DNA of 64,000 nucleotides, taken from Octopus vulgaris (lineage: Eukaryota). The stretch spans positions 144,708,001-144,772,000 of the forward strand of contig OX597818.1 in assembly GCA_951406725.2 (NCBI GenBank), read 5' to 3'. The notes beneath the pieces were generated by a model. It saw only the letters and a program-made list of their open reading frames with translations, ran no database searches and was not told the DNA's origin. The translations under genes were made by a program, and so were the position numbers. Below, piece after piece: positions 1-64,000 of the stretch. Position 1 is the stretch's first letter. Each line of letters opens with the position of its first letter.

Positions 1-1362
1 CTACATTATCGAATTCGCTCTTCCGTCTTTTAAGATGATAATGTAAATATAACATCCGTCACTTTCGACAGTGATTTGTATTTAGTAGCTGAGTATTCCA
101 CAAACACATGTACCCTTCTCGTAATTCTAAGGTAGAATCAGTGTGGCAATGTTTAACAAACCTGGCATTTTGAATAACCTGGCACGCTACACCTGATAGC
201 TTTCCACGCATTTTCTATCAGTTTCACAAAGCTTGGGTCGACTGTGGGTTATGGAAGGAGATACTTGACCAAAACACCACGTAGTAGAATCGAACTCGGA
301 ATTTCGTAATTGTGAAGCGAGCTTCTTAATCACTTGACCTTGCTTACGCCTGTAAGAGACAGATTTGTAAAATATTATGCGGCTGTCGAGCGACCGTATG
401 CAGGTTCTTTCACTGGCACGGAATGCACGTGTTCACAGTTGATGAATATTCTTATGAAGAAAACAGGAAGCATTAATCCCGGCGAATTGGCAGAGTCGTC
501 AGAGTTAAGGACAAAATACCTTGCGACATATGTTATGGATCTCTGAGCTCCAAATTCAAATCCCGTTAAATCCAACTTTGTCTTTCGTTCTTTCGGCGGG
601 GAGGGGGCGATGAAATAAAGTATTAGCTCAGGGCAGTAAGATCGGCGGAAATACTTGAGTGTCGGACGAGATGTCTTGCTGTATTTGTACCGGTTGTTCT
701 TATTCTGAAGTTATTGAGCGATAAACTTAATCTGCCGCCTGGTTTAACGCAACATGATCCTTGACTACCTGTAGCGGAGTTCTCTCTGTTGCAGACATTC
801 GAGATAGACCTCTGGTTTGAAGATAGCCTTCCCAGAGGAGATAAAAAGTAAAGGGTCATGGGTGCTACGTTTCACAAAGCTCTAACTAAGCAGTAAAAGG
901 AAATATAAAAGTTTCACTGTTCAAGATACTGCGGCTAAGCGATTACATTCTACGGGAGATGTGTTTGTACGTTTTATATCCAAGGACTTGGTGGGTTTGC
1001 ATACACACACACTAGCACACATATCATATATCTACAAAATGGAACTTGAAAGTTTGAAAAAATCGTGACGTGTGTCAGTATGTGTACGTGATCACTATTT
1101 ATTTTTTCAATATAGTTGTAATCTACACAATCTGAGAGGTACTTGTAGAAAATTTTATACGAAAATATCCATTTTTCTGAAAGCTATGAGGAAACAAAGT
1201 CGGGGGTGCACTTGTGTAGGTAAATCCTTAATTTATTCAGAAGGAAAAAAAAAACTAAGTTGACCTCGGCGGAATTTGAATTCAGAACGTAAAGATGACA
1301 AAATGCCACTGAGCAATTTTGTCCGGCGTGGCAACGATTCTAGAAACTCGCCGACTTAACAA

Positions 1363-1363
1363 C

Positions 1364-1422
<59 letters not shown>

Positions 1423-1435
1423 CAGCAGCAGCAGC
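1363..1435. repeat. (AGT)n/(AGC)n microsatellite
   Basis: Visible directly. Confidence 0.95.
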
Positions 1436-2585
1436 ACAAAACACATAGCACCTCTGGTCTCAATAAAATAAAACAATACAACCCGCGTACCGCGTACTCT
1501 ACCCACTCAAAACCCAATAAAATAACATCGCAAACTGTTACGTAATCGTCACACGATATTATAACATCCCGCACACCAGCAGCAATTTGCTCCACTTATA
1601 TCCTATAGAAGTTGAATAATACAGAGACGGATTAAGGCCAACTGATGGTCTAACCGCAAGCTACCACTCTCGAAACTTCTATTGTCTAAGTGACAAGATA
1701 TTAAGTCATATATAAGTGATGAATGTGAAATAATATAAACTACATACCACTTATGCAGTTTATGCACGCGTGTCACACAATTATGTAACACTTCACATGA
1801 AACACATTACATTATACAAACACTACTTGTCGCATAAGTATATATAATCACCGCCAAACAAAAATAACTAAAAAAAAATGGACCACCGCCAATTTCGACG
1901 ATGAGCATTCAGTTATTCGATGAATTGAACTAACTGATAATTGAAGTAGCGTGCAATTCATTGAGTATTTCACACACACGTGTACCCTTGACATGATCAT
2001 CTGATAGAATCAGCATGAAATAGTGCATGACATATACAATCCGGTCAACGGACTTCTCCGCAGTTTCTGTCGACCCCGCTGCCACTTGCAGGTTTGGGTT
2101 GATTTGAAGTATTGATAAAAAGACACATGCTCAAGATGTCCCGCTGTGGGATCAAACCAGGGATTTCGACATTGTGAAAGGAAAATCTTAATCATTCGAC
2201 TATTTTTATCCGTGATTAGCGAAGAAACTCAACATACATTGGACATACTCTAAACAATATTCAAAAGAGGCATTAAATGCTGGTTCTCAAACAGTACACC
2301 ACAAAGAGTGGTATATATTCGAGCAAAATGCCCCCCCCCCCCGTCCAATGGACGGTGCTGAGTTGTCAAACATTTAAACCAAATTTTCTCAAAACAATTT
2401 GTCCGACCGTCCCATAGGCCTCCCCTTTGAGAAACACTGATTTAACCTAAATATGAGTCACCAGCAAAAGAAGAAATAAAGATAGACTTTTTTTTCTATT
2501 CCTAAGAAAAACGATTTCTCAGGCTTCATCGATCGCATTCTCACCTGGAATAGATTTTTGTAATTTTTTCAAGACTTATACACGC

Positions 2586-2655
2586 CCTGATACCGTCGGT
2601 ATCTACATATCAAATTTGAGCGCAATCGGATGGAGGGTTTCCGAGATCCTAGAAG

Positions 2656-2711
<56 letters not shown>

Positions 2712-2751
2712 GCACACGCGCGCACACACACACAACGTATTTTATATAAGA
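2586..2751 (-). mobile_element. Non-autonomous Helitron-like 5' fragment with (TG)n
   Basis: Minus strand begins A^TCTTATATA, then (TG)n and CCGATTGCGCTCAAATTTG. Same architecture as the adjacent element. Left boundary is approximate. Confidence 0.5.
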
Positions 2752-2773
2752 TATATATATATATATATATATA

Positions 2774-3146
2774 TCTATATAAACGGCAGTTTGTCTGTGT
2801 TTCTGTGTGTCTGTTTGGTTGTACCCTCACCCTGACCACGGCTTTCAACCGATTCTGATGAAACTTAACACACACATAGCCCAATGTCATAATTCAAAAC
2901 TAACGCAGCGAACATTTTGAAAAGTTCCCCCAGTTCTGAAAAAATCGATAAATTCGAAATGGGGTCGAGAATCAGAAACACAAACCACAGACTGTCTAGG
3001 GGACGCAACTCGACCTTTTTTAACTCTCAAAAAAACTTACCATCATTTTTTTCCCATTTTTTGGCTATTTTTTGGCTATAACTCTCTAAAAATGCTTTAT
3101 AGTTATTTCCCTTACAAACCTGAGCAACGCCGGGCGATACTGCTAG
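2774..3146 (+). mobile_element. Non-autonomous Helitron, complete ends
   Basis: 5' TC, 3' imperfect GC hairpin CCTGAGCAACGCCGGG then CTAG. Inserted between A and T with no TSD. Confidence 0.75.
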
Positions 3147-3472
3147 TATATATATATATATACATACATGAATAGTGAAGGAAAATGGGGATAGAAGAAA
3201 TCGAGGCGAATATCTCAATTAGAACTGCATGCGATGAACCCAGCTAACAAACTGTCCATTGAAATGTATAGTAATCCATATGGTCTAAATATACCAGGTG
3301 ACAGGTACAAACTGTAAATCCGAGGTTAATTGCTAATCGATGGGTTGGTGCATCAATCATAGAGTATAGCAGCAACAAGACAAAAATTTAAGAATTATAT
3401 TCTTACATAACTTAACTTGCGTTTCGGATGAGTTAAGGAACTTTGTCCATTTCATAGAATGGTTTATATGCA

Positions 3473-3523
3473 TAATCAATCAATCAATCAATCAGTCAAT
3501 CAATCAATCAATCAATCAATCAG

Positions 3524-3555
<32 letters not shown>

Positions 3556-3575
3556 ACAATCAATAAAACAATCAA
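3473..3575. repeat. (ATCA)n microsatellite
   Basis: Visible directly. Confidence 0.95.
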
Positions 3576-3892
3576 TTAATTTATAGAAGAGTTAGCTTCC
3601 AATCATTATTTTCAGAGCATAAAATTTATGATGTTAAAGTTTCCGGAATCTGCTACACACAGAACTAATGGAAATGGTTTTGTAAATAACAGACATCTCA
3701 GACTACATTCTCTGATTTATTATGTCCTTGCCAAATTCACAGTCGTGGGAGGTCGAGACATCATAAAGTGCTGGAGAATGTTAGTATGTAAAAATATAGC
3801 TTTGGGAAGATAAATGCCGTTTAAACGCTTTATTTGCTGGTTAGTCTGTGGTAGAGATGGAGAGGATTCGAAGGGATGTCAACATAGTTTCA

Positions 3893-4097
3893 AATTTTGG
3901 CACAAGGCCAGCAATTTCGGAGTGTAGGTTAAGTAGATTACACCGACCCCAGTAATCAACTGGTATTTTATGGACCCCAAAAGGATGAAAGACAAAGTGG
4001 ACCTCGGCGGAATTTGAACTTAGAATGTAAAGACGGACGAAATGCCACTAAGCATTTTGCCCGGGGTGCTAACGATTCTGCCAGTTCACCGCCTTAG
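3893..4097 (-). mobile_element. tRNA-derived SINE of the dominant local family
   Basis: Minus strand has a tRNA-like head and the conserved core TTTCATCCTT..GGGGTC.ATAAAATA. Many related copies, e.g. near 1255, 6735, 10186, 13530, 29045, 36790. Confidence 0.75.
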
Positions 4098-4959
4098 AGT
4101 GCAAAGTAATATTGTGTGGAAAATATGTAATAATTCGACCTTATTTCTTTCGAGAAATACCAGGTTTACTACGGTTAAAGTGAATTCCATTTAATAAAGA
4201 TTAATCTGGATTACGCTAGGTGTAATAATAAAGGATTAGATTAAGAATGAAAAATTAATTAGAAAACGTCTGCTTAGTTTATTAAATAGTAGATGAATTA
4301 AGAAGGAAGAGGAAGAATCACTAATAATATTAATTAGGTTTCGATTTTATTTATTTATGCCAAGGTAAGTTAATTATATGAGATTTTTATGCGAAAAGAA
4401 TGTTTTGCTAAATAAATTAGTACTGTGAATTAATAGCTGTTAATTAGGGTTGAATTTACAATTGATTAATTCAAATGCTTCTACCAAGCGCTAATTACCG
4501 CCCCCTGTATAATGAAGTGCACTACTTATAATAGACTCCAAAACAGAGTAATCTATATTCTTCCCTTTGAGGCCCAGACGAATTTGACCAACGGTATCGA
4601 CAACGATTTCTTTATTTCCAACAAATACAAAACGTTTAAACCCAGTTGATGCAGTGAAGCCAAAAGAAACCAATAAACGAGCCTCTAAGTAGCCATCGCT
4701 TGATTTGCTAGAAATAACACCCTACTCCTATACATGTCACACTTCTAATGTCTTGAAATACCCTATGTCCCGATAAAAGACTGACATGGCCATAGCTGGA
4801 ATATCATTGATCACAAGTCTCTGCTCGGTCGTGGTTGATCTGGGGTTAAACAAAAACAATAGCAACAACAACAACTGAAACTTTTAGGGATGCAAATGCA
4901 TGATCGATGTGTAAAAACAAACAAATCAACGAGAAAACACTTGCATAATCGCTCTATCT

Positions 4960-5194
4960 TATTTCTTTATTGCCCACAAGGGGCTGAACATAGAGGGGAC
5001 AAACAAGGACAGACAAAGGCATTAAGTCGATTACATCGACCCCAGTGCGTAACTGGTACTTATTTAATCGACCCCGAAAGGATGAAAAGCAAAGTCGACC
5101 TCGGCGAAATTTGAACTCAGAACGTAACGACAGACGCAATACCGCTAAGCATTTCGCCCGGCGTGCTAACGTTTCTGCCAGCTCGCCGCCTTCA
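4960..5194 (-). mobile_element. tRNA-derived SINE with TSD and an atypical, LINE-like 3' tail
   Basis: 15-bp TSD ATAATC(G/A)CTCTATCT at 4945-4959 and 5195-5209. Same head and core as the other copies, different tail. Confidence 0.85.
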
Positions 5195-6321
5195 ATAATC
5201 ACTCTATCTGTTAGGAGTAATAGTCAAATCTGCCTCAAATCACACACTATTGTTTTTTAAAAATTACACGTTGGGTAATGCAATCCTGGATTCCCTGCAC
5301 ATAGAAAAAATGTGAGCTGGTCTTTGATCACAGGTCTACTCGATCGGGGCTGATTTAGGACTAAACAACAAAACAACAAGTGTAAAAGGAGAAACAAGGA
5401 AAAAAAAAAACATATTTTCCAACTTAATCATAAGCCCACTGAATGTGATTAGTACTTTAGTTTTCTCAAATTTTTCTAATTGATCTTAAGTCCATAAATT
5501 ATAATAATAAATTATAAATAATTTAAAGGGAAATAATTTGCGGTGAAAAATATAGTTGTTTCGGATATTTGTCCTTCTTCAGAGAGGAAAAAGTAAAAGC
5601 ATAGTCAAAGTTTGCTAAGGAGCAAATGAGAAATGAAAGGGTGGTAAAGTGGAGTGAGAAAGCGAGGGGGTAAGAGGAAAGTGAGAAGTAGTGCGGGTAG
5701 AGTGATGTGGGGGAAAAGTGAGAGGGAGAAGTGGTTAAAGTTTGTGACATGGCCAGGAAAGTTTAGCTAAAAGTTGGATCAAGTGAAGTCAATGAAATTG
5801 TGTGGTATGGGCTGCGGCAGTGTGTGTTTATGTGGTCATTCAAAAAAACAAAAAAAAAACGCGAGAAACTCAGAATAGACCAGGACAGGATACTAGAGAT
5901 AGCATTAAGATGGATACGGGAAGGCACATGGCCAAGCGTACAGGGTGTCGGGATCACAGTCGTAAAGCTGTGAGTTCAAGTTGCGGGTGAGCAGCTCGTC
6001 CTTACTGAGCAAGGCATTTCAATTCACATTGATCCAGTCCAGTCAACTGAAAATTAGTTCCAGTAGCATCTGGGGTTAACTTTGTGGATGGACTTAAGCC
6101 ATGAAAAGGCTATCATAATGGCCAGAATTGTTACCCCGTTAATCTAGAATTAAAAAGACGGACTCCTCCTAAAAAGCAAGGGGTCAGGGCGGTTAAAGAA
6201 CACTTAGCATAGAACAGTTGAATGAGAATTGAGAAAAATGGATCATGTACGGAGAATTGCACGGAGACCGGCCTGAATGGCATCGAATAATCGAAGACTC
6301 ATTTCCCAAATGTGAAGAGCT

Positions 6322-6460
<139 letters not shown>

Positions 6461-6999
6461 AAACACAACTACAACATATATCTGTTCCCTTCCCTTCTTT
6501 TTCTTTCTTTGTTATACTTTTATGCATTTTTTGTTTCTTTTTTTATACTCCCATTCTTTTTCTATTCTTCTTTCTTACCATCTTTCTTTTTCTTCTCTTT
6601 CTTACTGTTTTTTTCTTTCTTTCTTTCTAACATTCCTCATTTCCTTCTCTTTCTGGTTTTTCTTTTCTTTTCTCGCCATCTTACTTTCTCTTCTTTCAGT
6701 TCTTATTACAATACTCCATTTCAAAGCAACCAGATGCCATAATTGTTTGCACGCCGGACAAACATACTTAGCAAGATTTCTTCGGCTTTTTCTTTCTGAG
6801 TACAAAATGCGTCAAAGTCGACTTTTTCTTTCATCACTTCAAGATCCATAAAATAAGTTCCGGTCGAACACTGGGGTCGCTGTAATCGACTAATTTCTTC
6901 CACCAAAATTTCAGCCCTTGTGCCTGTTGTAGATAGAATTATAATACTCTATGTCTTCATTCTCCCCTCTACCCATTATCACAGGTTCATCGTCTGACT

Positions 7000-7231
7000 A
7001 TGAAAAAGAAGAGAATGATGCTATATAACGCCATGGTGCTTATTTTGTTCCACATAAGCACGATGGAGGCCTTGTTTTTCAGAACGGGTCCAGTTAACTG
7101 CATAGTCACCGAATGGAGCGAGTGGAGTAAACCTCTTAGTTTTGGACTGGTGGAACGACATCGCAAAATACTTCGTCCGGCAGAGAACGGCGGAAATCCC
7201 TGTCCACCAACTTCAGAGAAACTGACAGTCA
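7000..7231 (+). CDS. Secreted TSP1+VWA protein, coding exon 1 (signal peptide and spondin-type TSP1 repeat)
   Basis: Acceptor cacag ends at 6984, ATG at 7000. Hydrophobic N-terminus, then VNCIVTEWSEWS...RHRKILRPAENGGNPCP. Donor gtaagt at 7232, phase 1. Confidence 0.85.
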
Positions 7232-7283
7232 GTAAGTTAATTATATTTTGATTTATTTTATTTGGTCATTTTTTTCGATGAAG

Positions 7284-8147
7284 TTATATAAGGCATACCT
7301 GCACATATGTGAAGGCGCGTGGATTGGTGTTTAAGGTTAATCGGCTCACGAGTTCAATTCCCGGCGGCGCGTTCTGTCCTTAAGCAAGTCATTTTATTTC
7401 ACGTTGCTCCAGTTCGCTCAGCTGGCAAAGATGAGTAGTACTGGTTATTCAAACGGTCGACCTTGTCATATTCTATATCACAGTGAATCTCCCTGAGAAC
7501 TACATAAAGGGTACGCGTGTCTGTGGAATACTCAGCCACTCGCGCGTTAATTCCACGAGCAAACTGTTCCGTTGATCAGATCGCTTGGAACCCTTGTCAT
7601 CGTAACTGACGGAGCGCCACCTATACACGTGTACCTCCACTGTGACTTTCCGAAAAATGAATTACTCTTAGTGGAATTTTCTGCAAATACCGTTCAGGTG
7701 ATGTAGATTCCGATCGGAATTTGTTGTGAAAAATTTTTTCGGGGTTGGAAGATTAGTTTCGAGTAATTCACACCAGTCGACTTTGCTTCCTAATAACTTT
7801 CATTATGTGACAAGTGTCAGTATATATGTGTCTGTGGCCACCAATTGTTTCTTTCTCACATTAAATTCGTAGTTTACACTATCTGAGAAGTATTTGCAAA
7901 AAGTTTCGATAAAAACATTCCTTTTTCTGAAAGTTATAAGGAAACAAAGTCAAGGCGTATGAATTATCCGAAATTATTCCGCACCACGAAAACATTTTCA
8001 AAACACATTCCGATATCATCGGAATCTGCACCATCTGAAAGGTATTTAGAGATAATTTCATTAAAAGATATCTATTTTTCTGAAAGTTATGAAGAAGCAA
8101 AGCCACGGAGGTGGGAGGTACACGTGTGTAGATATGCCTTATATAAA
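7284..8147. mobile_element. MITE with TIRs, interrupted by the SINE at 7311-7620
   Basis: TTATATAAGGCATACCTGCACA at the left end and ACACGTGTACCTCC after the SINE are inverted copies of GGAGGTACACGTGTGTAGATATGCCTTATATAA. Fragments also near 1130-1225 and 34020-34120. Confidence 0.6.
7311..7620 (+). mobile_element. tRNA-derived SINE, second family (CORE-like middle)
   Basis: Head GAAGGCGCGTGG...GAGTTCAATTCCC, then TGTCCTTAAGCAAGTCATTTTATTTCAC. Related copy at about 58235-58560. Confidence 0.7.
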
Positions 8148-8384
8148 ATGACTGACAAAAAAGGCAAATGAAAAGCAGCTGAATTTTCTACCAAGTTCTG
8201 GATAATTAGTTTGTAAAGTTATTTTATGAAAATCCAGACACTGAAAAATAAAAAAAAAAATTATTATACGGTCTATTAGTATCAAATTCAATAGATGAAT
8301 ATCAGAAAAGAATGCAGCTCCGATAACAGACAAAGTCAACATCTATTACAAAGTTGCAAAAGCAACGAAAATTTTGGAAGGAAA

Positions 8385-8418
<34 letters not shown>

Positions 8419-9999
8419 TATAATGAATGAATGGAAATCAAACCGGTGAGTGTGTTAAATATTAGGGCATTAAGATAGTATGACTCTCCCTATTATTAAT
8501 ACAATATTGTTGATTTTTATTTTAAGATTAATATTTTCGACAGAAAGATAAATTTCTCATTTTCATTTTATTTACGAGAGTGGGTGAATGAGAGAGAGGG
8601 GGGAGAAAGAGAGGGAGAAATGAAGAGAAAGAGAGAGATAGATAGGGAGAGAAAGAAAGAGAGAGTGCGAAAGAGAGAGATGTATGTTCCGGTGAATAAA
8701 AATTAGTTTTGTGATTAAAGCGCGTACTTGGATCTTCAATAATAGCTAACTTTTGAAAACCTCATTTTGATAAAAATATATAAAAATTGGAATTTATAAG
8801 AATGTTCGAGACATTGTAGGCTTTAATAATGCTTTCTTTTAGAAAGATTTGCATAATTTCAACAAATTAATAAGCTGCTTTTTTCCATTTACAATATAGA
8901 TTTCACTGTCACCCATTTTATACATTTTTTTGTTCTGCATCTCAGTACATATAACACCTTATTAAATCGAGCGGAAGAGGGAAATTTGCACGTGCTAGCA
9001 ATCGCTGCCAAATATCCCTCAATTCACAACCCTACACTCTTAAGGATACATTTGGTAATACAGTTCAGGCCACACTATTGCTAAAAATATAGAAAACGCT
9101 AAGTCATGGTTGACTTGAATATCGTTGTGCATAAATTTGTTTAGTAAAGGTCGGTGTAGGGCTGAAGAACAGCAACTTGGTATTTAAAGAATAACGGAGT
9201 CTCTACGTGGCCGTTCGACCTGCTAAAAAAGGCAGACAAATATTTCTAAAATCATACCTACAACCTCTACAGAAAGTAAAGGTTTGTGAGATGGGGATGA
9301 TGTAGTCTGAGATAAACTGTCTAAAAGACGTGATGGTCATCGCTGAAACGCCAATTTTCGTAAGTCAGCTTGATTAGATCTTACCATGGGTGTTTACATC
9401 AACTGGGAACTAAATTTTGTTGTTTTGTGATTTATTTGGTGTCAGTCATCGGAAAGGAGGGAGAGCTTATGTTGTTGTTGTTGTTGGTGGTGGTAGTGGT
9501 GGTTATGGTAGTGACAATAGTGCTGATGGTGGTGGCGGTAGTGATTTTAGTGGTGGTGGTGGTCTTAATACTGACGCAATTGGTGGTGGTGGTAGTCGTA
9601 ATGGGAGCTATGGTGACAGCGGTGATAGTTGTGATGGTGGTTGTCATGGTAGTAGTAGAGGTGGTTGGCAGCGCCCATGCCTCTGTATGTACATTCTGAG
9701 CAACCTTTTTTTAAAGAAAATTTACTCACCAGCAAAATGATACATTTTCTTTATAACAATTCTCTTCTTGCATGACCAAAAGATATGATTTGGATGTAAT
9801 TTGTTTTCAAATCTAATAATATATATTTACTGAAGAGAAATAAAGGTTAAGTCATGTTGAGGTCCTATTGTGTTTAGAAATAGTTAGTTTAAAGCAGAAG
9901 TAGAGACCCCTTTTAAGTTGTAAACCCATATTGAGGTTAACTGACACTGACAAGGCTACGTTCTCTAAGCAATTTGATACAGCTAAACCTACATAAATC

Positions 10000-10032
<33 letters not shown>

Positions 10033-10185
10033 ATGTATGTATGTATGTATGTATGTATGATTGTATGTATGTATGTATGTATGTATGTATGTATGTAGGT
10101 GCAAGTGAAATACGGTTCTGGGTTGTGTTAAGCTGGCATTCCTCAGGAAAATGGTCAAACGCACATTTTAAAATGGACTACATCT

Positions 10186-10395
10186 GCGGAGCTGGCAGAA
10201 TCGTTAGCACGCCGGGCAAAATGCCTTTCGGCATTTCGTCCGTCTTTACGTTCTGCGTTCAATTTCTTCTGAGGTCCACTTTGCCTTTCATCCTTTCGGG
10301 GTCGATAAAATAAGTACCAGTTGATTACTGGGGTCGATGTAATCGACTTAACCCTCCTCCGAAATTGCTGGCCTTGTGTCAAAAATTGAAACCAA
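10186..10395 (+). mobile_element. tRNA-derived SINE, dominant family, standard tail
   Basis: GAGCTGGCAGAATCGTTAGCACGCCGGGC head, core, and tail CTGGCCTTGTGTCAAAAATTGAAAC. Confidence 0.75.
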
Positions 10396-10414
10396 TTTTT
10401 GATGTTACCATCTT

Positions 10415-10562
10415 GTATGCATGCATGTATGTATTATGTAAATGTATGCATGCATGTATGTATTATGTAAATGTATGTATGTATGTATGTATGTATGTAT
10501 GTATGTATGTATGTATGTATGTATGTATGTATGTATGTATGTATGTATGTATGTATGTATGT
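10415..10562. repeat. (TATG)n microsatellite (others at about 10003-10096 and 15075-15150)
   Basis: Visible directly. Confidence 0.95.
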
Positions 10563-10695
10563 GCAAAGCAATTCACGAAGGAAAATATAATAAACAAACA
10601 TGTATAAAAACCACACATAAACACTCAGACGCACTCAAATACACCCATCAACAAAATCTCAACAAAGACTTTGTATTGATTTGTTGTTTTTACAG

Positions 10696-10889
10696 GGGAA
10701 CATCCGACAGTCAACCAAACAGCTGAACATTTTGCGCGGAAATTTGTAACGAATCGCCGTCACATGACCTATTCAGCCTACACGGAGTCGATGGGAAGAA
10801 TCTTGCCTCGAGATCTCCTAATCATCATGGACTCTTCCGGAAGTGTCTCCCCGGCAGAATTTCAACAGAGCAAGCAAGCTATGGCAGAA
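10696..10889 (+). CDS. TSP1+VWA protein, coding exon 2 (start of VWA domain, MIDAS DxSxS)
   Basis: Acceptor ttttacag, phase 1 joins in frame. Encodes RDLLIIMDSSGSVSPAEF. Donor gtaaga at 10890, phase 0. Confidence 0.9.
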
Positions 10890-10903
10890 GTAAGATCCAC
10901 TAT

Positions 10904-10934
<31 letters not shown>

Positions 10935-12710
10935 TCAGAATTGAAGAGTAACTTAGGAAGTATATTTCTACTATTTCAGATAATATTGGGAAGTATGGCA
11001 TATATATCTTTAACCTTTTACCTGTTTCAGTCATTGGACTGCGACCATGCTGGACCACCGCCATGAAGGGTCTTGGTCGAACGAATCTACCCCAGTATTT
11101 GTTATTTTCTAAAGCCTGATACTTATCCTATCGGTTTATTTTGCCAAACCGTTAAGGGTCTGCAAACAAACCGACACCGGCTGTCAAGCGATGGTGAGGA
11201 CAAGCACAAAGACACACTCTTACACACACAGACACACGCACACACTCATGTATGACAGTTTTCTTTTGGCTTCCATCTATCAAATCCATTCACAAGGCCA
11301 TGGTCGGCTCGAGACAATAGTACAAGACACTTGCCCAAGGTGCCACGCAGTGGGACTGCACCAGGAACCAAGTGGCTGGGGAGCAGACTCATTAAACTGC
11401 TACACCTGCGCCATCAATCTTACCTTTTATCAATTTTCTTGGCGCTTATACAAATTGATTAAATGAATTCTAATTTTCAAAAGAAAAATATTCTTTATCT
11501 CAGAACAGAATTAAATAGAAGAAACTAAGAAAAAATCAAGTTCTTGTTGACAGATGTCTTATTATACTAAATTGTTCAAGAACTCCGATAACTATTTTGT
11601 CATTTACTCCCTTTCTCTACCGCCACCTTTTTCTCCCTCTCCTCCTCTGATTCTCTTCCTTCCTCTATGATTCTCTCTCACTGCGTTTATAGTGTTCCTT
11701 TATTCATTGCCTGTCACTAAGCCTCGCATGTGCAATCATCCTGCGCCTCTTATGTTAATTCTCTCTGTATCCCTTTTATGCTCTTTCTTCCACTCTCTCT
11801 CAATACTTTGTAAATCGTGACTGTACAAATCAACTAACCAGGATCAGCCATTATTATATAGAATTTTTTATATTTATTTTCCCGTTTATTGTGTAGATCT
11901 ATATTTCATCTAATTGCTCAGCTACGCATTCTAACATAACACTATTTTTTAACCGGCGGCGTTGCCCAAAACCTACAAACACAACTTACACACGCGTGCG
12001 TGTCTTGACTGTGATAATACATAGCATATTTCTTGAATGATTTTAATATAAAAAAGGAGGGCGAGTTCCTGATAGCCCGTTTTATGATTAGTTGATCGTG
12101 TCTGTCTGTCTGTCTGTCTGCCTAATCGTTGAGCACTTTTGTTACTCCGTTTGGATGAATTATAATATGCGTGGTTACCCTGGCTATTCAATTTCTCTTC
12201 CAATTGATTTCATATTAGGTGTAATGATGTAGCTTTGTATACCAATCATAGACATGAAATTCATTTTCACCATAAATCATAAATAAAGAGTTGATAGCTT
12301 TTAAAGTTTGCGAAATTTGGGTAATTTTAGCCAATGGTAAGCTACAGACACCTTCATGCCTGTTTCCATCGTAACAGGAAAGATCCCTTTTTCTTTCTCT
12401 CCACCACTCTCTCGTCTTGTTTCTTTTCTTTCTTTTCTTTGTTGGCAGATGTATTGTCATACCAAACTGTCTGTCCAACAGTTGTCTGACATTAAGTCGA
12501 GTATTAGTAACTGGATGCATTACCTCCCACCACCACCAAAAAAAAAAAACACACACAAGACATTGATACCTGAAAATATGCTATTATCACTATGTAACTA
12601 AACAAACCAATGGATTGGAAGAGCGACTGAGAAATAATTTGCAGTTTCCCATCGACGCCAACTTTGCCTTTTATCGATGAAATTAAAATACGACTTGAAT
12701 CAATTTAACT

Positions 12711-12942
12711 GGTGGGTAAAAGTAGGTATACAGTTGCTTAAGAGGGTGGATTGTTATTTTCACTTCCCCTTTTCTTTTAAACCTAAGTGATTTATGAGTC
12801 GACTAAGGGATCTGCTACAGATGCCTAATTCATTAGAATCCCTCTTTTTCTGAAATCCTTATCCTAAAAAAAAAAGAAATAAAGAAATGAAAAGAACCTT
12901 CCACTCATTAAGCAACTGTATACCTACTTTTGCCCAACCCTG
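12711..12942. mobile_element. Tc1/mariner-type MITE
   Basis: About 40-bp inverted termini GGGTAAAAGTAGGTATACAGTTGCTTAAGAGGGTGGA / TCCACTCATTAAGCAACTGTATACCTACTTTTGCCC. Right end is CTG-TA. Confidence 0.65.
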
Positions 12943-13081
12943 TACATTAAAAGAAATTATAACAAAATAGTTCTAAAATGAAAAGTGAATATATTGTTTT
13001 AATGGCTATATATATATGTGTGTGTATAAATATATAAATGGTTCTCTTTCTTTTCTTTTTTCTGCTGCTTTTGACTAAAAG

Positions 13082-13304
13082 GTGATTAAAATCATATGTG
13101 GAGACGTCGGTCAGTCGTTTCAAGACAATCGCATTGCTGCTATTCATTATTCCGATTTCGTTTACGAAGATTTCCCTTTCAACAAAAGCTATCTGGAGGA
13201 AGAAGTTGCTTACAACATACGACAGATACCAAAACACAGTGGCTCCACCTGCACTGGAGATGCATTTAATTACGCAAGGGTTGTTATGCTGAAACCCGAG
13301 AAAG
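13082..13304 (+). CDS. TSP1+VWA protein, coding exon 3
   Basis: AG at 13080-13081 after a pyrimidine tract. Encodes NRIAAIHYSD...GSTCTGDAFNYA (MIDAS Thr). Donor gtaatg at 13305, phase 1. Confidence 0.9.
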
Positions 13305-14335
13305 GTAATGTGGATTTATTTTGGGGTTTGGCAGAAGAAAAGATTTGGTATTTAACGAAAAACGGGATGGGGACGAGAAAGAAAAATTGTGACATTCTCC
13401 CAAGTGAAGTAAAATGCCTTCAGTTAGAAACAAAGCCATATCATGGACTTTGAAGTGGGCGGGTAAAGAAAAAAGAATATCCCTTGTTCTAAGATACTTG
13501 ACAAAGGTAATATTACAATGAAACATTCGTTACATTCTGAGTTCAAATTCCATTGAAGTCAACTTTGAGTTTTATCTTTCTGGGAGTTCATAAAATAAGG
13601 TCCTAGTGAAGTATTGGGATCGACATAATCAAGTGTTCCCCACCAAATTTCTGGCCTTGCACCCATGTAAAGAATCAATATATTGGTATGAGGCCATATA
13701 TTTATAGAGGAGGATAAACCGATTGAATCTGTCTCCCTCTTTATTAATTTAGTATTTAGAAATGTTAAAATTAACTTCCAGCGGATTTCAGTTGTAAAAG
13801 AACAAAATTAAAAATACTGTAAGGAATTTCGTCTGACAAAATGTATAAATCAAAAGCATGACCGTCACAACTTCCTATTTCGCTTTCCTTAATGATCTCA
13901 GATTACATATCTATATAATAGACATATAATTAATACATATAGAATTATATGTAGGATTGTTAGCTAATTGTATTTATCTTCGTGAACCCTGTTTATCCCT
14001 TGTTTCATGGCATTAAATGATTGAAAGGCAGTCAACAATTGCAGGGGATTTTTCTAACGGGAAGAATTAAACTCAGAACTGCAAAGCAACAGATCACAGA
14101 TCAGAGTTTTACTGTGGAGCAGTTTCTTCTCACTGACTTATCTACTTCTACCTTTGTTGATTTGAATTAACTCGCTGCATATCTAAATGTTACAGCTGCA
14201 CTTGAAATACCGATCTCTTCTTCTCATTCTATTCCTCAGTCCTTTTTTTTTTTTTCTATCATTAAATTCTTCCTAAATTTCGTCCGCATGTTAGCCTCTT
14301 TCACTATTTTTTTTTAATCAAATTAAATCACACAG

Positions 14336-14634
14336 GTATGCGACCTGATTCCCAGTCCATCAAGGATGTCCTGATACTAACTGATGGTAATTCGAATTGT
14401 GGATCTAAAGTAAAGATTGCTGCAGACCGACTGAAGAAGGTGGCCAATGTTTATGCTCTGGCGATTGGTATGTGGCAGAAACAGAGAAGCGAAATCAAAT
14501 CTTATGCTTCAAGCCCAGCAGAAGACCATTTATTTTCATTGAAATACTTCAGTGATCTTCCGGACTTTATGGAAGGTGTCCGTACTTACAGTCAACAAGT
14601 TTATTGCGTTCCATTCTTTGGACAGATGGTGTAA
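14336..14634 (+). CDS. TSP1+VWA protein, last coding exon
   Basis: Acceptor cacag, in frame: GMRPDSQSIKDVLILTDGNSNCG...VYALAIG. Stop TAA at 14632-14634. Spliced CDS is 948 nt (315 aa). Confidence 0.9.
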
Positions 14635-14802
14635 CAGTAATGGTAGGAAGAGAGGCGATTCTAGTAGTAAAGGTAATAGTGGCAACAGCAGCTATAGACG
14701 CATCAGCATCAGAAATATTAGTATTAGTATGAGTAATATGACCAGCTTACATAACATCAAGTTTCTCTAGCATACGTAAAATATAGGAGAGAACAGCACT
14801 AA

Positions 14803-14854
<52 letters not shown>

Positions 14855-15015
14855 TGCACGCACGCACAACATCGTGAATTTAGGCTGGTCTAGTAGCCTG
14901 TTACTCTGGAGTTTCTCTGACTTGTGGCTGGTTCATCAGAGAGGAAAAAAAAGTAGACGGTAGGTAGACATCTCGCTATAATGATGGCGATTTACATGTG
15001 TGTATATATATGTAT

Positions 15016-15049
<34 letters not shown>

Positions 15050-15050
15050 T

Positions 15051-15102
<52 letters not shown>

Positions 15103-15144
15103 TGTATGTATGTATGTATGTATGTATGTATGTATGTATGTATG

Positions 15145-15180
<36 letters not shown>

Positions 15181-15186
<6 letters not shown>

Positions 15187-15575
15187 GGGTTCAGCTAATT
15201 GTTTCACCACATACCGAATTTAGAAATAGAAGTTAAAATTTCTTTTCTGCTACTATAAGAATCTCCATGACGGTAAACATACTTTTTTTACGAAGGCGAA
15301 GAGAAAAGCAATGAATCAACACGACCAGGATTAACTATATACGCGTTTCGAGATTAAAGTGATTTAAATTTTACTTCTCTCTTCAGTATAGTATTTCCAA
15401 TTAGAAAATTTGAAATTGCTAGGACTGAATATGCACACAATCGAGCGACAACATGTAACAGATATCCAACCAACACTTCTAAGTCATGGAGATTCTCATA
15501 GTAGCAGAAAAGGAATTTTAACTCCTATTTCTAAATTCGGTATGAGGTGAAGCAATTAGTTGAACCCTAATTATA
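15181..15575. mobile_element. Penelope-like remnant: ~92-bp inverted repeats around a hammerhead ribozyme
   Basis: Arms 15181-15271 and 15483-15575 are reverse complements with scattered mismatches. HHR lies in the loop. Confidence 0.7.
15335..15391 (-). ncRNA. Minimal type I hammerhead ribozyme (Penelope type)
   Basis: Minus strand reads CTATA-CTGAAGA-GAGA(22 nt)TCTC-GAAA-CGCG-TA-TATAG: stems I and II pair, core intact, palindromic stem III. Confidence 0.8.
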
Positions 15576-15759
15576 ATTATGTGGATAATTTTACCTATAA
15601 AGGTTATTTTAACGCACTCATCTACTTGGTAAAATTATTGATTAATTGATTGATTAATTTATTAATTAAATCAATAAATTTTACCCTTTTATTATTAATT
15701 TAAAATTATATATATATATTTACACACACACACATACACACACACACACACACATATAC

Positions 15760-15798
<39 letters not shown>

Positions 15799-17078
15799 TA
15801 TATATATATATTTACATATATATATATATACATACACACACAAACACACACACACATACATACACACACACACACATATATATTTATATACGTATAAATA
15901 TCTATGTGTGTGTGTGAGTGCGTGCGCAAGTTACGTATGCCTATATACATGTTAATGCAAGGGAGGTAGAGTTGTAGACACGGCAGAGCTCGAATAATGC
16001 ATTGCAATACCAAGTTACGTCCCTTGCCATTCTGTGTCCAACTCCAATCAAGATCGACTTTTTCTTCCCACCTGAGTCGATGCAATTTCCTTCGAAAAGT
16101 TGCTTTGTTTCCATATCATACATTTATGTGCATTCTAATATAAGGTAGACAGAGGAGTAGAAACCCTAGAGATCTGAACTGAATGGCTTGTAATGTTTAT
16201 ATGCGTCTGCTTTACTATCTCATTTGAAACCGTTATGAAAATTTCTTTGATTATTTAAGGGCTGCTAAAATAAGTATCTGTAATGTATTGAAATAGATCC
16301 ATTTAGGTTTATATTTTCGCTTCCAATGTGTACCCTTGTGCAAAGTTGGAAATATATAATGCCTGGTTTACATTTAAAAAGACTTACATACCAGAGATTG
16401 ATAAAAACGAAAATAAATTGATATCTAATACGGATTATACACGCCTAGGAAACTTCACGTACACACACGCACACGTCTCGGCAGTAACTATGAACATTTT
16501 CTTTTCACAAAAGCATTCCTTATATCTAAACAGAAAAAAAAATATATAAAGAAAGAAAAAAAAAAGGTTGTTTGTAGACCGACTGAAAAAACGTGATCAA
16601 TGTGATTATTTTTGTGTGGCTGAAGCCGCACAGTGAGATGAAAAACCTATAAAACCTATTATTGAATATTAAATAAACCAGAATAAATATATTGCTTTCA
16701 GCTGCTTTATTATTTACTGTAAAATTCTATGTATAATTTGCACTTTTTATTTCACCTTATTTAAAGTTAAAATTGCGGGTGCGCTGGTTGCGTAGAATAC
16801 ATATTAGATTGAAGAGCTTTTCTCATCGGTATTTTCAAGAAAAACAAATAACAATTGTAATGAAGTTGTATTGCTTTTTAGGGATAATAAAAATAATAAT
16901 GTATCAATATAATTCTATTTTGGAACGGTGAATCTTGAAGCAGATAAAGCTATAAATGATAGCGTGTAATATTGGATTAGAAACCTTTTGGATAGAGAAA
17001 CTCGAAGGTAGAACGCCTGCCATGTTTGCAGGGAAACGTAGATCTCATGAATACCCTTCAGCTTTTGCTATTCAAAGG

Positions 17079-17134
<56 letters not shown>

Positions 17135-17144
17135 CACACATATA

Positions 17145-18270
17145 CCAGGCTGAGTAAAAAGTTAGCAACGTTTTGAAACATGAAATTCATCTCAAAGTAT
17201 TTCAACAATGCGGAAATTTTATTCATCAAAGTAACTACCATTACAATCAACACATATTTGCCAACGAGTTACAAGTTTGTTTATTCCGGTAACATAAAAT
17301 CTGGAGTTCTGTAACTGATGAACTCTTTGAACACATTTTCAGCATCGGTTTGATTTTTGAACTCCTTGTCTCACAGGAAACCATCAAGGTGCTTGAAAAA
17401 GTGGTAGGAGAAAGGTCTGAGGAATAAGCTGGGTGGGGAAGAACTTCGAAGCCAAGTTTCCATCGACTTCTGGAGCGTCATTAGTGAAACGTGTGGTCGA
17501 GCATTGTCATGAAGAATGATTGGTCCTCTTCCGCTGACCAAACGGAGGAGTAGCAATTTTTCGCTTATTTTAGCAATTTCATGGCAATATATTTCTGCAG
17601 TAATGGTTTTTCCGGGTTTTAAGAAGTTATAGTGAATGAGTCCAGCAGAACACCACCAACCAGTCACCATAACCGTCTTTTTGAAGAGCTTGGGGTTAGG
17701 GAAGGTTTTCGGTGCTTCGTTTTGGTCCGACCACTGCAAAGAAGGTGTTTTTATTTAAAAAAAAAGAAGAAAAAAACGTTTTTAGTTATTGTACAGAATC
17801 TACTTTTCATCGCAAGTTACAATACGGTCGAGAAATGGATCGGTCTGATTACGGAGAAGAAGCGACGAGCAAATTTCATATCTGCGCATTTTCTGATTTT
17901 CATTCAAATCATGTGATACCCATTTGTCGAGCTTTTTTCTTCTTGATTTTCCGATCCCATGCAAATGGTTGCAAGCAATTTTCTGGCTAACTTGAAGTTC
18001 TTTTGCCAGTTCTCGAGTGGTTTTACGTGGATCTTTCTCAATGACGGTCTTTGATTGACCGTCATTTATGACAAATGGGCGTCCACTACGCTCACGATCT
18101 TCAAGGCTCAGGCCTGTACTGCGAAATCGTTTAAACCATTTTCGAGCTAACCACACACCAAACGTTTCGTGGATTTCGAGGGCAGTTTCAGCTGCTTTAC
18201 GTCCTCTTTTGAAAATGAATAGCAAAATTGCTCGAATATCGCGATTTAACAGTTCCATTTCAGATGATTG
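17145..18270 (-). mobile_element. Decayed mariner (Mos1/SETMAR-like) transposon, 5' TIR missing
   Basis: Frameshifted transposase from ATG 18258 to stop 17219: KWVSHDL, RIVTCDEK, LHDNARPH, YSSDL, RWQICVDCNGSYFDE*. TIR follows TA at 17143-17144. Confidence 0.9.
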
Positions 18271-18277
18271 TAACAAC

Positions 18278-21200
18278 GATTTATTTATTGTCCACAGGGA
18301 ACCAAACATAGAGGGACGGTACAAATGAGGGAGGGGCTGATGGTACGTATGGTTTTTACACAGAGATGAAAAGTTAAAAATTTATTTAGATCGAATGATT
18401 AACAAAACAAATACACAAGCAATGAAGTGGGGGATGGGTTTTGCTTCGACTCCTCAAGCCCCGTGCCACCACTGTAACCTTTAGTATAACCTTATGGATA
18501 CACTATGTGGGTTCATTCATTCGCAACAAACTCGCCACAGCCTTCCATCTTTTTCTATATACATCAGGTGACAGGCATTTTCTCTTCACCCTTATTTTCC
18601 TCTTAAGGTGGTAGATGAGGTAATGGACCAGTCCAAGGCTGGAGATGAATGTTCCTGTCATGATTCCTTTCACACGGGTCTTCTATACCGCTTCTTTCGC
18701 TATAGCGACAACAGCAAGGAAACAAGCCTTGCCTTTATTGTTAAAAGAGGCAGGAAGAAAATCTTTACAATCGACTCGGAAGACAGTTGTACTCTTCCCA
18801 CCTGTGACACCGGATGTTCAATATAATCCCGCATCTCAGAGATTTTGGGGTATTGCACACTTGCATGCAGAACGGTTTCCCTGTCCTGCTCGCATCTTGG
18901 ACACGTGGGGGCACAACGGGCACCATGCTTTGCGAGTTTATCGCGAACTGGTAAGGCTCTTCAGGAAAAACTGCCAGACCAGGGATCCTTGGAAGTTGTC
19001 CCGCATGTCCTTCGAAACAAACCGGCTAGTTGGTCCCCATCGAAGCCTAGAGTCTCCCCCAGGAGGTCGGCACACTGAGCCTCTACTAACCCTCTATAGA
19101 AAGACGAGGTGGAACCCCGCTGCTGGCGTTGCCCGTGAGACAAAGAAGCCTGAGTGCCTCACAACACTCCGCTTGTCAATCACCTAACTTTGGTCTACAC
19201 TTGATCCAAGGTCCTAGTTCACTCAAACTAGTTAGCTCAGGAAGTAACGACCGAACGAACGGAGACCACACCTATTCACCGTTAAGGTAGATCCACAGAT
19301 GCCTCAACCTCAGCGCATGTCAGCGCATCAATAGCCGAAGAATCCTTAGCCCACCATTTAACGGATGCTGGCAGCAGACAGAGCACTCTACAAGAGGACT
19401 TCTACCCCTCCACAAAAAGCGGAAGAGCAGCCGCTCCAACTTGCACAGAAGCGATAAACACTCCTGCAACCTCCGCCATTCCTTTCAGGGATAGTCACCG
19501 CTCAGACCAGGTCTGAGTTAGGTGGGTCACCTCGCTCCAATTCTTCTTTATCTGGAGGTCTGCACCAAACCAAAGCCCTAGTATTTTAACCAGCCCCTCC
19601 GTCCAACGCCCAACGACGTTGTTGGGAGGTATCGTCTTGCCTCTTCAGGTGCCGGGTTGCAAGCCGACTGACTTATCCTTGTTAACTTTTGCTCCTTCCA
19701 CCGCTTCATAGTCCTTAATGGCTTTGCCTATCCTCTGTAGTTGTCCCGTCTCGGACACGATGATGGTGATGTCATCCGTGTACGCTGAAACCTTCTTACT
19801 GCAACCTAGATCGTGTGGGATGCCCCTCAAGCTCTCCAACTTCTGTAGTAAGGGCTCTAGAGCCAACACATACAGAAGGAGGGAGAGAGGAGACCCTTGA
19901 CGAAAAGAGTGCTTGATGTTGAACGGCTTCGAGAAGAACCCGTTCATCCGAACGATAGAGTCGATTTTGCTGTATAAAGCAAAGATTCACTCGCGGAAGA
20001 CGGGGCAGAGCCCGAATTCTGCGAGGGACGACACTAGAAACCGATGGTCAACCCTGTCGAAAGCTTTGGACTGGTCTAAATGGACCAGCGTTCTACCCTC
20101 GCCAGGAGATCCGTTAACCCTCTCTAAGGTGTAGCGTAGAAGGTGGAGATTGTCGTGTATGGATCTTGCAGGAAAGGCACAAGTTTGTGTCTCCCCGACG
20201 ATTCCACCCACGACACGCGCCAACCGTTTTGCATACACCTTGACCAAAATCTTCAATTTTGTGTTAAGCAGAGTGATGGGCCTGAAATTATCTATAATAA
20301 TCCCCTTGTTTGGGTCCTTTCTAATTAGCGTCACCACTTCTCGGCTCACAGAGCTGTGTATAAACCCGTTCTGTTGCCAGTTGGTGAAGACGCATTTCAG
20401 TAAGTGCCCGAACAAGTCTGATACACTCTTATAAAGCTCGTAAGGGAGACCATGTAGTTCCGGTGACTTGTCCCGCCACAGTCCGACAAAGCCTCCTGCA
20501 CCTTCGCAGCTGTGATCGGCCCCTCACAGCACACCGATTGCTGCCCCGAGAGATGCGGCATGTCAGCGAAGAAGTCTGTGAGGTTCCTCCTACATTCCAA
20601 CTCGCAGACCCTCCCATGAAGCAGGGCGAAATGCTCCTGAAAGACCTTATATATCTCTTCGGGTTCTTTTACCAAGTCTCCTTGATTATTGATCAAAGAC
20701 TTTATAGTGCCATTATTGTCACGTTGGGTCTCTATCACAGGGGCCCATCCTACGGCTTTGATTCCTTCCTGTCCCATTGCACGTTGCTTAGCTCTGACTA
20801 CGCATCCTTCGCTTTTAGCCTCGAGGTGACGGTTAAGTGCCATTCTCGCAGCAAAATATTCGGCGCGCGAAGCCAGATTCCACTGCTTCGTCTATTTTTC
20901 TTAGCCACTAATTCTTTGCTATACCTTATAGACTCAAATTTTATGGCTCTTTTGAGGGCATACCACCATTTGTTGTTAATAATGGCACCACACAATGCCC
21001 TCATCACTAACTAATCCAACTCCTGTACTCCTCATGAGCCAAAAGCAACTTATCGAATTTCCAATAGCCGAATCCCTGTCTACGTATCTAAATCCAGCCT
21101 ACAGGTCATAAATCTGTGATCAATGTAGCTGATATGGTGAAATTGTGGACGACTAACTAGGTTTTTGTCTATTTCCCTAATTAGAATCCTGTCTAGATAA

Positions 21201-21826
21201 AATCTAGATGACCCATCGCTATTAGTCCATGTCCACAACGGAACATCTAGGACATTTAGTCTGTACCTATCTGCCAGATGAAATCTACTGAGCTGATTAT
21301 TAAAGCACGGGTTTCCTCTTCTATCAGCAGACGAGCCAACGCAATCTGCGCGTGCACCGCAGAGTACGTTAAAGTCATCTAATATTACTATGGTGTGAGA
21401 TGTACCTAGAAACTTCTCCAGGCCGCGAAAAAAATCAGACTGTCTAATTTCCGAGGGAGCGTAGACAGCTACCAGCCTGAAGACCTTGCCGCTGCTTAGT
21501 GTCATTTCGAGGACGACCAACCTACCTTTCGGGTCGATGAAGATAGTTCTTGTCTCTAAATCCAGATTTTTTTCTGAGCAGCACAGCGACACTTCTCCTT
21601 CCTCCAGGTAGGCGTGGAGAAATAAATTTCTCGTAGCCATTTAAGAGGGGAAAAAACCCCGTCGACTACTCAGTCTGTACTCTGTGGCAACCACTACATC
21701 CATCCTATGCGACCTGAGGTCATTCAGGAAACGACCTTGTTTCCATTCTGCCCCCAGGCAACCTACATTTAAACAGCCAACATAAAGTTGTACTTGCCGG
21801 TTAGAGATGGGTTGCACTACTATCAC
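18278..21826 (-). mobile_element. Tx1/L1-clade LINE ORF2 (APE endonuclease and reverse transcriptase), decayed, with 3' UTR
   Basis: EN motifs CLNVGCL, LDDFN, YLDRILI, IDHRF. RT motifs NFRPITLLN, LDQSKAFDRVDH, RQGSPLS, AYTDD. Several stops and frameshifts. Ends in AATAAATAAAT. Confidence 0.93.
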
Positions 21827-21829
21827 ATT

Positions 21830-23080
21830 CTTCTATCTTTTCGTCCGATGCTTGCGAGGTATCGTTGACCTGGCCCTCAAACATTATTTGGGAACAGTTT
21901 TTCCTCAGAGGGCCTACGTCATTTTTAAAACGGTTTGCTAACATATTATAGTTAGCCTTGTCTATTTTAAGTATTGCTCTATTTTGGGTGATTTTTTCCC
22001 CTCAAAGTATTTTATAATGTTGTCTGCATTGGGAACGTTTTTTAATTGTTGCAGTAGAGATTGTTCGTCGTCTCTACTGCAGTGTAATCCATGTCAAGAT
22101 GAGATAGGAACATTTTGGTCTGGGGTTTTTGGTGGTTGTGTGTCCTGTTGGTGGCTGTTTTTCGTTTTTTTGTTTTGTTGTAGAGATTGGGTGGGGAAAG
22201 TAGTTTCCTTTTTTTTCTGGAAAATATTTCCCACTCTTCTTTGGCTCCTTCCATTTCCACTTGTTTCATTTTCAGGTGTTTCTTCATTTGTTCTTCTGTT
22301 TTCTTTTGTTTTTCCTTTTGTTTTTCGACAGCTGGGGGTAAATGCTGCTTTTTCGGGGATGGGGGTTGCACTCGGCCCTAACGTGGCCTTTTTGATAACA
22401 GTTGTAGCAACGAGGCTTCCTCTTCTCTACCATGACTCGCAGTTTAGTCTCCCCCACCTGTATAATGTTCTATAATGTTTTCTAAATCGGCAGGGGCCGC
22501 CTGTATGATCATCTCTAGTCCTTGCCCCTGCCAATTTTGCAATTCCAGTGCTGAGGCTTGGAGGATTGTAATTTTATCTTCCAAGCCGTTTATGGCTGCC
22601 ACCAGCGAAGCGGAGTCTACTTCGGGTGGGATGTCTCTTACCTTAATCTTGGAAGTCCGCCTTCAAAGATAAGTAGGTAGGAGAACCACTTCTGCAGTTT
22701 TAACGTCTCCGTCGATCTTTGTTTCGCCTTTCCCTCCGAATTAAACAGGACTTCTACTGTGACATACTTCACACCTCTTGTGATATATACCACATTATTC
22801 TAAACTGGACAGAGACACCGCAACACCGCCTCCTTACTCGCGTTGTCTAGTTTTTTTAGCTTTTACAACGAACGACTTGTAGATAACTGTACACCTTAGT
22901 GCATTATGAATAGTTTCACTGGGCGGGGTGATCACACTTTCGCTTCCCTCCCTTTTCAACATTCCTTTATATTTTCCTAATTCGTCTTTTCCACTGTTTA
23001 TTGGCCTTTTTGAAACAGTGACTGCTTCTGCAAAATTGCTTCCTTGTTTTTCCTTGCATGAAATCCTCTGTGGTTGGCAT
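21830..23080 (-). pseudogene. LINE ORF1 paralogue A (next to ORF2), CCHC knuckle
   Basis: TSKIKVRDIPPEVDSASLVAAI...KLRVMVEKRKPRCYNCYQKGHVRAEC, knuckle at 22368-22409. Frameshifted. Confidence 0.8.
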
Positions 23081-23314
23081 GTTTCTTAATTCTGTGCTAG
23101 TTTTCGATTTGATTGGAGGTTTATCCATGTTTGTGTGTTTTTTTCACAAAATATAACAATATTTTCCCCCTTCACACAAGGAGGAAAACGTTAACAAAAA
23201 ACTGCCCCAAGCAGAAAAGTAAGGTATTTTATAAAAAAAAAAACAAAAACACTAAACAAAAGTTCAATAACGTAATAATCCAACAATGTAAATTCAACAA
23301 AATATCCACAAATA

Positions 23315-24049
23315 TTACAAACTTACGCCAAACCTTTCGAACAACGTTTGTGTTACTGTCTGTGTCAGGAGGGGCAGGGAGAGGGTTGGTGACTGCAGGG
23401 GGGAAGGGTCTGACAGCATGGGATCAGGTGGGAATTCATATTTTTTCCTCAGACCTATTTTTGTTTTCCTCCTTCTTTTAGCTTGTGCCCATTGCTGCTC
23501 TTCTTCCTTCTCAGGTTCCTCCGCTTGTAGACGACTTCGCCAGAGGTGGAGGTGCGACTTTTTCTTTTGGTTCCTTTGCACTGGGCGGAGGGAATTCTGC
23601 CTTGATGTGGCCTTATCTCTTACATTTAAAATACCTGGGCATCCTGCCCTCCACCATGACTCTCAACTTGATGTCTCCGTCGACCATGATGGTCTCCACC
23701 ATCCTTTCTAGATATTCTGAGGCGGTCTGGATCAACACTTTCAGGCTCCACCCATGCCAATTTCTTGTCGGCACTCTTTGCTTTGAGGACCACAATCTGG
23801 TCCTCCATACCATGTAGGATGGTGGCTACCAGCCAGGCAACATCCACCTCAGAAGGGATTTCATCTACCCTTACCTGAGAAGTACATCTTCCCAGGTAAA
23901 TAGGTAGAAGGACCACCTCTTCCGTCTTAAGGTGAGTAACGGCATGCTGCCTCTGCGAAACTCCTTTCCATCTCTTTATCTATTTCGCTTAGACATCTCA
24001 CCAGCTCCTCCTCAGACGACGACAGGAAAGAGTAGCTAATTCTCTCCAT
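23315..24049 (-). pseudogene. LINE ORF1 paralogue B, decayed knuckle
   Basis: TSQVRVDEIPSEVDVAWLVATI...KLRVMVEGRMPRYFKCKR*GHIKAEF, knuckle at about 23592-23633. Confidence 0.75.
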
Positions 24050-24407
24050 TTTAACAGCGCTTCCCCCTTCAAACAATGGGGACAGCATTAACAAAACTGC
24101 AGTAAGACAGAAAAAACAAGTGTCTTGAGACACAACAATTAATAACAAATATAACTAACTAAGCTTTCGCACAAACAAAATTCACGATCAACTCGGTCAC
24201 ATTATTCTTTATTTTGGCACTACGGCCATAACACACAGGGGACAGCACAGGACATTACTGTGGGGACATAAAACATAGAACGAACGAATGAAAGATGAAT
24301 TATAAAATGGAGATGAAATGGCTGCATGCTCCCCACTTGCAAGCAGTATCATTCGCTTTTTGTATTAGTGTTATAGTCATTAAATTCTGAGCATTTACTT
24401 ACTTTTT

Positions 24408-25160
24408 TCACCATGTTATGTACGGTGTTAGGTCCTCATAATCTATCACTGGCGCCAAGTCATCGAACTCCACGCGTACTCCCGCTGAGTCTATCTTGTC
24501 TCCAAATAATTCTCTCAATCCTGCACATCTCTCTTGGTCAATCACAATTGTCTTGGTGCTCTCTGGATAATATTCCGTTGTTAACTTCACTCTCACTACC
24601 GACTTCATTTTGGTTATTTTCTCGTCAATTTCCACGTTTTTCGAATATGTCACCATACGCCATTTCTTTTTTGGTTCTTTTTTTTTTTGTTACTTGTTCC
24701 TGTATTTCCACTTGACTTTCTATGTTGATTTCCCTTGTTGCTATTGTTGGAATTTCCTCTGTGTCTCTTCCTGTTTATTTTCCTTCCTTTTCTTTAGTGG
24801 ACTCTTTGGCGGTGAGTCCGCGTTTTCCTTCCTTTTCTTTTTCCTATTTATCACCTTATATTCCTCCCCCACCTTCTCTGGACTTTGCTCATTCACTGGA
24901 GTCGCCACTTCGGCATTTTGCTCCTGCTCGTCAATCTGTTGCTGCTGTTCCTGTTCCCTTTTCTCGTCGTTCTGGGGGACACCCTGCTCTCATGTGTCCT
25001 CTTACTCCACATTGGTAACAGATTGGAGGTCTTCCCACCACTACTACTCTTAATTTTACTTCCTCCGGCAGTATCACCTCCTCTGTTATTTTGTGCAAGA
25101 CGAAGATCTAGAAACAGCGCCTTTTAGCTCATGTTGTTGTTGTCCTTGCTTTTAATCGCT
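24408..25160 (-). pseudogene. LINE ORF1 paralogue C, 5'-truncated, intact CCHC knuckle
   Basis: ITEEVILPEEVKLRVVVVGRPPICYQCGVRGHMRAGC, knuckle at 24979-25020. Charged tail ends DLTPYITW* at 24408. Confidence 0.75.
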
Positions 25161-27620
25161 TGTAGTGGACCTTACATGCATGAAGTGGATTCGATCCATC
25201 ATAGCCAAATTTAAATTAAGATTGCAACAGAACTTTTCTCACGGTGGAACAATGGTTTTTCTCTGACAGCAGTTTTACATTTTCCAGATGCCTTTAGTTA
25301 GGCCGAAATAATGTCTTCACCACTCAACCTACAGTGACAACGAAGTCTGGCTGACCACCTAGAACCTTGGTCAGAGTGAGAAATGAAGTTTAGTGTCAGC
25401 AACTGTGAGACAACACCCTACAACTCCCACTAGCTCTAATTCTGTTCTCTTACAACATCATTCTATCTCTCTCTGTATTTACTACTAAACAATGAAGAGG
25501 ACACAAACACAAACTTTACTTCGCATGCTTTTGGATTTATCATTAGCTGCCCGTCGAGGCAAGGTATTGTAACATAACGGTAAATAAATACTTTCTTAAA
25601 ACTTCATGCATTGTTCATCTTTCACTTCCTACAGTATGCAATTATAATTACAAATGTTTATCGTTGCAACTGCTGACTCCGGCATTTCATAATATTGTTT
25701 ACAAATCAATTTCTCCCGTTACAAGTGGTGACCCTGAACAAGAGAATTGCAGCATTCCCAAGAATCAACCGTTACAAACTGGCGACTCCAACGTTGCACC
25801 ATAACAGGCATCGCTACAAAAATAAAACTTCATCGCTTACAACTTGGCGAACCCGTGTAAAGAGAATTACTACCTTCTGATGCTAGATGCCGCTGCATTT
25901 TGCTGATTCGAACTGAAGAACTAGAATATCTACAGTCGCAAAAACAAAAGGAAAATAATGACAACCTTCGTCACCATCAAGATGCACCCTCCATCGACCT
26001 GCTACAGAAAGCACTATACTGCAATGCAATCTACGATGCACTTCACAACAATGCAACACTGCCGATGCACAAGGAATTCGCCGACCATGAAAGCCTATAA
26101 GCACAACATTTTGACAACTCAGTGCCCAGAAACTAACTGGAAGAAAATACGGAAGCCCGCACATGCAACCTTTTCGGCACACACACGCTTTTCGTCTCGT
26201 CCCGACGTACAAACCCTGCATTGTCTATGAACTTTGCACGTACATAAGACTCACACACAAACTTTCAACAACTCTTTTTCTTTGCATGCATATCTTCTTT
26301 TCACTATCAGCAGGAGACTTTTAACAAAGGACACTATTTTCAACTAAGTTGTTATTTTCGCTTATTCTATTGTCCTGTTTGCACTGCACACTTTCATTTG
26401 TTTTACGAGTTACACATATTCCACGATGCCCACATTCCACGATGCCCACATTCCACGATGCCCACATTCCGCGATGCACATATACCGCGATGCACACATT
26501 CCGCGATGCACATATACCGCGATGCACACGTTCCGCGATGCACACATTCCGCGAAGCACACATTCCGCGATGCACAAATTCTGCGACGACTCGTTTCACT
26601 AAAACAGTTAAATTCCTGTGCATATCTTTTTGAATGTTCTTTATTATTATTCATATTTTGCTTGTACATTTTTTTCGTCCACTCTGAAAATGTTTGTATT
26701 GTTTACATACACGCATGCACCTTTCCTTACAGCCTGGCCTTGCGCACGCATCTGCACACATTGTTACACACACATACGCTAACTCTGTCACATTCATGCA
26801 TAACACATGCCTTTCTCGCTTGTTTTCCATGTTCAATGCGCCCTTGTAGACACAACTCATATCTGTAAGACCCTAGGTCGGTCACGCAAACATAGAGAAA
26901 GTTGTTTATCTCTTACAATGTGCCAGCATGCCACACTTTCGCTCCTGAACGATCGAGGCATATAATACCTCATACACCGGCTGGCAGCCTCAGCCTTACT
27001 GCATTAATCTCTAGCATATTCAATACTGTACACTGTATTTGTAATCAATGCACTAGCATTAGCCTCAGCCTAGCAAGCTCTATTGCACACATGCACATGT
27101 ATCTCTATTATGCATCTACTACCTTGTTTTGCAACACGTCTGTGTCAGCTCAATTCTTCTCCCGACTCGAACAATGTCGTGTGATCACATGCTCTGCGCT
27201 CATGTTTAGACATAATTTCCCCCTGTTAGAACCCTGTTTGGTCACGTAATTAACAGAGAAAATTATATGTCTCACGCATCATTTCAGCATGCAAACAATG
27301 TCGTCCTTGCTAATTCAGTAATTACCCACGACAACAGCACCAGATGCATTTCACTGCTGAAAAACATTTCAAGGCATTTACCATGCATCTTTTTTTGTCT
27401 CCGTCGATCGTTCGTTTCCTTTCCTGGAACCTCACTGGCGAGGGGAGTGATGTAGTGGATCTTGCATGCATGAAGTCGATTCGATCCACCATAGCCAAAT
27501 TTAAATTAACACTGCAACAGAACTTTTCCCATGGTAGAACAATGGTTATTCTCTGACAGCAGTTTTACTTTTTCTAGATGCCTTTAGCTAGGCCGAAATA
27601 ATGTCTTCACCACTTGACCC
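25161..27620. repeat. Pair of ~165-bp direct repeats (25161-25330 and 27451-27620)
   Basis: Both read TGTAGTGGAYCTTRCATGCATGAAGT.GATTCGATCCA...GGCCGAAATAATGTCTTCACCACT. Confidence 0.85.
26413..26590. repeat. 16-bp minisatellite CCGCGATGCACACATT, about 11 units
   Basis: Tandem units visible directly, with variants CCACGATGCCCACATT and CCGCGATGCACATATA. Confidence 0.9.
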
Positions 27621-27818
27621 TTTCTAACCTCTTCTACTTCACCAAAAGCTAGAATAGAGATAACAAGACCACCAACTAAATCTATTGTTCTCAATGATAT
27701 ATCTATCATTCTGGATAGTTACAAAAGCAAGAACACCCCAAGCAAAACTCAGTCGGTGACGACTCAACGAGTTCAGTCACATGGTAACGACTTAACCAGT
27801 TTGTCGCGTACACACACA

Positions 27819-27865
<47 letters not shown>

Positions 27866-27870
<5 letters not shown>

Positions 27871-28022
27871 GATCATCCCATAAATAATGCGGTTTTTATG
27901 TTTCTTTTATTTTTCAAAATAAAAATAAAGTTCTTTTTTAATCTAAAATATACTCTCCTTCATTTTGTACAATGCTCTTCCATCTATCTAGTAGACTTGC
28001 AAGGCCCCTCTTCCAAATTTCC
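27866..28022 (-). mobile_element. Mariner 3' fragment, different family from the element at 17145
   Basis: Minus strand encodes WKRGLASLLDRWKSIVQNEGEYILD*. TIR-like TCAGATCATCCCATAAATAATGCG next to (TA)n. Confidence 0.7.
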
Positions 28023-29137
28023 CTTCTCCGTGATTCAAGAACAATATCAAAAGGGTCAAGAACAGTAGCGGCAGCAACAGAAGAGAAAATGTAGGTGAGA
28101 GGAGGGTCATAGTACTAAGAACAACGACAATAACGATGACAAAAACATAAAGGGTATAAGACCATATATACACACATAAACACTCATGCAAAACACATAG
28201 ACACGCGTACGCATACGCACGCACACACACAAACGCATGTACACACACATACGTACAGACGCAAACACATAGAAGGATACACACCATAGAAGAATAGAAT
28301 TGACTAAGTAGAACAGGAGCACACACGAGGTCGGAAATTGTAGCTGAAGAGGTCACAGATGTGTGACGAAAGATTTCTGGATAATGGACATGAATTAAAA
28401 TAAGAACAGTAATAAACGAGTGAAGAACGAATATACAGTGCGTGTAACTTCGAATATTATTTTAGTAAATTTAAAGTGATTTCTTTCGTGCTGTAAACTA
28501 TTTATTATTTCTGTGGTACCCCACTTTCCTTGATGCCCTAAGCACATGCTTATTTTGCCTACCAGTTAATCCAGCGTTGCCTATCGTCATTTTCAATCGA
28601 GCATCTGTGGCGAAACAGAGAGGTCGTAAAAGACTATTTACGAATCTCATTTCGTGTATCAATGTCATGCTTTTTCCGAAAAAAGTTATTTGTTTCATCT
28701 AGAATAAGATCTATGTACGGTTTTCATGTTATATTAAATCTATGTACGTTCCATGCATTGGTTGTCACGTGTGAAACTATGGGATGTCGCTGTCGTCATT
28801 TCCTGTTCCTTTTGCTAATTACTTTCATTTTTTAGATTAGTTTACTTTAATTTTGTTTGTTTGTTTACCGCTGTAAACTGCTTATTTACCCAAAGTTTGA
28901 CACGTTGGTTAAGGTAGTGCGACAAATTCTGAAAAATGGTCACAACCATCGCCGACACCGTCACCGCTACCACCACCGCCACCGTAACTGCTACCTACAC
29001 CGCCACCACCACCTTGACCATCGTCGACACCGCCACCACCTTTTCGTTCTGAGTTCTAATACTACAGAAGTCAACTTTGTCTCTCATCCTTTAGGGGTCG
29101 ATAAAATAAGTACTACTTGAGCAATGGGACCGATCTC

Positions 29138-29552
29138 GGATCTTTTCAGCTTGAACGGCAGATTTTTAAAATAATTTCTAGGTAACTAAAAAATTTTAAA
29201 CTTCGTATACTGGTAGAATGTGTTTATAAAACATCTATTTCTCTTGGCTTAATTGAGAAGATTCTATAGTTTGTAAGATATTTGTTTTTTTTTTTCAATT
29301 TCTGCAATTTCAACCAATCAGTGACGTCTATTGAGGTAAAAAACATTCGGTGCCGTATGAAAATGTCCCTCGTTTAAGAAACAGATTGGGTTTATTTACT
29401 TTTGTGAAAAAAAAAAGATACCCTTCCCCCCACCCCTAATCTTAACCCTAAAACAGATTGAAATGCAATAGATCGATACTAGGGTCATAATTATGGGTGA
29501 CAATTTCATATGACACCGCTAGAAAAAAATGCCGTTCAAACCGAAAAAATCC
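29138..29552. mobile_element. MITE with GG-starting TIRs and 8-bp TSD, inserted in a SINE
   Basis: TIRs GGATCTTTTCAGCTTGAACGGCA / TGCCGTTCAAACCGAAAAAATCC. TSD CCGATCTC at 29130-29137 and 29553-29560. Partial copy at 30070-30300, relative at about 51530-51841. Confidence 0.85.
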
Positions 29553-31450
29553 CCGATCTCTTCAAAATTGCTGGCCTTGTGCCAAAATTAGAAAAAAAAA
29601 TTATTAATGAGGACGGTGGATAACAGAATCAGTAGAACGCCTAACAAAATGTCTTGTAAGTTTGGTTATCAATCTTCGTATTATATTGAGGTCGACTTTA
29701 CATTTCATCATTCCAGAGTTCATAGCATAGAGAGTCTCAGTCAAGTAATGAGAAGGCCATCTCGAGTCATTGGCATTACTCACTAACAGATATGTTCCAG
29801 CCTCTGGCCCACAAGCCTGTTCCTTTCTCTTTTTCGCTCCTATAATGGCCTCTGTTTCTTTCAGTTGGCTGGGCTCCTGCTGCCTCTACCCGGCACCCTG
29901 ACCCACTCATCACAGTCTCTCGTCACTCTTGTTGCATTCAAACGGACCTCCTCCCACTTCAAATCATTATGTTCACTCCGCCCTATACTGAACATTGTCC
30001 TCTGAAATCTCTGCTCATGGCTTACCTGCAGTTGCTAGCCAAATAGATTGTCTCAACAGAATATTAACAGGATCTTTTCGGTTTGAACGGCAGTTTTTAA
30101 CATAATTTCTAGGTAACTAAAAAATTTTAAACTTCGTATACTGGTAGAATATGTTTATAAAACATCTTTTTCTCTTGGCTTTATTGAGAAAATTCTAGTT
30201 TGTAAGATATTTGTTGTTTTTTCTTCAATTTCTGCAATTTCAACCAATCAATGACGTCTGTTGAGGTGAAAACATTCTGTGTCGTATGAATATGTCCCTC
30301 ACCAGTCCCGGAAAGCCTGCAAAGATGTCATAGCACTACCCATTCCTAAGCAAATAGTTAAAAAAAAAAGTCCGTAATAGTGACTGTACCCTTTCTTATT
30401 GTATTATTACAAATGCATTGTTACAAATAACAGAGCACCACCGCACTACAGAAATGCCTCGTAAAAAAGTATTTGAAAAACTCTATCTTTCACGGTTGCA
30501 AATAAATATCGCAAAGGGGATCGGTTTTGTCTATCCTCTGTGTTAACAGTATAAGTTCTAGTAGTATCGTCATCATTATAACTTCATGTGTCATACGCTA
30601 CCCAAGCCTCTGCGTCCACTTTATTCCATCGTGATAGAGATGGGTTATTTAGGAGTGGTCTCCACAGTGCATTACGAGAGAGAGAGAGAGGGGGGAGGAG
30701 GAGGAGAGAGAGAGAGAGATGGAGGCGATTTTAAGACTTGTACTTCAGTTTATAGACTCTGTAAAGATGAAAGGTAAAAATTGACCACAAAAGGAGTTGA
30801 CCGCAGAACGCAAAGAGCCGGAACAATTCCATTAGGTATTTGTTTAACGCTCTAACGATACTGCCAAACAATCTCTATAGTTTGCACGCTGAAGTTACAT
30901 AAGCTGTTCTACTCTCGCCTCTTCGACAAACGTAGCTTTGTTTCTTCTGAAAAGACCAATATTCTTGATAGGAACCGAAAGGCCCCTCAGCACCAATTAA
31001 GACCCATGAACAACTACCTGTCTCGACAGAGCCTCGTTTAGCTCGTTTAGTACAGTTTGGATTATCTCCCTTTCGGCAACTTCACTTTTGCGATTCGGTC
31101 AATGTTTTCGGTCAGAAGAAATCATGACGAGTTCCACGTTCCAACACGGATCCACGATTCATTCCACAAGTCGGCAGCTCAAGGATATCTTTCCTTCTTT
31201 ATTTTCGCTCTTATTGAGAATATGACCGTAAGTGTTGTTGGATATATTTCCATAGTTCTTTGGTAAAACCTTTCTTTATGTCTTTGGCCGTTATTTCGTG
31301 GCAGAGAATATCTTTCTTTAGAATCTATTTCTCTTGTTTTGTGTCAGATTCCTTCGCTTTTTATTAAATTGTAGAGGAAGATGTTGAGCTCAAGAATATT
31401 TTATATCAGGAAGAATTCTCAACATTGTCTATAAGAAGAAATAAAACGTG

Positions 31451-31511
<61 letters not shown>

Positions 31512-32472
31512 TGTTTCTCTGTTTTCTTGATTACTTTGGACAATTAGTTTCATTAGCGTCGAATTCAGTAAAGCCACAATATGTACTCAATAACCATAGC
31601 CACAATATCTACACAGTAAACTATCCCCCGTTTCTGTAGAGAGGTTCGGTGAACTCGGCCAACTTTACCAAAATCTGGCCGTAAAGAAACTTGTTTTAAC
31701 CTGCCAGACACAATTGATACAATTTAGGCGAGCAGTAATAGGGTGTTGATAAAGTTTATTTAGCAGGATTTTGGCACAAGATCCAGTCTTCGACACTGCT
31801 CACACGCACACACACACATATATATACATATATTCCATATACAAGTACTAAGTAAAGATCTGTCCACCTTCCTCTCACCCTCTCACATACATACATACAT
31901 TCATATGGACTATATGAATAAAGGCTACATAGATATTAAGCTTCCTCTTTCTCATATATATATATATATATGTATACATATACATACACACACACAATTA
32001 TATTGCAATAGTATTTAGTTTGAAGGCAACCGACTTGGCCTTTCATTTCTTAAGGATCGATGATATAAGTATCTGGCATTTATTCTGGTCAATTTAATCG
32101 GATTTATTCCTTTCCCTCATCTTGCAAATTTTCTTTCTTTCTGCCAGTCTTAGAAAGTTCACTATTCCAATTTCGCCCAAGTCCACTTTAGTTTTTCATT
32201 CAACCAGGATCGATTTAATAAAGTACCTTCACCAGCAAAGTACTGGTTACCAAGGAATCGATTGCAATCACCACCTTTCAAATATATAAATATATGACCA
32301 TATATTTTTATTATTTCAACAATTATATGTCATAGTAAATACACTAGAAGAAAAAAATATGTTACCACAATGTTATAGCTTCTATTTTGTTTATTCTTAA
32401 ATATAAATACACATGACAATATGTGTATGTTCGAATTTTTACTATCGATTTTCCATGCTAACATGGGTTAGA

Positions 32473-32519
<47 letters not shown>

Positions 32520-34594
32520 TGTGTGTGTATGTGTATGTGTTTACAGCTTATATCTTTTTGATATCATTTCCTGATATGTATTTACTATTTGTTCTTTTTC
32601 TATCTTTTAAGTTGCATCTTTTTACACTATAATTACTTTCAGTTTAGTTGTAATTATTACCTTTCTTATCGTTAATTGATTTACCCAAGTAGTTTGTCCT
32701 TAAGTTCCTGTCAAAAATATCTTTGCATATTTTTAGAATTTTAGTTATTCTTCTCTGAGGTGAATATTTCATATGCAGATTGTATTTGTATAAATTGATA
32801 TTGGAAAAGCGTGGGTTCCACCTCTTCCCCCGTTTATCATTTCCGTTGCTAACAAAATCAGATTATTTTTTTACGAAAAGACAAATTTGGGACATATTTC
32901 AATTTCATAAATGTCATTTATTTAAAAATCTGAGATTACAATGAATATTCGTTTCATATATCTACAAAAAACTCACTACAAACATTTGACATGCCTCGTT
33001 TATTTTTGTTAACAAGAAAAATGAATATTTGTTCTTCCTGAGGTATAAATCATTCGAAAAAAACCTGTATTTCTCTTCTGGTTGATTAGTGCCAAAAAGA
33101 AAAGAAAATGATAAACAAACAATAATTCAAGGGAAATAATATATTTTAATATTTAGCCACTTGTTTAGCCCTAGGTCAACACAATGATCCTGCACACATG
33201 ATCAAACGCATTCAAATGTTTTACTTAATACATTCTTCTCTTTTTAAACGATTGGGTGTAAAGGAGGCTGTTATTTCTAGCAATTCGATCGACCACACAG
33301 AAACTTACCCGCAGATTGGAGTTTTGTGGGTTAGTTTATACTCGGAGTTTAAAATTTATTTCATAATTCTCTCCTACTATGTTTTTCGATACAGTTTCTC
33401 TTTTAATGTTAATTCCTCGTATTGTTCTTACCCCCGATCGAATTGCCGCAGTGTATGACTGGTACATACTTAATTAATCCCTTAATACACGGAGAGATTC
33501 GAAATCGAGACGAAGATAGATGTAACTAAATACCCAGTCCAGTGTATTTATTGTAGTATATCTCTTTATTGTTGTAAAATAAAATCGAAGAACAAAGATT
33601 AAAAAAAAAACATTAAAAATAAAAAAAACTCTTGCCCCTCTCTGCTCCACTACAAACTTTCTAAAAAATTTTATTTCAAAAGTATTGAATCCTGCCTGAC
33701 TACTTTGCTTATATTTTGCTGATCTTTGTTGGTTCATCGACATAAGAGGAGTCTCTACGTTGATATTTGACTTGCTAGAAATAGCAGCCAAATGTCTTAA
33801 ACTTTGTCTTTCCTTCTTTACAAAGAACACAACTAGATGGTCACAGCTGGAATACCGTTGATTATAAGTCTGCTTAATTTAGGGCCTCAGGCCTAAACAA
33901 CGACAGTAACTATCTGTTGCTCAACACTGCAATTTTCATTATCATTTTTTTTTTTTTTCATTTATTTAGTAATCACTTTCTTTTTTCACATTAAATTCTG
34001 ATATAATCGTTATATATATCATCTGAAAGGTATTTGTAGAAGATTTCATTAGAAAATATCCATTGTTCTTAAAGTTACGAGGAAACAAATTTGGGATGGG
34101 AGTATACTTGTGTAGGTAGGCCAATAATAATCTTTTCTACTACAGTGTCTGGAATTTGGGGAGAGTTGGGTCTGGTGGATTCCATCGACCCCAAGTCCTC
34201 CACTGATTCTTTATCAACCTCCAAAGGATTGAATGTAAAGTTGACCTCGGCGTAAGTTCAACTCAGTACGTAAAGCCACTGGTTTCTGATAGTTTCTAAG
34301 TTAGGCATAAAAGTCAGTAGTTTTGGGAGGAGGAGTTTAGTCGATACCATTGACCCAGTGCTTGACTGATCTGGACTGCGGAGAAATGAAAGGCGAAAAA
34401 ATAAAATTTAGTTTGTTGAAGGAAAAAGGCAACGAAACATTGTTATCTCCCTTCGTGATTTGTTTGACGTACAAGACCAACAACTGGACCTTTACGTGGT
34501 CGCTCAAAATGCTAGAAATAGCAGCCAAGTCTTCCTCAGCTCACATTTCACCTTTTAAAAAAAAGAAAAGATGCAAAATATTAAGCAAAATATA

Positions 34595-35484
34595 CGAGGA
34601 GCATTCCTGAAGTTTTTGAGGCTTTTTTTTAGCAGAAGCAGTTATAACTGTTCTAGATTATTGCAATTTTAGAAGTTAGCATATCTTTATTTCGTTTATC
34701 ATTACATGTCTAATGGCTGACATGTCAACTTTTGTTATTCCAGATGGAATGAGATGGCAGTAACAGCATTTTGAACACATCATACTAAGCACTGCTCGTC
34801 ACAGCTGACTATAATGTGCAGAATGCAGTCAGGACATTTGGGAGCTTGTCATGCAATAAAGTTTTGTATTAGACTGGGCAAAATCTTTATTGATATTTAT
34901 GAAATGCTCCAGCCTATTTGTGGATTAACCTTTTTGCTAGCATAAGAAGTTCAAGGGTAGCAGAGAGTAAGTGTGAGAGGGAGAGGAACATCAGAGGTGG
35001 TTGAGAAAATTGGCAATTTTCTGGATGACATTGTGTGTCTATAAAGACAATAAACATCCAATTTGGAGTTGGTGTAGCAACTATACACACAACTATTCAC
35101 GATGATGTGAACTTGCGCCAAATTTGTGCAAATTTTGTTCCCAAGGTGCTCAGTGATGAGCATCCTAGCAACCATCTATTTGACAGAGATGAGTATCAAA
35201 ACTGTCCCTTACCCTCCTTATAGTCCAGACCTTACTTCCTGTGACTTTTGCTTGTATCCCAAGCTGAAGGGGAACCACACAAGTAGTCTACTTTGAAGTT
35301 GAAGGACACATTCACTTTGGAGTACTTCAATGGGGGGGGGGGGCTTCACAAAGTGGCTGGAGTGCTACAACAAGTGAATTGAAGTCAGAGGATCCTACTT
35401 TGAAGGAGATTAGAGTTTTGTACTATTTTGAAATTGATAAATGTTTCGCCTGAAAGTGTCTGAAAACTTATGGAATGCACTTCA
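34595..35484 (+). mobile_element. Old, internally deleted mariner
   Basis: TA-flanked degenerate TIRs. Encodes ANFVPKVL and PPYSPDLTSCDFCLYPKLK. Confidence 0.8.
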
Positions 35485-37289
35485 TAGTCCCTCATTTACA
35501 AAAGAACGGGGTCACAACTAGAACATCTTTGATCATAGATCTGCTTGATTAGAGTTGACACAGGGGTTAAACAACAACAACTGCCATGAGACAAACCAAA
35601 AAGTGTACCTCTGTATGGTTACACAAACTGCTAGAAATAATAGCCAAACCTTTTTCAAATTAATTTTTTGTCTGAAAAAAAAATGGTAATTTATATTTGA
35701 TTACAATGAAATCTTTGTTAGAATTTCATTTAAATTTAGGAATCATTGTAGGAACATAAACTGACCGTAGTAATTGACTGCTATTTTATTTTAAGTGCTC
35801 TAAATACCATGAAAAAGATGGGATGTTATGAATGGAATCTCTGTTGGATTCTGACAATATGGCTAAAAAAACAGTAAGCTTTGTGGGGAACTTTGGCCCA
35901 ACATTTCAAAGTAACAAAATATTTGTGTCTTCCTCATTGTTTACATTTGCATTGTCCTAGCCTCTGAGAAAGAGATACAGGCAATGTGACATTTATTGAT
36001 TCAAATTCACCTTTTGTATTGCACTATGATCAGAATGCTTAATCTTGATTGTTCTTTAGTCTCAGGCAAGCTCTGATAAGATCCTCTTGTCTTTTATTAT
36101 TGAAACATTGTTTAATACTACATTATCCAATGTATTCTTTTATTGCATTTTAAAGATAATAGGTGTAATTTGAGGAAGATTTACCTGCTATTTCTAGCAT
36201 AAATCTTCCTCCCTGGATCATTGTTAATAGTGTTTCTAATACCATTGTTCTTGTTTTTAGCCTCAGATAAATCCTGACCAAACAGCCCTTTTCTCATCAT
36301 GGCCATTCCATCTCTTTTTCAAGACATTGAATGCAAGGCTACAAATATCTAATGTTTTCATACATTCTTTTATGATGGTTAAATGTAATTTGAGGGAAAT
36401 TTGGCTGTTATGTTTAGGAAGTGGAGCAGTTGTATAAAGGCTCCTTCAGTAGTTCATATGGAATATATTCTGTAATAGACAGGGAGTAAATATCAAAAGG
36501 AATTTTTTTTTGCTTCAAAAGTTATTAAACTGGGGATAATTACTGAAATAGACCATGAAAATGCAAACAGCCTGGCTGGTTATGGCTAGAATGCATTTGA
36601 TCATAGGTTTGTTTAATCAGGGCTGATCTTAAACTTATTAGCACCAATTCCCATCTCTGTAAATTTGACTTGGTTATTATTAAGAGAGAGGATTAGCTTT
36701 AGAGTGGTCCACTGATAAAACTTTTACAGTATTAGACAAAATGTCACAAGGCATTTGTTCAGGCTCTTTATATTTTGATGCCAAAATCTCACAAAGGTCA
36801 ACTTTGCTTTTCATACTTCTGGGGTCAATAGAATAAAGTACCAGTCAAGTACTGGGGTCAATTTAATCGATTAACTCCTATCCCCAAATTTGAAACCTTG
36901 TGGCTGTGTTAAAAAAACATTATTATTGACAGAATTGTCTTGACCATCAAACAAAATACTTAGTAGTATTTGTTCTAGCTCTTTGCATTCTGAGTTCAAA
37001 TCCTGCTGACGTTAACTTTGCCGTTTCTCTTTATGACTTTGGTAAAAGGAAGTACCAGACTAGATATGGGGGTTGATGCAAACTTGCTTGATTTCTGGCC
37101 TTGTGCCTATGTAAGAAATTATATTTACTTTTGTTTCAGTGCCACTACAAATCTTTGATTTATCTTTTGTTTTTTTATTTCTTTTTCAGCTCAATGCTAA
37201 ACAATAAACAATACTAGATAACATTTATTTCAAATTTATTCACAAGTGTACTACTTTGTGCTCGGAGGTGCTGTTCTTCTCTACTAAAG

Positions 37290-37797
37290 ATGTCTCGCTA
37301 TGATGTAGAGAAGTTCCATCCACCCCCAGACCCTGAACTGATTTGCTGTATCTGCCAGTGTGTACTCGACAATGCAAAAGAAAGCCCATGTCGCCATGTC
37401 TTCTGTAAAGTGTGCATAGAGCAGTGGCTGGAGGATCACAACAGTTGTCCAACATGTCGTACGTGGTTGAGTAAGCATGACCTTCAGAATGTGCTGCCCC
37501 TTGTTCAAAACATGATCAATAAATTGGCCATGTACTGTGACTTCCGTAATAATGGCTGTGATGAGAAAATTATACTGGAAATGTATGATGCGCACATTCA
37601 GAAGTGTGACTTCAAACTATTGCAGTGTCCCTACCCCGGTTGCAATTCAACTGTATTACATAAGGACCTTTCCAAACATATGAATGAACTGTGCACTTTC
37701 CGGGAGGTAACCTGCAACAGAGGTTGTTATTTAAAAATCCCAATTAATGAAGTACCTGTCCATGACTGCCTTTCTTCTTTAAAGAAAAAATCAGAAA
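37290..37797 (+). CDS. RING-HC plus TRAF/SIAH-type zinc-finger E3 ligase-like protein (RNF151/RNF41/PDZRN3-like N-terminus), coding exon 1
   Basis: Acceptor ctttttcag ends at 37189. C3HC4 RING CCICQCVL...CRHVFCKVC...CPTC, then CDFRNNGC..HIQKC, CPYPGC..HMNELC, CNRGC..HDC. Donor gtaagt at 37798, phase 1. Confidence 0.92.
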
Positions 37798-38637
37798 GTA
37801 AGTGGGTTTTTTAAATTTTTTCTTTTTTTCCTCATTTTTCCAAAATATAAAATCAAAGTATGTGCCACCAATTTCATGCTCATGTGTCTGAACCTACTTT
37901 AAAGCACTTTTTTGTGGTTCTCATATCTTTAGTTGGTCTATCAGGCAACACAGATTCTGCTCCTACTTTCTAGTTAGCTGTAGGAATGGCATCCTGCTTT
38001 GAAAATAAATGTGTCCAATAAAATACAAACCTCATCAATGCTAACTTGGAAAAATTAATGTAAAACAGCCGTAACTTATAAAGATGTATTTAATTAAGGA
38101 GTAGAAGGAGCCTGTGGAGAGAGAAAAGTAGTGAAAGCTAATCTCAGGATGCTCATAAAGGATGTTTTCAGGAAATTTATGAAGGAGATGACAAGTGGCA
38201 AGACTCTGTGCTGGAGCAGATATGTCTGACTCATACCAACATGTGGGGTGGGGGAATGTATGCAAAATAATAATGAGAAGGAATAAGTTGACAAAAGTAG
38301 TAGAATGCTTGAGTGAATTACGTATAGGACTTAGATTTGTCCCATTGTGTTCTGAGTTCAAATTTGTATTGGAAACTTCTTCACTCTTCATCCGTCTATT
38401 ATTGGTTTAAAATTTTGGCTCAAGGCCAGCAATTTCAAGAGAGGGTGTAAGTCAATTACATTGACTCCAGTGATACATATCATATTTATATATAATCATA
38501 CATATAATCATACATATATGCTAGCATGGAAAGCGGACGCTAAATGATGATGATGATGATGATGATATATACATATATATATAATCATATATATATATAT
38601 TCATATATATATATATATGTACATTATATATGTAGCT

Positions 38638-38725
38638 GTCAGGATGGCTGAGCGGTCTAAGGCGCCAGGACGTAGAGTATTCTGGTCCACGAACGTGGGC
38701 GTGGGTTCGTGTCCCACTTCTGACA
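38638..38725 (+). pseudogene. tRNA-Leu (CAA-type) pseudogene lacking a canonical anticodon loop
   Basis: GTCAGGATGGCTGAGCGGTCTAAGGCGCCAG...TTCTGGTCCACGAACGTGGGCGTGGGTTCGTGTCCCACTTCTGACA matches the eukaryotic Leu-CAA body with a long variable arm. The ACTCAAG segment is absent. Confidence 0.8.
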
Positions 38726-39266
38726 GAAATCTTTATATGTACATTATATATATATATATATATCATTATATATATATATATATCATTATATATATATCAA
38801 AACTGTCATTCTCTAATTGTGGAGGGAACCTGTGGAATGGGTAGACTAGGAAGTTATGGGGTGAAGTGGTGAGAAAGAATCTTCAGACATTGGGCCTCAC
38901 AGAGATCACAAGAGACCGAGAATTCTGGTAGTTTGCTGTGCTTCAGAAGAGATGTCTAGCTAGGTAAAATCGTGGCCATCCATGCATACAGGCATGTCTT
39001 CTACATCTTTCTCTCAGTTGAGTGATTCTAGTCTTGCAGGTTTGTGGGTGCTGGTGCCATGTAAAAGCCTTTGCATCAGCGCCATGTAAAATCCTTGGGC
39101 TAGTACCACATTAAAAGCACCCAGTACATTCATTAGGAAGGGCATCCAGCTGTAGAAACCATGCCAAAACAGACAAATGGAACCCGGACAGCTCTCCAGC
39201 TGGCCAGCTCCTTTCAAACCATCCAGCTCATATCAACCTGGAAAATGGACATTAAACAATGATGGT

Positions 39267-39313
<47 letters not shown>

Positions 39314-39382
39314 ATGTAGATATAGATATGTTAAGGTGTGGTGGCCTAGTGATTTAGTGTGCTGCACTCATGATTGCAAGAT

Positions 39383-39944
39383 CATCATCATCATCATCAT
39401 CATCGTTTAGCGTCCGCTTTCCATGCTAGCATGGGTTGGACGGGTCAACTGGGGTCTGTGAAGCTGGAAGGCTTCGTCAGGCCCAGTCAGATCTGGCAGT
39501 GTTTCTACGGCTGGATGCCCTTCCTAACGCCAACCACTCCGCGAGTGTAGTGGGTGTTTTTTACGTGCCACCTGCACAGGTGCCAGACAGAGCTGGCGAA
39601 CGGCCACAAACGGATGGTGCTTTTACGTGTCACATGCACGGGGCCAGACAGAGCTGGCAACCGGCCACGAACGGACGGTGCTTTTACGTGTCACCGGCAC
39701 GGGGGCCAGCCGAGGCTGGCAACGGACATGGACGGATGGTGCTTTTACGTGCCACCGACACGGGGCCAGACAGAGCTGGCAAACGGCCACGAGCGGACGG
39801 TGCTTTTACGTGTCACCGGCACGGGGGCCAGCCGAGGCTGGCAACGGACACGGACGGATGGTGCTTTTACGTGCCACCGACACGGGGCCAGACAGAGCTG
39901 GCAAACGGCCACGAACGGATGGTGCTTTTACGTGCCACCGACGT
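39383..39944 (-). mobile_element. Retroposon with (ATG)n tail and an internal ~60-bp tandem array, nested in a SINE
   Basis: AAGAT TSD at 39378-39382 and 39945-39949 splits a SINE head. Related shorter copy at about 42114-42420. Confidence 0.75.
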
Positions 39945-42718
39945 AAGATAGTGTTTTCAATTCCCAAACCAGCATGTGTGTTATGTTCTTGACCAAAACA
40001 CTTGATTTCATGTTGCTCCAGTCCATTCAGCTGTAAATGGATAACTCCGTAATGGACTGACATTCTGTTCAGGGAAATGTTGGCCTGGTCACACAGCCAG
40101 CTGGGTGGCAACATTTGAAAGCTACAATGATGCAAGGAACACATTGTGACCAGTTGTGTATAACAACTTCTGATGTGGATACAGTAATATAGATAGACAG
40201 ACAGACAGACTTGTAAGACAAAGGCCCCTTGGCTGGGAGAGAGAGAGAGAGAGAGGGAGGTGGCTTTGTAACTGTTGAGAGGTTAAAGCATAATAAAGGG
40301 ATAGAGATAAGTGTCTTACTATAGAGGAGATATTTGGCTATATAGGAAAAGAAAGGATAGGAAAGTGAGATAGGGAGAAAGATAGAGACAAACAGAGTGA
40401 GGGAGAGAGAAATAGATGGTGTTGGAGATGTATTGGGAGGGACATACAAGATACAGTGGGGGTGGATGTAAGTGGTACAAAGGAGATAGAGGGGTATTGT
40501 TTCATAAGAGTCTAAGGGGAGATGCTTAGGAATGGAGAAGATGTGATTGTAGCAAGTGATGGTGAGAAATTGGAGTGACTGGTGGGGGTAGTAGATATGT
40601 GAGGGAGAGTGGAGGGGTCTGCAGCAGGTGGTGATCATGGGTAGGGGAAAGAGGTGTTGGGAAGATTGGTTTTGGAGGAGTCTTGACAGGAGACAGATTG
40701 TGTATGTGTGGTGGGCATGGCTGTAAAGGACCTGCCTGTATGGTCACAATTTGATTTAGCTTGGTGTGTCTTCTCAAGCACAGCAAATTGCCAGTTGTCT
40801 CGGTCTCTTCTTATCTCCTCTATGAGGCTCAGCTGAGGACCATTTCTCATCACTATGTCCTACTGAGACTGGTGCCACATCAAAGCACCATTAGGGCACC
40901 CAGTACATTCTGTAAAGTGGTTGGCATTAGGAAGGGCATTCAGTTGCAGAAACTATGCCAAAGCAGACAAAGGAGCCTGGTGAGCTGCTCTAGCTTATCA
41001 GCTCCTATGAAACTGTCCAACCCATACCAGCATGGAAAGCAGATGTTAAATGGTGATGATGGTGATTAGTAATAACATTTTTACTTTGTTGAAAACTCAT
41101 TTTTAGTATATACATTCCATAAATTTATATGGACACCAATTATAGGGTGTGATTTATATATGGTGTTCTTGTTCCTACCTATATTCCTTCCTTGCACTTT
41201 CAAAAGTAACTTCATGGTGTAGTTATGGTGTAAGCTTGATTCATTAAAAGATTAACTCAAAGATTTCTTTTTTGCACTACAAATTTTATTGTTACTTCAC
41301 TTTTAAACAATCTTAACTGTAAAATGAAATCAAAGATTTGAAGCAGCAATGTGAAAGGATTAGAGAATAATGAGGATGGGAACATGGGAGAAAGGAGAGC
41401 CAACAGAATTGAGTGTATTGCTACAATGGTAAAGTTTGACTACTGCTGCTGTTACAGACTTATCCTGGTAACTTCACTCTTTGATGTTTTTACATCAGTA
41501 TAAGGAAGCTCAAAATTTCAGGAAAATATCTGAAACTATAAAGGTACAATTTTCTTTGCCTCATTTTGAAACAAAGTTGCTACACCTGAAAGAAAAGGAC
41601 TTTATTGTTTGAGGATATAAGTATAGACAATGAAACAATTTTATGAAGATTTGTAAATTTGTGCATCAATATAGGAGTAAGAAAATGTATAAAATGTGGA
41701 ATTCCAGATGGTCCCACATTTAGTCTCTATAATTCTTATTGTTACTAGTGTAACCATTCTTAAAAATGATATATAGTAACTTTTGATAATACTTGAAGCA
41801 TCTATTTTTCTTTCTTTCCATCAAAATGACTACTAACTCCTTCATATCATACATATACCTTTACCAATTTTACCATACCAACAAGGCTGGCATGTTCTGT
41901 GTAGGACTATTATCTGCTATATTCTTTTTTTTTTTTAAGGTGTGGGAGATTTGGCTGCTCTCTCTAGCAGTCTCATTGATTACCTCTATTCTGTTTAGAG
42001 TAATCATTTTTACACATGGTTACCTTTTTTTACAGCTTGCCACTCAATCATGAAATGCAAGTGGAATTTAAACTAGAGTAGACAGTGTTATGTAACTTAC
42101 TTTGGGTCACTACATCATCATCATCATCATTTAGCGTCCGTTTTCCATGCTAGCATGGGTTGGACGGTTCTGCTGGGGTCTGTGAAGCCAGAAGGCTTCA
42201 TCAGGCCCAGTCAAATCTGGCAGTGTTTCTACGGCTGGATGCCCTTCCTAACGCCAACCACTCCGTGAGTGTAGTGGGTGCTTTTACGTGCCACCCGCAC
42301 TGGTGCCAGCCAGAGCTGGCAAACGGCCACGAACGGATGGTGTTTTTTATGTGCCACCGGCACGAGGGCCAGGCGAGGCTGGCAACGAACACGAAACGGG
42401 GCGGTGCTGGCAACGATGGAAGTGGTGAGCTTAGAAATTATGATTCGTTCGTTTTATGTCAGTCTTTCTATGCTAGTATGGGTTAGGTGAATTCTATATT
42501 ATTGAGACATTGTTTTACAGCTTAATGCCTTTCCTGTCTCTATCTATTTTTCAAGTAAGGGATCTCCCATTCCACAAGTTTTCTTATGTGCAGTGCCAGT
42601 GAATGATTTATTGGTGGAGAAAAACAACCAATTTCACCACTTTTGTAGCTCAGCAGCTTTTCATGCAAAGTATGTAGAATGTAACCATTCACACACGCAC
42701 GCTCTCTCTCTGTCTCTA

Positions 42719-42750
<32 letters not shown>

Positions 42751-43301
42751 ATGCATCTGCGATGAGCTTTGTACAGTTTTTATCTACCAAATTCACTCAC
42801 AAGGTATTGGCTGGGCTGCAGTAGCAGACACTTCCTAAGGTGCTGCACAGTGAGAAATGACATCAAAACCACAAACTTCTTAACCACACAGTCATGCCTG
42901 CACTGTGTGATCGGTAACTCTGTATCATAACCTCGTCGTGCACAGACTTTATGCGAAGGTGGTCCACAAAATTCTTAAGGAAAACTTCTTGGTTTACCAA
43001 ATATAAATTTACTTTCAATTGCATTATGTAACAATATGATAGGGCATAAATATTTGTAATTAAGAAATTAATCATGCATCATTTGTTTTACTTCAGTTTT
43101 TATGCCATGCTGGCTTGGGTTGGACTGATACTATTTAGAGCAGTATTTTACAGCTGGATACTTTTCTTATTGCCGACACCTATCAGTTTTTCAAGTAAGG
43201 GATTACTTTATTCCTAAACTTGAAAACCACAGGACTATAGGACACACAATATAAACAATACATGACGATTATATATATAGATACATACATACACACACAC
43301 C

Positions 43302-43335
<34 letters not shown>

Positions 43336-43394
43336 TAGAAAAAAACACTTATCAATTTTCTCTGTAAGTTTGGATTTATATTCCCTCAAATAAT

Positions 43395-43442
<48 letters not shown>

Positions 43443-43447
43443 ACACA

Positions 43448-43496
<49 letters not shown>

Positions 43497-43932
43497 ATAT
43501 ATATGTATGTATATGTTTGTGTGTGTGTGTGTGTATGTTTGTATGACAGGCTTCCATTCAGTTTCTATGCAGTCAGATTGAACTTAATGCCACAGAGTTG
43601 CAAAGCAAACTTCTTAGCCAGATCTCCATGGCTGCACCTAATTTCATAAGTTACATGTAAATTAATTGATTTTGATTTAAGATTATCTTTTGTAAAAACA
43701 TTTCATAACTCCTTTCATCTTTTGAACTTTGCCATGGACCACTGATGATCCCCTTGCACCATGTTGTGTATCATTGTTTTAACCCCACTGCTATTGTTCT
43801 TCTTTTCTGAACATGTCTAGTTTATCTTTCAACAATTTGAAAAATTTATCCTAAAATCTCTTATCTGGAAAGTATTTCCACATATATATATATCTAAATT
43901 GTTTTTAATTTTTTTTTTTTTTTTTTTTTCAG

Positions 43933-46586
43933 AACAACAGAAATTAATTGAAGAATATTTGAAGAAAATAAAAGAATTTATTACACTGAATGATACTTTG
44001 AAAAGAAAAGTGGAGAACTTACTTCGGAACTTTGATGACACAAGTCCTCATTCTGTTGAAGGTGTATCTAATTTATTTTCGTCTTCTTATGAAGATGAAG
44101 AAGATAACACTTCAATTAACGTCCTTCGAAGAACAGCCGATAATTCGGTCACTAAGTTGTTAGTCATGTGTAATTATCTTGAATTTTACACTGATGCTAT
44201 CGATCAGATTACAGATGAGATCAACCAACTCCAAGGTGAAACCAGTCCTGTAATAAATTCTGGCTCTACATCTACAACTATTGCAGCAGCCACAACTGAG
44301 CCAACACAAAACTCAGAAGATACAACTGAAAGCAGACAAAATGTAGCAGCCACTTCAGTAGAACCTGACCTACGTGGCAATAATAGCAGTGAGTCGAGAC
44401 GATTTAGTAGTACAAGGTTTTCTCAGTCGTCTGAGACCTATCTGTCTAATGGTAATCCTGACCAAGATCCTAGTGCCAATGCTGAGTCAGTGTTATCCAA
44501 CTCAGTTCAGATATATTCTGGAGAGACTGGAAGTGCTACAACTGGTCCTGAAGACTATACAGCAACAGATAGAGAGCTTGAGGTTTCCTATGTGGCAGAT
44601 TCTGAAGAAGGGAATAATTCTTCTGCTGGTTTTAACTACAATAATGCAAGTGATGATGATGATCTGTTTGATTGGTATGTAGATGAGGAGGAAGTCACTA
44701 GTGATGTTTCTTCTTCAATGCATTCCTCTCTTGTTACTAATGTCCCACTGGAATCCACTGCAAATGATGCTACATCTCAACCAGAAAATTTTTTTGATCC
44801 AGAATATTGGATTGACACATACTATCCACAATCATCTGACAGAGGTAATGAAGTTCGCACACCAGAGAATGGGGTTGAGTTTGATAATGTCAGTGTAAAT
44901 GCCACTGATGGAGATTCATACACACATCACTCAGAGGAAAACTATCTCTCATCTAATTATCTTTCATCACCTTCTGTAACATCTGTACAGTTTTCCCCTT
45001 TGGTCTCATCGTCACCACAACACGAGTCTGATAGTGATATGTATGTCTTATTTTCAGATTACAGTGATGATGATGAAGTCAATCATGATATTGAACTGGT
45101 ATCTGAGAACGAAGTCAGATTCGCCGTGCCGTTAGAGTCTCATTGTGATAATCCTCATTCAGACGACAGTAGGACTATGAGTGATGATGAGGACGAGGGG
45201 GATGATGATGATGATGATGAGGATGACGACGACGACGACGATGACAGAAATAATTCGGTTTATCAACTTACTTTCTTGGAAAACCAGAATTCAATACGTG
45301 AGGAAAATGATGAAGAAACATCCAGTCCAGCAAATGTGTGTCTGTTTGATCAGCCTGAAGATTCCAGTACTGTGAGAGTTTCTACCACAAACAATTCAAA
45401 CCTAGACATCAATGAAGTTAGTATAACACATGTTTACTCTTCTGATAATAAATTGTCTGCCCCTAATGAAAGACCCGTGAACCGAGTTTCATCCCAGGTG
45501 TCACTTTATCAGCAAAGACACCGTTACTATGACTTCAACTCTGAACCACTTGCTGTCCCCAGTCAACACCATGTCTTACGCTTACTTCAGTCCAATAAAG
45601 ACTCCATGCGGTTCAGTCAGCATGTGGTGTCAGGTAACACTGAGTCTACTCGTCAAACTCCAGGTGTATCTATAAAAATTGAACCTACATTAGATTTCAT
45701 ACGGGTTTCATCTTCGGATTCAGGAAATATTCAAAAATCAACCCTGACCACCCGAACAGTGTGTGTACCCCTGCATGACATGAACACTTGCAATTCAGAT
45801 GATGTAAAAGTAATTAGTGAGAGAGTTGTCCAGGCAGATACTACTCTTCAATATCCTTCTTCTCAAAACACATCACGATACAACCAACGCAGGAAAAGGC
45901 AAAATTCATCACCTTCTGCTAATAGCTTTCCTTCAAAAGTCCGCCGTGGGCGTGATCACTCAAACTTTTATCCCCAATCCACCTTTACAACTACCATACG
46001 AAATCGTGTTAAGTCTCTAAAAAATGAACAGAACACTTCCAATCAACATCTTAAACATCATTTTCCCAATCGGCAGCATGCTTCACAAACTACCACTAGC
46101 ACTGCTGCTTCCAGTGCAAATATTTCTGCTCCTTCAAACACTGCTGTTATGTCATCATGTCGACCGAGTTCTCGTTACACTACACTTCACTCTAGTTGGC
46201 GAGGAACAGAACCTTGTAACAACAACAGAACAAGATGCAATACAAAAAAAACTGCTGCTGCTTGTGAAAGACAAATGACTACACAGACTAATGTTCAAAT
46301 TAACCAATTAGAAGATAGATCATTGCCTAATGTGAACTCTACTGATGGTACTGTGCTCTTTGGCCTGCCACTGCCAGATCAATTACATTCCCACAGATCT
46401 GAGCACACTCTTGACCAAACAGATTCAGACAATGCTAGTTACGAACCATCGGAGAGCTGCTCTGATTCTGAGGTTCCAGAATCTGACAGTAGTTATGAAG
46501 TATTAATACCAAAAACTATTTCTCAATTATTAGATGAATATAATTCTGATGAAACGGATGAGAGTTGGTCAGTTGGTATGGACTAA
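43933..46586 (+). CDS. RING/zinc-finger protein, very large last coding exon (short coiled coil and acidic Ser/Asp/Asn-rich tail)
   Basis: Poly-T acceptor ends at 43932, phase 1 matches exon 1. Stop-free 2.65-kb frame in AT-rich DNA. Spliced CDS is 3162 nt (1053 aa). AATAAA at 46674. Confidence 0.85.
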
Positions 46587-48276
46587 AATTAAATTTTTCA
46601 GAAAAAAAAATCATCAATTTAAAATGAAAAGTTTTTTAAATCTCTTCCTTCCATATTTAACTTTTATATAATTAATAAAAATCAACTACCCATTTTTGAT
46701 TTTGACTATTTCTAATTAAAAGTAAATTCTTTTTTAATTTCCTTTGTTTAATTTCATGATTTGTAATGTGTTGATTTTTTTGCCCTCTTTTTTTGTAAAG
46801 AGCAAAAAGTTAATCATTTTTATTGTTTTTAAAACTCGTTTGAGACTATATTTATTATGAAATACACTATTCGTAGGTTTCAGTTAATTTGGAATATAGA
46901 GGTGTAAAATCCTTTGGAAATCTATATCCATCGAAAAAGCCACAAAGATGGTATAGTGAAAAACTTGGGGTAAAAGAGAAAGAATATAAACAACGAGTGT
47001 ACTTAAAAGCATTAATAATATGACTTTTCCATAATATAATAATATTGGTTTCAACTTTTGGTTTTAGATCAAAATCCTTGCAAAACAAGAAATATTTGGA
47101 AGATATTACTAATTAACTTTCATATTACTAATCTTGTGTGTGGAACATAAAAAAAGTCCCTTAAATCATTATAGAAGATTTTAATTTAGATATGAATATT
47201 TGATAATGAGATGTTTTGTATTAGGAAACCAAAGGTATCAAGCAGGGTCGGTATCAAAAGGGTTAAATGTTTTCTTGTCGTTATAGACTTCTCCTCACCT
47301 TAGCAAGCTGTGTGCATGTCTTGTCTTTTCAGGTTTACTAATAAATCTAAATATTTCTATTAATGCTGCTGCTTAGGAAGAATATCGAGACTCAAAACTG
47401 AAATATGATGGAGTGGTTCAGTGTTGTTTAGTTTTAGGCCAGCCGTGATGTTAATGGCTACATTATCTAATGTTGGGTGCAATTGAAAAAAAGATTTGCT
47501 GCTATTTCTAGCAGATTGAATGACCATGTGGAGGTGCCTTAATTGGCTCTTGATCAAAGTGTTTGTCTCCCTAGTGATCATCTGGAGGTCAAACCCTGAT
47601 ACTAGCATTTCCTCTTTTCAAACCTGTTGCTGATTGATAGGGTTTGTTTAAATTTTGCAATGGGGGTTATCATTTATGAATTATAACTATATCTACATTA
47701 AATTTTGGAATATCACATCTTTTCTCTGCCAGCTTACTGACTGCTCTCTCTTGCTCTCTTTTTCCTTATTGCTTTATTTTTAATAATGATGTGACGTTTT
47801 TAGGATGAGGATAAAATGAATATAGAAAGATGGAATAAAATTCAGCTAAAAATGATTCTTACCTAGGCACAAAGGCTCAAAGTTTAAGGTAGGGGTATAA
47901 TCAGTTTATATATTTCTTCATTGGTATTTTAATTTATCAACACTTAGAAGGATGAAAGGCAAAGGTGACTGGCAGAATTTGCACTCAAAATTTAAAAGGC
48001 TGTAACTAAATACCACAAAGCATGTTTTTTTAAGCTCTAACAACCCTGCCAATCAACTGTTCTCAAGAATAATGTTAATTTCTCACATTGATGTAAAGTC
48101 ATGCATTAAATCAATTCCTAGTATTTAACTATTGACCTTCCTCTGGAAGGATGAAAGGCAAGGCTGATTTCACAAGGATTTTAACCAAAAAATGACAAAG
48201 ACTGTAGCTAAATATAGCAAATGATTTTGTTCAACACTTATGATTCTGCCACTCTAGTGTCTTTAGGATAGCCTTG

Positions 48277-48375
48277 ATATCAACCCATTTGATATCAACC
48301 CATTTGATATCAACCCATTTGATACCAACCCATTTGATACCAACCCATTTGATACCAACCCATTTGATACCAACC
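48277..48375. repeat. 15-bp minisatellite GATA(T/C)CAACCCATTT, about 6.5 units
   Basis: Tandem units visible directly. Confidence 0.9.
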
Positions 48376-48897
48376 TGCCTGGTTCTGATTCAAACTTTTT
48401 TAAAGCGATCTAAATTAAAACCTTCCATTAGAATTTCCCATTGTGTTCCAAATACCAGCTTAATGACTGTTATTTTACTAAATTCTTTGGTATTTTCAAA
48501 ATTAATTAAAACTAAGGTAGTGTGTGTCAAACATAAGGTAACAAAAGATTTGCATAAGAATAGGTGAATGGCAGAAACAGTAACACACGAGAGCAAACTC
48601 TACTACCATGGCAGAATGAATAAACTTTTGATTCAACTCAGAAAATTTATAAAGCAGCAAAGAATCATGGAATAAGATGTTAAAATTAAGGTTTGTGTAA
48701 AATCTCTTCTCAATGAAATTCGGTATTTGAAACCTTGTTATGGTCAACATAAATCCTTAAAAATGTTTTAGCCCGAAGGCCATGGCCATGCTGGGGCACC
48801 ACCGCTGTAAACAGACTTTTTTTGTTTTTTGGGAGTGTCGAATGTGTATCACATCATACAGACAAGGAAGTAATTTTTCACAGTAAAACCATGAAAA

Positions 48898-49226
48898 AGC
48901 AGAAAGATTGGGTTTTACCCTTATATGATAGAAAAAGTTATCAACTGTTTCCATGGTTATACTGCATTTGAGATATTCCTTTTTTGTTTGTATGATACAC
49001 ATTCGATGTTTCCAAAAAAAAAAAAAATGCTTGTTTATATGAATTGTTGCATTTCAAATATTGCTATGTATTTAGTGTTTAATTGGACAGGGATTGTTGT
49101 CAGGGGGCAATCTAGCTTAATGGTTGAGTACTCAGCTGGTATCTGAGACGTGTAGGTTCAAGTCCTGAGGCTGTCTGATGACAACTTTTTCTATCATATA
49201 AGGGTAAAATACCCAATCTTTCTGCT
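48898..49226. repeat. ~46-bp inverted repeat enclosing a tRNA-like sequence (49105-49176)
   Basis: Arms at 48898-48944 and 49179-49226. Inside are A box TAGCTTAATGGT, stem-loop CTCAG-CTGGTAT-CTGAG and B box GGTTCAAGTCC. Confidence 0.7.
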
Positions 49227-50644
49227 CTTTTCTCAGCTATACTGCTTTTGAAATTTTACTTTCTTGTTATGGTCAGTTTTGTTGTTTGACCATCTAGTGT
49301 TGATAAGGAGAATACTGTTATCTATTTCCTGTTTATTTCAATTACATTTGCTGCTCATGGTTTGGTACATGAATGTCAGATGCAATTACTAAATATAAAA
49401 TACTAATATAATTTGGGTTGACATTTATTTAATATCATAATTGGTGAACAATTAGCATTATTATTTACAGGTTCCCTAAGAGCCAATAACTGCTTCACAG
49501 CATCTCTTATGATAAAAGTGACAAGGGAGTGTTTGTTACTTGCTACAGAACAAATTTCTGTTGGGACTACATTTATAAAATGCTTATTTTTCCCATTTTT
49601 TCACCAGTGTATCTACATTGGCAAAGTCTATCTTCAACACCATTGCTTTTATGTTTGCTTTTTCTATACTGGTTTTGGTTGGATGAGACTTTTTGAGGTG
49701 ATATCCTAACTGGATGCCCTTCCTAATGCCAATCCTTGTTCTAAAGTAGAGTATTATATCCCACTAGTTGTATGTTTAAACTGACTTGCTGCAGGACAGA
49801 AACATCACCATTACTCAAGCAAAAACATTCAAGATAAATATACTAACACACACACACACACACACACATGTCCCAGATATACAAAAGGAAAAGTTTAAAC
49901 AACCACATAATCCGTGTTGAATTACTAAAAACGTTTTGATCAGTCAGAAACAAGCAAAATTATCTCTTAATGCCTTAAAAATGGAAAAGATACATTAGGT
50001 TATGTTGACCTATAAACTCTTAAAAAAGACATGATGGTCTTGGTGGGAATGACTTTGGTCATTGGTCTGTTTAGTCAGGACTGATCCTGGATTAAACAAC
50101 AAATTTCTCTGAGCCACTCAACTTGCTAGAAATAGTGCTCAGATTTCCCTCAAATTACACCTGACTGCCTTACTAAATGAAAAGGACACATTAAAGAACG
50201 AACCTCTTGATATATCCTCCCAAAAGGATGGTTACAGCTGGAATGTCTTCATGTTTGGTCAATCAGATTTGACTTTGATTAAACAAAAACCACGATAGTA
50301 AGTAATCATAGGTCACTTTCCTTGTGTAAATACTATCCCTTGTACATCTACATTCAATATGAAGTACTTTTCTTTTTAATACAAGAAAAATAGATAGACA
50401 GATGAAGTGGTTGACAAAGGAATAAGTACACAGATAAACAAACAGGTAGAGAGATAATAGATAAATAGAAAGGTAGATGTGCAAACACTATTTCGCTGGG
50501 TAAATAAACATTAATCTTATCAAAAATTCTAAGGCCCATTGTGTTGTCACCTAAACAAGGTTACTTTAGTTTAGTTGTTTCTGTGTATTCAAAGAATACC
50601 TATAGATATATTCGTAATAAGTATATATATATATATATGTATAA

Positions 50645-51530
50645 ATGGAGTTCAAATACTTTTACTTCTGACACATTTCAAAGATTTCACTGATATTATT
50701 CAAAAGAATAAATGGTGTAAAGCAATGTAATCTCTTCAGTGAAGTGAAGAAATGAAACTCTTCAATAAGACATTTTAACAGAAAATGATGGATATGTATG
50801 TATAGTGATTTACTGAACGCTATTAATATTGTTTGAAAAAAACGTTACATGATATAACGTCAGAAGTAGCCTATAGAAAGAGGAGGGATATTTTTTTAGT
50901 GAATGTTAAATATAAAAAGAAAATTAGTGTTTAAAGTATATATAATGATAGACATTACTTATATGAACTAAGGGTGTGTTTTTGCCAATGTTTACATCGG
51001 TATGCACGTTCTATAACCGTGTTTAATAGGGGATTTGTAGAAAAAATAATGAAAAATAGTTCAGAATTACAGAGAAGACAGAATTCCTTGCTTTGTTATA
51101 AGATATCGAGATTGAGAGAATCAACCATTCTAAATTAAATTGTTCATTGTGGTTTTTTTTTAGATCCCAAATTAATTTACTGAGCCCTGTACTGTTACGC
51201 TTATTCCTATCCCTAAATGTTGAGTAATGGATAGAAATTGTTTTAGATAACTGAAACGACATGCTTCCAATGTAAAATCGTACTTTATTACGAGTACTGA
51301 TTATACACTTGTATATAACATTTTTAATTTTAGAGTTACTTGACATAAGCTTAATTCTGTTGGAATTGACTTCAGATACAATAACCTTGTTATTAATATT
51401 TGTAGAGGGATGGATGGTATTAGCTAAATTAATGATAGTATTAGTAAATGTATTAATATTTAACAATTTGTTATTATGTGAAGAGATAATTTGTAAGAGA
51501 TTTTTTGTGTTGGAAAAACCAATCCTAACC
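50645..51530 (-). mobile_element. Penelope-like element 3' part: GIY-YIG endonuclease remnant and pLTR with decayed hammerhead
   Basis: NVIYKCIIST..RFYIGS...STGLSKLIWDLKK...LEWLIL. Downstream CTGAAGA...TTTGAAATGTGTC at 50664-50745. Confidence 0.8.
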
Positions 51531-52860
51531 GTATGTGACATCGTTCGTTTTAGGGTTAGGGTTGTCATAAATAACAGTGACGAACGAAATATACACCGCC
51601 GGAAGTTCTTGTTGACAAACAACAGCAGTAATTTTATTCAGCTGAATACACGTCATTGATTGGTTGAAATTACTGAAATACGACAACTTTAAGGTGAAAT
51701 AACTTCGTAAATATAAATTTTTCTCAAAAATGCTAATAGTAAAACATGTTTTATATGACACATTCTACTAGTGTCCGAAGTTTGAAAGTGTTTAGTTACA
51801 AAAAATTATTTTTTAAATCTGTAGGTCAAAAGGTAAAGATCAAAGTAGTGTAAACGTTAACTTATCTCCCGTTTAATTTTTATTTACTTTTTAAATCTAA
51901 CCAAACTGAACAATTACCCCAAAATACGAAAAAAACATTTTATTAAAAAAAAATTATAGTTTATAAACATCTCTCTCATCAGTTAAAAGATTCTGGAATG
52001 GGTCATCATTACATTGATATCGCTACATGAATTCAACTAAGTAACTATTAAGGCATGTCCTGGCTGTTCCAATTTCTCTTTTATTCTGTCCTAGGCGAGC
52101 AACTCTTGCCTCGGTCAAGCTGTCACACTTAAACGAAGAAGTGCCCAGGTTTTCAACGTGCCAATCAAAAACACGAGTTGTAAGCATTAAAACTGATCAT
52201 TTCAGCGAAATCAGAGGAAGTAATGTAAATAGTGCAGGGGTAATTTGAAATCGGGTTCAGGATACCCCAGTGGGTAATTTGGAATCGATTTCACTTACCG
52301 GGAGATAACTTGCAATGGGGAAGTTGAAACCTTTACACCGGTATTAAACTACACAGATTCACCGGAATTAATATCAATAAGGGATTTTAGTTTAAATCAC
52401 CGATTATATACATCAAATTCCTAATCTGTCGTATTAATAGAAGGCAAGGTTTATTTTTACAACTTAAAAGTTAGACAACATTAAAGACCTTATTTAATAA
52501 TTTGAAAACAATCTAAATTTGTATAAATCATCAGTTTTATTATAGAAACAAGACAAATAAGTGTAAGAGTTAAAGGCTTTAAGAAAATTACCTCCCTTAG
52601 TTTATTCATCACTTCACTGTGTGGAGGTAAGATTAGTGTATCATGTCAACATAGTTTCGTAACTAAGGTCAAAGGTCAACCGTTGACATTCCTTAATTCC
52701 TCGCACCTTTTATCCGACCGGATATATTCTTTATTCGTGTTATTATTATTATTGATTCATCCTAGCATAAAGCCAACCAAGATAATATGTTTAGATTAGC
52801 TTTAGGGTCACGTAGCTGAACGAAGACTTGTTCTTCTATGAGAATCGCATATTAGAAGCG

Positions 52861-52999
52861 ATGTTCGCCAAAATCACTTTGGCCGGTTCTTTTGTGTTCT
52901 TCACAGTTTTGTATCTTTTGAGAGGGATGAAACGAAAGAAATTGAACATAAAAGGCAAAGTTGTCCTCATTACTGGAGCGACATCCGGACTTGGGAAAG
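52861..52999 (+). CDS. DHRS7B: Short-chain dehydrogenase/reductase 7B, exon 1
   Basis: MFAKITLAGSFVFFTVLYLLRGMKRKKLNIKGKVVLITGATSGLGK gives a membrane anchor and the TGxxxGxG Rossmann motif. Donor at 53000, phase 1. Not in the supplied ORF track because it is short. Confidence 0.9.
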
Positions 53000-53076
53000 G
53001 TTTGTAAATTAAATTTGTTGGCGTCCGAAATCCATAGTTTATCCCTTATTTTCTTTGCCTAACCCCAACTTTATGC

Positions 53077-53293
53077 GGTAGTACTTAAGAAGAGGGGTCC
53101 GCGCTAGCTAGTCGTGACTAGTCGATCCCTACTTTGTGTTTTTGTGTTTTATTTACTTTGTTTTAAAAAAATTATTTTGTGTTTTATTTACTTTGCTAGG
53201 TAACCGTTGTAGGATCGACTAGTCACGACTAGCTAGCGCGGATGCGCGAGTACACGAGTGCGCGCACCGGGACCACTCTTCTTAAGTAGTACC
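53077..53293. mobile_element. 217-bp palindromic MITE with 9-bp TSD (Merlin- or Mutator-type) in DHRS7B intron 1
   Basis: TIRs GGTAGTACTTAAGAAGAGGGGTCC / GGACCACTCTTCTTAAGTAGTACC. Perfect TSD ACTTTATGC at 53068-53076 and 53294-53302. Confidence 0.9.
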
Positions 53294-56200
53294 ACTTTAT
53301 GCAAGTTTGCTACAGTCTGTGTGCTTGTGCACTTATTCTCAAGTCTCTAATTATTTTTCTACATTGAACTATCAAGTTATTTATACGTACAGAAATGGCG
53401 GAGGTAAAGATCATGGACCGCCCCACCCCCTGCGGGGATTCCGAACCTGCAAAAAAATGTGCATTTCAAAATTTAAATTCCCCACCACCCAATTTCTTAA
53501 ATTTTCACTTAAAAAGAATTTTTTTAAAGAATTTTTCATACATAGAAAAATATGGAGATTATGATTCTGAATTTTGTAAAATTTCAATCCCACCCCTAAA
53601 ACCCACCACCCATGACAAAAAGTGAAATTAAAGTGTTTTCTCTACTAATGTTTCACGCATTCATAGAATTATAAAATAGCAGACGTAAAAAGTATCTAAA
53701 CAGAAAACCTGACATACTAGAAACACGTTTTCAAAATTTTAATACTAATTACCAAAGACGTCCCACCTGTGACCATTCCGTCTTTCTACCCAGACATAAT
53801 GGACTCTACGTGTATATCACAGGACAGAGGTTTTTCTATTCTGTATATAAAAAAAGTTTGGCTATCTTTTCTAGCAGGTCATGCAACCACATACAGGCTC
53901 CGTCGTTGGTCTGTCTCAGTAATAATTTTGTTATTTAACCTCAAATCAACATTGATACAGCAAACCTATGTTGTTATAAAAACTTCTCTTGTTATTAAAG
54001 AAGGGGTTTTGTTAGGGGAGTGGACTCGGAAGTTGTTCGCAAACAGCAGCAGTAATTTTCTTCAGCTGAATACACATCATTGGTTATTTACAGAGGTATT
54101 TGCATTTTTTAGGGCTTTCTTGCTCAAGAGTTAACATGAAGCACAATAAAGACCCAGTTTATGACAAGGTTTGCTCGCTGTGAAATTCCCACCATAAACC
54201 AAAGCTGTTTAGTGCAAGAGATGTCTCCAGTGGTGGAGCGGAATAGATAAAAACACACAATAGAAATTTCTTATATTCAAGGTACTGTGATTTCAGGTAT
54301 ATAGTTCATTCAAGAAGAACTAAGGTGTTTTTTTTAAAAAACAACAGAAGATAAGTATTGGCATTTGCCATTATGTGATGAAGGGGTTGTGTGATGTTTT
54401 TACATCTCACAATTTAATAATGTAACCTGTCAGAAACATAGAAATCTGTTGGCATATTTATGTTCCTGTTCAACTCAGGTTTCTGTTGAGTCAAACGGAT
54501 GAAAGATAAATCTTCCTCTGTGCAGGATGCCAAATTATTACAAATGGGTTTGTTTTTCTTTCTTTTTAAGGGAATGAACTTAGTATTGCAAGTCAGCAAG
54601 CTATAGCACAATGGCTGCTCCTGCTGTGACCACAGTGGTCTTTACCACCTGAGATATTTTATTAGAGTTACACTATGATGTAATACACAACACCAATGGT
54701 AAGTGCAGAAGAATAGCAGCTGTCACATATGGACTGAATTCACTTTATCCTCTTTCACTGCTTGAGCCTATGAAGGAGCTTCTAGAAATGGAAAACAAAT
54801 GTTAACTGCTAGAAATGGCAGCCAAATCTCCCTCACATCAAACATCATGTTAAAGGAAACTACATTGAATAATATAATATATTCTTCCTGGATACACACT
54901 GCATGGGGTAGTCATGAGTAGAATGCCTTTGAGTGTAGGTCTGCTCAATGATGGTTGACTTAGAGTTTAAGAAAAAGGTGCACAGAGCTAGATTGAACAG
55001 TGGAAGAGAGAAAGTAGAACCTGTCTGCACCACAACTCTGCATCAAATGCAATGAACTGCTGCATGTCAGCATATCTTGTATGTCTTCATGTTTTTGGTT
55101 AAGTCAGTGAGGAAGCTTATATGTAGTCACCTGATTTACTAGAAATAGCTGCCAGATCTCCCTCACAGGACACTTTAACATCTTAAAGACAAGAAGGCCA
55201 CATCAGATGACGTAGTTTCTGATGCACAAGCAGATAAAATAGTTACAGTTGGAATGCATGAAATCATAAGTTTGTTTGATCAAGGATGGCCTGAGACTAG
55301 ACAAGTATGGAAACCATTTCTAATCACTACTACAACCTCCACAAGTCAAATAATGATCCCCTATACCAGTGGTCCTTAACCATTTTTTTTTTACTTATGG
55401 ACCCCTTTGATTCCCATTTTACTCAGGTGGACCCTTATAGCTATTCGATGTTTAAGAAATCCCATTATATTTTTATAACTAAATGTTATTAGAAATTGTA
55501 AAAAGAAAAAATTGCTAAATACTTGGTGTATTGCAAAAATATAACTAATTTATTGCACATAAATTTTAATAAAATCTTTTATAGACCCCCACAAGTCATA
55601 TGAACCCTACTTGAGATCCAATGTCCTATACAGTCAGCAACCTGCTAGAAATAACAACCAAATTGCCCTGCAATTGCATCCTGCCTTCAATAAAGAAGTA
55701 TATATTGATCATTGTACTCTCTAATGTACAAAAGGATGGGATTGTTGTAGTTAGAGTACTTTTTTTTATTTGCTTGGTTACATCAAATCAGTAATGTTTA
55801 TCTGACTGTAATGTAAGTTTACTTAGTTAATGGGTGAATTGTTGACTAAATTAATTTAGTGTATTATTGGAACTTGTATTATTGACTGCAAAGGGATGAA
55901 AGTTAAAGTCCATCCACTTCAGGGAGGATTTGAACTCAGAATATTTTCTTTTATCTTTTAGCCAGAGGAGAAGGCAGTACCCATGACCTGTTGCAAGACC
56001 TCCGAGATAGGAGGGAGGAAGATATCCTCAAACCAAAAGCCTGGCTTAAACGATTGCAACTGAGAGGACTCTACTAATGGCACTGGAAGTACCAGGTGGT
56101 GATGTTAAAGTAGGTGATGGTTTAAATCTACCATCCAAATAGGCTGTAGTGATATTTGAACTCAAAACACAAACAGCTGGAGCAAATACTGCAAGGTACC

Positions 56201-56831
56201 CTATCTGATGTTATAGTTCTGCAAATGCATCACCTTGGATTGGTATTTTTATTTTATCAACCTTGAAAGGATGAAAGGCAAACTTGATCTCAGTGGGATT
56301 AGAACACCATATGTATGTGTGTGTGGATGTTTATATACTGTGTTCAAATGAAAAATAGCTGAGCTACAGCCATTGTTGCCTGTTACTATTTCCATATCAA
56401 CATATCATCCTTTAACAAGTGGAATGAAGATTCTTTTATTATAAAAAGAAGTAGGGGTTAGTGGCAGGAAGGGCATCCAGATATGAAGCAATGCCTTGAT
56501 AATACATATGCATCTGACCCATGCTAACATGAGAAAACAGATGTAAAAACGAATGAAGACAGGCTAAAGGCCACAAATTTAAAGGGGAAGATTTTAATTT
56601 ATTCCAGTAGTTTACTGGTACATTTTTTTATCATCTTCTGAAAGATGAAAGACAAGCATTGGCAGGATTTGAATTCAGGACAAAAAAGACCTTAACTAAA
56701 TATTGCAAAGTATTTTGTCTGCTATTTTAATAATTTTTTTCTCATCCTCATTGTCATTGTTGTTTAATGTCAGTTTTCTATGCAACGATGATAATATCAA
56801 GTACAACAACAATTGTCATTTTATCTTGTAG

Positions 56832-56935
56832 CTTGTGCTGAAATATTTTACAAAGCTGGCTGTCGAGTGATTCTGGCTGGCAGGAATTCAGAAAGGTTAG
56901 AGAAAGTCAAAACTGAATTGGTTGGATTGAAAGAA
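56832..56935 (+). CDS. DHRS7B: DHRS7B exon 2
   Basis: ACAEIFYKAGCRVILAGRNSERLEKVK. AG/GT boundaries, phase 1 to 0. Confidence 0.9.
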
Positions 56936-57294
56936 GTAAGCAGTACCTGTTTATATTATATTTATGTTTGTGTGTTCCTGTGTGCACACTTACTTGAGCA
57001 CAGTGATACAATGACAAATGCACAACTGTGTAAAGACACAGAGGCAAATGTTCACATAGATCAATGTGTGTGTGTGTATATTTACAAAGCAGTATGAGTT
57101 AGCATGTGGATTACTGTTGGTTTTGTGGTCTTGTTCCACAGAATCTGCTTGACTTGATGTTACAGAAATTTTCCATACTGCATAATTATGCAGTGGCCTG
57201 AAGAGTGAAACAACAAAACTATCAACAATCTGCATGATAAATTAACTTAGATTGCCTTATATCTCTGTATTAAGTAATATATATATATATATAT

Positions 57295-57663
57295 AAAAAA
57301 ATACAAAGTGGGACAAGAATGCAAAACATTCAAATAGATGATACAAAAAACACGGATGGGTCATTCGAAGCCTCTAATCTTCAGTCAAGAACCGGATCAT
57401 CCTCACAATTTCAGCTGATTAATCTTGAGATTGCTCCGATCTGGCCAGCGTGTACATTTGATCCTTTTTCCAAGAAATCTAATGCGCGTAGCTTAGTTTT
57501 TCCTTGGGGCTGGCCAGATCGGAGCAATCTCAAGATTAATCAGCCGAAATTGTGAGGATGATCCGGTTCTTGTCTGAAGATTAGAGGCTTCGAATGACCC
57601 GTCCATGTTTTTTGTATCGTCTATTTGAATGTTTTGCGTTCTTGCCCCATTTTGTATTTTTAT
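57295..57663. repeat. ~155-bp inverted repeat with a 59-nt loop in DHRS7B intron 2
   Basis: Arms at about 57295-57449 and 57509-57663. ORF-track entries on opposite strands are near-identical. Confidence 0.9.
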
Positions 57664-58234
57664 ACATATATTATTGTGGCGTACGTACACCTTATTCTCT
57701 TATATGTAAATATATATATATATTTATGATGTGTTCCCTGCAAGTATGAATCAAACACTTTGTTTTCATCATCATTTTATAACAATATATGCACACACAC
57801 ACACACATATATATACAGAGAGAGAGAGAGAGGTGTCTGATTAAGAAGTTCATCTCCCAACCACATGATTTTGGGTTCAATTCTACTGTGTGGTAAAATA
57901 TATAATATTGATAATAAAGGGAATGAAGAATTTGAACCTTCAAACTTTGTTTATTTACACTTGTTTTATTCATAATAATTGTCTGCCCCGTGTTTTTGAT
58001 CTCATTAATTGCATTTTGTTGCATATTTATATGCAGCAAATTATGCATTATTAGTACAATCTCTTCAGGGTGTATGAATATAACATTGTTTGAAGAAGAA
58101 TTTTCCTCTGTTATTAGTTTGAATTAGGCTTGGTAGCAGTAATAGCAAACCATGACGGTCATCAATGAGCTTCGGTATCTGCCTGGATATTATATCCCTC
58201 CTACTACTATATATATATATATAATATCCTAGCA

Positions 58235-58560
58235 TGAAGGCACATGGCTCAGTGGTTAGAATGTTGGGCTCACAATCATGAGGTATTGAATACAATTCCT
58301 GGACCGGGCTGTGTGTTGTGTTCTTGAGCAAGACACTTTATTTCATATTGCTCCAATTCACTCAGCTGTAGAAATGAGCTGCAACATCACTGGTGCCAAG
58401 CTATACTGGCCTTTGCCTTTCTCTTGGATAACATTGGTGGTGTGGGGAGGGGAGGATGGTATGCATGGGCAACTGCTGGTCTTCCAGAAACAACCTTGCT
58501 GTGACTTGTGTCTCAGAGGGGAACTTTCTGGGTGCAATCCCATGGCCATTTATGACTGAA
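58235..58560 (+). mobile_element. tRNA-derived SINE, second family
   Basis: GAAGGCACATGGCTCAGTGGTTAGA head, then GTGTTCTTGAGCAAGACACTTTATTTCA. Confidence 0.7.
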
Positions 58561-59048
58561 GCGGGTTCCAAAAAATATAATCCTAATAAACCAAATTTGA
58601 GACTGCTGTATTTGTAGAGGTTTTGTTGAAAATGTTTCAGCAGTATTCTTTATGTTGAAATTCTACAGTCTTGATAAGCTCCAGAGAAGTGGAGTTAGTG
58701 ACCCCTTCCCCTCATGGTTGCAGCTACTTTACTTGATCTGTTAATGCACTTAAGAAAGTAGACACCAGCAGATGGAGAAGAAAATTCTTCTAATGAATTA
58801 ACTGTGTTACTGCCAGGCAAAGACCCAGTTGAATAAAACTTTGGTTTGGATACATATTCTTTTAATCCTCATTATTTAAACATATGACACATGTATCTCT
58901 CTCTTTCTCAGTCTCTCTCACTCTCTCATTTTCACACACACACACATTCTCTCTCTCTTAGCTATCATTTGTATTTGCAGGTATATATCATTATTCTAAT
59001 ATACACATATATGCACTTTTCCAAAATTATGTTTATCATTATTTGCAG

Positions 59049-59268
59049 GGCTGCAGTGACTACAAACCAGCTATTTTGCAGATAGATTTGTGTGATTTGG
59101 CATCAATACCAAAGAAAGTTGCTGAAGCTGTAAGTTTCTATGACAGAGTGGACATCCTTATTAACAATGCTGGTCAGAGTTATCGTGGTCAAGTATTAGA
59201 GACAATTTTAGATGTTGACCAGAGACTCATGATGGTCAACTACTTTGGACATGTGGCTATTACAAAAG
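59049..59268 (+). CDS. DHRS7B: DHRS7B exon 3
   Basis: VDILINNAGQSYRG...VNYFGHVAITK with the NNAG motif. Phase 0 to 1. Confidence 0.92.
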
Positions 59269-60404
59269 GTGAGTTGAATAGAAAATATTGTTTACTTATA
59301 AACTCTAATTTAAGACAGCAGAAATATCAACAGGCCGATTGAGAGAACATGAACTATATATCTGCCACCTGAATGGTGACTGTGTTATAGAAATCTACTA
59401 TTATATCTCTCTCAACTTAAAATACTATAAACTAAATTATTGCGAAACGTATAGAAAACAGTGAATTAAAGAAAGCTTGGGAAAGGTAGTTGTAAAAACA
59501 AAACAATATTAACAAACACATTGAAATGTTATGTTAGAAATATTCATTTTGGGTTATTTCTGGTGACATACACCTTTTCAAAGAGAACAAAAGGTTGAGA
59601 AGTAAACATGTCCATTAGGTTACTGCTATTTTGTTTTAATGCTTGAGATAACAAATAGCACCAGAAATCAATATGCCCTGTTTCCAAACAAGGTAATATT
59701 TCCACATGGCTGGGTACGTTTGCATAGAAGACTGGAAATGAGGGTCACCCCTGGTGTGATGATGACATTTGTTTATAACTCTCATGTTATGTCAAACAAG
59801 AAGACATATATATGTGTATATTCAGTTTTTATCTATCAAATCCACTCACAAGGCTTTGGTTGGCCTGGGACTATAGTAGAAGACAATTGCCTCAAGTGTC
59901 ATGCAGTGGGGACTGAACTCCAAACCACATGGTTGAGGAGCAAGCATCTTAATAAATGCAGCCATGTCTTTTATTACATTTTTTTAAAAGACACCTTATC
60001 TTACAGAACCTCAGGATTTTTCACAGAATCCTTTTGCAGAAACACTTGACTTGATAGAAAATAGCAGCCAAATCTCCCTGAAATTAAACTATGTTGTTTT
60101 ATTAAAATGAAGTACACATTAGATAATATACTCTACTACTTGATCAAGGCTGACCTAGAACTAGGCGACAACAACAGCTGTAGATGTAAGGTTTGAACTG
60201 ATGTGCATGTCATCAACATCTTTGCCTGAGTTATTGTGCATGCATGGAAATGTCTGTACATGCGAGGACGTAACTGACCAACTTTCATGAGAAAAATCTT
60301 ATCTAAGTTATCTGAAGTATTATTTATACTCTTTTACAAAAAAAAAAACTGCATTGTGAAAAAAACACAAAAAAACATATGTCATCTCCGTTTTTATCTT
60401 TCAG

Positions 60405-60497
60405 CTCTTCTTCCTGTTATGATAAGTGAAGGAGGTGGACATATTATTGGAATCAGTAGCATCCAAGGTAAAATTGCAATACCATATCGGACCGCAT
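60405..60497 (+). CDS. DHRS7B: DHRS7B exon 4
   Basis: ALLPVMISEGGGHIIGISSIQGKIAIPYRTA with the catalytic Ser. Phase 1 to 1. Confidence 0.92.
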
Positions 60498-61979
60498 GTA
60501 AGTCAAATTTATAATGGAAAAATATTTTTTGCTTTAATTCAAAATTTCTGTTTATGTTAAGTGGAAATATGGAGAGGAACTGAGTAAAAAGTGGTAAAAC
60601 AGAGATAGAACAAATACTATAAGGCATGTTATCTTACATTCTTTGGTATGTGACATATTTCATGACACCTCACAGACATAATGTATCATCTCTGCTTTTA
60701 CCCTTTGCTACTAAAGCAACTTCTGCTCTTTTGAGCTGGACACTTTTATACTTACTTTATTAATAAAAACCTCTCGTGCTACTCTCATGCATTTTATGTC
60801 TCATACTAAATAATTCACATACCTATAATTTTCTTGCAGACATCTATGTAGTGATCGTGAAATTAAGCATATCTCCCTTACCATCTGGGAAGTCTTGAAA
60901 AACTCATGCACATTACACCTCCTTTATAAAATTTATGTATAACAACCTACAGAATGGCAAATATTTAGACTTTGCTCATATTATGAGGAAATATATAAAC
61001 TTGCTTTATTAGAGGTAATGAGAATCCAAGTATAATTTTAATCTGAATTTCTGAGATGTTGGATTATCTTTGTCATACACTGATATATTCAGACTTATGT
61101 GTCCCCAACTTGGTTGTTATAATCACAATGTTATGGTGGTTGTACACTCTGGCCATCTCCAAGCGTTGTATTCAGTAACATTTTCAGGAATTTGACTCAA
61201 ATGTTCTGTCAAATTCATTGGGATAGATTGTTTTCCTTCCATCAACCATCCCTGGGATATTCTCATAGTAGCAATTCTATTGATAATGGTGATAATGCTT
61301 ATTTGTTCTGCTTGAATCGGAGTACATATAGATCAACTGGTCCAGGGATTAAACTCATAATCACCAGGTAAATGACAACACTTAACACTAGAGATTTAAT
61401 CAATACTAATGTTTACTATTTCTCTGATTTATCTGGTTCAAATGGAACAAGCAAGCAACATTACAAGTAGGAGAGTAATTAATACCAAACTCTCTATGGT
61501 ATGAACAACAAAACAAGAAAAATCTGCATGGTTTTGATAATGGGTTGGGTTTCGAATGCTGAGAACATTACTAAATACAACAGGCATCTGAAGAAAGGCA
61601 AAAATACACTGGCCAAAATATTCTGACTATAAGCAACTAAGAGACACTAGTTCAAATGTCGTTAGTGTACAATCCCTCTCTCTCTCTCTTTCGGAGAGGC
61701 ACTGAGCTGCTATACGCACACATACACACACGGCAGTAACTTCCACCTACCGAATTCAATCACAAAGCTCCGGTCGGCTCGGGGCTATAGTGGAAGACAC
61801 CTACCCAAAGTACCATGCAGTGGGACTGAACCCGAAACCATGTAGCTAGGAAGCAATAATCAAACCAAATGTGCCTTCATAAAAGTATTTGAGGAGGAAT
61901 CCTTTTGTCAAAATAAGTAGAATTCTGAGTTCTGTATGTTGTGACCATAATCATTCTTTTTTTATATCATTCCCACTAG

Positions 61980-62132
61980 ATGCAGCATCAAAACATGCAT
62001 TCCAAGCTTTCTTTGATAGTTTAAGAGCAGAAGTGTGTGACAAGAACATCACTGTGAGTGTCTTAAGTCCAAGCTATATCCATACTAATATTTCTATAAA
62101 TGCTGTACGCGCAGATGGATCACAACATAATG
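61980..62132 (+). CDS. DHRS7B: DHRS7B exon 5
   Basis: Splicing rebuilds the catalytic YAASK (YxxxK), followed by [14 protein letters not shown]. Donor gtaagt at 62133. Confidence 0.92.
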
Positions 62133-63801
62133 GTAAGTCCTTTAGTTAATTCCTTCTATACTTATTTTTCCCACTCAGCTTGTTTATCTGATATTGCCAT
62201 TTCTGTCTGTCTCTTACCTGACTGAGTAATATATTTGTTTCTTCTCCCATGTATGTGTATAGTTGCACATGTGTAGATGTGAGATGAGTGGATAAGATAT
62301 TGGGCTTCATGCTCATGCATTGTGAGTTCAAATCGGCTCAGGTTATTTTGTTGTATTTCTGAGGAGAATGCTATAGCCACAATACCTCAGTCTGTTTTAT
62401 TGTTGGGAATTGATACCCAAGTTTCTAGGATTTATGTAAAACATTTCATGATGTATATGTATGGTTTTAGAAGAGGTACACCATGCCTTTGCATGTCATA
62501 AGATGTAGCTAAATGGGTTGGCACCACAAAAGGCATCTGCTCATAAAACACTGCTTCAAAAAGTCCTAACCAACTCATGCTAGCATGGAAAAGCAGATAT
62601 AAGAACAATGATTTTAAATATATAAGATTTGTGAAGAACTGGTTAGGTTTGATCTAAGAATGTTGAACTTAGGCGCAAGAGTGGCTGTGTGGTAAGAAGG
62701 TGCAGGAGTCTATTCAGTAAGAAGCTTGTTTCCCAACCACATGGTTCTGGGTTCAGTCCCACTGTATGACACCTTGGGCACGTCTTCTACTATAACCTCT
62801 GATCAACCAAAGCCTTGTGAGTGGATTTGGTAGATGGAAACTGAAAGAATCCCATCATATACACACACACACATATATATATATGTGTGTGGGTGTCTAT
62901 GTTTGTTCCTCCCACCATTGCTCGACAACCGGTGTCGGTGTGTTTACACTCCTGTAACTTTCTTTTGCTTAATAATAAAAGATGCTGATAGAATAAGTAC
63001 TAGTCTTACAAAGAATAAGTCCTGGTGTCAGTTTGTTCAACTAAAGGCAGTGCACCAGCATGGCCACAGTCAGATGACTGAAACAAGTAAAGAAGAAGAT
63101 TAAATGACCCTGGATTGAGAGAAGTGTAACAATACTATATTGCAAATCTGTTTAGTCAATGCTACAAGGGATAAATGAATATTAGAGCAGTGTTGACAAT
63201 GAGTACGAGGGTCTAAAATAAACATAGCTGTTCTGCTTTACTTTCCTTCCTTCAGGAACCTTGAAAAGGATGTGATGGGATATTCTTTTTTCTCTGTTTT
63301 AAAGCATTGCTCATGAACTTGGTAGGTCGTTTGAGATTAATATGGTTGATGTTTGGTTTAAATATTTGTAAACTGACTCCTGCAATTAACAGCTCAGCGG
63401 CCAGACAAGCTTTCATGTATGATTTGTAAACAAACAACTCGCAACTGTTTTTGTATGATGGTGACTTTTGTTTACAGTTGGTGTGAACATGTTAAACCGA
63501 GGAAAACACACACACACACACATGTTCAGTCAAACAGATACATGTATGATGGACTTCTTCCTGTTTCTGTCGACCAAATTTCTCTTACCAATCTTTGGTC
63601 AGCCACAGCATAGTCACCATCAGCTGACAGTGTGACAATGTCCATACAGAGGTTGTGAACTCTAAACCATGTGGTTCCAATAAAAACTTCTTGACCACAT
63701 GGCTATGTCTGTGCCTATGTTTGGGAGTTAAAATGTGATATTTCTTTTTTATTGTATCATGCTATTTAAAAATATAATTTCTTTCTTTCATATTTTTCTA
63801 G

Positions 63802-64000
63802 TTTTAGATAACTCAATTGCAAAAGGAATGAAAGCAGAATATGTTGCTCAACGTATTCTAGATATGGTTCTATGGAAAGAGCAAGATGTCTTACTTGGTC
63901 CTTTTCATCACAGAATTGCCTGCTATCTACGACCAATCTTCCCAAACATATTCTTTTATATAATGGCAAAGAGAGCATTAAAGGAGCGTAATGAATTTGA
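63802..64000 (+). CDS. DHRS7B: DHRS7B exon 6 (runs off the window end)
   Basis: Acceptor tttttctag. In frame VLDNSIAKGMKAEYVAQRIL...IFFYIMAKRALKER with no stop before 64000. Confidence 0.88.

Follow-up and report, generated by a model that had tools for sequence, protein, structure and literature searches.

The window analyzed here, a 64,000-nt (64-kb) stretch of Octopus vulgaris DNA, carries on its minus strand three ORF1 units, in the order C, B, and A, followed by one broken ORF2 with endonuclease, reverse transcriptase and zf-RVT regions (EN-RT-zf-RVT). As putative members of one element, three ORF1 units before a single ORF2 depart from the one-ORF1-per-element layout of L1/Tx1 retrotransposons. 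The C-B-A-ORF2 feature is real, and it reflects old paralogy rather than recent duplication. The LINE copy itself is dead, because stops or frameshifts are present in every ORF; its value consequently lies in the family and not in the locus. What is concluded about the family is indirect, being drawn from one decayed copy and a number of hints. The features of the locus are summarized in Table 1.

Table 1. Features of the LINE locus and of the insertion that cuts it (positions within the window)
Feature	Position	Strand	Remarks
LINE 3' UTR	18285..18502	-	Ends in AATAAATAAA; adjoins 5'-truncated mariner-like element
ORF2	18503..21832	-	APE endonuclease, RT, zf-RVT (Pfam); stops and frameshifts
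Unit A, full-length ORF1	21801..23128	-	FAEA, predicted RRM-like core, one CCHC, charged tail, C-terminal domain
B-A spacer	23129..23314	-	T-rich; candidate acceptor CAG 23202; motif ~23164-23250
Unit B, ORF1	23315..24088	-	~300-nt internal deletion after FAEA, decayed knuckle, Pro-rich tail
C-B spacer	24089..24407	-	GTAAGT 24402; terminus-like GGCCGTAGTGCC and AATAAA 24227-24208; T-rich; candidate acceptor CAG 24097; motif ~24061-24150
Unit C, C-terminal half of ORF1	24408..25160	-	CCHC, charged tail, conserved C-terminal domain to stop
LTR-like element cutting C	25161..27614	+	Starts TGTAGTGG; boundaries read from sequence

The KLRV motif starts at 22445 in unit A, 23669 in B, and 25056 in C, and a search of the whole window in six frames for KLRV.V..R.P returned these three matches only. 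The CCHC knuckle is intact in A (22409) and C (25020) and decayed in B. A, B, and C were all matched by a profile built from 48 outside relatives, which had no further convincing match in the window; two weak matches at 6.5-6.7 kb covered the charged tail only. With the KLRV and CCHC positions, tblastx and the outside-relative profile in agreement, the claim of the initial annotation that three signature-bearing units lie 5' of the EN-RT ORF2 on the same strand was confirmed. No similarity to EN or RT was found between the ORF1 units in the window. The locus is internal to the window, with ordinary repeats on both sides.

In ORF2, Pfam identified RVT_1 (E 3.5e-12 and 1.7e-11), zf-RVT (E 2e-4), and, upstream of RVT_1, Exo_endo_phos at E 0.003, which is below the curated cut-off. 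The APE endonuclease lies N-terminal to the RT, colinear with intact relatives. Octopus RTs bearing the DQSKAFD motif and its flanking motifs are assigned to L1-Tx1 in 5/5 of the rows consulted in Table S7 of PMC10294476, with likeness judged by eye. These motifs support the placement of the window ORF2 in the L1-Tx1 group, as had been proposed. When the LINE 3' end was compared with the termini of intact relatives, it scored highest of 344 element windows, and seven background windows elsewhere scored higher. Directly behind it lies a mariner-like transposon remnant (17144-18284; ORF 17800-18381, minus strand), the other terminal repeat of which was not found in the window. According to the available part of PMC4494074, many Tx1 families have a target-sequence preference, and for some crocodilian families the target is a mariner. 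The window holds one LINE copy, with its 5' end lost and a mariner-like element as its 3' flank.

Unit A overlaps the start of ORF2, and a diverged contig (X1 record 5) spans the A tail and the endonuclease. On account of this overlap and of the contig joining both, the assignment of A as the ORF1 of the window ORF2 is supported at the sequence level. The sequence GCAAGT occurs 3 nt past the stop of A. A lead toward a predicted RRM fold in the ORF1 core came from an ESM Atlas match to ZCCHC3 RNA-binding domains (0.90); a PDB sequence search yielded matches to knuckles and charged tails only. A hairpin upstream of the unit was supported in A (z -2.7), not in B (z -0.25).

The distance between FAE and VLLP is 110-117 aa in full-length relatives (5 proteins; a sixth, P0154, was left out as a spurious match) and ~114 aa in unit A, but only ~13 aa in unit B, which has therefore lost ~300 nt. 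The N-terminal FAEA motif described as common to A and B is indeed homologous. A contig (X17) that covers 23751-24032 with eight differences and no gap accordingly shares the deletion, which is no evidence of transcription. GTAAGT is found at 23326, within the last codons of B. No target-site duplication was found around B in the window, and neither the terminus motif described below nor AATAAA was found between B and A.

The N-terminal half of unit C is absent from the window. For its C-terminal domain, the ESM Atlas gave no usable match. The LTR-like element that cuts C has a primer-binding-site-like TGGTGACCC at 25726 and a purine tract at 27437-27450. Its first 164 nt are repeated at 27451 (92%), and the terminal copies match over 164 nt only. 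The LTR-like region (25161-27810) contains a 16-bp tandem repeat (26400-26600), and no long ORF was seen in it. The earlier description of three paralogues thus holds insofar as three real ORF1s are present; it does not hold for complete units, as C is represented by its C-terminal half and B is internally deleted.

Similarity between the units was highest for A and B (tblastx E 1.9e-20), followed by A and C (E 1.7e-7) and B and C (E 6e-4). At the DNA level, A and B are 61% identical over 340 nt. Over 97 gap-free codons they differ 31, 22, and 57 times at codon positions 1, 2, and 3 (p 5e-5), and dS amounts to ~2.6 with a dN of ~0.33, in blocks that were picked by protein similarity, which flatters the ratio. 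This comparison supports an old divergence of A and B under apparent purifying selection, and the third-position excess together with dS and dN bears out the statement that the array is not a recent tandem duplication. In a tree of 58 of the 153 cores, in which deep nodes are weak and C contributes 47 residues, the three units fell into different clades and were not sisters. The paralogues split long ago, while they were working proteins, a history as compatible with a single old element as with separate families. Tail type did not follow the core clades cleanly in the same tree, and an arrangement of A, B, and C as three neat classes was rejected for this mismatch. The C-terminal domains of A and C are distantly homologous (hhalign E 2e-5, probability 77%) and the end of C resembles the O. 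bimaculoides protein P0002 (43%), contrary to the view that each tail is unrelated to the others. A candidate similarity between the ORF1 end of the arrays described next and the C-terminal domain of A was rejected (0/49 by profile; hhalign E 0.054).

Intact relatives of the window LINE were found by an RT motif scan, which gave 66 loci (L081-L146) on 16 contigs of record CAXXMW01. This record is titled as a bacterial MAG and holds animal-type Tx1 arrays, near-intact and with a period of 6.3-7.0 kb; the loci look like host DNA binned into a bacterial genome. Contig 8 has, besides its first unit, 11 that bear ORF1 or are truncated. The array ORF1 was matched by the octopus profile with E values down to 4e-23, and the RT is 46-47% identical to that of the window. 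The arrays further resemble the window LINE in the ORF1 core with its knuckle, the stop-adjacent GT(A/G)AGT and the terminus motif; they differ from it in their near-intact ORFs, in a 3' UTR of 689-733 nt versus ~220 nt here, and in the strict alternation of ORF1 and ORF2. One ORF1 per ORF2, head to tail, was found throughout (64 ORF1 cores, 48 neighbour gaps, the smallest 6270 nt), with ORF1-ORF1 neighbours in 0/48 gaps; where members are truncated, it is ORF1 that is missing, whereas ORF2 is retained. Because of this one-to-one order, ordinary stacking gives no ORF1-ORF1 arrangement. The arrays mix subtypes, with the ORF1 core at 57-100% and the ORF2 parts mostly at 91-100% identity to references, one divergent family apart. 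Among the subfamilies, ORF1 and the 5' UTR differ far more than ORF2.

All 33 full array units end in GGCC-n2-GTGCC...AATAAA, a pattern that was counted with two to four spacer bases. In 31/33 units a GT(A/G)AGT lies no more than 15 nt from the ORF1 stop, and in 29/33 one lies no more than 40 nt from that of ORF2. The donor consensus TAAG/GTAAGT was seen 1 nt past the ORF1 stop in 31/33 (L084 and other array loci), and a 5' UTR donor in 22/33. This donor-like site after the stops may regulate ORF2 output or polyadenylation. A set of 80 metagenome loci was distant (top matches 37-45%) and contained the terminus motif in 0/80 cases. ORF1-ORF1 order was found in none of the 16 metagenome loci that were checked for knuckles upstream of the RT; in L016, RT pieces lie between two knuckle clusters, and in L009 the second cluster lies inside the ORF2 region. 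L016 and L017 comprise several decayed Tx1-like elements in tandem, with ORF2 remnants between the ORF1s.

The two spacers in the window are ~190 nt (B-A) and ~320-360 nt (C-B) long. Both end in a shared ~85-nt motif (score 64 versus 28 +/- 4.7, reached by 0/300 shuffles) with a pyrimidine-rich CAG; among 217 YAG sites scored as candidate acceptors, 24097 ties for first and 23202 for eighth place. On the sense strand of the element GT(A/G)AGT is found at two sites only, the ends of C and B. Across both strands of the 64-kb window, the terminus pattern was matched a single time, at a site one base longer and 180 nt past the stop of C; it was obtained in 0/5000 shuffles of the C-B spacer. Because of this motif, C looks like a finished ORF1-only unit. 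When the end of C was instead aligned with the array termini, it scored 23.3 (mean 18.8, sd 3.0) and was outside the top 12 of 344. The C-B spacer is unlike the LINE's own 3' UTR, the score being reached by 66/300 shuffles. The sequence 5' of B bears a resemblance to array 5' UTRs, with scores reached by 0/100 shuffles for 4/10 of them and by at least 9 for 4/10. An array 5' UTR profile had no match in the window, and Rfam had none in the spacers or in three array loci.

The profile search for ORF1 relatives returned 230 sequences at E <= 0.001, of which 150 were listed. Among 30 relatives examined, the species-named ones (13 and one cluster member) were all from Octopus bimaculoides, O. sinensis, O. 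vulgaris or Argonauta hians. The zf-CCHC family was matched in 11/48 relatives, and two or more complete ORF1 cores in one relative were found in 0/153 scanned. Protein word searches with window fragments gave no match, and a 36-sequence alignment query retrieved three proteins; no match was obtained in viral contigs, or in genome contigs searched with P0003. This ORF1 also forms part of the gene models P0053 and P0142; in one of them its tail is duplicated, and in the other it is joined to a helicase that by eye looks like that of a Helitron. These structures are probably annotation artefacts.

Contigs from three DNA runs contain diverged copies: X1 record 5 carries the A tail, X4 record 27 unit B, and X1 record 7 unit C. 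These show 12-14% substitutions, and over the diverged copies of A, B, and C the difference from the window is 12-17%, about as in ORF2 copies. A contig from organism B is 97% identical to the window, and the sequence suggests that the window insertion is present in a second species. The 32 longest of ~48,000 pieces included none that spans B-A or the C-B spacer in full. One contig (X14) joins the end of C (24429) to the spacer (24347), its short side being 26 nt; in it, C is followed by non-coding DNA. The B-type copy in X4 record 27 stops matching at 23347, a further 86 nt being unaligned, and P0013, likewise B-type, stops at 23355-23363. These ends carry little weight, because contigs also cease to align within ORF2 and within unit C, and they are a weak hint of a local B-A junction near 23350. 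In the three DNA runs, read depth at 23100 was 87, 54, and 0; at 22732, depth in X1 was zero. Both dips were set aside, since such holes occur even where the locus should be present.

In O. bimaculoides, XP_052823997/8 is C-like (57% over the knuckle region) and XP_052823999 is B-like (50%). Their accessions are consecutive and their contigs equal in size, but their LOC numbers are distant (106876213, 106871568); the two have different cores, 31% identical. By our own estimate, based on three loci and a series of at least 4,252 numbers, a consecutive pair would arise with a chance of ~0.3% if the order were random. The pair is a hint that C-B may recur in O. bimaculoides.

Our leading explanation, held with about even confidence, is that ORF1-only modules (C and B) were stacked before an ordinary A-ORF2 element. 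Unit A and ORF2 would be the core, a Tx1 element of the usual kind, and C and B would be old passenger modules copied in trans by a Tx1 RT. Loss of ORF2 between two stop-adjacent sites would leave, much as in HAL1 or HeT-A, an ORF1 and a brief 3' UTR, and C would then consist of an ORF1, a stop-adjacent site, ~190 nt of 3' UTR and a terminus. Such modules, C alone or C-B, could have spread and landed head to tail before related elements. B would be either a second passenger whose end was lost or one half of a mobile C-B pair, and the junction near 23350 would be particular to the window locus or to few loci. The passenger explanation agrees with the lack of any ORF2 remnant between the units and with C, which carries a terminus-like motif and GTAAGT as array units do. 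Also on its side are the mixing of ORF1 subtypes in the arrays, the sequence 5' of B, the B-type matches that stop near 23350, the separate clades of A, B, and C, and the X14 contig. It is weakened by the arrays, in which no ORF1-only member was seen and which are a different family from the window LINE, and by unit B, for which neither a terminus nor a target-site duplication was found. Also against it are the unremarkable alignment score of the C end, the lack of likeness between the C-B spacer and the LINE's own 3' UTR, and the array 5' UTR profile that had no match.

Possible, but less probable, is a Tx1 family in which C-B-A-ORF2, perhaps with more, forms a fixed unit, which probably would have arisen when an array was stripped of its inner ORF2s and persisted in that form. 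The spacers could tentatively be read as retained introns, with ribosome re-initiation and with the unspliced RNA as template. Each is bracketed by GTAAGT at the upstream stop and by a pyrimidine-rich CAG before the next ORF, and both are short and share the ~85-nt motif. Splicing from 24402 to 24097 would remove the poly(A) signal and place the ATG of B (24088, in frame) 13 nt past the C stop, near the 14-nt gap between ORF1 stop and ATG in intact relatives. A fixed unit would also suit the consecutive C-like and B-like O. bimaculoides models and the similar divergence of A, B, C, and ORF2 copies. The distant LOC numbers of that pair, however, count against it, as do the listed contigs, none of which bridges B-A or the whole C-B spacer, the relatives scanned (0/153 with two complete cores), and the intact relatives seen, which all have a single ORF1. 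GT(A/G)AGT lies next to the stop in single-ORF1 relatives too, and hence needs no polycistronic role. The fullest version, a polycistronic octopod Tx1 element with at least three diverged ORF1s, spliced GT-AG spacers, alternative polyadenylation and mixed-ORF1 particles, is a conjecture from the sequence that we hold at clearly less than even confidence. Of the old, maintained triplication proposed in the initial annotation, the Tx1 identity, the age of the paralogues and the pairing of A with ORF2 stood; joint mobility of C-B-A-ORF2 is putative, no listed contig bridging B-A or the whole C-B spacer, as are a four-cistron transcript and specialised RNP subunits. We regard it as unlikely that the locus is a mere accident, in which three Tx1 families were arrayed head to tail, or joined in a template-switch chimera, and the two upstream ORF2s deleted; in that case B and C would each have an ORF2 of their own elsewhere. 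Relatives do form mixed arrays, decay of the copy is advanced, B being internally deleted and C interrupted by an insertion, and no listed contig bridges B-A. Two removals would nonetheless be needed, both ending at an ORF1 stop and leaving no trace of ORF2, and neither the consecutive RefSeq models nor the contig joining the C end to the spacer would be explained.

HeT-A and TART belong to the Jockey clade. In that system, as given in the available part of PMC2173066, the HeT-A Gag recruits the TART Gag, and TART supplies the RT; related Gag or ORF1 proteins on array-forming elements, one partner having an RT, are the likeness to the present case and offer a model of how ORF1 paralogues might act jointly. 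In contrast, HeT-A/TART is telomere-specific, nothing telomeric was found at the window locus, and cooperation of ORF1 proteins here would be by analogy. HAL1, or half-L1, is described in the consulted section of PMC5753468 as non-autonomous and encoding ORF1p only. C and B are likewise ORF1s without an ORF2 behind, C being followed by a terminus-like motif and AATAAA; but HAL1 is mammalian and derived from L1 proper, B has no terminus, and C and B as independent insertions are putative.

L1/Tx1 elements have one ORF1 and one ORF2, with very variable ORF1 domains (PMC5203782, as far as accessible). The Tx1 clade (Tx1L, Keno, Kibi, Koshi, Tx1-Mar; O.sinensis_125_LINE in the accessible part of PMC10294476) resembles the window LINE in its APE, RT and zf-RVT and in a CCHC ORF1 overlapping the ORF2 start, whereas the window has three ORF1 paralogues, with one knuckle per ORF1. 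Octopus LINEs are recorded in PMC10294476, PMC8967140, and PMC9115989, the first two including L1-Tx1; in the available parts of these three, no description of the ORF1 layout was found, and the available part of PMC4120745 makes no mention of ORF1 duplication. The curated library in supplementary file 24 of PMC10294476 has no octopus labels in the 354,229 characters covered. No multi-ORF1 Tx1 element or cephalopod ORF1-only element was found in the openly accessible literature, searched at the level of listings and abstract openings, and a consensus may already be catalogued.

As far as these searches reached, either of the two leading explanations would be new for molluscs. Passenger modules that stack in arrays would extend the kind of system known from HAL1 and HeT-A beyond mammals and flies, and a fixed unit would be a LINE that keeps several ORF1 paralogues. 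Under both, the family would lend itself to the questions of why LINEs vary most in ORF1 and of whether different ORF1 proteins within a single particle cooperate or interfere. The donor-like site past the stops of the intact relatives suggests a testable route to the balance of ORF1 and ORF2 output.

Elsewhere in the window, a 61-bp tandem repeat family was observed at 39518-40003 and 42282-42410. In addition, an inverted repeat of 163 nt lies at 57287-57671, and 49106-49176 gave a tRNA-like match.
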